A stretch of DNA of 33,641 nt from an uncultured Gammaproteobacteria bacterium (GCA_965230945.1 OZ246397.1:504284-537924), one strand, 5' to 3'. Counted from the first letter of the stretch, positions 1 to 33,641 are shown. Numbers and translations: made by a program. The notes: generated from the sequence alone by a model not told the origin.

Positions 1-3000
1 GCCTAAATCTCCGTCATTGAGGTTATAGATTTTGGAAAGACCGCTGGTGGGGATTAAAGTTAAATTAGGGGTGCCAGAAATTGAAGCTATTCCTCCCATA
101 GTAAGATCATCAATATTGATTAAATCATTCGTGGCAAAAGAGACATTGCCGGAGGCGGCATCGATAGTAATATCCCCGGAACTGTTGTAAATCATTGATT
201 CGGAATTGTACAAAGCCAAAATGCCGTCTTTGTCCAAGGACATTTTTTCATTAGTATCGTTCCAAATCGAAAGAAGTTTAGCTCCGGCAGTGGTATAGGC
301 TGGCGTTATCAATTTAAAGCCAATAGCGTCAGCAGCGTCAGCCACAGTTGAAGTAAAGACACCAGAAGCTGTGGTTAACATACCAGTGGAGTCAATAGCT
401 AATTTTTGAGTGCCATTAACCGCCAGCTTTAACAGATTGCCAGAAAAACCTGTCTCAACATTAACCAATAAAGCATCTTCTCCTCCAGTTAAACCGCTAC
501 CCAAAAGGGTCGTTCCAACATTTTCAAGTCTAGCGCTGGGATTAGTTGTCCCGATTCCCACCAGGCCATCATCCCTCACAAACAAAGCCGAAACTCCATT
601 ATCTTGAATATCAAAATCGCCGCTGGATGAGAGGTTAATGATGGTATTGGCCGTGCCATTGTTATTGATAGTAAATGCATTATTACCTTGAGTAAGGGTA
701 GTGTCTTGAGTTAAAGTTCCCCCTAAAGAAACAACATTAAGAAGTCTGGTTAAACCGCTGGTAAAGGTTAAGGCATATTCGTAATCTGTTCCAGCAGTGG
801 CAATTGATAATTGTCCAGTTCCTTCCGCCGCTTTGATAATACCACCAGCGTTCAGGGTGGAGAAGGTGATGTCGCCGGAAGAAGTAATTCCCGTCGCCGC
901 GGCAATAGCACCAGAGGAGTTGACTTGGAACTGTGAGGATGAACCGACAGAAAGAGCGGCAAGAGGATTAGTGGTGCCAATTCCCACATTCCCATTGACA
1001 TACAAATCAGCGTTACCAGCATCAGCTGCCCCAATTGCCACATTATAATCAGTAGAGTCTGGGTAAAGATTATTGCCAGATAGCGTCCAGGGACCGCCGG
1101 AAGCAGAGATATCCACCCAGGAAGGATTCGCTCCTGCCCCTCCGGTTTGCAAAAGATAACCAGCGGTGTCTGGAGCTAAAGCGGCCATTGTTCCTGCCCC
1201 AGAAAAGTAAAGAATATTCCCTTGAGCCGTGGAACCAAAATTTTGGCCTGTTCCCCCATAGGTTGTTTCTAAGGTTCCCCAAGTCGGCGCTCCTGCCCCG
1301 GCGCTTAGCAAAGCCTGACCTGAAGTGCCAGCACTGGTAAAGGTTAAGGTATTAGAAGCTCCATAGCCGATTCCGCCAGCAGTAAAGTTGGAACCAACCA
1401 AAGAGGTGGTGGTGCCACTTCTTCCTAGGGTTAAACCTGTTTGGGTGGTCCCGCCGATGGTTAAAGTCCCGGCGGCGCGAGTGTCAATCGTCCCCCCGCC
1501 TTGAACCAAAAGATTACCGTTGACATCCAAAGCCGCCCCCGGAGTGGTTGTCCCAATTCCGACATTTCCACTCTCAAAGATGGCGGCGTAGTTGTTGGTG
1601 CCACCACTGGCAGCGGCATATAATCCCACATTAGTGGTTGAAGCCCCGGTTTTTGAGAAATAACCAGCGTAACCGGTGCCTGTCACCTCTCCAGTGTTGG
1701 TGACCGAAAGCCCGTGAGAGCCATCAGTGGTAGGATTGGTTTGGCTAAGGACCGAAATGTTTTCCGCCCACTGGCTGGCGGTGCTATTCCAGCGAAGGGT
1801 GGAGTTGTTGACTGTGCCCTGGGTTAATGACCCTCCGCCTCCGGCCAAATTCCAGCTGTCACCGTCCCACATCGCTGCCGTGGTATCACCGACTTTGACG
1901 GTGGAGCTGTAGAGGGTGAAGGTGGTGGTACCGGTATTGGAAAGATAGACCAGCCGACCGGCGGTAGTATCAGTGGGATCAGGGAGGGTGATGGTTTGTC
2001 CTGAGGTTGTTTGGGCCAGGTTGAAACTAGTATAGATGTCAACTGTGGTTGCGGCTGTCCCGATATCACCGCCACTGGCGAGATCGGCAATTGACAAAGT
2101 GCCAAAACGGGTTGAGGCATTAATTAGGGTATTGCTTCGTTGAACGGCAAAAAGATTGGTGTTGTTATTATCCCTAACAGCAAAAACTGAACCTGAACCG
2201 TCAAGGTCGACAAAGAAATTGGCATCAGTAGCCGTATCAGCCAAATTAAATTGAATATCCCGAGCGTTGGTGGTGGTAATGGTATTGCCGACATTGTAAG
2301 CTTCCTGAAGACCGCCGCCGACACTAGACCAGGAGCCGCTTTTATCATAATACAAAAGATTGTCTGAGGTGTTGTAAAGTAGAGCCCCTGTTCCCATTGA
2401 AGTCGGGGTGCCGTTGAATCTTCCCAGCTGAAGTTGACCGCCAAGACCTAAGTTGCCCGAGACTGTGGCGCTGCCGGTTATAGTGATAGTATCTGTAGAA
2501 GAATCGCCTAAAGTTGCCTCACCTTTGAGGTTTAAATTTTCATCTACTGTTAGGCTTTTGCCTAGGCGGAGGTTGCCGGCAAAGCGAGCATTTCCTGAAG
2601 AGATATACAAAGCATAGGCATCAGTGGTTCCTCCTTTTCGCGAAAGCGCGAGAGTGTCGTAACCAGAAGCAGTTTTCCCGGTTTCATCAAGAATCACGGT
2701 GGCACTATCAACACTGGCTGTAAGACCAGATTTTTTTATTTGAAAATAATCAGGGCCCCCTTGGTCAATCTTAAAAATACCCGAGTCCTGATAATAACCG
2801 CTAATACTGGAAAGCCGAGCGGCTTTTACGTTCCCTTGAGCATCGACGCTGAATTTGCTGGTTGGCGTTGAGCCAGAAGCTAATTCTAAAAGATTGTAAC
2901 CGGTGGTGTCAGAAGCCACCTCACCATAATACAAAGCGCCTTGGGTTAAATTAGCGTTTTGGGCATTGACAAAGTTTCCTTCATCTCCAGAAAAGATGAG

Positions 3001-3912
3001 ATTTAGCACTCCAGACCCATCAGGTGCTAAAGTAATGTTGCCATCCGAGCCAGTGGGGGTGATGAGGGTAATTGCTTCTCCTTCAAGAGCAATAGTTCCT
3101 TGAGTTGATTTAATTTTAGGCGATGAAGCCGCCAGCAGAAGATTACCCCCTTGAGTGAGGACGGGAACCATGTTACCTTCAGGCTCTTGCGAAGGAGGAA
3201 AACCACCAAGGTTTAAGGAATCCGAGACATGGGCGGCAGTGGAAAGGGGAGTTCGGGGGGTAAGAGTTTGATTGTCAACCACCACTTCCAGATAAAGTCT
3301 TTCATTTTGGAAGAAAAGCCGGGAAGGGAGTTCCTTATCGCCCCGGGTCGTGTCTCCCACTGGGGCTTGAAATTCGCCTTCGGGGTTGGGCTCCAGTTCC
3401 CAAGTTTTTGATTCCCATAAGGGCTCGTCCTCTTTTTCTTGACTGTAAATTTTAAAGATTATTTTGGCTTCTTCAGTAATTGGTTCACCGCCGGGACTTA
3501 GCAGTTTACCACGGAAATTGACAATCCAGGGAGAATAGGTGGCGATGGTTTGGGTGGTAATCTGACCAGGAAGAGGCAATTTGGGAGATATTTTAGGAAA
3601 AGAAGGAAAGAAACGGCGGGAAACAAGAAGAGCGAGGATGATAACTAAGGTAAAAGAAAAGCAAAGTTTGATAATTTTTGAAGCTACGATCCTGGATTGC
3701 AAACCTGAAATACCTCGGACGGTGGGACTCCTCCGAGGTGAAATCTCATTTTCCCCAAGATAGCCTTCCTTTTGGGCATAATCGCAAAATTTTCGAATTG
3801 AAGATAAACGCCGCTTGACGGTTGAATCAGAAAGATCAAGCTTTTTAAGATGTTCAAGGTAGGCATCGACTTTCTGTTTAGTTATTTGCTTTAAGATTGA
3901 TTTATGATTCAT
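1..3912 (-). CDS. Giant membrane-anchored fibre/adhesin-like protein, partial (C-terminus lies beyond the window start). N-terminal integrase-type SAM-like module, one TM helix, then more than 1200 aa of Gly/Thr/Ser/Asn-rich ectodomain
   Basis: Absent from the ORF track because no stop codon falls inside the window. I checked every plus-strand triplet in frame 1 from 1 to 3930 and found no tta/cta/tca (minus-strand stops). The first in-frame stop upstream is at 3931-3933 and the first ATG is at 3912-3910 (MNHKSILKQITKQKVDAYLEHLKKLDLSDSTVKRRLSSIRKFCDYAQKEGYL). TM helix LCFSFTLVIILALLVS lies at about 3619-3672. Three VGIGTT(T/N)P motifs occur near nt 1545-1575, 971-1000 and 541-570, and a YGGTG motif is present. 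Confidence 0.85.
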   Translation of the reverse strand, partial: MNHKSILKQITKQKVDAYLEHLKKLDLSDSTVKRRLSSIRKFCDYAQKEGYLGENEISPRRSPTVRGISGLQSRIVASKIIKLCFSFTLVIILALLVSRRFFPSFPKISPKLPLPGQITTQTIATYSPWIVNFRGKLLSPGGEPITEEAKIIFKIYSQEKEDEPLWESKTWELEPNPEGEFQAPVGDTTRGDKELPSRLFFQNERLYLEVVVDNQTLTPRTPLSTAAHVSDSLNLGGFPPSQEPEGNMVPVLTQGGNLLLAASSPKIKSTQGTIALEGEAITLITPTGSDGNITLAPDGSGVLNLIFSGDEGNFVNAQNANLTQGALYYGEVASDTTGYNLLELASGSTPTSKFSVDAQGNVKAARLSSISGYYQDSGIFKIDQGGPDYFQIKKSGLTASVDSATVILDETGKTASGYDTLALSRKGGTTDAYALYISSGNARFAGNLRLGKSLTVDENLNLKGEATLGDSSTDTITITGSATVSGNLGLGGQLQLGRFNGTPTSMGTGALLYNTSDNLLYYDKSGSWSSVGGGLQEAYNVGNTITTTNARDIQFNLADTATDANFFVDLDGSGSVFAVRDNNNTNLFAVQRSNTLINASTRFGTLSIADLASGGDIGTAATTVDIYTSFNLAQTTSGQTITLPDPTDTTAGRLVYLSNTGTTTFTLYSSTVKVGDTTAAMWDGDSWNLAGGGGSLTQGTVNNSTLRWNSTASQWAENISVLSQTNPTTDGSHGLSVTNTGEVTGTGYAGYFSKTGASTTNVGLYAAASGGTNNYAAIFESGNVGIGTTTPGAALDVNGNLLVQGGGTIDTRAAGTLTIGGTTQTGLTLGRSGTTTSLVGSNFTAGGIGYGASNTLTFTSAGTSGQALLSAGAGAPTWGTLETTYGGTGQNFGSTAQGNILYFSGAGTMAALAPDTAGYLLQTGGAGANPSWVDISASGGPWTLSGNNLYPDSTDYNVAIGAADAGNADLYVNGNVGIGTTNPLAALSVGSSSQFQVNSSGAIAAATGITSSGDITFSTLNAGGIIKAAEGTGQLSIATAGTDYEYALTFTSGLTRLLNVVSLGGTLTQDTTLTQGNNAFTINNNGTANTIINLSSSGDFDIQDNGVSALFVRDDGLVGIGTTNPSARLENVGTTLLGSGLTGGEDALLVNVETGFSGNLLKLAVNGTQKLAIDSTGMLTTASGVFTSTVADAADAIGFKLITPAYTTAGAKLLSIWNDTNEKMSLDKDGILALYNSESMIYNSSGDITIDAASGNVSFATNDLINIDDLTMGGIASISGTPNLTLIPTSGLSKIYNLNDGDLG

Positions 3913-4049
3913 AATTCGTAAATTTTTTAGCTATTGCTAAAAGGTGTATAATTAAACTGCGGGTTACTTAGTTGTTTTTGAATAAAAAACTTCTAAAAAC
4001 AAATTTTGGCTCCCCCCAGATTTGTTTGGTGGCCCGCACCAGCTATTTT

Positions 4050-4532
4050 TTAAGCTTCTTTTAACCAGCCCAAGAAATGTCTTAGGTCAGATAGGTAGTT
4101 TTTAATGGTAATGGGACTAATATTTTCTTCCACTAAGTTTTCTTTAAAATTTATAAGGATTTCCTTTTCTTTTTGTGCTTGTCCTAGGGGAGTTTTAATT
4201 GCTTCCTTATCCAGATTGGAAACTTCAAGGGCGGGATTATTATGGAGCCAACCCTGGCTTTGGATAAAAGAGCCAAATTTTCTTAAGGTTGAAAAACGTC
4301 GGTTGATGGTGGAAAGGGGAGTTTTCTCTTTGATTTGATCTTCCTTGTATTCGTTAATGGTTTCTTTGGTAAAAAGACCCAAGATGGCTTTACCAGCAAC
4401 TTGATATTTAATACCCGTTTTTTTATTTAGCCAGGTAAAGAAATTATTAATATCGGCAAGGTAATTTTTCCTTGTTACTGGAGAAATTTTTTGAGTTTTA
4501 AGATAGTTTTTAAAAAGGTCAGGCAGAAACAT
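4050..4532 (-). CDS. Small protein made of three integrase N-terminal SAM-like (core-binding) modules, with no catalytic domain
   Basis: 160-aa ORF with three repeats of the helix-pair signature: ISPVTRKNYLADINNFFTWL, PLSTINRRFSTLRKFGSFIQSQGWLHNNP and ISPITIKNYLSDLRHFLGWL. This is the pattern of the tyrosine-recombinase core-binding domain. The ORF is far too short to hold the R-H-R-Y catalytic domain. Confidence 0.7.
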   Translation of the reverse strand: MFLPDLFKNYLKTQKISPVTRKNYLADINNFFTWLNKKTGIKYQVAGKAILGLFTKETINEYKEDQIKEKTPLSTINRRFSTLRKFGSFIQSQGWLHNNPALEVSNLDKEAIKTPLGQAQKEKEILINFKENLVEENISPITIKNYLSDLRHFLGWLKEA

Positions 4533-4535
4533 AGT

Positions 4536-4652
4536 TTAAATAAAAAGCCAGAGAAAAACACTAAGGAAAATCAAAAGAGCAAAGCCAGCTTCGGCAACTT
4601 CACTTAGGTGATTTTGTTTTTCAAAGGTGTAGTTTTGGCTGTATTTAATCAT
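4536..4652 (-). CDS. Candidate 38-aa membrane peptide, first gene of the operon
   Basis: Hand-translated as MIKYSQNYTFEKQNHLSEVAEAGFALLIFLSVFLWLFI with a hydrophobic C-terminal helix. Its TAA stop (4536-4538) lies 3 nt before the ATG of the 4050-4532 gene, which suggests coupling. It is below the track's length cutoff and has no homology support. Confidence 0.3.
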   Translation of the reverse strand: MIKYSQNYTFEKQNHLSEVAEAGFALLIFLSVFLWLFI

Positions 4653-4702
4653 TTTTGTTTTTCCTGCGGTTAGTTAATCTCCGCAAAATTGTTTAGGTTT
4701 AA

Positions 4703-4728
4703 ATTATACATGATTATACAAAATTATA
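4703..4728 (-). promoter_or_regulatory. Three phased TATAAT boxes (minus strand) upstream of the small-ORF/SAM-like/giant-protein operon
   Basis: The minus strand reads ACTATAATTTTGTATAATCATGTATAATTT. TATAAT hexamers lie at 4703-4708, 4713-4718 and 4723-4728, spaced 10 nt apart and 50-75 nt upstream of the ATG at 4652. No clear -35 element was seen. Confidence 0.25.
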
Positions 4729-5503
4729 GTTCTCTTACTACTATAATAGAAATTTTTAGGTTCTGTCAAGAGGCCAATTTTGACCCGTCTGATGTAGTTA
4801 GACCAGGTTTAAAAGGACCTGTTTTTTCTCCGCATCTATGTTTTCATGCCCCTTTTCATTTATGTTAATTACCGCGAAAATGGCTAAAATGATATCTCAA
4901 AGTAAATCATAATAGATCATCTTTTAACCGAAGGCAACTCTCAGGAAAGCAAGGACTACATGATACAATATGATATATTAAGGTTTTTCTACGGTCTTGA
5001 TAACCTATAATAAATAGATAGGAATGATGATTAGGTTTGGGAAAAAGACCTTTAGTTATTTTTAAGAAAATATTTCTGATTTTTCTTTTCTCCTTTTTTC
5101 TTTTTTATGGTTTTTTTGACAAATTCCCTTATTTTTTCTATACAGTCCTAGAGTATTTTTATTAGTGTTTGAATTGGCAATTGGATGTTTAAGTGCTAGT
5201 ACTTTCAGGTGTTTAAAAAGCCCTTTATTTAGCGAAAAAACATTACTTATCTAAAAAGAAATCTATTTCTTAGGGGATAACTGCTTTTATTTTCTCTTTT
5301 GTCCTCTAGTAGTGCTTAAAACTGCTTGTTTAGAGCTTGTTTATAGGTAGAGAAGTAGAGAAGGATGATTTTGAGTTATTTTTTTAAGACATTTCGGTTT
5401 ATTGGCATTTAGAAGTGGAAATTGTTTAATAGGGGTTAATGGGAAGATAAAATATTTCAGCAAACACCAACAACAGAGGTTAAAAAATCAAGGAAGAGAT
5501 TTA

Positions 5504-6265
5504 TTACGGCTCTAGTTTTTCTCTTAATTGTTTTACTTTCTTTATGGTTGTCTTATCTATTTCTTCTTTAAGCTTTTTACCGCTCCTTAAAAGTTTATAA
5601 GCCCAGTCTCTAATTTTTAGCAGTCTGTCTTTTTGTCTGATGCTTAGATGGCCAACATCAGCCAGGAGTTGGCTGGTCTGGTCAAGAATTTCGGTTAATC
5701 CTTTTTTTAATTCCAAGCAGGTCCATAAAAGAATATCAGTTTCTTCCTTTTCAATTGATTCTTCCATAATTTCTTCTTCTTCCTCTAGGATCTTTATTTT
5801 TTCCTCATCCTTTAAGACTCTTAGGTATTGCTTGCCAAAGAACATGGCTACGGGAGTGACAAGGATTAAGGAAGACAGTTGAAGAAGCTCTTTTAAAGGC
5901 TCTTTTTCCGTAGGAGTAAACAAAAAGAAAAGCACTATGGTAATGGTTAAAGAAAAAGTGATGAGCGGTTCAAAAAGCAAAGCCAGTCCAAACATTAGAA
6001 AGTAAAGAAGAAAGAAAAGAGGTGAGTTTAAACCACCAGTGGAGATGACTAAAAGTAAAATGATCATCGTAAAGACAGCCGCATCAATGGTGCGGTTGAT
6101 TTTATGAGGATGGTGGCGGGCTATGATCTGATTGACAAAGAAGAAGACAAGGAAAACGGCCATTAACTGCAGGTTGTAATAGGAAAGTTGGGGATTATTA
6201 GTCCAAAAGAAAGCCAAGATAACAGCGAAAATCAAAAACAGACTATGGAGCAGGAATTTGGCCAT
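5504..6265 (-). CDS. Polytopic membrane protein with a charged coiled-coil C-terminal tail (sensor-like, no kinase domain)
   Basis: 253-aa ORF. It has about 5-6 hydrophobic segments, including STGGLNSPLFFLLYFLMFGLALLF. The tail is Glu/Lys-rich and helical (EEKIKILEEEEEIMEESIEKEE ... DVGHLSIRQKDRLLKIRDW). No recognisable catalytic motifs. Confidence 0.6.
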   Translation of the reverse strand: MAKFLLHSLFLIFAVILAFFWTNNPQLSYYNLQLMAVFLVFFFVNQIIARHHPHKINRTIDAAVFTMIILLLVISTGGLNSPLFFLLYFLMFGLALLFEPLITFSLTITIVLFFLFTPTEKEPLKELLQLSSLILVTPVAMFFGKQYLRVLKDEEKIKILEEEEEIMEESIEKEETDILLWTCLELKKGLTEILDQTSQLLADVGHLSIRQKDRLLKIRDWAYKLLRSGKKLKEEIDKTTIKKVKQLREKLEP

Positions 6266-6316
6266 TGCCTTAGTTTACAATAAAAACGAAATCAATTACA
6301 ATATTCAGTGGGACTT

Positions 6317-8737
6317 ATGAAATACTACTCACCTGATAAAATTGAAACTAAATGGCAGCAAAGATGGGCAAAGGAAAGTCTTTACAAGGCCGTTGATTTT
6401 TCCAAAAAGCCTAAAAAATATATTTTAGTGGAATTTCCTTATTCTTCAGGAGATGGTCTTCATGTCGGCCATTGTCGCAGTTATTCTGCCTTAGATGCTT
6501 TAGCAAGAAAAAAAAGAATGGAAGGTTTTAATGTTTTGTTCCCCATTGGCTGGGATGCTTTTGGATTGCCCACAGAAAACTATGCTATTAAAACAGGAAT
6601 TCACCCCCTTGAAGTAACCAAGAAGAATATTGCTAATTTTAAAAGACAGTGCCAAAGAATTGGTTTTTCTTTTGATTGGTCAAGAGAAGTTGATACCACT
6701 GATCCTGATTATTACAAGTGGACGCAGTGGATTTTTTTAAAGGTTTTTGAAAAAGGTTTAGCTTATCAGGATAAAATTCCCATTAGCTGGTGTCCTTCTT
6801 GCAAGATAAGTTTGGCCAATGAAGAGGTTATTGACGGCAAATGTGAGCGCTGTGGTGCTCAAACTAAAAGGGTAGAAAAGAAACAGTGGATGTTTAAAAT
6901 CACTGCTTATGCAGAACGACTTTTAAAAGATTTAGATAAGGTAAATTATCTTCCTAAAATTAAGGTTCAACAAATTAATTGGATTGGAAGAAGTGAGGGA
7001 GTAACAACTAAATTTAAATTAGAAAAACCTCAAAGAAAGATAAAAGAGATAGAGGTTTTTACTACTCGTGTTGACACTATTTTCGGAGTAACAGCCTTGG
7101 TAATAGCTCCAGAGCATTCGTTAATAACTAGTCTTTTAGAACAAAAAGATAATAAATTCCTCCTGAAAATTAAAAAATATGTGACTGAAGCCAAAAAGAA
7201 ATCTGAATTGGAAAGAACAGAGCTTTCTAAAGAAAAGACAGGTGTTTTTACTGGTCTTTATGTTTTAAATCCCTTGAACGGAGAAAAAGTTCCTCTTTGG
7301 GTAGGTGACTATGTGGTGGCTACTTATGGTGGAGGAGCCGTCATGGTCGTACCGGCTCATGATTATCGTGATTATGATTTTGCCAAAAAATATGAATTGG
7401 AAATTAGGGAAGTAATTTCCGGAGGAAATATCTCTAATGAAGCTTTTGTTGATTACGGTAAGTTGATTAATTCAGGTAAATTTAGCGGCTTGAGTTCTAA
7501 AGAAGCGGTTAAAGAAATAACGGCATACTTAATTAAAAATAAATTAGGTAAAAAGACAGTTGCTTATAAAATGAGAGATTGGGTTTTTTCCAGACAGCAT
7601 TATTGGGGAGAACCAATACCGATTATTCACTGTTCCAAATGTGGGATTGTTCCTGTTCCTGAAAAGGATCTGCCGGTTAAGCTTCCCTATGTCAAGAGGT
7701 ATAAACCAACAGATACGGGTGAATCACCCCTGGCTGTTATTAAAGATTGGGTTAATACTACCTGTCCGAAATGTGGGGGAGAAGCTAAAAGAGAAACAGA
7801 TACCATGCCTAACTGGGCGGGGTCTAATTGGTATTTCTTACGCTATCTTGATCCTCATAATGATCAGGAATTGGCTTCTAAAAAGAAGATTGACTATTGG
7901 ATGCCAATAGATCTTTACAATGGTGGTATGGAGCATACCACCTTGCATCTTTTATATTCCCGCTTTATTTATAAAGTTTTGTTTGATTTTGGTTATGTTA
8001 ATAGTTCTGAGCCTTATGCTCGTCGTCATTCTCATGGTATGGTTTTGGCTGAAGATGGCCGCAAGATGAGTAAAAGTCTTGGTAATTCGGTAAGCCCTAA
8101 TGATATTGTCAATAAGTTTGGAGCCGACACACTGAGAGTTTATGAAATGTTTATGGGGCCTTTCGAGCAGTCGATTGACTGGAGTAATGAAGGAGTAGGA
8201 GGTTGTTATCGTTTCTTAAGCAGGGTTTGGCGATTAGCTAAAAATAATCTTAGTAAAGAAAAAACGCCCCAAGATTTAACCAACAAACTGCATCAAACTA
8301 TAAAGAAAGTGGGCAGTGATTTAGAAAAAATGAAATTTAATACAGCTGTCGCTTTTATGATGGAATTTATTAATGAATGGAGTGAGAATTATTTAAATAA
8401 AAGAGAAGCAGAGTTGTTTGTTAAAGTTTTAGCTCCTTTTGCTCCTTTTTTAGCTGAAGAAATTTGGTGTGAAGTTTTTAAAAACGAGTTTTCAATTCAT
8501 CAGCAACCATGGCCTGAGTATGATAAAAAACTTCTCAAGCAGGAAGAGGTGACCATTATTATTCAGATCAATGGCAGAATGAGAGGCCAGCTTAAGCTGG
8601 AAAGTAATGATTCTCGATTAGAAGATAAAGTTAAAGAGTTTGCTAAGAAAGAAGGAAAAATTGCTGGGTATTTAAAGGGAAAGAAGATTAAAAAAGTAGT
8701 TTTTGTTCCTGGCAGGATCATTAATTTTGTTCTTTAG
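6317..8737 (+). CDS. leuS: Leucyl-tRNA synthetase
   Basis: Class I HIGH-type motif GLHVGHCRSY, the KMSKS motif (GRKMSKSLGN), a CP1/zinc region (CPSCK...CERCG), and typical length. The track starts at GTG 6308; ATG 6317 (MKYYSPDKIETKWQQRW) is the more conventional N-terminus. Confidence 0.97.
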   Translation: MKYYSPDKIETKWQQRWAKESLYKAVDFSKKPKKYILVEFPYSSGDGLHVGHCRSYSALDALARKKRMEGFNVLFPIGWDAFGLPTENYAIKTGIHPLEVTKKNIANFKRQCQRIGFSFDWSREVDTTDPDYYKWTQWIFLKVFEKGLAYQDKIPISWCPSCKISLANEEVIDGKCERCGAQTKRVEKKQWMFKITAYAERLLKDLDKVNYLPKIKVQQINWIGRSEGVTTKFKLEKPQRKIKEIEVFTTRVDTIFGVTALVIAPEHSLITSLLEQKDNKFLLKIKKYVTEAKKKSELERTELSKEKTGVFTGLYVLNPLNGEKVPLWVGDYVVATYGGGAVMVVPAHDYRDYDFAKKYELEIREVISGGNISNEAFVDYGKLINSGKFSGLSSKEAVKEITAYLIKNKLGKKTVAYKMRDWVFSRQHYWGEPIPIIHCSKCGIVPVPEKDLPVKLPYVKRYKPTDTGESPLAVIKDWVNTTCPKCGGEAKRETDTMPNWAGSNWYFLRYLDPHNDQELASKKKIDYWMPIDLYNGGMEHTTLHLLYSRFIYKVLFDFGYVNSSEPYARRHSHGMVLAEDGRKMSKSLGNSVSPNDIVNKFGADTLRVYEMFMGPFEQSIDWSNEGVGGCYRFLSRVWRLAKNNLSKEKTPQDLTNKLHQTIKKVGSDLEKMKFNTAVAFMMEFINEWSENYLNKREAELFVKVLAPFAPFLAEEIWCEVFKNEFSIHQQPWPEYDKKLLKQEEVTIIIQINGRMRGQLKLESNDSRLEDKVKEFAKKEGKIAGYLKGKKIKKVVFVPGRIINFVL

Positions 8738-8777
8738 TCAACCTCCCAGCGTCGGATTTCTACTGGTAATAAAGCGA
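8738..8777 (+). repeat. Left copy of an imperfect direct repeat of about 40 nt bracketing the NTase cassette
   Basis: TCAACCTCCCAGCGTCGGATTTCTACTGGTAATAAAGCGA aligns with 9701-9739 at 31 of 41 columns with one gap. It starts immediately after the leuS stop codon. Both copies look more GC-rich than the surrounding intergenic DNA. Confidence 0.7.
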
Positions 8778-8823
8778 CTCCACTTCTAAGGCAGAACTCA
8801 GCAAAATATGGTACAATTAAATA

Positions 8824-9078
8824 GTGACAATCAACGATTTTATTAAAAAACGGCCATATTTGATTTGGTATACTAAAAATTTCGATAATCTTTCCGCTGA
8901 TTCTATTGTCGAGGCGGTTTTGAATTACGGTAGTTGGGATGATTTTGAAAAAATGGTAAAAATTTTGGGGATGAAAAAAACAGCCTCAATTTTTAGAAAA
9001 AGATCAAAGCAAAAAAGATGCAATTACCGTCCAGAAATAAAAAATTATTTCCAGCTCTATTTCCAGAAGTATGCATAA
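8824..9078 (+). CDS. Small partner protein of the AbiEii-type nucleotidyltransferase (putative antitoxin-like component)
   Basis: 84-aa ORF with a GTG start. It overlaps the downstream NTase gene by 8 nt, consistent with coupling. An extended -10 element TGGTACAAT (8810-8817) ends only 6 nt before the GTG, so the transcript may be leaderless. There is no canonical AbiEi-size wHTH protein here. Confidence 0.55.
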   Translation: MTINDFIKKRPYLIWYTKNFDNLSADSIVEAVLNYGSWDDFEKMVKILGMKKTASIFRKRSKQKRCNYRPEIKNYFQLYFQKYA

Positions 9079-9682
9079 AGAGGTTTTAACAAGAAAACAG
9101 GCAGGATTTCTCCCATTGTTAGAATTATTTTCCAAGGATTTTGGCTTAGTGGGCGGAACAGCAATTGCGCTTTATATTGGGCATAGGAGATCAATAGATT
9201 TTGATCTTTTTACTAATAAAGAATTTAAAAACAAGGACATTTTAAATAAAATTTCTAAATCTTTTAAAATAGATATGGTTGTTGTTAATAACCCGGAGGA
9301 GTTAATAATCATAATCAAGGGGGTAAGATTCACTTTTTTTCGTTATCCATATAAAGTTGATTATTCAAAAAAGTTTGATAATGTAATAAAGCTTCCAGAT
9401 CTCTTGACGCTGGCTGCTATGAAGGCATTTGCCTTGGGAATGAGGGCCAAGTGGAAAGATTATGTTGATTTGTATTTCATTTTGAAAAACCATTACAGTA
9501 TTGATAAAATTGTAAAAAAGGCCAAAAAGATTTTCGGTAATGGATTTAATGAAAAATTGTTCCGATCCCAGATGGCTTACTTCAAAGATATCGACTATAA
9601 AGAAGAAATAATTTATCTTAAGGGTTATAAGACGGACGATAAAACCATAAAAAAGGAATTGATTGATTTTAGCTTAAGTTAG
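9071..9682 (+). CDS. Nucleotidyltransferase of the AbiEii/AbiGii (DUF1814-like) toxin family
   Basis: 203-aa ORF. The N-terminal motif LVGGTAIALYIGHRRSIDFDLF matches the family signature GGTAL...R.S.D(I/L)D(F/L). The C-terminal region contains AMKAFALGMRAKWKDYVDLYFIL. Size and the two-gene layout fit type IV TA/abortive-infection modules. Confidence 0.7.
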   Translation: MHKEVLTRKQAGFLPLLELFSKDFGLVGGTAIALYIGHRRSIDFDLFTNKEFKNKDILNKISKSFKIDMVVVNNPEELIIIIKGVRFTFFRYPYKVDYSKKFDNVIKLPDLLTLAAMKAFALGMRAKWKDYVDLYFILKNHYSIDKIVKKAKKIFGNGFNEKLFRSQMAYFKDIDYKEEIIYLKGYKTDDKTIKKELIDFSLS

Positions 9683-9700
9683 CTGAATACTAACAGCAAC

Positions 9701-9739
9701 TCAACTTCCAGTGCAGGATTTCTGCGGGTAATAAGACGA
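9701..9739 (+). repeat. Right copy of the imperfect direct repeat bracketing the NTase cassette
   Basis: TCAACTTCCAGTGCAGGATTTCTGCGGGTAATAAGACGA lies 18 nt after the NTase stop codon. See 8738-8777 for the alignment. Confidence 0.7.
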
Positions 9740-9741
9740 GC

Positions 9742-9770
9742 TTGACAAGAAAAGGGAACAAGTTTAGATT
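9742..9770 (+). promoter_or_regulatory. Candidate sigma-70-type promoter for the comEA-comEC-argS gene string
   Basis: TTGACA (9742-9747), a 17-nt spacer, then TAGATT (9765-9770). It lies about 40 nt upstream of the comEA ATG. Confidence 0.35.
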
Positions 9771-9808
9771 AAAAGAAAGCAAGTCGGGTTTATATTCCGG
9801 CTTTTTTG

Positions 9809-10390
9809 ATGGCAGAAACTTTTTCTTGGGAGAAATTCTTAAAGGAATACAAATGGCAGGTTCTTCTTGGCTTTTTAGGTTTAATTTTTGTTATTAGTAG
9901 TATTTTTCTTCTTAATCAAACGGATAATTCGGGTATTCAAATTATTCCCATTGAAGAGGAAGCAGAAGGTAAAACAATTTTCGTTGATTTACAGGGAGCG
10001 GTTGAAAAACCTGGATTGTATGAATTAGCCGCCGAGGCTCGCTTGAATGACTTGCTTATTAAGGCCGGTGGGCTTTCAGCAGGTGCCGATCGTGATTGGG
10101 TAGAGAAGAATTTAAATTTAGCTCAAAAGCTTATTGACGGAGCCAAGCTTTATATTCCCGAAGAGAAAGAGCTGGGAGTACAAGACTCAGTTTTAGGTAG
10201 TGTAGGCGATAGGATCAATATTAATAGGGCTTCTTTAAGCGAGTTAGATTCTTTATGGGGAATAGGTCAAAAAAGAGCCGCCGATATTATTGCCAATCGT
10301 CCTTACCAAACGATTGAAGAATTAAAAGATAAAAAAATCATTCCCCAGAATGTCTTTCAAGAAATTAAAGAAGAGATTTGTGTTTATTAA
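9809..10390 (+). CDS. comEA: ComEA-type DNA receptor (SLBB domain plus helix-hairpin-helix)
   Basis: N-terminal TM anchor (VLLGFLGLIFVISSIFLL). SLBB-like segment IFVDLQGAVEKPGLYEL...RLNDLLIKAGGL. C-terminal HhH region ININRASLSELDSLWGIGQKRAADIIANRPYQTIEEL. The track starts at TTG 9806; the adjacent ATG 9809 is more likely. Confidence 0.9.
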   Translation: MAETFSWEKFLKEYKWQVLLGFLGLIFVISSIFLLNQTDNSGIQIIPIEEEAEGKTIFVDLQGAVEKPGLYELAAEARLNDLLIKAGGLSAGADRDWVEKNLNLAQKLIDGAKLYIPEEKELGVQDSVLGSVGDRININRASLSELDSLWGIGQKRAADIIANRPYQTIEELKDKKIIPQNVFQEIKEEICVY

Positions 10391-11639
10391 TACTCAGGTT
10401 AAACTTCTGCTTGTAGTTTTGCTGTTATTTACTCCTTTCTATTTTTTTCGCTTTTATCATTTACAAAGATATAATTTACCTGAAGAAAAGCGAGTGAAAA
10501 TTAAAGGAAGGGTAATTAAACAACCCTATCTTAAGGGTTCATATCAGATCATAGAGTTAAATTCGGTTTTAATAAGAACACAGCGTTTTCCGGGATATTT
10601 TTATGGTGACCAGCTAGAGGTTACTGGCAGATTGGAAAAACAAATGCTAAACCCCTTTCAGACCCGTTATTTAGCGAATTTTCCAACCATTGAGAAGATT
10701 GAAGAAAAACAAAATTTAATTAATAAGGTAGGGCTCAAGAAATTTCTTTTTAAAACTAGAGGACAAATTGAAAGGAAGATTGGCGGCTTTTTACCTGAGC
10801 CTCATGGCAGTTTGCTTCTAGGAATTCTCTTTGGTATGAAAACTCAGATCCCTCAAGATTTTTGGCAGGATTTGCGGAAAACAGGTACCTTGCATTTGGT
10901 GGTAGCTTCAGGACAGAATGTATCTTTGGTAGCTGGTTTTTTGATGGCCAGCTTGATTCATTTTCTAGATCGCCGTAAAGCCATTCTTATGGCTAATTTA
11001 GGCATTCTTTTTTATGTTTTAATGGTGGGAGCTGAACCGCCAGCAGTACGAGCAGGAATAATGGTTTCTTTAGCCTTTTTGGGTCAGCTCTTTGGCAGGG
11101 AAGGTAAGGCGCTAGTTTTTCTTTTGGCCAGCGTCTTGATAATGCTTTTAATATCACCTTTGGTACTTTTTGATGTCGGTTTTCAACTTTCTTTTATGGC
11201 CACCTTGGGTATTTTAGTTGTTTATCCACTTTTAAGAAACAAAAGCAAAATTTTTAATTTTCCTCTTTTAGGTGATGGTTTAGCCGTAACGATAGCCGCT
11301 CAATCAACAACCTTACCAATTCTTTTAGTAAATTTTGGTCAGGTAAGTTGGTTGTCACCGCTGATTAATGCCTTAGTTTTGCCCACCATTCCTTTCATTA
11401 TGGTTTTAGGCGGGGGAATGCTGGTTTTAAGCTGGTTTAGCAGTCTTTTAACTCAGCTGCTAGCTTACTTTGCTTGGTTGTTCTTGAATTACTTTGTTAA
11501 GGTGATAGAGGTTTTTGGGAATTTGTTCTGGGTAAGTTATGAATTTAAGCAAATATCTGGTTGGTGGGGAGTTGTTTACTATCTGGTTTTCGCTTTAATT
11601 CTTTTAAGATTTTACAAAAGATTAAATGAAAGAAGCTAA
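10350..11639 (+). CDS. comEC: ComEC/Rec2 competence channel, membrane part only (OB-fold/DUF4131-like region plus Competence domain)
   Basis: 429-aa polytopic ORF. The Competence-domain motif is GTLHLVVASGQNVSLVAGFL. An N-terminal OB-like segment (VKIKGRVIKQPY...GDQLEVTGRL) is present. It has no metallo-beta-lactamase domain of its own. Confidence 0.88.
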   Translation: MSFKKLKKRFVFINTQVKLLLVVLLLFTPFYFFRFYHLQRYNLPEEKRVKIKGRVIKQPYLKGSYQIIELNSVLIRTQRFPGYFYGDQLEVTGRLEKQMLNPFQTRYLANFPTIEKIEEKQNLINKVGLKKFLFKTRGQIERKIGGFLPEPHGSLLLGILFGMKTQIPQDFWQDLRKTGTLHLVVASGQNVSLVAGFLMASLIHFLDRRKAILMANLGILFYVLMVGAEPPAVRAGIMVSLAFLGQLFGREGKALVFLLASVLIMLLISPLVLFDVGFQLSFMATLGILVVYPLLRNKSKIFNFPLLGDGLAVTIAAQSTTLPILLVNFGQVSWLSPLINALVLPTIPFIMVLGGGMLVLSWFSSLLTQLLAYFAWLFLNYFVKVIEVFGNLFWVSYEFKQISGWWGVVYYLVFALILLRFYKRLNERS

Positions 11640-12465
11640 TTTATTAAAGAAGCCATTTTTCTGGCTTTTTTTGACCTTTGTTTTAATTTTAATGTTTGTT
11701 TTATCCTTACCTGATGGTAATCTTCATTTGACCTTTTGTCAGGTGGGGCAGGGAGATGCCATTTTGATTAGTTTTAAAAACAATCAGATTTTGATTGATG
11801 GGGGACCTGACAAAAAAGTTTTAGATTGTCTTTCTAAAAACATGCCTTTTTGGGATCGAACCATAGAGATGGTTATTCTTACCCATTCAGAAAAAGATCA
11901 TTTAACGGGTTTAATTGATGTTTTTAAACGTTATCAAGTAGAACAACTTGTTTCTAATTCAGTTTCTAATAATTCTTTGGCTTTTAAGGAATTTCAAAAA
12001 GCGGTTTTAGAAGAAAAGGCTTTGTTTTATGCACCCCAAAAAGGAGATAAGTTTTTAGTTGATGCCGTTCAATTTGAAGTTTTATGGCCTGAATATAAAG
12101 TGACTGATAAAAATTGGCAGGGGAATAACCTCAATGAGATTTCTATTGTCCTTGAGTTTTCTTTTGGTAAGTTCGATGTTTTATTTACCGGAGATATTTC
12201 CAGTAAGATTGAGCAGCAATTAGAATTGTCAGAAGTTGAAGTCTTAAAAGTTAGTCATCATGGCAGTAAATTCTCTACCAGTGAGGAATTTCTAGAGAAG
12301 ATAAGGCCAGAATTGGCCATTATTTGTGTAGGTAAGAATCGATTTGGGCATCCGACTACTGAAGTTCTTAAGAGGTTAGAAAAATACTTAATAAAAACTT
12401 CAAGAACAGACGAGGGAGTGGTCAGGATAGTCAGCGATGGATATGGTTACATAGTTAGCCACTGA
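11626..12465 (+). CDS. Membrane-anchored metallo-beta-lactamase-fold protein, equivalent to the C-terminal nuclease domain of ComEC but encoded as a separate ORF
   Basis: TM anchor FFWLFLTFVLILMFVLSL, then CQVGQGDAILISF...LIDGG, THSEKDHLTGL and LKVSHHGSK, the ComEC-type MBL signature. It overlaps the upstream ORF by 14 nt in the +1 frame. A TAA at 11623-11625 closes this frame immediately upstream of its ATG. Confidence 0.85.
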   Translation: MKEANLLKKPFFWLFLTFVLILMFVLSLPDGNLHLTFCQVGQGDAILISFKNNQILIDGGPDKKVLDCLSKNMPFWDRTIEMVILTHSEKDHLTGLIDVFKRYQVEQLVSNSVSNNSLAFKEFQKAVLEEKALFYAPQKGDKFLVDAVQFEVLWPEYKVTDKNWQGNNLNEISIVLEFSFGKFDVLFTGDISSKIEQQLELSEVEVLKVSHHGSKFSTSEEFLEKIRPELAIICVGKNRFGHPTTEVLKRLEKYLIKTSRTDEGVVRIVSDGYGYIVSH

Positions 12466-12511
12466 CAACTCCCCATTATTAAAGCAAGAGGCTTTACGGC
12501 GTTCTCTGGTA

Positions 12512-14251
12512 ATGCTATACTGCAAAATAATGATAAAAGAAAGGATAAAAGTAGATTTAAGCCAAGTTTTAAAAAAACTTCAAATTAATCCTAATGATTT
12601 AGAGATAGAACATCCTTTAGATCTTAATCATGGTGATTTTGCTACCAATATTGCCTTAAGAGTTAAAAGAAAAGAACTTCCTATTCCTTTTGATTTGGCC
12701 AGTAAAATTGTGGCTACTTGGCGTTCTTCAGGGTTACCGGATTATATTGCCAAAATTGAGGTAGTCAAACCTGGCTTTATCAATATTTGGCTGGAAAACA
12801 GTTTCCTTGTCAGTCAAATAGAGGAAGTGATAAAAGGAAAAGATAAGTATGGCTCTTCTGATTTTGGTAAGAACAAAACTGTGGTTATTGATTATTCTTC
12901 GGTTAATATTGCCAAGCCTTTTGGCATTGGTCATTTACGCTCGACCATTATTGGCCAGGCAATTTATAATCTTTATAAATTTTTGGGCTATAAAGTGGTT
13001 GGCGTTAATCACTTGGGGGACTGGGGAACTCAGTTTGGTAAGTTGATTGTGGCTATTAAGAGATGGAATAAGGGCAATATTAAGGATTTGACTTTTGAAA
13101 AACTAGAAAAGCTTTATGTTAAATTTCATAGCCAGGCAGAAAAAAGACCTCAGCTAGAAGAGGAAGCCAGAGCTTGGTTTAAAAAGCTGGAAGACAAAGA
13201 TCCTGAAGCAAGAAAGATTTGGAAAGCCTGCGTTGATATTTCTTTAAAGGAGTTTGAACGTATTTATGAGCTTTTAGGAGTTAAAATTGATCATAATATT
13301 GGCGAGAGTTTTTATGAGGGTAAGATGGAGGATGTTATTATCTTGGCTAAAAGAAAGAAAATAGCTGTTAAAAGTCAGGGCGCTTTGGTGGTTAAGTTCC
13401 CTGAATTGGACATGCTGCCAGCCATTCTTCTTAAATCTGACGGAGCAACCACTTATGAAACTAGAGATTTAGCCTGTATTGCTTATCGAAAAAAACGCTG
13501 GTCTCCTGATTTATTTATTTATGAGGTAGGATCAGATCAAAAGCTTCATTTTCAGCAGACCTTTGCGGCGGCTGTAAAACTAGGCTACGGTAGACCTGAG
13601 CAGTTTATCCATGTAAGTCATGGTTTGATACGTTTAGAAGGGGAAAGAATGAGCACCAGAAAGGGGAAAACAATTCATTTAGAAAGGGTTTTACAAGAGG
13701 CTGTTAAACGAGCACAAAAAATTATTACTTCTTCGGAAAACAAAGAGAAACTTCCCAAGACTCAGCAGAAGAAAATCGCCAAGATGGTAGGAGTAGGGGC
13801 GGTTAAATATCTTGATTTAATGCATCATCATACTTCTGATATTGTTTTTGATTGGAAGAAAATGTTTGTTCTAGAGGGAAACTCAGCTCCTTACCTACAA
13901 TATACTTATGCTCGTTGTCAGAGTGTCATGGCTAAAGCAGAAAAAGAGATTTCTTTTCCTGAAGATACTTCACACCTAAAGCTAAAGAAAGAAGAAGAAA
14001 ACCTTTTACGTGCTCTTTATAAATTCCCAGAAGTGGTTCAAGAAGCAGGGGAGAAATTCTCGCCCAATTTAGTTTGCAGCTTTCTTTTTGACTTAGCCCA
14101 GAAGTATAATCTCTTTTATAATAAACACTCTATTCTGGGAGCTGATAATCCTTACACTATTGAGTTTAGATTAGCTTTAACTACCGCTGTAAGTCAGATA
14201 ATTAAAAACGGTCTTACCTTACTTAGTATTGATACCCCGGAAAGAATGTAA
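12512..14251 (+). CDS. argS: Arginyl-tRNA synthetase
   Basis: The HIGH-region equivalent is SVNIAKPFGIGHLRS and the KMSK-equivalent is ERMSTRKGK. The C-terminal DALR anticodon-binding region ends in ...PERM. The start may be ATG 12530 (MIKERIK) rather than 12512. Confidence 0.95.
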   Translation: MLYCKIMIKERIKVDLSQVLKKLQINPNDLEIEHPLDLNHGDFATNIALRVKRKELPIPFDLASKIVATWRSSGLPDYIAKIEVVKPGFINIWLENSFLVSQIEEVIKGKDKYGSSDFGKNKTVVIDYSSVNIAKPFGIGHLRSTIIGQAIYNLYKFLGYKVVGVNHLGDWGTQFGKLIVAIKRWNKGNIKDLTFEKLEKLYVKFHSQAEKRPQLEEEARAWFKKLEDKDPEARKIWKACVDISLKEFERIYELLGVKIDHNIGESFYEGKMEDVIILAKRKKIAVKSQGALVVKFPELDMLPAILLKSDGATTYETRDLACIAYRKKRWSPDLFIYEVGSDQKLHFQQTFAAAVKLGYGRPEQFIHVSHGLIRLEGERMSTRKGKTIHLERVLQEAVKRAQKIITSSENKEKLPKTQQKKIAKMVGVGAVKYLDLMHHHTSDIVFDWKKMFVLEGNSAPYLQYTYARCQSVMAKAEKEISFPEDTSHLKLKKEEENLLRALYKFPEVVQEAGEKFSPNLVCSFLFDLAQKYNLFYNKHSILGADNPYTIEFRLALTTAVSQIIKNGLTLLSIDTPERM

Positions 14252-14253
14252 TC

Positions 14254-15525
14254 ATGATTAAGCATAAATTAACGACCATTAAAAATGGATTAAGAGTTAT
14301 TACTGTTCCCATGTCTCAAATAGAATCAACGACAGTGATGATTGGCGTAGGTGCTGGCTCGAGGTATGAAAATAAGAAAAATAATGGCATTTCTCATTTC
14401 TTGGAGCATATGGTTTTTAAGGGGACAAAGAAACGCCCTACAGCCTTAGATATTGCTACTGCTTTAGATGGAATTGGAGCGACTTTTAATGCCTTTACCG
14501 GTAAGGAACTTACCGGTTATTTTGTCAAGGCTAATGCCCAACATCAAGAATTGGCTTTTGATGTTTTAACCGATATGGTTTTTAATTCCAAACTTGATTC
14601 CTTAGAAATTGAAAAAGAAAAGAGAGTTATTATTAGTGAGATTGATATGTATGAAGATATGCCTATGGAGAATATCGATAATGTTTTTGACTCACTAATG
14701 TATGGTTTGACCCCTTTAGGTTGGGATGTAATAGGTAAAAAAGAGAATATTAGAAAGATGGGGAAAAGAGATTTTATAGATTATCAGAAGCGTTTTTATT
14801 TTCCAAGCAATATGGTTGTTATTGGTACAGGTAAAGTGGAAGAAAAAAAGTTTTTGAATTTAGTTAATGGTTATTTTGGTAAATTAAAGGACAAGCAGAA
14901 AGAAGGATTTAAAGCTTTTAATTTTAATCAGAGTGAATCCAGGGTGAAATTAAAAAAACAGAAAACTTCTCAGGCTCATTTCTGTTTAGGTGTTCCTGCG
15001 TATAATTATTCTCATCCTGATTATTTCCCAATTTGTATACTGACAATTATTCTTGGTAGTGGTATGAGCTCTCGTTTATTTATTCAACTGAGAGAAAAAA
15101 GAGGTTTGGGTTATTATGTTAGAACCACACCAGTATTTTTTATGGATAACGGTCATTTAATAACCCAAGCAGGGGTGCATATAAACAAGATTGAGGAAGC
15201 AGTGAAAGTGGTATTGGAGGAGTATGGCAAAATAACTCTAAAGGAAGTAGGTAGAAAAGAGTTAAAAAAAGTAAAAGAATTTTTAAAAGGACGTTTAATT
15301 TTAAGCTTAGAGAATTCTGGGTCGATAGCTAATAATTATCTTTATCAGGTAATCTTGGAGAAAAAGATTCGTGATACAGAAGAGAAGATTAAATTGATTG
15401 ATAAGGTAACTGCTGAAGATATTCAAAGAGTAGCAAAGGATATTTTTAAGTCTGAGAAACTTAATTTAGCCGTTATTGGTCCTTATAAGGACGAAGAAAA
15501 ATTCAAAAAGCTTCTTAAATTTTAA
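14254..15525 (+). CDS. M16 (pitrilysin/insulinase) family zinc peptidase
   Basis: Inverted zinc motif HxxEH in GISHFLEHMVFKGT. The protein is 423 aa. It starts 2 nt after the argS stop. Confidence 0.9.
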   Translation: MIKHKLTTIKNGLRVITVPMSQIESTTVMIGVGAGSRYENKKNNGISHFLEHMVFKGTKKRPTALDIATALDGIGATFNAFTGKELTGYFVKANAQHQELAFDVLTDMVFNSKLDSLEIEKEKRVIISEIDMYEDMPMENIDNVFDSLMYGLTPLGWDVIGKKENIRKMGKRDFIDYQKRFYFPSNMVVIGTGKVEEKKFLNLVNGYFGKLKDKQKEGFKAFNFNQSESRVKLKKQKTSQAHFCLGVPAYNYSHPDYFPICILTIILGSGMSSRLFIQLREKRGLGYYVRTTPVFFMDNGHLITQAGVHINKIEEAVKVVLEEYGKITLKEVGRKELKKVKEFLKGRLILSLENSGSIANNYLYQVILEKKIRDTEEKIKLIDKVTAEDIQRVAKDIFKSEKLNLAVIGPYKDEEKFKKLLKF

Positions 15526-15535
15526 TTTCTCTTTG

Positions 15536-15608
15536 TCGGAGAGCCGGGATTCGAACCCGGGACCTCGTCGTCCCGAACGACGCGCGCTACCATCTGCGCC
15601 ACTCTCCG
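15536..15608 (-). tRNA. tRNA-Pro (anticodon CGG)
   Basis: The minus strand folds by hand into a cloverleaf: CGGAGAG-TG-GCGC-AGATGGTA-GCGC-G-CGTCG-TTCGGGA-CGACG-AGGTC-CCGGG-TTCGAAT-CCCGG-CTCTCCG-A. CCA is not encoded. Confidence 0.92.
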
Positions 15609-15613
15609 GTGAG

Positions 15614-15685
15614 TATTCCCGGAAGGAGTCGAACCTTCATCGGTGGTTTAGGAAACCACTGCTCTATCCGTTGAGCTACGGGAAC
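15614..15685 (-). tRNA. tRNA-Arg (anticodon CCT)
   Basis: The minus strand reads GTTCCCG-TA-GCTC-AACGGATA-GAGC-A-GTGGT-TTCCTAA-ACCAC-CGAT-GAAGG-TTCGACT-CCTTC-CGGGAAT-A. Base pair 1-72 is a G-U wobble. It lies 5 nt from tRNA-Pro. Confidence 0.9.
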
Positions 15686-15727
15686 AGATACTGTTGTTAT
15701 TTTATCAGTTTAGAGAGAAATTTTCTA

Positions 15728-16966
15728 TTAGCGAAGGGAGATAGAGTAAAGATTGATAGGCGTTTCCTTGCTTAGAGAAGTTAAGACGAGAATTTTACTG
15801 GCCGAGGGGAAGGGGAAGGCAAAAGAATTTTCAAATGGTCCGGAGTAGACATCGGTGAGATTGGTACCCTCGTATTCAATGATGCTGATTTTATCTTCCT
15901 GAACGATAAAGAGGTTTTTAGAAGTAGGGAACCAAGATATTTTAGGGAAAAAAGATTGTTTTTCATCTTCGCTTTCTTGTGGGGCGTCAAGAACATAAAA
16001 GTTACGATCCTCTTTAATATCGTAAACATAGACCTTACCTGATTTGATATCTCTTGATTGCGCTTGACTACTGGCTCCGGGGAAAGGTGGGATTAGTTCT
16101 TCCGGGATTGAAGCAGAAGCAGTAGCTTCATAAAGAATTTTTGTTTCATCAGGTGAGAATTCGATGTTAACTGTTGAGGTATTGAGGATTTCTAATAATT
16201 CTTCTGGTAGTTTGTCAAGTTTGGCTTCTTTGACAATTTCTTCTTCGTTTTGCCATCGTCTTTTAATGCCTAGTATTTGATTGTTAATATCGACCAACTT
16301 TGTGGCGGGATTAAGCTGATTACTATTGACCAGGAAGCTTTCTTCAGTAATTTTGCCTTGAGGGGTAAGTTTTTCTAAAGTAATCAGTATTTGCTTTGAA
16401 TCAGGAGACCATTGATAAGTACCTTTTTCAAATTGTCTGCCCTTAGGAGCGCTTTTAAGAATTTGGATTGGCTCTGGGTTTAAGCCTAGTGGTCTGTCGG
16501 ATAAAGATAGAACCCAAAGCCCGTTTTTATCGTTTTCCTGTCCAGAAACAGCATAGGCTACTTTTTTAGCGTCAGGAGAGATGATGGGCTTAGAAGCACC
16601 TGTAGAAGTTAGAGCTTTAAGGTCAGAGTAGGTAGCAAAAAGGTAGGCATTTGTTTTGGCAACGAGTTCTTTTTTGATGAGAAGCTTCTTTTTCCAAGAA
16701 CTGTAGCCGTCTTTTTTAATTTCTACCTCATATTCTCCTGGGGGGAGATTAATATTAGCAGGGGTGGTTTTTGACTTAACTTGTTTTCCATCAAGGAAAA
16801 TTGCAGCCTGATTGGGGGTAGAAACAGCTATTAGGAGACCATTAGGGCGTAATCTTTTACTAGAAAAATCAGGGCGGTATCCTTGAGCGATTTTAATGAG
16901 GAAAAAAGCACCAACAGAAATACCGATGATAATACTAAGAGAGATGATGATCCTTTTGCGAATCAT
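15728..16966 (-). CDS. Membrane-anchored PEGA-domain plus TolB-like beta-propeller repeat protein
   Basis: N-terminal TM helix (IIISLSIIIGISVGAFFLI). PEGA segment LPPGEYEVEIKKDGYSSWKKKL. Repeated SPD motifs typical of TolB/WD40-like blades: SPDAKKVAY, WSPDSKQILI and FSPDETKILY. Confidence 0.75.
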   Translation of the reverse strand: MIRKRIIISLSIIIGISVGAFFLIKIAQGYRPDFSSKRLRPNGLLIAVSTPNQAAIFLDGKQVKSKTTPANINLPPGEYEVEIKKDGYSSWKKKLLIKKELVAKTNAYLFATYSDLKALTSTGASKPIISPDAKKVAYAVSGQENDKNGLWVLSLSDRPLGLNPEPIQILKSAPKGRQFEKGTYQWSPDSKQILITLEKLTPQGKITEESFLVNSNQLNPATKLVDINNQILGIKRRWQNEEEIVKEAKLDKLPEELLEILNTSTVNIEFSPDETKILYEATASASIPEELIPPFPGASSQAQSRDIKSGKVYVYDIKEDRNFYVLDAPQESEDEKQSFFPKISWFPTSKNLFIVQEDKISIIEYEGTNLTDVYSGPFENSFAFPFPSASKILVLTSLSKETPINLYSISLR

Positions 16967-17106
16967 AAAAAGAATTTTATCATATTATTGTAGGGAATAA
17001 CAAGATGGTTTATGATTAATTGCGACTTTACTTGAGATAAAAAGAGGGTCATAATTAAGCTTATTATCTTAACTTTTAAACAGTTTAATCTAAATATCTA
17101 TATCAT

Positions 17107-18111
17107 ATGATATCAAAAAGGGTCGGGATTGATTTAGGAACAGCCAACTCTTTGGTCTGGGTGGAAGGACAGGGAGTTGTTTTAAATGAACCCACGGTAG
17201 TAGCGGTTACTATTGATGATGAGCGGGTAATTGCCGTGGGGAACGAAGCTAAACAGATGTTAGGTCGTACTCCAGGTAATATTCGGGCGTCGCGGCCGAT
17301 GCGAGATGGCGTTATTGCCGATTATGTCGTCACCGAAGCAATTCTTCGTTATTTTATCCAGAAAGTAACCAGTAGAAACCTATTTTTTAAACCGGAAGTG
17401 ATGATTTGTGTTCCTGCCGGTTGTACTCAAGTAGAAAGAAGAGCAGTTTTAGATGCTACTTTATCTGCTGGAGCCAGAGCCGCTTATCTTATTGATGAGC
17501 CTTTAGCGGCGGCTATTGGGGCTGAAATCCCTATTGCTGCTCCTTCAGGAAGTATGATTGTTGATATTGGCGGGGGAGCTGCAGAAGCGGCTGTTATTTC
17601 TTTAGGTGCTGTCGTGGCTCATAAGAGTGTTCGAGTGGCAGGCAATAGGGTGGATGAAGCCATTGTCTTGTATGTCAGAAAGAAACATAATCTCATTATT
17701 GGTGATCAGACGGCTGAAATGGTTAAAATTAAGATAGGTTCGGCCATGCCGGTACCTAAGGTGGAAATAATTGAGGTTAAAGGTAGGGATTCAATTATCG
17801 GTTTACCTAAAGTGATTGAGATTAATTCAACTGAAATTACTGAGGCCATCAGGCCAACCTTGAATCAGATTGTAGGAGCAGTCAAAAGCGTTCTTGAGGA
17901 AACGCCACCTGAATTAGCTTCGGATATTATTGATAAGGGGATTATTATGAGTGGGGGGACCAGTCTTTTGCGAGGTTTTGATAAATTTATGACGGCTGAG
18001 GTGGGGGTTCCGGCTCATGTTGCCGAAGATCCCCTGCTCTGTGTTGCTAAAGGGATTGGCGTGGCTTTAGAAAATATCGATCTTTATAAGAGAGCCATTA
18101 TACAAAAATAA
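17107..18111 (+). CDS. mreB: Rod-shape-determining actin homologue MreB
   Basis: Motifs GIDLGTANSLV, EPLAAAIGA, DIGGGAAE and MSGGTSLLRGFD. The protein is 334 aa. Confidence 0.96.
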   Translation: MISKRVGIDLGTANSLVWVEGQGVVLNEPTVVAVTIDDERVIAVGNEAKQMLGRTPGNIRASRPMRDGVIADYVVTEAILRYFIQKVTSRNLFFKPEVMICVPAGCTQVERRAVLDATLSAGARAAYLIDEPLAAAIGAEIPIAAPSGSMIVDIGGGAAEAAVISLGAVVAHKSVRVAGNRVDEAIVLYVRKKHNLIIGDQTAEMVKIKIGSAMPVPKVEIIEVKGRDSIIGLPKVIEINSTEITEAIRPTLNQIVGAVKSVLEETPPELASDIIDKGIIMSGGTSLLRGFDKFMTAEVGVPAHVAEDPLLCVAKGIGVALENIDLYKRAIIQK

Positions 18112-18425
18112 CTAAAATTTACGTGTCTTATCTAAAAAGATTATCGGTCCTTAAAATTTTAATTAGACACAGAGAATAACTATTAGGGGAGAGCTTATAG
18201 TTTAATTATCATTAGCTAGATATAAAATTAGTTTTAAAATGTATTTTTTCCCTTTAATTTGAGGTAAATTGTAGGGTAAATATAATACTCAAAAAGGACA
18301 ATTTAGTAAAAACATATATCTATAATATTATCCTAATAATAAATTGAGTCTAAAGATCGTCATTTACAGTTCTTTTTTATCGAAGTATTGTTGTAATTTT
18401 TACTATAGGAAATGAGTTTTGTTGA

Positions 18426-18481
18426 AATTTTCTAAAAATTTGCCATTTTTTTAGAAGAAAAAAAAGAATTTTCTAAAAATT
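18426..18481 (+). promoter_or_regulatory. Operator-like array: a 15-nt exact direct repeat AATTTTCTAAAAATT (x2) with an inverted third half-site between the copies
   Basis: AATTTTCTAAAAATT occurs at 18426-18440 and 18467-18481. Each copy is itself a 6-3-6 palindrome (AATTTT cta AAAATT). TTCTAAAAA in the first copy pairs as an inverted repeat with TTTTTAGAA near 18446-18454. The array ends 21 nt before the GTG of the GT26 gene. Confidence 0.35.
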
Positions 18482-18502
18482 ATTAATTTTTGAGGTTCAA
18501 AA

Positions 18503-19348
18503 GTGGAAAAAACACAAAAAAACACCCTAAAAAAGGGTGGAGACATAGGCAAAATTATTAAAGTGAGCTTGAATAGCAGTTCTTGTAGTAGAGTGCTAGA
18601 TGAGGTTTCTAGGCGCTTGCAGGTTCAAAAGAGAATTTTTATTATTACACCTAACCCGGAATTTTTGGTTTTTGCTTTTGATAATCCTTGGTTTAGGGAA
18701 ATTTTAGGTAAGGCTAATATGTCTATTCCTGATGGGGTAGCTTTCTTTTGGGCTCAGGAGGTAAATAAGGGCAATAATATCTTAACTCGTTTAATAATTG
18801 GTTTTTCAACGGGATTAAAGGTAATTTTTAGCGGTTGGGGTAAAAAAAGAGTCACCGGAACTGATCTAGTTGGCTTTCTTTGCAAGATGGCTTCTGAGAA
18901 AGAAAAAACTGTTTATTTCTTAGGAGGACAGCATGGGGTAGCCAAAGAAGCTTTAAAGGCCTTGCAAAAGAAACACCCATCTTTAAAAGGTTGGGCGGAA
19001 ACAGGTCCAAAGCTGAATATAAATGAAATTAAGGCTAGTAATAATAAGATTAGAGAATTAGTTGCTGGGATCAACCAAAAAGAGCCTGATTTTTTATTCG
19101 TTGCCCTTGGCATGGGGAAGCAAGAAAAATTTATTTGGGGAAATTGGCTGAATTTAGACGTTAAGCTAGCCGTAGGTATTGGTGGGGCTTTTGATTATCT
19201 AGGCGGGCGAGTTAAAAGAGCGCCAGGATGGATAAGGGATGCTGGTTGCGAATGGCTTTATCGGTTAATGAAACAACCTTGGCGTTTTTCCCGGCAGCTT
19301 TCTTTGTTAAAATTTATTGTTTTGATAATTAAAGGAAATTTTAAATAG
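18503..19348 (+). CDS. WecG/TagA/CpsF family (GT26) glycosyltransferase
   Basis: Motifs IPDGVAFFWA, LGMGKQEKFI and GIGGAFDYLGGRVKRAPGWIRDAGCEWLYRLMKQPWRFSRQL are characteristic of this family. The start is GTG, with GAGG 9 nt upstream. Confidence 0.88.
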   Translation: MEKTQKNTLKKGGDIGKIIKVSLNSSSCSRVLDEVSRRLQVQKRIFIITPNPEFLVFAFDNPWFREILGKANMSIPDGVAFFWAQEVNKGNNILTRLIIGFSTGLKVIFSGWGKKRVTGTDLVGFLCKMASEKEKTVYFLGGQHGVAKEALKALQKKHPSLKGWAETGPKLNINEIKASNNKIRELVAGINQKEPDFLFVALGMGKQEKFIWGNWLNLDVKLAVGIGGAFDYLGGRVKRAPGWIRDAGCEWLYRLMKQPWRFSRQLSLLKFIVLIIKGNFK

Positions 19349-19352
19349 AGGA

Positions 19353-19568
19353 TTATCTTCCCTTTTCTTGTATACCTAAGAGCCACAAAATTGATTCCTT
19401 GCGATAACGACGGTCGCCGCGAGAGTTAATGCGAATGGCTGGTAGTTTGCCTCTTTTACCCCAACGTTTAATAGTAAGTGGAGAAACCCTAAGAATTTCA
19501 GCTACCTCGCGAACAGTAAGTAGATCAGGTAGTTCTTCAAGCTTGAGTGGTTTTTTACTATCTGACAT
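19353..19568 (-). CDS. Small excisionase/MerR-type helix-turn-helix DNA-binding protein
   Basis: 71-aa ORF. LLTVREVAEILRVSPLTIKRWGKRGKLPAIRINSRGDRRYRKESI matches the excisionase-family HTH pattern. Confidence 0.7.
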   Translation of the reverse strand: MSDSKKPLKLEELPDLLTVREVAEILRVSPLTIKRWGKRGKLPAIRINSRGDRRYRKESILWLLGIQEKGR

Positions 19569-19657
19569 ATATAGCTATAGCTTTTACTATCTCTTTGTAA
19601 TTTACAATATCATAGTATAAAGAAGGTTGTCAATGGTCAATTACCTTTTAGAACAAA

Positions 19658-19723
19658 AACAAACCGCTTTGGAAAGCTTTTCCATTAAAAAATAATGAAT
19701 TTGTTTTCTGAAAACGGTTTGTT
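19658..19723 (-). terminator. Candidate compound terminator after rplL
   Basis: On the minus strand, ACAAACCG ... CGGTTTGT forms an 8-bp stem followed by TTTTG. The long loop contains the sub-hairpin GGAAA-agc-TTTCC. One arm overlaps the rplL stop codon. Confidence 0.3.
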
Positions 19724-20183
19724 ATTTTAATTCTACGGTCGCTCCAGCTTTTTCTAGCTTCTTTTTAGCTTCTTCAGCATCGGTCTTGTTTACTCCGGTA
19801 ATAACTTCTTTAGGAGTACTTTCAACTAAGTCTTTAGCCTCTTTAAGTCCTAGTGTTTGGTTAATTTCTCTAACCATCTTGATAACACTGATTTTACTTT
19901 CTCCTGGAGTGGTCAGAACAACATTAAAAGTTGTTTGTCCTTCGGGAGGACCACCCTCAGTTGCTTTTTCTTCGTCTCCCTGAGGAGTATTTACCGGTAC
20001 CGGTGCGGCTAGTGGAGCAGCGGCAGTAACGCCAAATTTTTCTTCTAAAGCTTTGACGAGATCAGCCAATTCGATAACTGAGAGTTTCCCAATTTCATCG
20101 ATTAGCTTTTGCAGATTACCACTAACTTTTATTTCTTTTTTAGTTTTTTGTTCATCCTTAGTTTTTTCGTTTTTGTCAGACAT
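19722..20183 (-). CDS. rplL: Ribosomal protein L7/L12, with a Lys-rich N-terminal extension
   Basis: [26 protein letters not shown], an Ala/Pro hinge, and C-terminal [11 protein letters not shown]...[18 protein letters not shown]. About 20 extra N-terminal residues ([22 protein letters not shown]). A GGAGG sits inside the rplJ 3' end, and the two genes overlap as TAATG. Confidence 0.95.
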
Positions 20184-20710
20184 TAGTTTTCACCTCCTTC
20201 CATTTTTTCTTTTCTAGCATTTAAAACATAAACTAATTTATTAAGATTACCGTTTAGTACCTGAACGAAACCAAAGATAGGGGCTTTTAAAAAAGAAAGA
20301 AGCTTAATTTGTAGTTCTTCCAGTCCTGGTAAGTTGGCTAATTCTTTAATTTTCTCAATAGAGATGACTTCATTGTCCCAAAAACCAAACTTAATTTGGG
20401 GCAATTCGTTTTCTTTAATAAATCTGTTAAGTTCCTTAAGGGGAGTAAGATCTTCACTATAGATCCACAAAGCGGCTGTGGGGCCTTCCAGTTGTTCTTT
20501 TTCTAGTCCTAGCTTGCCCTCTTTTGAAGCTAGATAAAGAAGGCTGTTTTTGATAACCTCAAATTCGCCGCCGACTTTTTTAATACTAAAACGGAGTTTG
20601 TTAATCTTGTTTACATTAAGACCACTATAATCAGTTAGGACCAAACCTTTAGCCTGCTTTATCTTTTCAGTTAGATTATCGATGGTAAGAACTTTTTGTG
20701 ATTTTTTCAT
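20183..20710 (-). CDS. rplJ: Ribosomal protein L10
   Basis: [36 protein letters not shown], together with its position between rplA and rplL. Confidence 0.93.
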
Positions 20711-20718
20711 TTAAAAAA

Positions 20719-20847
20719 CCTCCCTTAAGAGGAGGTATTTAAAAGATAATAAAAATCGTTTAGTACCTCCGCAGGTTTTACCTTGAATCTTCAAGTACCT
20801 ACTTCTTAGGTAATTAGATTGTAGTCTTTAAGTGGCTGTTTTGTCAA
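20719..20847 (-). promoter_or_regulatory. rplJ promoter plus leader with a Shine-Dalgarno-sequestering hairpin
   Basis: On the minus strand: TTGACA (20847-20842), an 18-nt spacer, then TACAAT (20823-20818), directly after the rplA stop. Further downstream, CCTCC (20735-20731) and GGAGG (20723-20719) can pair across a 7-nt loop. The GGAGG is the rplJ SD, 8 nt before the ATG, and is followed by a U-run. Confidence 0.4.
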
Positions 20848-20849
20848 TA

Positions 20850-21674
20850 TTAGATTTTACTAGGGTCTATTTTTATGCCTGGTCCCATGCTGGCGGCAAT
20901 AACCGTCTTTTTAATATTTTTTTTGCTGACAGCTTTAATTAAAGCTTGGAAATTTTCTTCAAGATTCTTTTCAGAATCGTCAACCTTGCCGATGATTAAA
21001 TGGATGAGTGGGGCTTTGCTTTCAGTTTTAAAAAAAGTTTTTTTGCCGATTTCTTGAGCGAGTTTTTCTGGTTCTTCGCTGATAGTGCCAGTTTTGGGGT
21101 TGGGCATAAGGCCACGAGGGCCTAAAAGTTTAGCGAATTTAGCTAATTTAGGCATCATTTTAGAGTTGCTGATTAAAATGGTGAAGTTAATTTTGCCTTG
21201 TTCAAGTTCCTTAATTAACTTTTCATCGGCAATACGAATGACTTGTTGTTTGCCGGCAGGGTGGGGGAATTCAATTTCACCCTTTAAGCCTACTTCTTTA
21301 ACATTAAAATGAATTTCAACACTGCCTTTAAACTTAGAAATAGAAGTCTCTTTGAGAAGCCTCAAGGCTTCTTTTAAGGGATAAGATTTCTCTCTGTTGA
21401 CTTTTTCTTTAGCCTTAATATATTTAGCTCCATGTCTTTTAACGGCTTTAGTTTCTTTTTTGGCTTTTTGGGAGAGCTCTTTTTCTAATTTTTTTTCCTT
21501 TTCTTCAATGGCTTTGGCTTCAGCTAAGGCTTCTTGGCCGATATCAGCTAATCTGCCTTGGCCTTTACCAGTTTTAATGATGGTTTTTTCTTTTAAAAAA
21601 CTGCCTTTACCTGTTTTTTTCTTTTTAGATTGTTCTTGTTCAGCGCCGATAGCCTTGATTCTTTTTTTACCCAT
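20850..21674 (-). CDS. rplA: Ribosomal protein L1, with a Lys/Glu-rich N-terminal extension of about 70 aa
   Basis: The L1 core runs from about YPLKEALRLLKE... through GLMPNPKTGT. Before it comes MGKKRIKAIGAEQEQSKKKKTGKG...EKEKKLEKELSQKAKKETKAVKRHG. The gene overlaps the rplK 3' end by 8 nt. Confidence 0.93.
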   Translation of the reverse strand: MGKKRIKAIGAEQEQSKKKKTGKGSFLKEKTIIKTGKGQGRLADIGQEALAEAKAIEEKEKKLEKELSQKAKKETKAVKRHGAKYIKAKEKVNREKSYPLKEALRLLKETSISKFKGSVEIHFNVKEVGLKGEIEFPHPAGKQQVIRIADEKLIKELEQGKINFTILISNSKMMPKLAKFAKLLGPRGLMPNPKTGTISEEPEKLAQEIGKKTFFKTESKAPLIHLIIGKVDDSEKNLEENFQALIKAVSKKNIKKTVIAASMGPGIKIDPSKI

Positions 21675-22095
21675 TGTTTACTTTAACCCCCATACTTTTG
21701 GCTGTTCCTTCGACAATTTTTTTAGCGGATTCAAGAAGATCACCACAATTAAGATCGGCTAATTTTTCTTTAGCAATTTTTTCTACTTGTTGCTTAGTTA
21801 GCGTTCCTGCTTCTTCTTTGCCAGCAGCTCCGGAAGCTTTTTCTAATTGAAGTTCTTTTTTGATCATTTCTGATACCGGAGGAAGTTTGGTAATGAAAGA
21901 GAAGGTCCGGTCTTCAAAGACGGTGATAACTACCGGAATGACTTGGCCTTTTTTGCCAGCTGTTTGCTCATTATAGCTTTTAACAAATTCCATGATGTTT
22001 AAGCCGTGCTGGCCTAAGGCTGGACCAACAGGGGGAGCCGGAGTTGCTTCTCCCGCAGATAGATTAAGTTTAATGATAGTTTTTACTTTTTTCAT
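21667..22095 (-). CDS. rplK: Ribosomal protein L11
   Basis: KLNLSAGEATPAPPVGPALGQHGLNIMEFVKSYN. The protein is 142 aa. Confidence 0.96.
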   Translation of the reverse strand: MKKVKTIIKLNLSAGEATPAPPVGPALGQHGLNIMEFVKSYNEQTAGKKGQVIPVVITVFEDRTFSFITKLPPVSEMIKKELQLEKASGAAGKEEAGTLTKQQVEKIAKEKLADLNCGDLLESAKKIVEGTAKSMGVKVNNG

Positions 22096-22108
22096 ACTTT
22101 TATTGAAG

Positions 22109-22681
22109 TTAGATTTTAGCGACTTGAAGAAGGTCTAACTCTACCGGCGTTTCCCTTCCAAATATACTGACCAAGACTTTAATTTTACCTTTTTCTTCAT
22201 CAATCCCTTCAACAGTGCCTAGAAATTCAGCAAAAGCGCCGTCAATAATCTTAACGGCTTCACCCGTGGAGAATTTGGCTTTGAATTTAGGTGCCTTCAT
22301 CTTCACAAATTTTTGGATTGCCTGAATTTCATTTTTATCTAAAGGGGTAGGTTTATTGCCGGTGCCAATAAAGCCAGTAACTCCATTGGTGGTACGAACT
22401 GTTAGCCAGGCTTGTTCGTTTAAAATCATTTTGACCAAAATATAGCCGGGAAAGATCTTTTCTTTAATTTTCTGTTTAGTCCCTGAACGAATTTCAATTC
22501 TTTCCTGAGTAGGAATTAAGATTTCTAAAATGTTGTTTTCCAAGGTCATTGATTCAACTCTTTGTTTAAGTTGTTGAGCGACTTTTTGTTCATGACCAGA
22601 ATAGGTATGGACGACGAACCATCGTGCCTTTTTATCATCAGACTTTTTAATGATAATATGGTTTTTCTCTTTTTTATCCAT
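22109..22681 (-). CDS. nusG: Transcription termination/antitermination factor NusG
   Basis: NGN domain WFVVHTYSGHEQKV and KOW motif GEAVKIIDGAFAEFLGTVEGID. It sits between secE and rplK. Confidence 0.95.
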   Translation of the reverse strand: MDKKEKNHIIIKKSDDKKARWFVVHTYSGHEQKVAQQLKQRVESMTLENNILEILIPTQERIEIRSGTKQKIKEKIFPGYILVKMILNEQAWLTVRTTNGVTGFIGTGNKPTPLDKNEIQAIQKFVKMKAPKFKAKFSTGEAVKIIDGAFAEFLGTVEGIDEEKGKIKVLVSIFGRETPVELDLLQVAKI

Positions 22682-22683
22682 AG

Positions 22684-22881
22684 TTAAATAAAAATTTCCA
22701 TCAGTTTGGTAAAGCCGAAGTCTAAGGTGCTGATAAAAACAGCCACGACTAAAGAAACAGCAATAACAATTAAGGTTAAACGGACGGTTTGCTGACGATT
22801 GAGCCAGGTAACCTTACCTAGTTCAGCTTTAACCTCTTTCAAAAAAGACGGTATTCGTCCTAGGCCCGTAGGTGTATTCAT
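22684..22881 (-). CDS. secE: Preprotein translocase subunit SecE
   Basis: MNTPTGLGRIPSFLKEVKAELGKVTWLNRQQTVRLTLIVIAVSLVVAVFISTLD is a typical single-TM SecE. The track's longer version (to 22947) would overlap the divergent galU start, so I prefer the internal ATG at 22881. Confidence 0.85.
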   Translation of the reverse strand: MNTPTGLGRIPSFLKEVKAELGKVTWLNRQQTVRLTLIVIAVSLVVAVFISTLDFGFTKLMEIFI

Positions 22882-22918
22882 TGGACAAATTCTAACATAT
22901 GACTTAAGATGAATCAAT

Positions 22919-23806
22919 ATGAGTAATAATAGCAGGAAAATTCGCAAAGCTGTTATTCCGGCTGCAGGCTATGGTATTCGTTTTCTCCCCCAGACCAAGG
23001 CCATGCCTAAGGAGATGCTACCAGTAGTTAATAAGCCCATTATCCAATATGTAGTTGAAGAAGTGGTTGCTTCAGGAATTGAGGATATCATTATTGTTAC
23101 CAATTGGCAGAAACGTTCAGTAGAGGATCATTTTGACAACTCTTTTGAGTTAGAAGAGATGCTTGAAAAAACAGGCAAGGAGAAAGAATTAAAAGAAATA
23201 AGAAGGATTGCTGATTTAGCAAACTTTATCTATATCCGTCAAAAGGGAACTTATGGCAATGCCACCCCAGTTTTATGTTCAGAGCCAGCCATAGGCAATG
23301 AACCTTTTGTCGTTATTTGGGGTGATGAATTTATTCATGCTCAACCACCTAGATTGAAACAGATGATTGATGTTTACAATAAATATGGCGGTATTGTTAT
23401 TTCAGGAGTGAGAATTACTGACAAGAAGGATGTTTCCAGATATGGAATTGCCGATATAGAGCCCGTTGAAAATAAGGTTTTTAGAATTAAAAGAATTCTG
23501 GAGAAGCCTGATCCAGAAGAAGCCCCGTCTAATTTAGCCACTCACGGTGCTTATATCTTACCCCCAGAGATTTTTAAGGCCATAAAATCTTTAAAACCAG
23601 GCAAGGGGGGAGAAGTGTGGTTGGCAGATGCCATAAATGTTTTACGAAAACAAGGTGTGCCTGTTTATGCCTGCGAGATTAAAAACGGTAAGTATTATGA
23701 TACTGGTAATAAATTAGAATATTTAAAAACAGTTGTTGACTTTGGTTTAAAAGATGCAGAGTTTGGTAAAGATTTTAAAAAATACCTCAAAAATCTTAAA
23801 TTTTAG
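22919..23806 (+). CDS. galU: UTP-glucose-1-phosphate uridylyltransferase
   Basis: KAVIPAAGYGIRFLPQTKAMPKEMLPVVNKPIIQYVVEE, plus EKPDPEEAPSNLATHGAYIL. The protein is 295 aa. Confidence 0.93.
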   Translation: MSNNSRKIRKAVIPAAGYGIRFLPQTKAMPKEMLPVVNKPIIQYVVEEVVASGIEDIIIVTNWQKRSVEDHFDNSFELEEMLEKTGKEKELKEIRRIADLANFIYIRQKGTYGNATPVLCSEPAIGNEPFVVIWGDEFIHAQPPRLKQMIDVYNKYGGIVISGVRITDKKDVSRYGIADIEPVENKVFRIKRILEKPDPEEAPSNLATHGAYILPPEIFKAIKSLKPGKGGEVWLADAINVLRKQGVPVYACEIKNGKYYDTGNKLEYLKTVVDFGLKDAEFGKDFKKYLKNLKF

Positions 23807-23857
23807 GATTCCCTCTTGATTTACTTTTAGCTATTTTGATAAACTTTCCTTATTAAC

Positions 23858-25366
23858 ATGTCCATGAAAGTTTTACTCATTTATCCTCGATATCCAGAAA
23901 CCTTTTGGAGCTTCAAGTATATTTTAAGGATTGTTGGTAAAAAAGCTGCTTTTCCACCCTTAGGCCTGCTTACAGTAGCTTCGCTTTTACCCAAAAGATG
24001 GGAAAAGAAGTTAGTTGATATGAATATAGAAGATTTAAAGGATGAGGATATAGGGTGGGCTGACTTAGTTTTCTTGAGCGCCATGATTGTTCAGAAAGAA
24101 TCAGCAAATCAGGTAATTGATAGGGTCAAAGAATTTGATAAGAAAATAGTTGCTGGAGGGCCATTATTTACTACTGGTGGGAAGGAATTTACTAAAAAAG
24201 TTAACCATTTGGTCTTAGGGGAGGCGGAAGAAACCCTACCTTTATTTTTGAGAGACCTTAAGAAAGGTTGTCTTAAAAAGATTTATCAATCTAAAAAATT
24301 CCCTGATCTTAGGAAGAAATCAGTTGTTCCTGATTATAGTTTAATTGATATTCACAAGTATAATTCATTATGTATTCAATATTCTCGGGGATGTCCTTTT
24401 AATTGTGAATTTTGTGATATTGTCATTCTTAATGGACGAGTGCCAAGGTATAAGACAAAGGGGCAGATTGTTAAAGAACTTGAATTTTTACGCAAGCTTA
24501 GATGGAAGGGTGGAATTTTCTTTGTTGACGACAATTTCATCGGCAACAAACAAGCTGTTAAAAAGGAAGTCTTGCCAGCTATTGTTAAATGGCAAAAAGA
24601 GAAAAGACAACCCTTTTTATTTATTACTCAAGCTTCAATTAACTTGGCTGATGATCCCGACCTAATAAAACAGATGGTAAAAGCTGGTTTTACGACTGTT
24701 TTTGTCGGTATCGAAACACCAGATTCTGAAAGCTTAAGAGAATGTAATAAAATCCAAAATCAGGATCGTGATTTATTGGCAGCAGTTAAAAAACTTCAAA
24801 ACGGAGGATTAGAAGTTCAAGGAGGTTTTATTGTCGGTTTTGACCATGATACAGCTTCTATTTTTAAGCGTCAGATTGAATTTATTCAAAAGAGCGGTAT
24901 TGTCACGGCCATGGTAGGTTTGCTAAGTGCTTTACCTAGAACGGAACTCTACCAACGTCTTAAAAAAACAGGCAGATTGCTTAAAGAAACTACGGGAAGC
25001 AATACCTCAACTGATCTTAATTTTATTCCCAAGATGAGGAGACAAACTTTAATTAGAGGTTACAAAGATATTCTTAATACCATTTATTCTCCCAAAGAGT
25101 ATTATCGGCGAATTATTAATTTCTTAAGAGAATTTAGGCCGCCTCCCAGAAGAGCTTATTTAAGGGTAAGGTTTTATCACTTAAGAGCTTTTTTAGCTTC
25201 TTTATGGCTTTTGGGTATTAAAAATAAAGGTCGTAGGTATTTTTGGAGATTGATTCTGTGGAGCTTATTTAAAAAACCAAAAGTTTTTCCTCAAGCGATT
25301 GGTTTTTCTATTGTTGGGATTCATTTTAGAAGGCTTTATGGTAAGAAGAATGGCTCGTGGGTTTAG
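23858..25366 (+). CDS. B12-binding-domain radical SAM protein (class B), substrate unknown
   Basis: N-terminal cobalamin-binding-like region (KVLLIYPRYP...LGLLTVASLL). Radical SAM cluster motif YSRGCPFNCEFCDI (CxxxCxxC). A long basic C-terminal extension follows. ATG 23864 is an alternative start. Confidence 0.85.
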   Translation: MSMKVLLIYPRYPETFWSFKYILRIVGKKAAFPPLGLLTVASLLPKRWEKKLVDMNIEDLKDEDIGWADLVFLSAMIVQKESANQVIDRVKEFDKKIVAGGPLFTTGGKEFTKKVNHLVLGEAEETLPLFLRDLKKGCLKKIYQSKKFPDLRKKSVVPDYSLIDIHKYNSLCIQYSRGCPFNCEFCDIVILNGRVPRYKTKGQIVKELEFLRKLRWKGGIFFVDDNFIGNKQAVKKEVLPAIVKWQKEKRQPFLFITQASINLADDPDLIKQMVKAGFTTVFVGIETPDSESLRECNKIQNQDRDLLAAVKKLQNGGLEVQGGFIVGFDHDTASIFKRQIEFIQKSGIVTAMVGLLSALPRTELYQRLKKTGRLLKETTGSNTSTDLNFIPKMRRQTLIRGYKDILNTIYSPKEYYRRIINFLREFRPPPRRAYLRVRFYHLRAFLASLWLLGIKNKGRRYFWRLILWSLFKKPKVFPQAIGFSIVGIHFRRLYGKKNGSWV

Positions 25367-25412
25367 TTGTAGTATTAATTGCTACTTGTATCCCTTTTGA
25401 TATATTTAAATT

Positions 25413-25724
25413 TTAATCTTGTCTAAGGAATTTACTTCTTAGTCTTGAGAAAAGCGAAATTCTTTCTATTTCTTCAGCGTTTATGGGGACTATTCCTTCA
25501 GGGAGATTTTTTCCAGATATAATTTTATCTTTCCCAGTTTTATAGAAACAGGGGATTTTGTAAAGTAAGCGAGGATTAGCTTTTACAAAATTTGTTTCTT
25601 GTTTATTTTGTTTCCCCTTTTTTCTTAGCTGTTTTTGACGTTGTTTATCCTTTCTTAAGTTTTCTTTAGCTGCTGATATAAAATTGCTGTTATATCCGAG
25701 GGGGAGTTCTTTTTTTGATACCAT
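25413..25724 (-). CDS. Hypothetical Lys-rich 103-aa protein
   Basis: ORF evidence only. No obvious SD precedes the ATG. It is preceded by copy 1 of the 81-nt repeat element. Confidence 0.4.
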   Translation of the reverse strand: MVSKKELPLGYNSNFISAAKENLRKDKQRQKQLRKKGKQNKQETNFVKANPRLLYKIPCFYKTGKDKIISGKNLPEGIVPINAEEIERISLFSRLRSKFLRQD

Positions 25725-25791
25725 TTTATTTAGGAAGAAATTATATTTGAAAAAGAAGGAGAGGTCAAGGGTATCTTGCTATTGTAGTGTT

Positions 25792-25926
25792 AAAAAGGGA
25801 GGAATATCAAGTTATGGGATAAAAGCAGGGACTAGTAGACGATGCTAGGACCTTTTATCTTGGAATTTAGGCAAAATTTAAGCACCGCTTGGAAAGTAAT
25901 TAAGGATTACTAACCTTACGGTGCTT
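25792..25926. repeat. Repeat element copy 1: 81-nt conserved core (25792-25872) plus a downstream long hairpin (25880-25926)
   Basis: The core matches 26531-26611 at 75 of 81 positions. Inside the core, GATAAAAG (25818-25825) pairs with CTTTTATC (25852-25859). The flanking hairpin has outer stem AAGCACCG/CGGTGCTT and inner stem GTAAT-taagg-ATTAC. Confidence 0.8.
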
Positions 25927-25952
25927 ATTGGAAGCTCAATTAACAGAAAAAT

Positions 25953-26549
25953 TTATTTCTCTTCTTCTGGGATATACTCCATTCTTTGAAGATTATCATA
26001 TTGTAAAGGTATGGAATGTTCTCCTTTTTCTTCTATTAGCTCCTTTACTTTTTTAAACCTTTCTAGACATAGAGCCTTGATAGTGTGTACTATCCACTTA
26101 GCAAACATTTCATCGAAATACTCTTCTACACCTGAAACTCCAATAACAATACCTTGGAAATAAACACCACCGCTATAAATTGAGTGACCCGGACCAAGTA
26201 CCCATGGCTTACGTTCTATTATATAGCTAGTGTCTTTCTTTTTTGCCATGGCGGTACATGCTTTAGAAAGAGCTATTTTATCGAAAGGGTATTTCCATTT
26301 TTTCTTATTACCAATATCATATTGGTACAAAATGATGTCACTCTCCTGTGGGTTGAGAATACAGATACTTAGAGCTTTCCTTTTTACAATTCCTGATTTC
26401 ATTGCCTCTAAAATGCTAGGCAAAACAATTTGGACCGCTTTTTCAGCTATTTTGCGATCAAGAATAAAGCTTTTCTCTTTCAATGTAGTCTCCTTCTTAA
26501 TGTTAATGAACTTAGGGGAAATATTACCACAAAAAGGGAGGAATATCAA
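25953..26549 (-). CDS. GlcG/HbpS-like (DUF336-type) protein
   Basis: ALSICILNP, IALSKACTAMAKKK and SGGVYFQGIVIGVSGVEEYFDEMFA follow the family pattern GG.p...G..iGaiGVSG....D...A. The track's TTG start at 26549 lies inside repeat copy 2. A TTG at 26483, preceded by AAGGAG-6nt, is a more plausible start (177 aa). Confidence 0.55.
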   Translation of the reverse strand: MIFLPFCGNISPKFINIKKETTLKEKSFILDRKIAEKAVQIVLPSILEAMKSGIVKRKALSICILNPQESDIILYQYDIGNKKKWKYPFDKIALSKACTAMAKKKDTSYIIERKPWVLGPGHSIYSGGVYFQGIVIGVSGVEEYFDEMFAKWIVHTIKALCLERFKKVKELIEEKGEHSIPLQYDNLQRMEYIPEEEK

Positions 26550-26683
26550 GTTATGGGATAAAAGCAGGGGCTAGTAAACGAAGTTAGAACCTTTTATCTA
26601 GGAATTTAGGCGAGGAAAAGGGTGCTTAGGAGATTTAAAAAGTAGTAATTAACTACAATTCTAGTCTTCCAAGACACCCTTTT
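26531..26683. repeat. Repeat element copy 2: 81-nt conserved core (26531-26611) plus a downstream long hairpin (26616-26683)
   Basis: The core is as in copy 1. The flanking hairpin has a different sequence but the same architecture: outer stem AAAAGGGTG/CACCCTTTT and inner stem GTAGT-aatta-ACTAC. Confidence 0.8.
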
Positions 26684-26727
26684 AATTTCACCAGTACGCT
26701 TTCTGCTTAGAAAAATCTATAATCTGA

Positions 26728-27039
26728 TTAAATATCCAATGCTCCTAGATAATGTTCAAGCTTTTCAGTGATTTCTTCAACATTCTTAGAAACATTACCT
26801 ACCACCTCAATAGAATAAAAATACAACGGACCTTTTTTTGTAGATACTGTCGCAACTTTGACTGCTCTACCCATAGAATTACCTTTACTACAGTGAAGTA
26901 CAGGGCCATTATCATTATAAGTTTCTATTGGGCGATTACTTCTATAACTGATTCGCTTTCCCCAGCTCATTCTTCCTATGATTGGGGCTTTGCTCATCCG
27001 CAAAACCTTCCCTTGGCGATCGATTATTGCATACCCCAT
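26728..27039 (-). CDS. Hypothetical 103-aa protein
   Basis: ORF evidence only; I recognise no motif. A perfect inverted repeat TCTACAG-tgat-CTGTAGA lies about 30 nt upstream, at about 27067-27084. Confidence 0.45.
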   Translation of the reverse strand: MGYAIIDRQGKVLRMSKAPIIGRMSWGKRISYRSNRPIETYNDNGPVLHCSKGNSMGRAVKVATVSTKKGPLYFYSIEVVGNVSKNVEEITEKLEHYLGALDI

Positions 27040-27336
27040 TTCTTTTTTTCCTTTCCTTCTTTTTGTCTACAGTGATCTGTAGATCAGTAAGTAATCATAT
27101 GCTTTTACTTTATCAAGCAGAAGCTAGAGAAAGACAAGACAAACTTATCCGTCTTTAGCTTCCGCTTGAAGCAAAAAAACAAGGCTCAAAAAGAATTTTA
27201 TACTCTTAAAGTGCGACTGATGATTATCTTAAAGTTTTAAGAATACTTAAAGTAAAAATAACTTTCTTTAAACTTTTGTTTTACGGATAAAATGGTAACA
27301 TAAATGAGGCTAAAAATCAAGATATAGGATAAATTG

Positions 27337-27409
27337 CAGGGGCGACAGGACTCGAACCTGTAACCTCTTGTTTTGGAGACAAGAACTCTACCAGTTGAGC
27401 TACGCCCCT
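27337..27409 (-). tRNA. tRNA-Trp (anticodon CCA)
   Basis: The minus strand reads AGGGGCG-TA-GCTC-AACTGGTA-GAGT-T-CTTGT-CTCCAAA-ACAAG-AGGTT-ACAGG-TTCGAGT-CCTGT-CGCCCCT-G. Confidence 0.92.
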
Positions 27410-27473
27410 AGATATTTTGCAAACCTATTATATAATGCCGTTAATTCTTTTGCAATTAAACAAGAAGTAGAAG

Positions 27474-27647
27474 CTACTTTAATTTACTTTTTTCTTTATG
27501 TTCTGTCTTTTTTTTACAGACTGAGCAATATTTTTTCAATACTAATTTATCAGGTGTATTAGTTTTGTTCTTTTCAGTAATGTAATTTTGACTTTTACAA
27601 ACTGAACAAACTAAAGCTAGTATTTGTCTTTGTCCTTTTTTTGCCAT
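27474..27647 (-). CDS. rpmG: Ribosomal protein L33 (zinc-ribbon C4 type)
   Basis: Not in the ORF track (57 aa). Hand translation gives [57 protein letters not shown], with two CxxC pairs. A GGAGG lies 8 nt upstream of the ATG. I checked the frame codon by codon. Confidence 0.9.
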
Positions 27648-27666
27648 ATATTTTTCCTCCTTTTTG

Positions 27667-27739
27667 AGCCTGAGTCGGGGATTGAACCCGAGACCTCGTC
27701 TTTACCGAAGACGTGCTCTACCAACTGAGCTACCCAGGC
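27667..27739 (-). tRNA. tRNA-Thr (anticodon GGT)
   Basis: The minus strand reads GCCTGGG-TA-GCTC-AGTTGGTA-GAGC-A-CGTCT-TCGGTAA-AGACG-AGGTC-TCGGG-TTCAATC-CCCGA-CTCAGGC-T. Confidence 0.92.
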
Positions 27740-27752
27740 GCTTTTAACGTAG

Positions 27753-27835
27753 TGCTAGGGGAGGGATTCGAACCCCCGTAGTCTTTCGACGCCTCTTTTA
27801 CAGAGAGGTGCATTTGGCCGCTCTGCCACCCTAGC
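27753..27835 (-). tRNA. tRNA-Tyr (anticodon GTA), long variable arm
   Basis: On the minus strand: acceptor stem GCTAGGG...CCCTAGC-A, anticodon arm CCTCT-CTGTAAA-AGAGG, a long variable arm (CGTCGAAAGACTAC) and T-loop TTCGAAT. Confidence 0.9.
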
Positions 27836-28436
27836 TAATAAATTTTTTAAGAAATTTTTTAGTATCTGTTTTTATCAATTCAACTAATTTCTTATCATGA
27901 TATCGAATATGAATAAGTCCATAAGGCATTTTGTGTTTCTTTTTTTCTATAAAATCTTGCCGAACGTAGGGTTTAATAAATTGTTTTTTAGGAATTTTTG
28001 TGATTCTATTCCAATAGTTAATTAATTTTTTAATATCCTGGTTAGCATAACAATAAAGTAAAACTCTTAGCTTTCCCTCATTGACTCCATAAATCTGTCT
28101 TGATATTTTTAGGAATAATTTAATCATTAAAGGATCGCTATTTGTAAGATCTACAGTATGATCGCTCGTTTTTACTCCTTCGCCCCAATAAACCATCAAT
28201 CCAGCTATTTTTAATTGTTTTTCCTTATTTGTTAAAGTACTTTTAGCTTTGAAAGAGGGAGGTGCAGCCAGAAAAGCCAAGCGATGTGTTTCTGCTTGGT
28301 TTCTTCTTGGCAAGTTGTTTTTCTTCATAAAACCTATTACTTGCCAGACTGAAACACCAAGTTTTTTCCCAACCTTTTTTGCACTTAGTCCTTTCTTATA
28401 GTACAAATCTTTTACTTTTTCTATAGACAGATCCAT
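27831..28436 (-). CDS. HTH plus LAGLIDADG-like (single-motif homing-endonuclease-like) protein
   Basis: N-terminal HTH GLSAKKVGKKLGVSVWQVIGFMKKNNLPRR. A LAGLIDADG-like helix LKIAGLMVYWGEGVK is followed by TVDLTNSDPLMIKLFLKISRQIYG and YWNRITKIPKKQFIK, the layout seen in LAGLIDADG_3-type proteins. Its stop codon overlaps the 5' end of tRNA-Tyr by 5 nt. Confidence 0.45.
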   Translation of the reverse strand: MDLSIEKVKDLYYKKGLSAKKVGKKLGVSVWQVIGFMKKNNLPRRNQAETHRLAFLAAPPSFKAKSTLTNKEKQLKIAGLMVYWGEGVKTSDHTVDLTNSDPLMIKLFLKISRQIYGVNEGKLRVLLYCYANQDIKKLINYWNRITKIPKKQFIKPYVRQDFIEKKKHKMPYGLIHIRYHDKKLVELIKTDTKKFLKKFIS

Positions 28437-28524
28437 AATACAACCGAACTAATTTTAACATAAATTAGCTGTCTTTAAAAGTTTTAGGTCTTAAACTTAG
28501 CTTCAAGTATGCTATACTTAGTTT

Positions 28525-29238
28525 ATGGCTAAAACAAAACCTTTAATTTCTGTTTTTGTCCCTGCTCATAATGAAGAAAAGACAATTAAAAGATGTCTTT
28601 CTGCTTTGAAGAATCAAGACTTTCCCGGAAAGTATGAGATTCTGGTTGTCAATAATGCTTCAACTGATGAAACAGGAGAGATTGCCAAAGAGATGGGCGT
28701 AAGGGTTGTTTTTGAGTCTAGAAAAGGCTATGGGTTTGCTTTAAAGAGAGGTTTTGATACAGTTAAGTCAGATTTAGTCGCTGTTACCGATGCTGATACG
28801 ATAGCTCCTAAGGATTGGTTGTTTAAAATTTACAAGGCTTTTAAGAAGGATGTAGATGTAGTTGTAGTAGGTACTAAAATTGTTTGTAGGCCTATTTTCC
28901 CATTGGCTTTAATCGCCCAGTTCGTTTGGAATTTTATTGCCGGCCCTCTTTTTAAAATCTTTTCTGGATGCGGAATAGCTTTTAGAAAAGATGCTTATCA
29001 GAAAGTAGGAGGAGTTAACACTAGTTTTAATTTCAATAGTGATACTGATTTATGTTTGCGAGTTAAAAGAGAAGGAAGAGCTGTTTTTTTGCCTGACAAT
29101 TCGATTATTACTTCTTCTCGTCATTTTCGGGGAAGAGAAGGTTTAAAATATGCCTTGAAAGGCTCTATTAATGCTATTTCCTTAATGCTTTTTAAGAAGG
29201 TTCCTTTTTTCCATTTCGGCGACGTAAGAAAAGAGTAG
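28525..29238 (+). CDS. Family 2 glycosyltransferase
   Basis: ISVFVPAHNEEKTIKRCLSALKNQDFPGKYEILVVNNASTDETGEIA and the DxD-type motif VTDADT. Confidence 0.88.
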   Translation: MAKTKPLISVFVPAHNEEKTIKRCLSALKNQDFPGKYEILVVNNASTDETGEIAKEMGVRVVFESRKGYGFALKRGFDTVKSDLVAVTDADTIAPKDWLFKIYKAFKKDVDVVVVGTKIVCRPIFPLALIAQFVWNFIAGPLFKIFSGCGIAFRKDAYQKVGGVNTSFNFNSDTDLCLRVKREGRAVFLPDNSIITSSRHFRGREGLKYALKGSINAISLMLFKKVPFFHFGDVRKE

Positions 29239-29241
29239 ATT

Positions 29242-30231
29242 ATGAGAAGATTATTTTCTTTAGTTGCGATCTTTATTTTTATTGCTGCTATTTTGGCTTG
29301 GCTTTTGATTCCAACTAATTACGTAGGTAAAGGCCTGATTTCACCTTTATCTTCCTTACAACAGAAAAAAGAGAGGCCTTTGGATAAATATAGCTTTGAG
29401 GCCTTAAGAGATAAAGAGTATTTGGGGAGCGAGATTAAACTAGAGAAAGTTATTAAAGAGGAAGATGAATATACTTCTTATCTATTTTCTTTTCAATCAG
29501 AAGGTAAAAAGGTCACCGGTATGGCTAATATTCCCAAAAGGGAGGGGAAAAGGCCGCTAATAGTCATGCTTAGAGGTTATGCTGATGATGAGATCTACTT
29601 TACGGGATTGGGAACAAGGAAGGCGGCTGGTGTTTTTGCTGAGAATGGTTTTGTCACTTTGGCTCCTGACTTTTTAGGTTTTGGCGGTTCTGATACCTCC
29701 AGTGCTAATATTTTAGAAGCAAGATTTGAAAGACCGCTTACTGTTTTAAACTTATTAGCTTCCATCAAAAACTTACCACAAGCTGATTCGGATAAGATTT
29801 TTCTCTGGGCTCACTCTAATGGAGGACAGGTTGCTTTATCTGTTTTAGAAATTACTCAAAAGGATATAGCAACTACTTTATGGGCGCCAGTTACCAAGGG
29901 TTTTCCTGAATCCGTCTTACAGTATATAGGGGAGCTAGATGACCAAGGTTTGAAGGTAAAAACAGCCATTGATAATTTCTTGTTAAGATATGATCCTAAA
30001 AAATATTCGATTGATAATTACTTTGCTGATATCCAAGCTTCAATTCAGATTCATCAAGGCTTATCAGATCCTCTGATTGATGGAGAAGATATAGACGAAT
30101 TTGCCAAAACAATGGCCAAGTTGGGTAAAAACGTTAATTATTATAAATACCTAGGGAGTGACCATAATCTAAGTAAGGATTGGGACTTAGTGGTTAAGCG
30201 TGACCTAGAGTTCTTTAAAAGATTACTTTAG
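29242..30231 (+). CDS. Membrane-anchored alpha/beta hydrolase (S9/dienelactone-hydrolase-like)
   Basis: N-terminal TM helix. Nucleophile elbow LWAHSNGGQVAL, candidate acid GLSDPLI and candidate His GSDHNL. It starts 3 nt after the GT2 stop. Confidence 0.75.
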   Translation: MRRLFSLVAIFIFIAAILAWLLIPTNYVGKGLISPLSSLQQKKERPLDKYSFEALRDKEYLGSEIKLEKVIKEEDEYTSYLFSFQSEGKKVTGMANIPKREGKRPLIVMLRGYADDEIYFTGLGTRKAAGVFAENGFVTLAPDFLGFGGSDTSSANILEARFERPLTVLNLLASIKNLPQADSDKIFLWAHSNGGQVALSVLEITQKDIATTLWAPVTKGFPESVLQYIGELDDQGLKVKTAIDNFLLRYDPKKYSIDNYFADIQASIQIHQGLSDPLIDGEDIDEFAKTMAKLGKNVNYYKYLGSDHNLSKDWDLVVKRDLEFFKRLL

Positions 30232-30270
30232 ATTGACAAATTAAAGATTAAGTGGTAAATAGGACTGAAG

Positions 30271-30717
30271 ATGAGTATAGAGAAAGAAAAATCAAATTTA
30301 GAAACTAAATCTCATTTAGATCCCGTGGATATTGTTGGTGCCATTTTTGCCCACTCGGGATTAGACTCATTCCCTTTCAATACTAGATTTTTACATGATT
30401 TTTTTCGAAAAACTCAGAAAAGCCATAGGTATTCGAGTTTGCTTGAGAAATTTGCTTTTACACCCCGTGGCGTGGATGATCTCTATTCCCGTCGACTAGA
30501 CTTAGATCTTTTGATGCTTATGAAAGAAGACTCTCTTGAATGGGTACCAAAAGGAATGAATTTTGGCAAGCTTAGAATGAGCGATAAAGCAAGGAAAGAA
30601 AAAATTGACGCAGCCCTCAAGGGAGATCCCTCTAAAAAAACCCAAAAACTTCTTAAGGAATTAGGAGAAAGATTCAAAAAAGAAGTTAAGAGATTTTACA
30701 TTGAAGAAAAAAAGTAA
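30271..30717 (+). CDS. Hypothetical 148-aa protein
   Basis: ORF evidence only. The C-terminus is basic and helical. I recognise no motif. Confidence 0.5.
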   Translation: MSIEKEKSNLETKSHLDPVDIVGAIFAHSGLDSFPFNTRFLHDFFRKTQKSHRYSSLLEKFAFTPRGVDDLYSRRLDLDLLMLMKEDSLEWVPKGMNFGKLRMSDKARKEKIDAALKGDPSKKTQKLLKELGERFKKEVKRFYIEEKK

Positions 30718-30793
30718 ATTAATTCTCTCGCTTTTAAATTTACATCCTTCGATTATATTCAAATAAACTAGCTTTTTGTGATAGAATGGCAAT

Positions 30794-31231
30794 ATGGAGA
30801 AACAAGAAGGGATTAATCGTCATCCCCAGGAGAAAGAAATTGAAAAGGGAGTAGCAGAAGTAGTAATTAAAGAGAGGATGAGTGAATTACTCGAGCTTAT
30901 TGAGATGGATTTTTTTGAAGTAGGTAATCGGTATGGAGTTGAACAGTTTTTCCCAGATCCAACAGAGTGGGATTCTTTAAAGGAGAAAGAACGACAAGAC
31001 TTTTTAAAATTATTAGGCTCTTATTTAGATGCGGATTTATTAAATATTCTGGATAATAAAGTAACTCGTAGCTATAAGGAACAAGGAGTTCCAGGTCAAC
31101 CGAGTGAAGGGGGAGCTGATGTCCGAGTGTTGGCAACTAAATTTCCTGAATTAGAAATTCATGTAATGGAGTATAAAAATCCTAAATTAGGAGTTAGATA
31201 TGATTTAGTAAGGAAGGAGGTGAATAAATGA
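30794..31231 (+). CDS. Hypothetical acidic 145-aa protein
   Basis: ORF evidence only. It overlaps the next gene by 4 nt (ATGA), which suggests coupling. Confidence 0.5.
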   Translation: MEKQEGINRHPQEKEIEKGVAEVVIKERMSELLELIEMDFFEVGNRYGVEQFFPDPTEWDSLKEKERQDFLKLLGSYLDADLLNILDNKVTRSYKEQGVPGQPSEGGADVRVLATKFPELEIHVMEYKNPKLGVRYDLVRKEVNK

Positions 31232-31800
31232 AAAAAGCAATTCCTTTTGTTATTGTTGGGGTTGTTGTTATTATTGCTGCTGTTAGCTGGTTTGTTTTTG
31301 GAAAGAAAGGTGGTGGAGAAGAAGTTAAGCAGGAAGTTAAACAAGAAGTTAAACAGGAAGAGAGTTTTACCGGTAAGTTAAAAGAAATGATTACCAGGAA
31401 TGTTCCTATGAAGTGTACCTTTAAGGATGATAAAGGTAATTCTGGCGTTGGCTATGTTAAAAACAAAAGATATTACGGTGAAGTAACTAGCGATGGTAAA
31501 ACTGGCTATGTGATTATGGTTGATAATTGTATGTGGAGTTGGTCTTCAGAGGAAAAACAGGGAGTTAAAATGTGTTTTGATGTTGAGGAAGGAGAAGATC
31601 TTTGGGAAGATTGGGAAGGAATGGATGAAGAGGCCAAGACGAATACTCCTCAAGGTAGTTATAATTGTAAACCAGCGATTGTTTCCGATTCTCTTTTTAG
31701 CCCACCTGCCGATATTAATTTTATGGATATGAATGAATTTATGGATTTTGGGGAAGAGATGGAGGAAAAAGTAACGGAGATGATGGGTTCTGAAGAATAA
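31228..31800 (+). CDS. Secreted or membrane-anchored Cys-containing protein with an EVKQ repeat and an acidic tail
   Basis: N-terminal hydrophobic anchor IPFVIVGVVVIIAAVSWFVF. EVKQEVKQEVKQE follows. A 4-Cys globular part (MKCTF...DNCMWSW...KMCFD...YNCKP) precedes an acidic C-terminus. Confidence 0.6.
   Translation: MKKAIPFVIVGVVVIIAAVSWFVFGKKGGGEEVKQEVKQEVKQEESFTGKLKEMITRNVPMKCTFKDDKGNSGVGYVKNKRYYGEVTSDGKTGYVIMVDNCMWSWSSEEKQGVKMCFDVEEGEDLWEDWEGMDEEAKTNTPQGSYNCKPAIVSDSLFSPPADINFMDMNEFMDFGEEMEEKVTEMMGSEE
31321..31356 (+). repeat. In-frame 12-nt tandem repeat, three copies
   Basis: gaagttaagcag / gaagttaaacaa / gaagttaaacag, encoding EVKQ three times inside the 31228-31800 CDS. Confidence 0.9.
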
Positions 31801-31821
31801 TTTCTTTTTAAAAGGTTTTTG

Positions 31822-31894
31822 AGCCGAAGGTGGGATTCGAACCCACGACCTATTGTTTACAAAACAATTGCTCTAACCGCTGAGCTACCTCGGC
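31822..31894 (-). tRNA. tRNA-Thr (anticodon TGT)
   Basis: The minus strand reads GCCGAGG-TA-GCTC-AGCGGTTA-GAGC-A-ATTGT-TTTGTAA-ACAAT-AGGTC-GTGGG-TTCGAAT-CCCAC-CTTCGGC-T. Confidence 0.92.
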
Positions 31895-31941
31895 GTACTT
31901 CTATTCTATCAGAAAAGGGGGATGATTTCTATTTTTGGGGA

Positions 31942-32102
31942 TAAAAAAGCCCTGCCATGTAGGCTTTCTATAGGCATTTTCCCGAAGAATCAAATAAATG
32001 GGTATATTGTTCTGTCAACCACGGTTGACAGAAACATAAATTCCCTACTTAAAAGGTTGTAGAGGAAAAACCCTCCTACAGAAAAAACCTATCTGGCAGG
32101 AC
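31942..32102 (-). ncRNA. Candidate small structured RNA of about 160 nt with its own promoter and terminator (class unknown)
   Basis: On the minus strand: TTGACT (32137-32132), a 17-nt spacer, then TATTGT (32114-32109). The transcript region contains hairpins CTGTAGGAGG-n-CCTCTACA and a perfect CTGTCAAC-cgtg-GTTGACAG. A terminal hairpin TGCCTATAG-aaagc-CTACA(T)GGCA (31976-31953) is followed by GGGC and TTTTTT. The 5' CCTGCCA can alternatively pair with the 3' TGGCAGG. No ORF is present. Confidence 0.35.
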
Positions 32103-32172
32103 GTTTTCACAATAACAAAATTGATTTTTTTAGTCAAGATGACGCATTGTATCGCAATAGATCAGTTTTGTC

Positions 32173-32844
32173 TTAGATGAGGGGAGTACCAGGAAGAAGT
32201 AGGGATAAAATGGCGTTAATAATAGGGGAGATAATGACAAATAAAGGAGAGAAGCCAAAAATAGGGAAGATAAGAAATAAAATGATGAAAAAACCAAATC
32301 TTTGCAGAAAAGTATCCCACTGATAGGCTATTTTTTGAGGTAAGAGCCCAATTAATACCTTACCACCATCAAGAGGATGAATGGGTATCAGATTAAAGAT
32401 GCCCAGGACTACTGCTAAAAAGATGAAAGGAGTTAGTATTTGTTCTACTAGATAAGCGGTGGGGCCGATGACTAAATATCCTAGGCGAATAATAAATGAT
32501 AAAAAGATAGCTAAAATAAAATTAGCGGCCGGACCGGCAAAGGAAATTAAAGCTGCATCTCGGCGAGGATTTTTTAAATTAAAGGCATCAAAAGGAACAG
32601 GTTTTCCCCAGCCAAAAATAAACGGCGATCGGATGATTAATAAAATTAAAGGTAAAAGAACACTTCCAAAAGGGTCCAAATGAGCTAGGGGATTTAAGGT
32701 CATTCTACCTTTTAATCTAGCTGTTGGGTCTCCTAAGCGATTAGCTGTCCAGGCATGAGCACATTCATGAACGGTAATAGCCACCAGTAAGGCGGCTATC
32801 CAGATAAAGAAAAGTAAACGATTGCTAAAGAGATTCTGAATCAT
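32173..32844 (-). CDS. Site-2 protease family (M50) intramembrane metalloprotease
   Basis: HExxH motif in VHECAHAWTANRLGDPTA and the second signature NLIPIHPLDGGKV. The protein is polytopic. Confidence 0.9.
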   Translation of the reverse strand: MIQNLFSNRLLFFIWIAALLVAITVHECAHAWTANRLGDPTARLKGRMTLNPLAHLDPFGSVLLPLILLIIRSPFIFGWGKPVPFDAFNLKNPRRDAALISFAGPAANFILAIFLSFIIRLGYLVIGPTAYLVEQILTPFIFLAVVLGIFNLIPIHPLDGGKVLIGLLPQKIAYQWDTFLQRFGFFIILFLIFPIFGFSPLFVIISPIINAILSLLLPGTPLI

Positions 32845-32894
32845 AATTCTCTTGTTTTTAACCTAATCTTTTGGTATTATAACATAATAATCTT

Positions 32895-33125
32895 ATGGCT
32901 TATAAATGTGATAGCTGTGGAAAAGGAATTTTAGTTGGTAAAAACGTTTCCCACGCTAAGAATAGAACCAGAAGAATAAGTTTACCAAACCTTCATCCTT
33001 TTAAAGGCAGGCTTAAAGGTCAAGAAGGAAAGTGGTTGCTTTGTACCAAGTGCTTAAGAAAAGCTAAGAGTAATCAGCCTAAACCTGCTCCGAAAAAAGA
33101 AACCCCTGCCGAAAAATCTGTCTAA
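32895..33125 (+). CDS. rpmB: Ribosomal protein L28, with a basic C-terminal extension
   Basis: [34 protein letters not shown] matches the L28 N-terminal signature (...G..vSHa.n.T.R...PNL). Confidence 0.9.
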
Positions 33126-33133
33126 TATCTTTT

Positions 33134-33641
33134 ATGAGTAAGATTGAGCAGTTCAAATTACATCTTTATCCAGAGCTTCCAGAGGAGAAGCCAACAGTCT
33201 ATTTAGATAGGATAAGAGTTGGTTCTTCAGCCATAGAAATACTTGAAGAAATAACCAAATGCTTTTCGGGTATAGAAAAATTTATGTACATTAAGTATGA
33301 TCCCTATCATTCATCTGGCTGTATTGATGATGACGATTCTTTTATTTATAGCGAGTTAGATAGCTACTCGATTTCCGCTGATAAGGTTAATAAAAAAAAT
33401 CTTCTTTCGATTTCAGACAATTTTTTTAAAAAAGAAAAAATCTTAGGAATAGCTTCAAAAGTAACTATGAAGGATGGTTCAGAGGCTCATATTCCCATGA
33501 TGGATTTCGGCTGTTCTATAGAGGAAGAAAATTTGGCTAAAATTGAACAAATAATGATTCCCTATCATGGATTCATTTTAGAATCTGGAAATTCCTATCA
33601 TTTCTGGGGAAGTCAATTAATGACAAAGAATAAATGGCAAG
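33134..33641 (+). CDS. Hypothetical protein, partial (runs off the window end)
   Basis: Not in the ORF track. ATG at 33134, 8 nt after the rpmB stop. The frame is open for 169 codons to the window end (checked codon by codon): MSKIEQFKLHLYPELPEEKPTVYLDRIRVG...EAHIPMMDFGCSIEE...GFILESGNSYHFWGSQLM. Confidence 0.6.
   Translation, partial: MSKIEQFKLHLYPELPEEKPTVYLDRIRVGSSAIEILEEITKCFSGIEKFMYIKYDPYHSSGCIDDDDSFIYSELDSYSISADKVNKKNLLSISDNFFKKEKILGIASKVTMKDGSEAHIPMMDFGCSIEEENLAKIEQIMIPYHGFILESGNSYHFWGSQLMTKNKWQ

Follow-up and report, generated by a model that had tools for sequence, protein, structure and literature searches.

What are core-binding (CB) domains of tyrosine recombinases doing at the head of a giant fibre-like protein, in a locus where no recombinase is found? 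In the window (the whole stretch of 33,641 nucleotides that was analysed), ORF calling recovers the three minus-strand genes claimed by the initial annotation: ORFs of 38 aa (4536-4652), 160 aa (4050-4532; the small protein) and more than 1304 aa (1-3912; the giant protein, which runs past the window end), separated by gaps of 3 nt and 137 nt, respectively. The ATG of the giant gene at 3912 is the first start following several in-frame stops. Micro-ORFs homologous to the first cistron (M.KYSQ.Y.FEK...AE.G.A.LIF..F.WLF) directly precede the small gene at five related loci (L001, L009, L013, L015 and L018), and at L004 a 38-aa gene is called at the position just before it. The features of the unit are collected in the table.

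Table. Features of the gene unit, with window coordinates, strand and basis of assignment
Feature	Position	Strand	Basis
Micro-protein, 38 aa, C-terminal hydrophobic helix, first cistron	4536..4652	-	ORF and homologous micro-ORFs
Small protein residues 1-100: complete CB1, helices A-D	4233..4532	-	Pfam profile and AlphaFold
Small protein residues 116-160: CB2 first half, helices A' and B'	4053..4187	-	Pfam profile
Giant protein residues 1-55: CB2 second half, helices C' and D'	3748..3912	-	Pfam profile and AlphaFold
Single transmembrane helix, giant protein residues 80-98, signal anchor	3619..3675	-	Hydropathy and recurrence in relatives
Tail-fibre-like part, residues 99 to >1304, presumed extracellular	1..3618	-	Translation and relatives
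Putative conserved promoter/operator block	4662..4832	-	Promoter scan and alignment of 13 loci
TCTAACTACATCA element of promoter block	4790-4802	-	Conserved motif
-35 TTGACA	4764-4769	-	Promoter scan; 18-nt spacer follows
-10-like TATAGT	4740-4745	-	Promoter scan
Three TATAAT boxes, 10-nt spacing	4703-4728	-	Conserved motif
Candidate small RNA gene, antisense to operon, between CB genes	3947..4052	+	Covariance model
TATAAT of small RNA gene	3947-3952	+	
Structured core of small RNA, ~80 nt: closing stem P1 and hairpin with C-rich loop	3958-4038	+	
Terminator-like hairpin and T-run of small RNA	4026-4052	+	Terminator-like site scan

Core-binding domains without a catalytic domain

The modules had been read as core-binding domains of recombinases, and significant profile matches support this for both the 160-aa protein and the giant N-terminus. 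Against Phage_int_SAM_1 (Pfam PF02899) the former scores 56.4 bits (E = 3.8e-15) and the first 100 aa of the latter 35.3 bits (E = 1.4e-8), both above the curated gathering cut-off of 22.3 bits. Both proteins also match the N-terminal ~100 residues of the NCBIfam XerC/XerD models (57 and 43 bits, model positions 3-104 only), and neither reaches the whole-protein cut-offs of those models (about 330 bits). The Pfam search of the giant N-terminus gave matches to integrase SAM-like families alone, and none to an OmpR-type winged-helix domain. Some databases label members of the family 'site-specific recombinase XerD'. The best structural neighbours in Foldseek are the CB domains of lambda Int, XerD, IntI, XerA and 3nrw, with a maximum TM score of 0.75 (3nrw) followed by 0.71 for 2oxo, and 1a0p and 5hxy also among the best; the Foldseek probability is about 1.0, but the E-values are just 0.1-0.4.

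The catalytic domain (PF00589; R-K-H-R-H pentad and tyrosine) was not found in the two window proteins or in 12 other window ORFs of 194-579 aa, in agreement with the earlier claim that the modules stand without a recombinase. Nor was it found in 5 complete giant relatives or in 10 relatives of ~300 aa, and the precomputed Pfam lists for about 140 relatives do not contain it, so that among the orthologues examined none retains the intact domain that decay would imply. In tyrosine recombinases the CB domain binds the core DNA site. The proteins described here share the CB fold and sequence signature of these enzymes (XerC/XerD, XerA, lambda Int, IntI, Cre), but differ from them in having no catalytic domain, in placing the array before the transmembrane helix of a giant surface protein and in a last copy that can be divided over two genes.

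The giant protein's transmembrane helix spans 19 residues with a hydropathy of 2.58 and recurs together with its conserved flanks in 49 relatives; the described order of N-terminal module, helix and giant fibre-like part is upheld. The positive-inside count around the helix is near-equal (1.9 vs 2.0 K+R) and hence uninformative; we infer that the N-terminus lies inside the cell. Full-length relatives comprise ~2240 aa (P0123, 2245 aa; P0124, 2238 aa), and the last ~940 aa of the window's own protein, at the C-terminus, lie beyond the window. Giant proteins of relatives match collagen repeats, DUF2341, BNR, Peptidase_S74 and phage tail-fibre profiles, as in L058 (phrog_18345, E = 2e-16; phrog_9942, E = 4e-13); the search with phage tail-fibre profiles gave no match for the fragment in the window.

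One domain, two genes

According to the initial annotation, four copies of a helix-pair motif represent four equivalent modules, three in a soluble tandem-repeat paralogue and one in the giant protein beside it. The occurrences are real, but the equivalence does not hold: copies 1 and 3 correspond to helix B and copies 2 and 4 to helix D of a CB domain, and the profile coordinates give 1.5 + 0.5 domains. Residues 5-93 of the small protein cover positions 2-82 of the 83 in Phage_int_SAM_1 and constitute a complete domain, CB1 (AlphaFold pLDDT 92-98). The C-terminal 44 aa match only positions 3-35, and the protein stops 3-4 residues past helix B' (stop codon 4050-4052), whereas residues 3-50 of the giant protein match positions 36-83 of 83 (pLDDT 92-98). 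The two halves of CB2 are therefore exactly complementary. When rejoined they yield a single contiguous match over positions 3-83, with 68.1 bits and E = 8.5e-19, as compared to 35 bits for the intact CB1. AlphaFold models the joined sequence with confidence as a tandem CB array, at pLDDT 73.8 from the sequence alone and 90.7 with an alignment, and the sole dip (83) falls at the junction loop; reassembly was modelled here as a covalent fusion only.

Three arrangements of the module occur among relatives from Microgenomates: fusion to the giant protein, a split at the same loop as in the window, or a split after 2.5 domains. In fused giant proteins (828-3903 aa) the transmembrane helix is preceded by one or two complete CB domains and followed by a tail-fibre-like part of 650-3900 aa; one such protein, P0125, is 48% identical to the joined window sequence and has the same promoter block upstream. 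The breakpoint lies at the identical loop in 30/30 aligned split loci, and it is unchanged where the small protein holds 2.5 domains (P0142, P0146, P0150). Few stretches of the family are as well conserved as the first half of CB2, and its end point is identical in every member. Of 84 species-level loci surveyed, 19 carry the fused gene and at least 55 a split array followed by a giant gene that begins with a half-CB; downstream sequence is lacking for the rest. Conservation of the gene adjacency, which had been proposed as a check, was seen at nearly every related locus with enough sequence. At 12 loci the genes are coupled cistrons, overlapping or separated by no more than 10 nt. In the window's own clade the distance is 137 nt, and in relatives it exceeds 600 nt, with other genes inserted, so that the window shows no strict translational coupling.

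In this lineage the gene is split in the helix B-C loop of the last CB domain. The window derives from an ultra-small CPR (Microgenomates) bacterium, and its protein belongs to a family, specific to Microgenomates, of giant surface proteins that resemble tail fibres and cross the membrane once; one to three CB domains, without a catalytic domain, make up their presumably cytoplasmic N-terminus. The family comprises 343 clusters (50% identity) at E <= 1e-30, with 242 close relatives and 209 matching stretches in species-representative genomes, and hundreds of related species have the design in fused or split form. A combination of CB array, transmembrane helix and giant fibre was not found described in the literature searched, which is in line with the earlier statement that the architecture could not be mapped to a characterised system. 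A close parallel for the array is RitA of the 'recombinase in trio' elements, in which two CB domains follow one another (Smyshlyaev et al. 2021, PMC8138268). A tandem array in one protein is likewise obtained here once the halves are joined, or in fused relatives; however, RitA is a mobile-element recombinase that keeps its catalytic domain, whereas here the tandem stands by itself, on a membrane protein whose gene has a syntenic position in the chromosome.

Intergenic elements and the nature of the split

Upstream of the unit, the promoter block aligns across 13 loci at which the small proteins are only 45-70% identical, and variants of it are found across the whole family. The promoter scan gave 11/12 matches, a short hairpin lies between the TATAAT boxes and the ATG at 4652, and both motifs of the block have exact matches nowhere else in the window. 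All three cistrons are probably transcribed from this conserved promoter of the sigma-70 type. A second conserved element lies between the CB genes. An RNA covariance model finds one match per locus, at this junction only, in 15 loci (including two left out of training), and scores 58.6 bits in the window; pairing in stem P1 amounts to 97.5% and includes 4 compensatory pairs. At two more pairs C-G alternates with U-G, and since such wobble pairs are valid on the plus strand only, the RNA is assigned to the antisense strand. No match was found in a search of Rfam. This candidate antisense RNA may act as a modulator of the junction.

Could the two ORFs nevertheless yield one polypeptide, by intron-like splicing, ribosomal bypass or frameshifting over the gap? 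A compact conserved RNA structure occupies exactly this gap, its ends joined by stem P1, and the gap falls between two halves of one domain. However, the wobble pairs place the structure on the other strand, its distance to the giant ATG ranges between 30 and over 600 nt, and in relatives whole genes (NYN, four-helix-bundle) intervene. Moreover, many split loci lack the element and have overlapping or abutting stop and start codons, several stops precede the ATG in the giant frame and no intron family in Rfam is matched; recoding is accordingly very improbable. Under another reading, the 160-aa protein would be a free-standing soluble paralogue of three helix-pair modules that works beside a giant protein with a fourth. 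This would explain the motif occurrences and why the genes are separate cistrons, divided by a small RNA gene and a possible terminator, but an isolated A-B or C-D helix pair is an incomplete CB fold. Because the fused relatives and the profile coordinates place the halves in one domain, the 3 + 1 picture is wrong, and we regard an independent paralogue as improbable. Pseudogene remnants of a tyrosine recombinase, or an assembly or frameshift artefact, are hardly credible at all: the top profile matches are indeed XerC/XerD N-termini and some members are named XerD recombinase, but the members across the 242 relatives, 209 stretches and 343 clusters are full-length and strongly conserved, their end point is identical across independent assemblies, and none of those examined has a catalytic domain. 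The pseudogene or artefact reading is thus contradicted by family conservation. Given that the joined halves form a full match, that relatives are fused or split and that no catalytic domain was seen, the split is a conserved gene fission within a domain, and not decay.

Possible roles of the divided array

It is likely that the CB2 half-domains fold together non-covalently, which would let the small protein dock on the giant protein at its cytoplasmic tail. The small protein would contribute CB1 and helices A-B of CB2, and the giant protein helices C-D of CB2, followed by the transmembrane helix and the fibre; docking by half-domains would remake the one-chain tandem array of the relatives. 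DnaE split inteins are a natural case of within-domain gene fission with reassembling halves. As in these inteins, one fold is spread over two genes, the halves are under purifying selection and relatives have fused versions; the inteins have splicing chemistry, whereas the CB2 halves would form a non-covalent docking joint only.

Reassembly of the half-domains with coupling of DNA to the inner end of the fibre is, on balance, the reading we favour, albeit without great confidence. That the rebuilt array itself binds DNA, thereby making this coupling, is suggested by analogy to recombinases and must be viewed as tentative, somewhat short of an even chance. DNA binding is plausible because of invariant residues, a family median pI of about 9.5 and the phased promoter repeats. 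Near-invariant or invariant positions are K22, N23, Y24 and D27 in helix B, and N77, R78, S81 and R84 in helix D, which we take to be the signature positions of recombinase CB domains. These residues could be structural rather than DNA-contacting; CPR proteins are often basic, and the CB domains of known recombinases, on their own, bind DNA only weakly. Our preferred version is a ToxR-like membrane-tethered unit that would act on specific sites, for example its own conserved promoter, with 4703-4802 as putative sites for the array; a passive nucleoid tether is less favoured. ToxR, CadC and TcpP are bitopic membrane-tethered transcription regulators, and they display the same order of an N-terminal DNA-binding-type domain, a single transmembrane helix and an outer part, the N-terminus being cytoplasmic in them and presumably so here. 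Their fold, however, is an OmpR-type winged helix as opposed to a CB four-helix domain, and their outer part is a small sensor, not a fibre of 1000-3800 aa.

Alternatively, the array could be a cytoplasmic protein-protein platform that does not bind DNA and instead, for example, oligomerises or anchors the trimeric fibre, docks it to an export or pilus-assembly machinery, or holds the giant nascent chain, with the divided half-domain serving for docking alone. CB domains do make protomer contacts in recombinase tetramers, and the half-domain interface persists irrespective of how many complete CB domains come before it. The gene neighbourhood points in the same direction. In CPR bacteria a tail fibre-like protein has been reported to adjoin the Pam pilus operon, which encodes the pilins PamA/B and the C-terminally anchored chaperones PamC/D (bioRxiv 10.64898/2026.03.03.709456). 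By its description that protein is likewise a large, fibre-like CPR protein, and more than 50 of the 84 CB-fibre loci follow genes for secreted Ig-like and C-terminally membrane-anchored proteins resembling this operon. The preprint mentions no integrase-like domain, and the upstream Ig-like and anchored proteins gave no sequence match to solved structures. Against a platform, the most conserved residues in helices B and D are polar or basic (N, R, K) and not core hydrophobics alone, as expected on a DNA-contact surface; furthermore, no partner protein was identified, and pilus-like genes were not found at the window locus. We consider a pure platform unlikely, though worth keeping in view.

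Extending the DNA-coupled array to the biology of the organism is more speculative, and we judge the complete picture rather unlikely. The locus would then encode a trans-envelope device restricted to ultra-small episymbiotic bacteria, with a giant host-contacting fibre, a recombinase-derived DNA-binding end in the cytoplasm that is put together with a separately expressed subunit at the split domain, and an antisense RNA at the split that tunes the ratio of the parts. The array would sit on specific sites of the chromosome, its own phased TATAAT-repeat promoter being one example. If this is true, surface contact would be physically or regulatorily coupled to DNA.

One core-binding domain encoded across two genes

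The three minus-strand reading frames that the initial annotation had reported were borne out at their coordinates, which are collected in the table below. They encode a membrane peptide conserved within the clade of the window, a small protein, and a giant fibre-like protein whose ATG at 3912 is the earliest start downstream of several in-frame stops. The proposal that the two larger products carry the core-binding (CB) domain of tyrosine recombinases, a SAM-like domain with helices A-D, was confirmed by profile comparison. Pfam Phage_int_SAM_1 matched the small protein with 56.4 bits (E = 3.8e-15) and the first 100 residues of the giant protein with 35.3 bits (E = 1.4e-8), both above the curated cut-off of 22.3 bits, and against the NCBIfam XerC/XerD models both proteins aligned to the first ~100 positions only, far under the whole-protein cut-offs.

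The two proteins had been read as a pair of paralogues, with three copies of a module in the small protein and a fourth in the giant one. The profile coordinates lead to a different picture. Residues 5-93 of the small protein span an entire CB profile (the first copy, CB1; positions 2-82 of 83), its last 44 residues cover positions 3-35 only, and residues 3-50 of the giant protein cover positions 36-83 only. Consequently, the first and third of the supposed copies are helix B, the second and fourth are helix D, and the small protein holds one and a half CB domains of which the giant protein supplies the missing half. When the tail of the small protein and the head of the giant protein were joined, the result was one unbroken match to positions 3-83, and this second copy, CB2 (68.1 bits, E = 8.5e-19), outscored the intact CB1 (35.1 bits). 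One CB domain is encoded across two genes in place of the paralogue pair, and relatives build the same array as a single chain.

The structure prediction and the fold comparison gave a similar result. AlphaFold2 modelled the joined sequence with a pLDDT of 73.8 without an alignment and of 90.7 with a 45-row alignment; in the latter both domains reached 92-98, and the sole dip (83) fell in the junction loop between helix B' (140-160) and helices C'/D' (166-208). In a Foldseek search of the PDB the top matches were CB domains (Brujita Int, lambda Int, the Haloarcula integrase N-domain, IntI, XerD and XerA), among them 2oxo (lambda Int; TM 0.71) and 3nrw (Haloarcula; TM 0.75, rmsd 1.9 Å), at probabilities of ~1.0, yet with E-values of no better than 0.1-0.4 for so small a fold. 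A PDB sequence search with the small-protein profile gave no match at E <= 0.001. Fold and signature place the modules in the CB (PF02899) family. The proteins themselves do not qualify as tyrosine recombinases, which are defined by a catalytic domain: profile scans detected none in the small or the giant protein, in 12 other window ORFs of 194-579 aa (housekeeping genes: leuS, comEA, comEC, argS, M16 peptidases, mreB and ribosomal protein L1), or in any relative examined. The initial interpretation is upheld in part: the domain identity and the missing recombinase stand, the paralogue pair does not.

Features of the split CB-fibre unit in the window
Feature	Position	Strand	Remarks
Promoter/operator block (putative)	4662-4832	-	upstream of the 38-aa gene; conserved across lineages
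38-aa ORF	4536-4652	-	membrane peptide
160-aa ORF (small protein)	4050-4532	-	3-nt gap after the 38-aa ORF
>1304-aa ORF (giant protein)	1-3912	-	137-nt gap after the 160-aa ORF; runs off the window end
Candidate small RNA gene	3947-4052, core 3958-4038 (~80 nt)	+	covariance model, pairing changes, TATAAT, terminator-like end

Full-length relatives of the giant protein are ~2240 aa long (P0123 and P0124; P-numbers denote related proteins), and giant relatives carry collagen triple-helix repeats, DUF2341, BNR repeats, Peptidase_S74, inteins and matches to phage tail-fibre profiles. In 49 relatives both the TM helix and the flank on its outer side are conserved (G.G.Y.QFF.K...AYP...GR.LSFQGRL). 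A positive-inside count around the helix did not discriminate between its sides; three features suggest an N-terminus inside the cell: there is no signal peptide, the N-terminal domain is folded and basic, and the fibre modules are of an extracellular kind. The giant relatives whose C-termini were read end on a common motif, ...F(N/S)WWI(I/V)N or close variants (...NYWLVQTK, ...FNWFIVN), in a domain present in P0123-P0139 and P0145 regardless of length or middle repeats; the window stops short of this region, an estimated ~940 aa of the giant protein lying beyond its end. One relative of 3868 aa (related locus L005, 8637-16513) contains intein insertions, with an Intein_splicing match and Hint-like ...VAHNT motifs, in addition to BNR and Peptidase_S74 modules. 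The CB-bearing giant proteins are probably among the largest Microgenomates surface proteins.

Fused and split forms across the family

Close relatives of the small protein number 242. Among the 120 that were listed, most span 140-210 aa and a few are shorter fragments; those with names belong to Microgenomates or Patescibacteria. A scan of species-representative genomes gave 209 matching stretches, from which 80 loci were taken, and when 1.84 billion representative proteins were searched with a profile, 343 clusters reached E <= 1e-30 and 1271 reached E <= 1e-10. The first 160 aa of the giant protein retrieved only 2 matches in a protein search, because the word index is too insensitive, and giant-protein relatives were gathered via the loci and a full-length query.

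Four architectures were found. Two complete CB domains, a linker and one TM helix can head a single giant protein (L064, 2086 aa; L068, 828 aa; P0125, 1869 aa; P0276, 3903 aa), or one CB domain and a TM helix can do so (L058, 2079 aa); the window has the 1.5 + 0.5 form; and small proteins of ~300 aa hold 2.5 CB domains (P0142, P0146 and P0150), likewise ending directly after helix B of the last one. In a census of 84 loci, 19 were fused and at least 55 were split with a downstream giant gene opening on the second half-domain, the remaining loci being without downstream sequence. The breakpoint lies in the same loop in all 30 aligned split loci, in 12 loci the small and giant genes either overlap or are at most 10 nt apart, and the trailing half-domain ranks among the best conserved stretches of the small protein. 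With 48% identity to the joined window sequence, the fused P0125 is nearer than many split relatives, and it stands downstream of the same promoter block; fused and split forms are therefore interchangeable over short evolutionary distances. A decayed recombinase and an assembly artefact are both ruled out by the conservation of the family, the constant breakpoint and the missing enzyme, leaving a conserved gene fission inside a domain.

Members are named “hypothetical”, “site-specific integrase” or “site-specific recombinase XerD” in the databases, and such names mislead mobile-element and prophage callers. Many MAG records with this Microgenomates-specific locus (L007-L009, L012, L013 and others) are titled “uncultured Gammaproteobacteria”, Nevskiaceae or Bathyarchaeia, which look like placeholder or wrong taxonomic labels.

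The junction, the promoter block and the neighbourhood

The gap between the small and giant genes holds a structured element. A covariance model built from 13 loci found one match per locus in 15 loci (2 of them untrained), at this junction only, in 727 kb, and on these grounds neither a dispersed repeat nor a mobile element was accepted. Pairing in the closing stem reaches 97.5% and includes four compensatory pairs; another two switch between C-G and U-G in 6 of the 15 sequences, and these wobbles can form solely on the plus strand, antisense to the operon. There, a TATAAT box stands exactly 5 nt upstream of the element in 11 of the 13 loci, and a terminator-like hairpin and T-run follow it. 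We read the element as a putative gene for a small RNA, antisense to the junction and bearing a hairpin with a loop rich in C; Rfam held no matching family at the gathering or a permissive threshold. An intron, bypass or recoding across the gap was rejected because of the antisense wobbles, the variable spacing, the genes inserted in relatives and the part of the split loci that is free of the element. An integron attC-like site, raised by a flanking TTAAC motif, was dropped since the 3' consensus is absent.

Related loci carry further sequences in this gap: an ORF for a four-helix bundle (23S_rRNA_IVP-like) in L008, L020, L021, L030 and L031, an NYN-domain nuclease ORF in L009, L010, L011 and L033, and, in place of the RNA element in Roizmanbacteria-type loci, a conserved micro-ORF or motif (...Y(Q/H)SL....(F/C)DPA.EG.PY; L005 8510-8626, also L021, L025, L029, L035, L062, L067 and L077). 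As whole genes have been taken up at the split site, the junction acts as an insertion hotspot.

The promoter block reads TCTAACTACATCA, CTCTTGACA, an 18-nt spacer, TATAGT, three TATAAT boxes at 10-nt spacing and a short hairpin, with TTGACA between TCTAACTACATCA and the spacer. It is common to lineages with merely 45-70% protein identity, variants are present across the whole family, and within the window both motifs match exactly at this site only. It could serve as an operator, as a series of sigma-dependent pause sites or as a site bound by the CB array; the number of TATAAT boxes shows no simple correlation with the number of CB domains.

Directly upstream of the unit, a multi-pass membrane protein of 253 aa is encoded (5504-6265, minus strand); its tail is a charged coiled coil, it matches no family, and it recurs in the same position in only 3 other loci (L017, L040 and L064). 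Further away (9806-12465, plus strand), comEA (SLBB + HHH) adjoins a comEC of two overlapping ORFs, the Competence domain at 10350-11639 and the metallo-beta-lactamase domain at 11626-12465. ComEC fragments flank the CB-fibre locus in ~27 relatives, and the neighbourhood is therefore syntenic. A different conserved set occurs 1-5 kb upstream of the CB genes in L003, L005, L009, L014, L018, L020, L033, L048, L055, L058 and ~40 more loci; it comprises secreted Ig-like proteins (~300-500 aa), ~335-aa proteins with a signal peptide and a C-terminal anchor, and, on the opposite strand, a 138-aa Big_1 protein. A PDB sequence search with the upstream pilus-like proteins gave no match at E <= 1.

Proposed working and significance

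The function of the CB-fibre unit we infer as follows. The half-domains probably reassemble non-covalently, so that the giant protein's cytoplasmic tail would become the docking site of the small protein and the tandem CB1-CB2 array would be restored; that the half-domain is kept whatever number of full domains precedes it fits such a docking joint. More tentatively, the restored array may bind DNA. Invariant or near-invariant in the family are K22, N23, Y24 and D27 of helix B and N77, R78, S81 and R84 of helix D, which we take to be signature positions of recombinase CB domains, and the modules are basic (median pI ~9.5), as CPR proteins often are; these residues, the basic pI and the phased repeats in the unit's own promoter fit DNA binding. 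The main alternative, which we consider somewhat less probable, is that the array is a platform for protein-protein contacts and serves in fibre oligomerisation, in export or in an assembly process related to pili. The conserved upstream gene set precedes the CB-fibre genes in more than 50 of the 84 related loci and resembles the Pam pilus operon of CPR bacteria, beside which a “tail fibre-like protein” is reported to be encoded (bioRxiv 10.64898/2026.03.03.709456); the locus of the window lacks this set and adjoins leuS, comEA and comEC instead. The same preprint does not mention an integrase-like domain.

If DNA is bound, we would favor a DNA-binding unit tethered to the membrane in the manner of ToxR, and regard a passive nucleoid tether as the less likely role. 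In the order of their parts, ToxR-type regulators are similar to the giant protein; their DNA-binding fold is different and the outer part of the giant protein is enormously larger. RitA recombinases also have tandem CB domains (PMC8138268), but with the catalytic domain that is absent here. The best PDB sequence match of the family profile (E = 1e-5) was chain 14 of 9i5v, a 401-aa “RaiA” on the P. gingivalis ribosome with a CB-like N-terminus. It appears to combine this N-terminus with an HPF-like ribosome-binding segment; only 34 of its residues are modelled, in the tRNA-binding site where HPF binds, and the structure thus says nothing about contact between a CB domain and the ribosome. Full-text literature searches brought up no account of membrane or surface proteins with CB-only domains, and none of this split; we rate the unit as a known domain and a known fibre class in an undescribed combination, with conserved intradomain gene fission.

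If our reading is true, the unit would be a clear exaptation of a recombinase DNA-binding domain without its enzyme, spread over hundreds of species-level lineages and not confined to one genome. The fused, split and 2.5 + 0.5 versions among relatives are a natural experiment in fragment complementation, and the split CB domain could supply a small docking pair for protein engineering. The candidate antisense RNA and the conserved promoter would be concrete regulatory elements in organisms with almost none known, and a CB domain at the cytoplasmic end of giant surface proteins would bear on host attachment and sensing in Microgenomates.
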